Source: Calditrichia bacterium (lineage in GTDB: Bacteria > Calditrichota > Calditrichia > RBG-13-44-9). From it: a DNA stretch of 12,567 nt. A program made the translations under genes and the position numbers. Positions 1-12,567 of this stretch are shown in pieces (positions within the stretch are counted from its first letter, which is position 1; each line of letters opens with the position of its first letter). The notes beneath the pieces were generated by a model. It saw only the letters and a program-made list of their open reading frames with translations, was not told the DNA's origin and made no database searches. The stretch covers positions 15,740 through 28,306 of the forward strand of contig JARRQT010000045.1 of NCBI GenBank assembly GCA_037381445.1. Reading direction: 5' to 3'.

Positions 1-522
1 AAAATAAATAGGCGATTCATCATTAAGTTTCAAATGTTTTTTGATCTCCCGCTCCCTTAGTGTCCTCTGATTTTTATTGATCCGGTCCGCTTTGGTAGCC
101 ACCAGCTGAAAAGGTATTCTGTTAAATTTAATCCATTCCAGAAGTTGCATATCATTTTTTTGAAGCCCTACCACCGAATCCACCAGAACAAACAGCAAAT
201 TCAGATGCTCGCTTTTCAGGAGATAATTTTCGATAAAGACAGCCCATTTAGCCTTCTCGGATTCCGGGACTTTTGCATACCCGTATCCCGGAAGATCAAC
301 AAAGTAAAACAAACTGTTGATCAGGTAGTAGTTTATTGTTCTCGTCTTTCCCGGCTGCTTGCTGACCTTTGCAAAATTTTTGCGATTCACCAGGCAATTG
401 ATGAGGGAAGATTTCCCGACATTTGAGCGGCCGGCAAAAGCGAACTCAGGCAGTCCAGGCGACGGTTTTTGTTTTAAATCAATAATACTTTTCAGGAATT
501 TTGACTCGGTAATATTCAGCAT
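1..522 (-). CDS. engB: Ribosome biogenesis GTP-binding protein EngB/YihA/YsxC (3' end runs off the window)
   Basis: Translated by hand from ATG at 522: MLNITESKFLKS...PEFAFAGRSNVGKSSLIN (G1)...PGKTRTIN (G2)...FVDLPGYGYAKV (G3)...VATKAD (G4). The frame stays open to base 1. Not in the ORF track. Confidence 0.96.
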   Translation of the reverse strand, partial: MLNITESKFLKSIIDLKQKPSPGLPEFAFAGRSNVGKSSLINCLVNRKNFAKVSKQPGKTRTINYYLINSLFYFVDLPGYGYAKVPESEKAKWAVFIENYLLKSEHLNLLFVLVDSVVGLQKNDMQLLEWIKFNRIPFQLVATKADRINKNQRTLREREIKKHLKLNDESPIYF

Positions 523-571
523 ATTTTTTGTTTGTCTAAATTAGGTGAAAATTTATCATCATTGGCACAAA

Positions 572-600
572 TTAAAAGGGGAAGATCAAATCTTCCCCTT
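572..600 (-). terminator. Intrinsic terminator downstream of trxA
   Basis: Perfect 11-bp inverted repeat AAGGGGAAGAT-caa-ATCTTCCCCTT (576-600). On the minus strand the stem runs into CCCCTTTTAATTT, about 25 nt after the trxA stop. Confidence 0.8.
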
Positions 601-624
601 AATAAATCCAAAAGATATTTTAGT

Positions 625-948
625 CTATAAAATTTTCTGTAATTTATCTAAAAAATGGGTTTTGGGATATGCGCCGATCACCTGCTCAGCGACCTTGCCA
701 TCCTTGAAGAACAGCACTGTCGGAATACTGCGGATGCCAAACTTAATGGCCACATTTGGATTGTTATCCACATCCAGCTTGGCAATTTTTATCTTGCTGT
801 CATATTCATTCGCAAATTCTTCCATAATTGGAGCTATCATTTTGCAGGGACCGCACCAGACTGCCCAAAAATCCACAATGACCGGTTTATCCGATTGTAA
901 AACTTCCTGCTCAAAGGTAGCATCCGTTACCTCAATAGGTTTAGCCAT
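625..948 (-). CDS. trxA: Thioredoxin
   Basis: 107 aa with the DFWAVWCGPCK active site and the IRSIPT cis-Pro motif. SD GAGGAG 7 nt upstream of the ATG. Confidence 0.98.
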   Translation of the reverse strand: MAKPIEVTDATFEQEVLQSDKPVIVDFWAVWCGPCKMIAPIMEEFANEYDSKIKIAKLDVDNNPNVAIKFGIRSIPTVLFFKDGKVAEQVIGAYPKTHFLDKLQKIL

Positions 949-978
949 ATGTATCTCCTCTCGGTTTAATTAAAGCCA

Positions 979-1007
979 AAGTTAAAAACTTCCACTTGCT
1001 AAATCAA
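979..1007 (-). promoter_or_regulatory. Sigma70-type promoter of trxA
   Basis: Minus strand TTGATT (1007-1002), 17-nt spacer, TAACTT (984-979). Confidence 0.6.
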
Positions 1008-1049
1008 TTTTGAAAATATTTGTTCCGTGGTATGTCAAAAAACGAGAGA

Positions 1050-1502
1050 TCAATCCGATGAAGGATAACGCAGGATATCAATTTTGACCCGACATACCCC
1101 CTTGTTTATCAGCCCCAGGGCATCGGCTGCTCCTCTGGAAAGATCCAGAATCCGATTATCCACAAAAGGTCCCCGATCATTTATCCGAACGATTACGGTT
1201 TTATGATTGTCCAGATTGGTCACTTTGCAGATTGTTCCGAATGGCAGCGTTTTGTGGGCAGCGGTTAATGCGTACATGTCAAAGGTCTCACCGTTGGCTG
1301 TCTTCTTTCCATGAAAATCGCGTCCATAATAGGAAGCGGATCCATATATGACATCCAGAGCGCGGGCCTGGCTAAAATCTCTTTTTAGATCCTCGCGGGT
1401 TATATTTTCAGCAGCAAGCCGCCTTCTGACGTTATTGGAGTGGGAACATCCGATGAATAATATGGTAAGTATCAGAATTACAAAAGTAAATGAATTTTTC
1501 AT
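1050..1502 (-). CDS. rlpA: RlpA-family lytic transglycosylase lipoprotein (double-psi beta-barrel only, no SPOR domain)
   Basis: Lipoprotein signal ending ILFIG-C. Motifs GSASYYG, GKKTANGETFDMYALTAAHKTLPFGT and RINDRGPF..RILDLSRGAA. Confidence 0.93.
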   Translation of the reverse strand: MKNSFTFVILILTILFIGCSHSNNVRRRLAAENITREDLKRDFSQARALDVIYGSASYYGRDFHGKKTANGETFDMYALTAAHKTLPFGTICKVTNLDNHKTVIVRINDRGPFVDNRILDLSRGAADALGLINKGVCRVKIDILRYPSSD

Positions 1503-1566
1503 CTGATCTGCTCGCTGATATATGTTCTCAAATCCATTTGTTGAAATTCCAAATACAGAATAAATG

Positions 1567-3786
1567 CTATTTGTTACGATTTCGGCGCCAATCGCGGTAA
1601 CGCCTGGTTTTGGTAATAGCCGGTAACGAGCCGCTATCGTCTTCGGGAGAGGAAATGCCGCCCGTGACCTGTGAAGAATCGGCCCCTTGTACCGATTCCT
1701 GATTCAGGGCAAGCTGAGCGGCAGAAGTATCTGCAGAGCTCACCCCAGCCGAGGTGGATTCTGTTTCTTTAGGTGGCGGTGCGGTTTTGATGGAAGCCAA
1801 ACGGGAAAATTGGGGCTGGGGAAATTTGTCTTTAAGATAGCGATATTCCATAACTGCCTTTTCTCTATTCTTAAGATCATGCTCATAAATCCAGGCACGG
1901 TTTAGCTGCGCTTTTGCGGACCAGATCAGATTTGTATCCAGAGAAGCTACTTTTTCGTAAAGGGACAAAGCGCTGTCAACTTTATTTTCGTAATAGAGTT
2001 CTTCTGCCTGCAGGAACATCTTATGACCCAATTCCTCAAGGGAGTCTTTGCTGGTGCTGTCGGACAAATTTAATTTTCCTTCCCGAGTGAGAATTTCCGT
2101 TGAGAAGGAAGAGCCGGGATACTGGGACATCAGAATGTTCTCAAGGGAGTCAACCTTGGAGGAATCCAGATATTCAGGCTTTGAATAAATAAAATACATG
2201 GAATAGAGGGCTTTGGGCGTTAAAACACTATCCTGATATTCATCGAGGAATTTGTGATAGTAATACAAAGACGAATCATAATCCTGCATTTGCAGCAGGT
2301 AATACTCTGCCAGATGGTAGCGATTATTTTTCAGATCTTCTTTTATCTGAGGTAACTTTCTTTTCTCGAGCTCCTTTGGTTTTTCGGTTTCTTTTTCATT
2401 CTTCTCATCCGGCTTCTTTTGATCATTAATTCTTTTAACTTCCGGTTCATTAAATAAATTTCTGCGATCGGACAGACCTGTTTCGATATCATCCTTTTCT
2501 TTATCCTGTTCCAGTGTGGAATCTTTGGCGGTACTGCTCTCCTGGGTCGTATCCTGAAGTTCGGGATTGATCCCGCTCAACACTCTTTTTAGACTGTCCA
2601 GTGTTTTCTGTTGGCTTGAATCGGGAGTGCCTCTCATTTTTTTCAATTCCAGTTGAATGGAATCTTCGAGCTGCGCATTGTAAAGAGAGTCTCTGAAATA
2701 ACGATCATTTTCAAGCCGGAATACCAGTCGGCCATCATTTTTTATGGAGTCTTTTATCTTTTTCAAACCAGAAAGGTATATGTTCTTCTGTTCGGCCGTC
2801 TGGATGCTGTCCGATTTGGGATAAAGCTTTTTTACCATACCATAGTAATAAACCGCCGAATCCAAATTCTGCAGGCGGTTTTCATAGATCTTTGCCAGAT
2901 TCAGGCTGGCTTGTGCGGTTCCCTCGCTGGAGGCTTTCTCTCGGACAACTTCTTTAAAGAGATCCAGCGCATCGTCCATTTTATTCTGCTGATAATAGAT
3001 ATCGGCGATTTCGGTCTTTATGAATGGGACAAAGCTTTTGAAACGCACCGCTGTCAGCATTTTGCGCAAGATTTCCAGGGCATTGTCATATTTGTTAATC
3101 TTGTTGTAGCTTCGTGCCAAATTGAATTTGGTTTTATACTCGATATCAATGGTTGGTGAAAATTTCTCCACTTTCCTGTAGCGATTGATTGCCTCCTTAT
3201 ACTCACCCTGGGCAAAATATGATTCCCCTAAATAAAATTGAATAAAAGCGGAATATTCCTTGTCAGATTTTTCTTTGAGTGCTTTTTCAAAAAATTCAGC
3301 AGCTTCGGGATAATTTTCATTCTCGAAAGAAAGATATCCCAGCTCGTAGTAAGCTTCAGCCCGTATCTGGCTTTTTTTAGCCGTATTCACGCTTTTGAAA
3401 AGATAATCCTTGCCCTCATCGACTTTCGCTTCTTCCAGTAAAATCTTGCCAAGCCACAAATTTGCTTCCGGCGTCAAATCGCTTTTGGGATATTTGGACA
3501 AAAACTGCTCAGCATGAAGACGTGCTTGTGCAAATTTCTGCAGATTATATTCACTTTTGACAATATAAAGAAGAGCATCATCGGCATATTTGCTCTTGTC
3601 GCTGTATATCTCAATTAATTTCCAGGATTTTTCGATGGTCTGCTCAAAATAGCGATTGGCCTGCGGATGTGTATCCTTATCCGGTTCTTTTTGTATTATT
3701 TCGATACCGCTCTGGTATGTTTTCTTGGCATTAAAGAGTGTGTTGTAATAGGCACATCCCCAGATGGCTAATACCAGTTTGGGCAA
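1567..3786 (-). other. Large TPR lipoprotein moiety, probably SprE/PorW-like or BamD-repeat-like envelope protein
   Basis: Lipobox-like AIWG-C (Cys codon 3754-3756), then YYNTLFNAKK and SKYADDALLYIVKS, repeated TPR helices (AEAYYELGYLSF..YPEAAEFFEKAL; YP.S motifs), a charged linker and a Ser/Thr-rich tail. The family assignment is from recollection of motifs, not a search. Confidence 0.65.
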
Positions 3787-4485
3787 TATCTTATCTGATG
3801 ATGTTTCAATATGCTCATCCACGCTGTGAGTAAGGGGCGTTTTTTCCGGATTTATTTCCACAACATAAGCACCGTTACCTTTGGCCATATAGGGCAGTGA
3901 GGCAGCCGGTTCAACCAGGGAAGAAGTACCAATAGAGAAGAACACCTCACTACGCATTGCCAGGTCCTGCGCCTCTTGTAATGCCCGCTCGGGCAACAGT
4001 TCTCCAAACCACACCACATCCGGGCGCAGATTTCCGCCGCAATCCGGGCAGGCGGGCACCCCATCCTTTACATCAATTTCACCCTTAAATATCTTTCCGC
4101 ATTGCGAGCACTTGTTTCGCAAAATATTGCCGTGAAGTTCAATAACGTTTTTACTTCCTGCCACCCGGTGCAGGTTATCCACATTTTGAGTGATGATGCC
4201 AAAGTCAGAAAAGAGGCTTTCCATAACAACCAACGCTTTATGGGATAGATTGGGTTTTACATCATGCATCAATTGGCGGCGCCAGTTGTACCATTCCCAA
4301 ACCAGCTCAGGATTTCGAAGAAACGCATCAAAATTTGCCAGTTCCTCGGGACGGAACTTGTTCCATAATCCGTCTTCTCCGCGAAAGACCGGGACCCCGC
4401 TCGATGCCGAAATTCCTGCACCCGTCAGAACACCTACCGTATAGGCGTTTTTCAATCTATTTAATAAACGTCCGCTAAATTCCAT
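1567..4485 (-). CDS. cobB: 972-aa ORF: N-terminal NAD-dependent protein deacylase (class III sirtuin, aa ~1-241) fused in frame to a TPR lipoprotein (from Cys244)
   Basis: One uninterrupted frame with SD AGGAAAGGA before the ATG at 4485. Sirtuin motifs GAGISAxSG..FRG, TQNVDNLH, HGN, CxxC..CxxC, RPDVVWFGE, GTS and EINP are followed directly by LVLAIWG-C-AYYNTLFNAKK and many TPR helices. It may represent two ancestral genes. Confidence 0.8.
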   Translation of the reverse strand: MEFSGRLLNRLKNAYTVGVLTGAGISASSGVPVFRGEDGLWNKFRPEELANFDAFLRNPELVWEWYNWRRQLMHDVKPNLSHKALVVMESLFSDFGIITQNVDNLHRVAGSKNVIELHGNILRNKCSQCGKIFKGEIDVKDGVPACPDCGGNLRPDVVWFGELLPERALQEAQDLAMRSEVFFSIGTSSLVEPAASLPYMAKGNGAYVVEINPEKTPLTHSVDEHIETSSDKILPKLVLAIWGCAYYNTLFNAKKTYQSGIEIIQKEPDKDTHPQANRYFEQTIEKSWKLIEIYSDKSKYADDALLYIVKSEYNLQKFAQARLHAEQFLSKYPKSDLTPEANLWLGKILLEEAKVDEGKDYLFKSVNTAKKSQIRAEAYYELGYLSFENENYPEAAEFFEKALKEKSDKEYSAFIQFYLGESYFAQGEYKEAINRYRKVEKFSPTIDIEYKTKFNLARSYNKINKYDNALEILRKMLTAVRFKSFVPFIKTEIADIYYQQNKMDDALDLFKEVVREKASSEGTAQASLNLAKIYENRLQNLDSAVYYYGMVKKLYPKSDSIQTAEQKNIYLSGLKKIKDSIKNDGRLVFRLENDRYFRDSLYNAQLEDSIQLELKKMRGTPDSSQQKTLDSLKRVLSGINPELQDTTQESSTAKDSTLEQDKEKDDIETGLSDRRNLFNEPEVKRINDQKKPDEKNEKETEKPKELEKRKLPQIKEDLKNNRYHLAEYYLLQMQDYDSSLYYYHKFLDEYQDSVLTPKALYSMYFIYSKPEYLDSSKVDSLENILMSQYPGSSFSTEILTREGKLNLSDSTSKDSLEELGHKMFLQAEELYYENKVDSALSLYEKVASLDTNLIWSAKAQLNRAWIYEHDLKNREKAVMEYRYLKDKFPQPQFSRLASIKTAPPPKETESTSAGVSSADTSAAQLALNQESVQGADSSQVTGGISSPEDDSGSLPAITKTRRYRDWRRNRNK
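3763..4485 (-). other. cobB: Sirtuin (CobB/SIRT5-like, class III) domain
   Basis: Complete set of Rossmann-fold and Zn-ribbon motifs (CSQC...CPDC). YxxR motif in WEWYNWRR is typical of desuccinylases. Ends in the usual terminal helix (..DKILPKLV). Confidence 0.95.
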
Positions 4486-4511
4486 TTTGTATAATCCTTT
4501 CCTGCCATTGC

Positions 4512-4540
4512 AAAATAATAATGACCAATATGAGTGTCAA
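4512..4540 (-). promoter_or_regulatory. Sigma70-type promoter of the cobB-TPR(-rlpA) unit
   Basis: Minus strand TTGACA (4540-4535, perfect), 17-nt spacer, TATTTT (4517-4512). Confidence 0.65.
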
Positions 4541-4551
4541 GTCGCTAATTT

Positions 4552-4580
4552 ATTACCATTTATTTTGGCAAAATGGTAAT
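4552..4580. repeat. 10-bp perfect inverted repeat (operator or weak recR terminator)
   Basis: ATTACCATTT-N9-AAATGGTAAT, between the recR stop and the cobB -35 box. Confidence 0.55.
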
Positions 4581-4627
4581 TCTTGCATGTGGATCAGACT
4601 TATATTTTATGATATTTTCTATAAGGA

Positions 4628-5227
4628 TCAGATTTCACTTCTGGTTTTTAATGCTTTTCCCAGGGTTAATTCATCGACAAATTCCAGTGTGCTGCCCAGC
4701 GGAATGCCTCTCGCCAGGCGCGTAATTTTGACATTTAAAGGCTTGATGAGGCGCGAAAGATATATACTGGTGGCTTCGCCTTCGGTGCTGGGGTTAAGCG
4801 CCAGAATAACCTCCTCCGCCTCATTTAACCGGTTTAACAATTCCTTGATATGCAGATCCTCCGGCCCAATTCCATCGAGCGGAGAAATCACTCCCCCAAG
4901 GACGTGATAAACCCCTCTATATTCGTTGGTTTTTTCAATCATCATGATGCCGGCCGCATCTTCCACAACACAAATCTGTTTTTGATTGCGGTTGGGATCC
5001 CTGCAGATGTGGCATTGTTCATCTTCGCTGAGGTTGAAGCAAATTGAACAGAAGCGGATTTTTTCCTTGACATCAATTATTGCTCTTGCCAGGGTTTCCG
5101 CTTCGGTTTTTGATATTTCCAAAACATGCAGGGCGAGACGAGTAGCTGTTTTGCGCCCGATTCCGGGAAGCCGCCCGAATTCTTCAATTAAATCCTGCAA
5201 AACAGGAGGGAAAGATTGCAGCGCCAT
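4628..5227 (-). CDS. recR: Recombination mediator RecR
   Basis: HhH motif LPGIGRKTATRLA, C4 zinc finger CSICFN..CHIC, Toprim motifs (YHVLGGVISPLDGIGP; NPSTEGEAT; RLARGIPLG). Confidence 0.98.
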   Translation of the reverse strand: MALQSFPPVLQDLIEEFGRLPGIGRKTATRLALHVLEISKTEAETLARAIIDVKEKIRFCSICFNLSEDEQCHICRDPNRNQKQICVVEDAAGIMMIEKTNEYRGVYHVLGGVISPLDGIGPEDLHIKELLNRLNEAEEVILALNPSTEGEATSIYLSRLIKPLNVKITRLARGIPLGSTLEFVDELTLGKALKTRSEI

Positions 5228-5230
5228 ATA

Positions 5231-5566
5231 TTATAAACCAGGAAATTTAAACCCGCCAGGCATATTGCCCATGATGCCGCCCGTTACCTTGCTCATTTCT
5301 TCCTGGGCGCGTTTCTGGGCGTTTTCCAAAGCTTGATTCACTGCCCCGACAACCAGATCCTCCAACATATCTTTATCTTCCGGATCGATGACCTCTTGCT
5401 CTATCTTGACTTCCAGTATCTGATTCTGGCAATTTGCCGTAACCTTTACCATTCCGCCGCCGGCACTTCCTTCCACGGTTATATTGGCCAGTTCTTCCTG
5501 AACTCGCGCCATTTCTTCCTGCATTTTTTGGGCCTGTTTCAGAATTTGATTCATTCCACCTTTCAT
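5231..5566 (-). CDS. ybaB: YbaB/EbfC nucleoid-associated protein
   Basis: KQAQKMQ...VEGSAGGGMVKV...DMLEDLVVGAVNQAL. Conserved position between dnaX and recR. SD GAGGAG upstream. Confidence 0.97.
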   Translation of the reverse strand: MKGGMNQILKQAQKMQEEMARVQEELANITVEGSAGGGMVKVTANCQNQILEVKIEQEVIDPEDKDMLEDLVVGAVNQALENAQKRAQEEMSKVTGGIMGNMPGGFKFPGL

Positions 5567-5616
5567 TAAGTAGTTCTCCTCGTTAAAAATAATCTCATAT
5601 ATTCAATATTTTAAAT

Positions 5617-7428
5617 CTATGAATGCATTTTCATCGTGCTTAAATCATTTAAGTCAAAAGCTTCAATGATTTTTTTAATGACCGGTTCCTTGTTTTTTAT
5701 ATCCTCCAGAATCTCCTCCGGAGTTCGCGGCTGCTGTTCTATCCCCTGCTCCTTGAAATCTATGGTTGTAAAGTTCAGTCTCAGGGATAGCTGGAATTCA
5801 TTTCTGATAATTTCTTCAATTACCGCATGGTTTTTTTCAACGTGCTCCTTGTGAAAGGAGGCGGAATTATCATAGGCAATTATCACTTTACTGCCCTGGA
5901 CCTTGACCGGAATACCTTCCTGCAGGAATGATCCCAGCGCTATTTTTCGAGCACGAACTTTTTCCACGATCGCAGGCCATTTCTGTTTGATATCGGAAAT
6001 ATCAATATCGTTCTCTGCTTTCTTTTCCTCAATCTCTTCGGTTTTTCTCTCATTCTTCAAACTCTCAAATCGGGACAAAGTTTTTGCCAGAGGACCAAAC
6101 TCCTTGGAAACTGATTCCGGCTGCATGTGTGAGCTGGTCAGACGTTCTTCCTGCGTGCTACTCTGTTTATTTGCATTATCTACCGAGGATTTACCCGAAT
6201 ATTTTGAGGCTTTTTCGGAGGCATAGTCTGCCCCACCGGATGAGGAACCGCCGCTGCTATTTGGTCTGCTTCCGGTTGAAAGAAGTGGTGGATTTTGTTT
6301 TAATTTCTCAATAAATGCCAGAATTTCTTCTACTGCTTCGCTTGACGGCTTAAAGGCTAATTTAAGCAATAACATTTCCAGCGAAAATTGGGGAAAATTG
6401 CTGAATTTGATGTCCTGTTCAGCATCACTCAGCAAGCTGAGAAAATGAATGAGATCTCTTTCCGAATAAAGATCTGCATCTTTCTCATAGCGTTCGCGGT
6501 AAAAATCTGCAACGTCCAGAAGGTTGCTGTCCCCTATCGAACTGACAATCAGGAAATTCCGGAAATGTTCCTGTAGACCGTGCAGGAAATCAATCAGATC
6601 GTGACCGGTTGCAATAACCTTGTTTGCATAAAGCAAAATCTTCGCTGTATCTTTTGTTTTCAGTAAATCGGTGAATTCAAAATAGACTTCCTGATCGATA
6701 AGCCCCAGAGATTCGCGAACCTGTTCAATAGCCAGCTTTCCGTCGCTGAATGAAATCATCTGGTCCAGAATGCTTTCGGCATCCCGCATGCTGCCGTCTG
6801 CCTTGCGTGATATGAGGAGCAGAGCTTCATCATCAATATCGATATTTTCTGATTTGACGATTTCATGGAGCTGATTCTTTATGTCGCCGATGGGAATTCG
6901 TTTAAAATCAAACCGCTGGCAGCGGGATAAAATCGTGAGCGGTACACGGTGGATCTCGGTAGTGGCAAAAATAAAAATAGCATGCGAAGGCGGCTCTTCC
7001 AGCGTCTTCAGCAGCGCATTGAACGCTTCTTTGGTGAGCATGTGAACTTCATCGATGATGTAGATTTTATAGCGGGAGGAAGCCGGCGCAAAACGGATAT
7101 TCTCCCGAAGATTCCTTATTTCATCGATACCGCGGTTGCTGGCGCCGTCGATCTCGATCACGTCCATGCTATGACCTTCGGTGATACTTTTGCAGCTTGC
7201 GCATTCGTTGCAGGGATTCACCGCGGGTTGTTTCTCGCAATTCACGGCTTTCGCCAATAACCTGGCAGTGGTGGTTTTCCCGACCCCTCTGGGACCGGCG
7301 AATATATAGGCATGAGCAATTCGCTGGTTTTTCAGGGCATTCATCAGGGTGCGGGTAATATGCTCCTGCCCCACCACATCCTCGAATACCATCGGCCTCC
7401 ATTTACGAGCTAAAACGACGTAAGCCAT
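5617..7428 (-). CDS. dnaX: DNA polymerase III subunit gamma/tau
   Basis: LARKWRP..F..VVGQEH, Walker A GPRGVGKTT, Zn module, EIDGASN, DEVHML, LLKTLEEPP, SRCQRF. Low-complexity linker and a C-terminal tau-type domain. Confidence 0.98.
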   Translation of the reverse strand: MAYVVLARKWRPMVFEDVVGQEHITRTLMNALKNQRIAHAYIFAGPRGVGKTTTARLLAKAVNCEKQPAVNPCNECASCKSITEGHSMDVIEIDGASNRGIDEIRNLRENIRFAPASSRYKIYIIDEVHMLTKEAFNALLKTLEEPPSHAIFIFATTEIHRVPLTILSRCQRFDFKRIPIGDIKNQLHEIVKSENIDIDDEALLLISRKADGSMRDAESILDQMISFSDGKLAIEQVRESLGLIDQEVYFEFTDLLKTKDTAKILLYANKVIATGHDLIDFLHGLQEHFRNFLIVSSIGDSNLLDVADFYRERYEKDADLYSERDLIHFLSLLSDAEQDIKFSNFPQFSLEMLLLKLAFKPSSEAVEEILAFIEKLKQNPPLLSTGSRPNSSGGSSSGGADYASEKASKYSGKSSVDNANKQSSTQEERLTSSHMQPESVSKEFGPLAKTLSRFESLKNERKTEEIEEKKAENDIDISDIKQKWPAIVEKVRARKIALGSFLQEGIPVKVQGSKVIIAYDNSASFHKEHVEKNHAVIEEIIRNEFQLSLRLNFTTIDFKEQGIEQQPRTPEEILEDIKNKEPVIKKIIEAFDLNDLSTMKMHS

Positions 7429-7461
7429 TCAATTTGCCTCACAAAATAATATGTAAAATAA

Positions 7462-7558
7462 AGCCAGGTAACCCCACGGCACATAGTCCAAATGCCTACC
7501 GTTGCTTCCTTCCGGACCTGGCGGGGTTCGGCACAGTCCTATTGCGTGGGACCTGGCT
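7462..7558 (-). ncRNA. ffs: Small bacterial SRP RNA (4.5S)
   Basis: Minus strand AGCCAGGT...GCCAGGTCCGGAAGGAAGCAACGGT...ACCTGGCT: conserved domain IV with a GGAA tetraloop and paired termini. Typical position upstream of dnaX. Confidence 0.95.
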
Positions 7559-7577
7559 ATATCGTAACACCATTTTG

Positions 7578-7650
<73 letters not shown>

Positions 7651-7668
7651 AACTCTTAAGATGCTGAA

Positions 7669-7697
7669 AATTTAGGGAATACTGTTTTGAAAGTCAA
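7669..7697 (-). promoter_or_regulatory. Sigma70 promoter for tRNA-Ala/ffs(/dnaX)
   Basis: Minus strand TTGACT (7697-7692), 17-nt spacer, TAAATT (7674-7669), 18 nt upstream of the tRNA. Confidence 0.75.
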
Positions 7698-7797
7698 TGT
7701 GAATTTTTATCCGCCCCGGGATATTATCCATCCTCAAAAATGGCCTTTCTTGCCAACATTTGGCCATTGAAAATCATTTTTGCAATCCTGAAATTAA

Positions 7798-7813
7798 TGG
7801 CACATTATCTGCC
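7798..7813 (+). promoter_or_regulatory. Candidate sigma54 (-24/-12) promoter
   Basis: TGGCAC-ATTAT-CTGC with exact GG-N10-GC spacing; one mismatch to TGGCAC-N5-TTGC. Confidence 0.4.
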
Positions 7814-8006
7814 CTTGCTTATAACTGGTGACAAGCTAACGAAACAGGGGAAGATAGAAAGATGTAAATAAAAAATGAACTTTTAAAATTCTTCTTTAAA
7901 ATGATCCGTAAAAACGATACATTTAGGGAGTTAAAATGAATAGGGATGTTAATTAACTCTCATGCAATTATTTTAAAGCATATGATCTTTTTGGGACAAC
8001 GCTGTA

Positions 8007-8035
8007 TTGATTTTTCGAGTATTTTGTTATATCTT
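8007..8035 (+). promoter_or_regulatory. Candidate sigma70 promoter of the GAF-GGDEF gene
   Basis: TTGATT (8007-8012), 17-nt spacer, TATCTT (8030-8035). Confidence 0.45.
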
Positions 8036-8087
8036 AAGACTTATTAAATTCTTGCGGCCATGACACGAGCGTTTTTTTCCGAGAAAA

Positions 8088-9047
8088 TTGAGATCTGCCC
8101 AGAATACAAAAAAATTCTTTAAAGAACTTGACTACATTTTGCACAAATCATTTAAGGTTGATGAATATGCGCTGATTTTACAGCATAAGAATTCTGAATT
8201 TTTGACAGTGTTTCATTCCTACGGACTTCCCAAGCGGGAAATGAAGGAAATTTTTTATCGGCCGGGAGAAGGCATTGCGGGAAAAGTATATCTGAACAAC
8301 CGCGCGGTTTACATTCCCGATGTATCGGCCATCAAAGGGTTCTCATACTATTTTAACTCCCGCAAACCGGTATACGGCAGCCTTTATTATCATCCGGTTC
8401 TCGATGAGAACGGCAAGTGCATGGGTCTTTTAAAGATGCGAAAAGTCGCCAGAGAAGGTTTCTCTGAAGTTGAAAGATCCGTTTTCCGTATTTTGCAGCA
8501 TGAGATCGGATCTACCTTTTTAAGCGTTCGTAAACTTGAAATACTCCGCACCAAGAGCTTTGTGGATCAGGACACATCACTTTATAATCATCACTATTTC
8601 AAAGAGCACTATCCCATAGAATTCAAACGGGCGCAGCGCTATCAGCATGATCTCTCAATTGTGATGTTAAATATCAATGATTTGCAGAAAATCAAAGATC
8701 AGTTTCTCCATACACAAATACTCAAAGATGTTGGCGGGCTGTTACGGGAAACTACCCGTACCAGCGATATATGCATTCGCAATGGTGAGGATGAGTTTGT
8801 TATTCTATTGCCCGAGACTTCCCGGCAGGCGGCATATGAAGTCGCCGCCAAATTGAATAAGGCCATTACGGATTTTTATTTCAATAAAAACGGAGAGTAT
8901 GGAAATACAAGCCTCACCCTTGCAATAGGCGTGGCCAGTTATCCCGCGGATACTATTGAACCGCATCTTTTAGTAGAAATAGCGCAGAAATCCCGGAAGA
9001 ACCCGCAGGAACTGGAGATAGACAAAAGCAACTCCTCTCCGGAATAA
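8088..9047 (+). CDS. GAF plus degenerate GGDEF domain protein (start codon uncertain)
   Basis: GAF motifs GEGIAGKV..VYIPDV and GFSEVE. GGDEF fold: EFKRAQRYQHDLSIVML..RTSDICIRNGEDEFVILLP..LAIGVASYP. Catalytic motifs are degenerate. Confidence 0.88.
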   Translation: MRSAQNTKKFFKELDYILHKSFKVDEYALILQHKNSEFLTVFHSYGLPKREMKEIFYRPGEGIAGKVYLNNRAVYIPDVSAIKGFSYYFNSRKPVYGSLYYHPVLDENGKCMGLLKMRKVAREGFSEVERSVFRILQHEIGSTFLSVRKLEILRTKSFVDQDTSLYNHHYFKEHYPIEFKRAQRYQHDLSIVMLNINDLQKIKDQFLHTQILKDVGGLLRETTRTSDICIRNGEDEFVILLPETSRQAAYEVAAKLNKAITDFYFNKNGEYGNTSLTLAIGVASYPADTIEPHLLVEIAQKSRKNPQELEIDKSNSSPE

Positions 9048-9081
9048 GAATGTTCTTCCGGCATTAAAAGTAATGCTTCTT
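9039..9081. terminator. Possible hairpin terminator(s) between the convergent GGDEF and Fe-S carrier genes
   Basis: CCGGAA..TTCCGG (9039-9061) and GCATTA-AAAG-TAATGC (9061-9076) followed by TTCTT. Stems are short. Confidence 0.35.
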
Positions 9082-9093
9082 AGCCTGATAAAA

Positions 9094-9432
9094 TCAACAT
9101 GAGCAGGATGACCCGTCGCAGCTGCAGCCGCCCGTCAAGTTTGGATTTCTAAAGATAAACCCCTTTTGGCCGGACTGATCGATGAAATCAAGTTCCACAC
9201 CTTCAAGATATGGGAAGCTGAGTTCATCGATAAAAATCTTAATCCCCTTGATATCAAGGACTTTGTCATCTGTCATGGCATCATCCTGGAATCCCAGAAC
9301 ATAGTTTGGCCCCGAGCAGCTCACGCCGTTAACGCCGATGCGCAAACCGGAATCCAGTTTCCCTTCCTTCTCCATGATTTCTTTGATTTGCTCAGAAGCT
9401 TTATCTGAAATTGTTATTATATTTTCCATCAT
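9094..9432 (-). CDS. A-type iron-sulfur cluster carrier (HesB/IscA/ErpA family)
   Basis: ITISDKA..LRIGV..SCSGPNYVLGF..IFIDELSFPYLEGVELDF..GFIFRNPN..CSC. SD AAAGGA. The start could be the second ATG (9429). Confidence 0.92.
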   Translation of the reverse strand: MMENIITISDKASEQIKEIMEKEGKLDSGLRIGVNGVSCSGPNYVLGFQDDAMTDDKVLDIKGIKIFIDELSFPYLEGVELDFIDQSGQKGFIFRNPNLTGGCSCDGSSCSC

Positions 9433-9455
9433 GAAAATCCTTTTGCTTTTTTATA

Positions 9456-9484
9456 ATTATATCAAATAAAACCAATTTTTGAAA
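9456..9484 (-). promoter_or_regulatory. Extended -10 promoter of the Fe-S carrier gene
   Basis: Minus strand TGA-TATAAT (9464-9456), with TTTCAA 17 nt upstream of the -10. Confidence 0.6.
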
Positions 9485-10159
9485 CTATTTTAGAATAAAG
9501 TTGCGGATTAATCTGCCTTCCGGGTGATAATGCAGCATCGCTTTTCCTGCGAATTGGTTGTTGGAAAGCATTTTTTCTTCCGAATAGGTGCTCTTGGAAA
9601 ATATGACCATCAAAACATTCCGACTGTTAAGATCGATTGATGTCCGCAGGCTGTCGGAACTGGGATTGCCGAAGACGCCAATATCGTCGCTCAGGGTGAG
9701 ACGGCCGCCTACATGGACTTCCGCTTTGCCGATGCCTTCGTATTCCTCTCCTGCTTTCCCCAGCCGAAATTCAATATCTCCCTGAATTTTGTCCAGATCA
9801 TACAAACCGATAGGAAGCAGGAATGCCAGCGAACAATAGTTGCATACATCAACAATGGAATTAATCTGATACAGGGATTTGCCTTTCACAACCCTTCTGA
9901 ATAGAGCCTCGGATGACGGCCTGATCCGGGTGGGTTCCATCCCGATAGCATAATACAGCTCGCGTGCCGGTTTTAGTTTGTCAAGCGCTTCGGATGGCGA
10001 ATCATACTGGGACTTATATTTTTCGGCCAATAGATTCATCTCGTTCCAGAGGGCGTCATTCTTTTCCCCGCAGTTCAGACTGGAGAACTGCAGGCAGCCC
10101 GCCAGAATAACGTCTTTTATTTCGGGATTTATAATGATTTTTGCGGAAGAATCATTCAT
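9485..10159 (-). CDS. Stand-alone B3/4 (PheT editing-like) domain protein
   Basis: ARELYYAIGMEPTRIRPSSEALFRRV..LYQINSIVDVCNYCSL..PIGLYDLDKIQG..YEGIGK..FGNPSSDS. Overlaps the Nudix gene by 8 bp. Confidence 0.9.
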   Translation of the reverse strand: MNDSSAKIIINPEIKDVILAGCLQFSSLNCGEKNDALWNEMNLLAEKYKSQYDSPSEALDKLKPARELYYAIGMEPTRIRPSSEALFRRVVKGKSLYQINSIVDVCNYCSLAFLLPIGLYDLDKIQGDIEFRLGKAGEEYEGIGKAEVHVGGRLTLSDDIGVFGNPSSDSLRTSIDLNSRNVLMVIFSKSTYSEEKMLSNNQFAGKAMLHYHPEGRLIRNFILK

Positions 10160-10586
10160 CGGCGCCCGATCTCAAATTTTTGTGCTGCCGGATCAGTTTA
10201 TCGGCGATAGGAATATCAGCAGGTGAAAGTTCGAAGTCCCGCAGTTGATGGACCTGAATCCACTGAACTTCCTCGTGATCTGCCAGCAGAAAATTCCCGC
10301 TTTTAAATTCTGCAAGATAGGCCAATAAAAGAATGTGCTTTTGGGAATACTGATGGTTCACGGCGAAATAAATTTCCTTGACGTTAATGTCGATTCCCAG
10401 CTCTTCACGAATTTCCCTTTTCAGGCAATTCCCGGGAGATTCTCCGATTTTCAGTTTTCCGCCGGGAAATTCCCATTTCAGCCCCTGGCTCAGATTTTTC
10501 TTTCGTTTAGCAATTAAAATCCGCCCGGTTTCATCACATATGACCGCCGCCAGCACCGGAATGATTTGTTTCTTCACATTTTCCAT
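10152..10586 (-). CDS. mutT: MutT/NudG-like (d)NTP pyrophosphohydrolase
   Basis: Nudix box WEFPGGKLKIGESPGNCLKREIREELG, N-terminal ILIAKR, C-terminal PADIPI. Confidence 0.88.
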   Translation of the reverse strand: MENVKKQIIPVLAAVICDETGRILIAKRKKNLSQGLKWEFPGGKLKIGESPGNCLKREIREELGIDINVKEIYFAVNHQYSQKHILLLAYLAEFKSGNFLLADHEEVQWIQVHQLRDFELSPADIPIADKLIRQHKNLRSGADE

Positions 10587-10658
10587 TTATCTTTTAAAAG
10601 TATGAGCCAATATAAGTTCTTCAAATTTTAAAATATAGAGAGCATTTTGACGAAATTT

Positions 10659-11624
10659 TCATTCAAAATGCTTTCCCACTTCTTCAACCAATCCCTTGAT
10701 GAGCTCCTCGAATTTCCCTTCATAACGGCATCCCGCGGCGTGCATATGTCCCCCTCCCCCGAAGGCTTTGGCAATGGCATTCACATTTATGCGGCCTTTT
10801 GAACGAAAACTCACCTTGAAAAAATTGGGTTCCACTTCTCTTACGAACAATCCCACTTCCACACCGCGGATAGCGACGCTATAATTGGAAAGTTCTTCAA
10901 TCTCGGAATGATGATTTTTTTGCATCACTTCCAGCGGAAGAAATATAATGGAGAGCTTTCCATCAAGATATGATTTCATGTTGGCCAGACCATAGCCGAT
11001 TGTCTTCATTGCCTCGAAGCTGCAATTGAAAAAAAGCTGGTTGGCTATCTGGCTCGGCTTCACACTGTATTCCAGAAGATGCGAAGCGATTTGAAAATCC
11101 CGCAGGCTGGTATTGGAAAAAGAAAACCGTCCGGTATCATACATAATTCCTGAGAAGATTAAATTGGCCAGGTCATGATCAATTTGAATATCACTGCGGG
11201 AAATAAGCTCATAAACCAGATGGCTGGTTGAACTGATCTCGGTGTTCACCATGTTATAGGCAGCGAAATCTTTCTCCACAGGGTGATGATCAATTTTAAC
11301 ACAAAAATCCCGCGGCGGCAGAAGTTCTGACGGATCTCCCATCCGCTCTTTACTGGGAACATCCAGCACCACTGCGGCCTCAAACCGTACGCTGTTATCG
11401 CTGGAAAATGGAGAGATTTTGTCAAATCCCCACATGAAATTATATTTGTGGTCCGGCTTTTGGTCATGGATGATAATCCGGTATTGTTTCCCCCATTTTT
11501 CAAAAAGATAGGCAACGGAGAGCATGGAAGCATAGGCATCACCATCGGCATTCATATGGGAGGTGATCAGGTAATTATCAGCAGCCCGTAGAAATTCCAG
11601 AATTTTTTGTATGTTTTTTTCCAT
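10659..11624 (-). CDS. nrnA: Bifunctional nanoRNase/pAp phosphatase NrnA (DHH/DHHA1), 321 aa
   Basis: SHMNADGDA, VVLD, IDHH, SSTS, GIMYDTGRF, KVSFRS, FGGGGHMHAAG. Start moved to the ATG at 11624 (MEKNIQ) because the track's TTG at 11693 abuts the -10 box. Confidence 0.92.
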   Translation of the reverse strand: MEKNIQKILEFLRAADNYLITSHMNADGDAYASMLSVAYLFEKWGKQYRIIIHDQKPDHKYNFMWGFDKISPFSSDNSVRFEAAVVLDVPSKERMGDPSELLPPRDFCVKIDHHPVEKDFAAYNMVNTEISSTSHLVYELISRSDIQIDHDLANLIFSGIMYDTGRFSFSNTSLRDFQIASHLLEYSVKPSQIANQLFFNCSFEAMKTIGYGLANMKSYLDGKLSIIFLPLEVMQKNHHSEIEELSNYSVAIRGVEVGLFVREVEPNFFKVSFRSKGRINVNAIAKAFGGGGHMHAAGCRYEGKFEELIKGLVEEVGKHFE

Positions 11625-11693
11625 GCGTTTGCCCCAAGAGGTAAATCCGGTTATACTTTTAGGATATTGCTTCCCTTTTGAAAAATAGTGCAA

Positions 11694-11722
11694 ATTATAA
11701 ATGATTCGACGTGAGAAATCAA
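11694..11722 (-). promoter_or_regulatory. Sigma70 promoter of nrnA-mutT-B3/4
   Basis: Minus strand TTGATT (11722-11717), 17-nt spacer, TATAAT (11699-11694). Confidence 0.75.
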
Positions 11723-11767
11723 GACAATTTTAAGTTCTTTTATGAAAGGCAGGATAATTCGCGCGGG

Positions 11768-11812
11768 AAAATAAGAACCCGTACCATCAACCATGATTCG
11801 GATTCTTATTTT
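11768..11812 (-). terminator. Intrinsic terminator after the TPR gene
   Basis: Minus strand AAAATAAGAATCCG-N17-CGGGTTCTTATTTT: 14-bp stem whose one mismatch is a U:G wobble on this strand, 14 nt after the TAA at 11827. Confidence 0.7.
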
Positions 11813-11826
11813 TAGAGCATTTTTTA

Positions 11827-12567
11827 TTATTGGATCATCTCATTCAAAACGACTTGCAGATTTTCTTTAACAATTTCATTTGCAGGGTCGATTGTCAGTG
11901 CCTTCCTGAACATTTTTTCTGCTTTTTCATGCTGGCCCTGTTGGTAGAAGAGATTTCCCGCCAATATGTGGATTTCCAGATCACCGGGCTCTGCATCGAG
12001 AAGATGCTGAATTTCCTCAATCGCCTGATCGACGGAATCCTTTTGAATGAGTCAGGATTTCTGCATAAATTTTTTCAGCTTCTTTGTATTGTTCCTTATG
12101 GAAGATGATGCTTCCCAATCCAAGCTTGGCAGGCAGACAATCCTGCGTATGAGTGAGATAATCCCTGAATAAATTCTCCGCTGTATCCAGTTCTCCCTGA
12201 TTGAGAAACTGGTAAGCAATATAGACTTCCGGATATTGAATTAATTCCAGCATCGAGCCAGCATAGGCATGTCCGGGCTGTTTCTCGCGGAACCTTTCAA
12301 TGAGTTCACGGGCAGAATCATAGTTGCCGTTCTCGATATAGAGGTTCGCCATCTTTTCATACGCTTCAAAATCGTCCGGGAATTTCTGCATGAGGGCCAT
12401 TAAAATCTGAATTCCCTCTTCAAATTTTTCCTCAGCGAGATAGGCATCCGCCAGGTTTTTCAAATGTTCGGGATGATCGCCGTCATTCACCACGGCCCGC
12501 TCGAAATAATGTCTTGCTTCCATTATTTTATTTTGGGCCCAGTATACACTACCCATTCTGTTGAGGG
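11827..12567 (-). pseudogene. TPR repeat protein (5' end off the window), split by an out-of-frame junction at ~12047-12051
   Basis: The first frame is open from the window edge with TPRs up to ..YAEILTH, then short junk to TGA at 12017. A second frame (12051-11827) encodes LIQKDSVDQAIEEIQHLLDAEPGDLEIHILAGNLFYQQGQHEKAEKMFRKALTIDPANEIVKENLQVVLNEMIQ*, clear TPR sequence with no start codon at its beginning. Could be an assembly error rather than a true pseudogene. Confidence 0.75.

Follow-up and report, generated by a model that had tools for sequence, protein, structure and literature searches.

An apparent sirtuin-lipoprotein fusion gene in a Calditrichota draft genome is almost certainly a local assembly error between two neighboring genes

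Background

CobB is a class III sirtuin which, we assume, removes acetyl and succinyl groups as other members of this class do; its family is described by PF02146, NF001753 and NF040867. SprE and PorW, in the accessible parts of two reports (PMC10994853, PMC8754138; structure 8gl8_I, family model NF052312), are lipoproteins of the type IX secretion translocon in which arrays of TPRs are broken by a low-complexity middle. A further precedent concerns assemblies rather than genes. In the accessible part of Chen et al. (10.1101/808410), scaffolded genomes assembled from metagenomes are described as containing local errors that put incorrect proteins into public databases, with IDBA_UD as the most suspected source.

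Here we analyzed a stretch of 12,567 nt, referred to as a whole as the window, from a draft genome (G000) whose host is likely a Calditrichota bacterium, as the source names of homologous proteins point there. The first-pass annotation of this DNA had described a complete class III sirtuin fused in frame, through an internal lipobox, to a TPR lipoprotein, and had considered a polyprotein cut by LspA, a nested gene with its own start, and an in-frame loss of the cobB stop together with the start of the next gene. The last of these was right. The fused open reading frame (ORF) is almost certainly a local assembly error, in which 135 nt between two ordinary adjoining genes were dropped; an intact contig and losses throughout the same genome favor misassembly over a real deletion.

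Results and Discussion

As text, the ORF is what it had been said to be, with coordinates, domains, cysteine and TTG all accurately described, yet no such gene exists in reality (Table 1). In Pfam searches the SIR2 match covered residues 22-193 of the 972-aa ORF (E 1e-50), with TPR families further on, and the CobB models of NCBIfam covered residues 9-239. Downstream of the lipoprotein gene (1-1502, minus strand) are genes for an RlpA-like DPBB protein, a thioredoxin and a ribosome-associated GTPase, and a small SRP RNA and a tRNA (7459-7558 and 7578-7650, minus strand) are located upstream of dnaX-ybaB-recR, an ordinary arrangement.

Table 1. Features of the fused ORF in the window, and frameshifting losses elsewhere in the same assembly (G000)
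Feature	Location	Strand	Basis
Fused ORF, 972 aa, no internal stop	4485..1567	-	open-frame reading
cobB, predicted class III sirtuin, residues 1-240 of 246 aa; last 22 nt including the stop missing	3767..4485	-	Pfam SIR2; NF001753; P0004
TTG proposed as nested start (at 3786); codon of CobB Leu234, no start	3784..3786	-	lies in cobB, before the join; also found in the stand-alone CobB P0004
False join, 135 nt missing, no N, no letters common to both sides; within the Ala240 codon, between 3767 and 3766	3766..3767	.	run contigs X1, X2, X3
Remaining end of the lipoprotein's signal peptide, Ile-Trp-Gly (apparent internal lipobox)	3757..3766	-	same three residues before Cys in P0002
Lipoprotein +1 cysteine (Cys244 of the ORF, codon 3756-3754)	3754..3756	-	invariant in 38/38 aligned homologues
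Mature TPR lipoprotein, probably SprE/PorW-like, 729 aa, encoded by its own gene	1567..3756	-	P0002; SprE 8gl8_I profile match; NF052312
N-free frameshifting loss in rho	C20 near 35775		
N-free frameshifting loss in nuoL	C46 near 8146		
N-free frameshifting loss in lnt	C350 near 3450		
N-free frameshifting loss in hflC	C9 near 6110		
N-free frameshifting loss in hemN	C396 near 1540		
12 more N-free frameshifting losses			

The first gene is a class III sirtuin (CobB), predicted from its sequence to be an NAD-dependent deacylase. It scored 173 bits against PF02146 and 280 bits against NF001753, above the cut-off of 243, and reached 282 bits against NF040867, below the cut-off of 320. The motifs GAGISA, FRG, TQNVD and HG, two CxxC pairs and Tyr-x-x-Arg at 66-69 were all present. 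We take these to comprise the NAD-binding and zinc motifs, the catalytic HG and, in Tyr-x-x-Arg, the class III desuccinylase signature. The match to the family extends over the whole domain, except that the copy in the window is without the last 6 residues; the sirtuin that had been called complete also lacks its stop when compared with the 246-aa CobB P0004.

The second gene encodes a lipoprotein that is probably SprE/PorW-like and would belong to a type IX secretion translocon. When the PDB was searched with the single lipoprotein sequence, mostly designed and generic TPR proteins were returned and SprE was not among them. With a profile of 38 homologues, SprE (PDB 8gl8_I) was the best natural PDB protein, aligned in one stretch (5-663 versus 6-754, E 1.1e-18). 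All 38 homologues matched NF052312. The window lipoprotein was the best PorW/SprE match in its genome, from model position 26, and it is collinear with the family over nearly the whole length, sharing both the predicted lipid anchor and the TPR arrays interrupted by a low-complexity middle, yet it scored 105-107 bits, below the cut-off of 250. It is therefore called SprE-like here rather than a filed member of the family. An unrelated TPR protein of the comparison genome G009 scored 165 on the same model through its repeats. As a predicted SprE/PorW counterpart, the lipoprotein would be lipidated, cut by LspA and brace the SprA translocon from the periplasm.

Other components of type IX secretion were also found in G000, including SprA over its cut-off (C78:1113-6296), 24 of 35 PorV-family matches over cut-off and 138 type A CTD matches on many contigs. 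No GldK, GldL, GldM or GldN was detected over cut-off in this genome, which is 92% complete, although the GldL, GldM and GldN controls matched nowhere; for GldK, a trace of 28 residues was seen. The type IX translocon of this organism could be driven by another kind of motor, or by one that has diverged strongly. In a search of the literature, the term T9SS did not occur among the matches listed.

To directly analyze the junction, we used public sequencing runs. Five runs contain part of the stretch, all as contigs and none of them RNA, and four were compared over 2800-5300. A 2,333-nt contig of run X1 matches 3024-3766 and 3767-5221, 2,198 nt in all, with 0 differences and 0 gaps, and carries 135 additional letters between window positions 3766 and 3767. 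Its depth is 9.79, compared with 11.7 and 10.4 for the flanking contigs, and it accounts for all of X1's depth where the two halves meet. A relative that is about 95% alike is present in runs X2 and X3, both from one sample of a second study; here 6 nt are skipped and 141 lie between, again a net 135. The net excess of 135 nt was thus seen in all three runs that cover the junction, whereas X4 does not reach it. Extra sequence at this point had been named beforehand as the sign of an artefact, and it was found, in contigs rather than raw reads. Among the contigs listed, none ran across the join without the 135 nt, although rare variants are dropped from contigs. The window may have come from the sample of X1 itself. 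In that case the assembly is contradicted by its own reads; otherwise, an identical strain exists without the deletion. A species-specific DNA pattern gave 0 matches in metagenome contigs, and a search for relatives' loci with the sister protein P0002 found distant ones only (6 in metagenomes, 1 in genomes), none of them independent DNA with the 135 letters.

The two separate products are also on record. In the protein collection, the fused protein was recorded from one contig only, equal in length (28,306 nt) to the one that carries the window, under an NCBI source, and its 90%-identity cluster also contains P0003 and P0004 (246-aa CobBs) and P0002 (750 aa). P0004, which comes from the 2,333-nt contig, shows 0 differences over residues 1-240 and stops 6 residues later. 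P0002 begins with its own Met and has a type II lipoprotein signal peptide of 21 residues ending in Ile-Trp-Gly before the +1 Cys; from this Cys onward, 700 of 729 residues are identical to the window lipoprotein. What had looked like an internal lipobox thus consists of the three last residues of the next gene's signal peptide, stuck onto CobB. By length accounting based on P0002, the 135 nt would comprise 22 nt of the cobB end, about 60 nt of intergenic DNA and 53 nt of the signal-peptide start. A search of G000 for the lost signal peptide and cobB tail found neither at any other place. It should be noted that the false 972-aa protein ties the CobBs and the TPR protein into one 90% cluster, a case of an assembly error that has spread into a protein database.

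The same two genes were examined in related genomes. In 25 of 29 relatives' loci (L002-L030), cobB is upstream of the lipoprotein gene, and it has its own stop in each of the 25. The window is shorter than 22 of these 25 by 86-188 nt, including exactly 135 nt in the case of G009, and shorter than the other 3 by 346-658 nt. The lipoprotein Cys is preceded by a hydrophobic leader and by an in-frame stop 21-73 codons upstream in 28 of 29 relatives, the remaining one being masked there. Twenty further stretches (L100-L119) gave a similar picture, with a cobB stop in 20/20 and a signal peptide in 19/20 (the remaining one is frameshifted at its start). Altogether, cobB stops before the TPR gene in 45 of the 45 related genomes in which both genes are readable, and none of the 45 has a fusion. 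The first-pass annotation had named a cobB stop and a separate TPR gene in all of the closest relatives as a second sign against a fused system, and this is what every readable relative has.

The order itself, cobB followed by a SprE-like gene, is kept in these 45 genomes of the class (L002-L030, L100-L119), always as two genes. Some long open-frame values from a search of the class with a junction query (e.g., 953 aa in G043 and 1036 aa in G020) were considered as further fusions and rejected, as every such row listed, the last ten of them among L100-L119, has a cobB stop.

We then asked how the rest of the assembly compares with that of a relative. That G000 is scaffolded is evident from its 79 runs of N (1-107 nt), of which one lies 56 nt ahead of the window. 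The comparison genome, G009, belongs to another genus, and 1.198 Mb of its approximately 5.1 Mb was sampled. When G009 proteins were aligned to G000, 21 frameshift splits were observed in 663 orthologues, and 17 of these splits, spread over 16 proteins, were losses of 32-197 nt without N (a few of the losses, e.g., in mutS, are less sure because of overlapping alignments). In the reverse control, G000 proteins on G009, there were 2 splits in 691 and 0 N-free losses. The loss in rho is of 62 nt, and its two sides are 98% and 94% identical to the orthologue. Apart from paralogues, G000 does not have the missing pieces of the broken genes at other places. When only in-frame losses were counted, the two assemblies did not differ clearly (4/499 versus 2/501). 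With 17 events in 746 kb of coding DNA compared, G000 has about one loss of 30-200 nt, without Ns, in every 44 kb. That rho, nuoL and lnt, as genes unlikely to tolerate such a loss, are broken alike points to one technical cause, and it is unlikely that one organism has broken all these genes.

A GAF-GGDEF gene in the window (8088-9047, plus strand) is about 43 N-terminal residues short compared with its G009 orthologue, and none of the other frames has the missing part. Either the assembly may have lost a second piece, near 8080, or the two genes may really differ.

On these data, the organism almost certainly has two adjacent genes on the same strand, cobB (246 aa, cytoplasmic) and, about 60 nt downstream, the lipoprotein gene (approximately 750 aa). 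In the draft assembly, two pieces were joined without Ns and with 135 nt dropped, probably by a scaffolding step. A scaffolder that underestimates gaps, and that joins pieces without Ns when its estimate is zero or less, would leave clean losses with no shared letters, as observed here. The frames ran together because 135 is a multiple of 3; one loss in three keeps the frame, and by chance this one fell across the border between two genes. Collapse of a repeat was weighed as another cause and rejected, as the join is without shared letters. The case resembles those in the accessible part of Chen et al. (10.1101/808410) in that a consensus that is probably unsupported, at a single place in a scaffold, resulted in a wrong database protein, and differs from them in that read support was judged here through contigs.

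There is a slight chance that the 135-nt in-frame deletion is real and private to one strain or subpopulation. Such a strain would make a cytoplasmic CobB-TPR hybrid that could not be exported, and would effectively have lost the function of the lipoprotein. The join is indeed in frame, contigs cannot show rare alleles, and X1 may not be the sample from which the window came. However, the intact form is present in a contig of otherwise identical sequence, and rho, nuoL and lnt are broken in an equivalent way in the same assembly. In addition, spontaneous deletions often use short repeats, whereas the two sides of this join share no letters.

The other two explanations, even when taken together, are much less probable than this. 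A real polyprotein, split by LspA into a deacylase on the cytoplasmic side and a lipoprotein, has the open frame and the Cys context of a single contig in its favor, and we consider it extremely improbable. The intact contig refutes it unless raw reads show the short form, and the cobB stops of the relatives speak against it as well. Moreover, none of the 120 homologues listed, of 142 found with query residues 150-420 (proteins of 534-1,701 aa), has a sirtuin part, and a 442-aa junction query against 86 genomes of the class was matched in one piece in G000 only, among 150 of 206 matches listed; neither the class genomes nor the protein homologue search gave a second example. The hydrophobic segment also fails as that of a genuine fusion, with 7 uncharged residues preceding the Cys in the window, whereas P0002 has 16 and the median among 115 homologues is 13. 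A literature search on polyproteins with a sirtuin, a lipobox and signal peptidase II gave no listed paper that names a sirtuin. A related scenario, a minority strain of the source sample with a true deletion, whose CobB-SprE precursor would still enter the membrane and be processed by LspA, the deacylase serving as an oversized signal peptide, is likewise extremely improbable. The nested gene, starting at the in-frame TTG 10 codons before the Cys and having a very short signal peptide, is no more credible and is refuted by the intact contig, which places the TTG 135 nt further from the Cys with the cobB stop between them. This TTG is in cobB DNA, and the sister protein P0002 has a start Met of its own, located 21 residues ahead of the Cys.

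Conclusions

Fusions, frameshifts and truncated genes reported from this genome should be presumed to be artefacts until reads show otherwise. For the biology of the group the locus is unremarkable, as throughout the class cobB is ordinarily followed by a SprE-like gene that stands apart from it.
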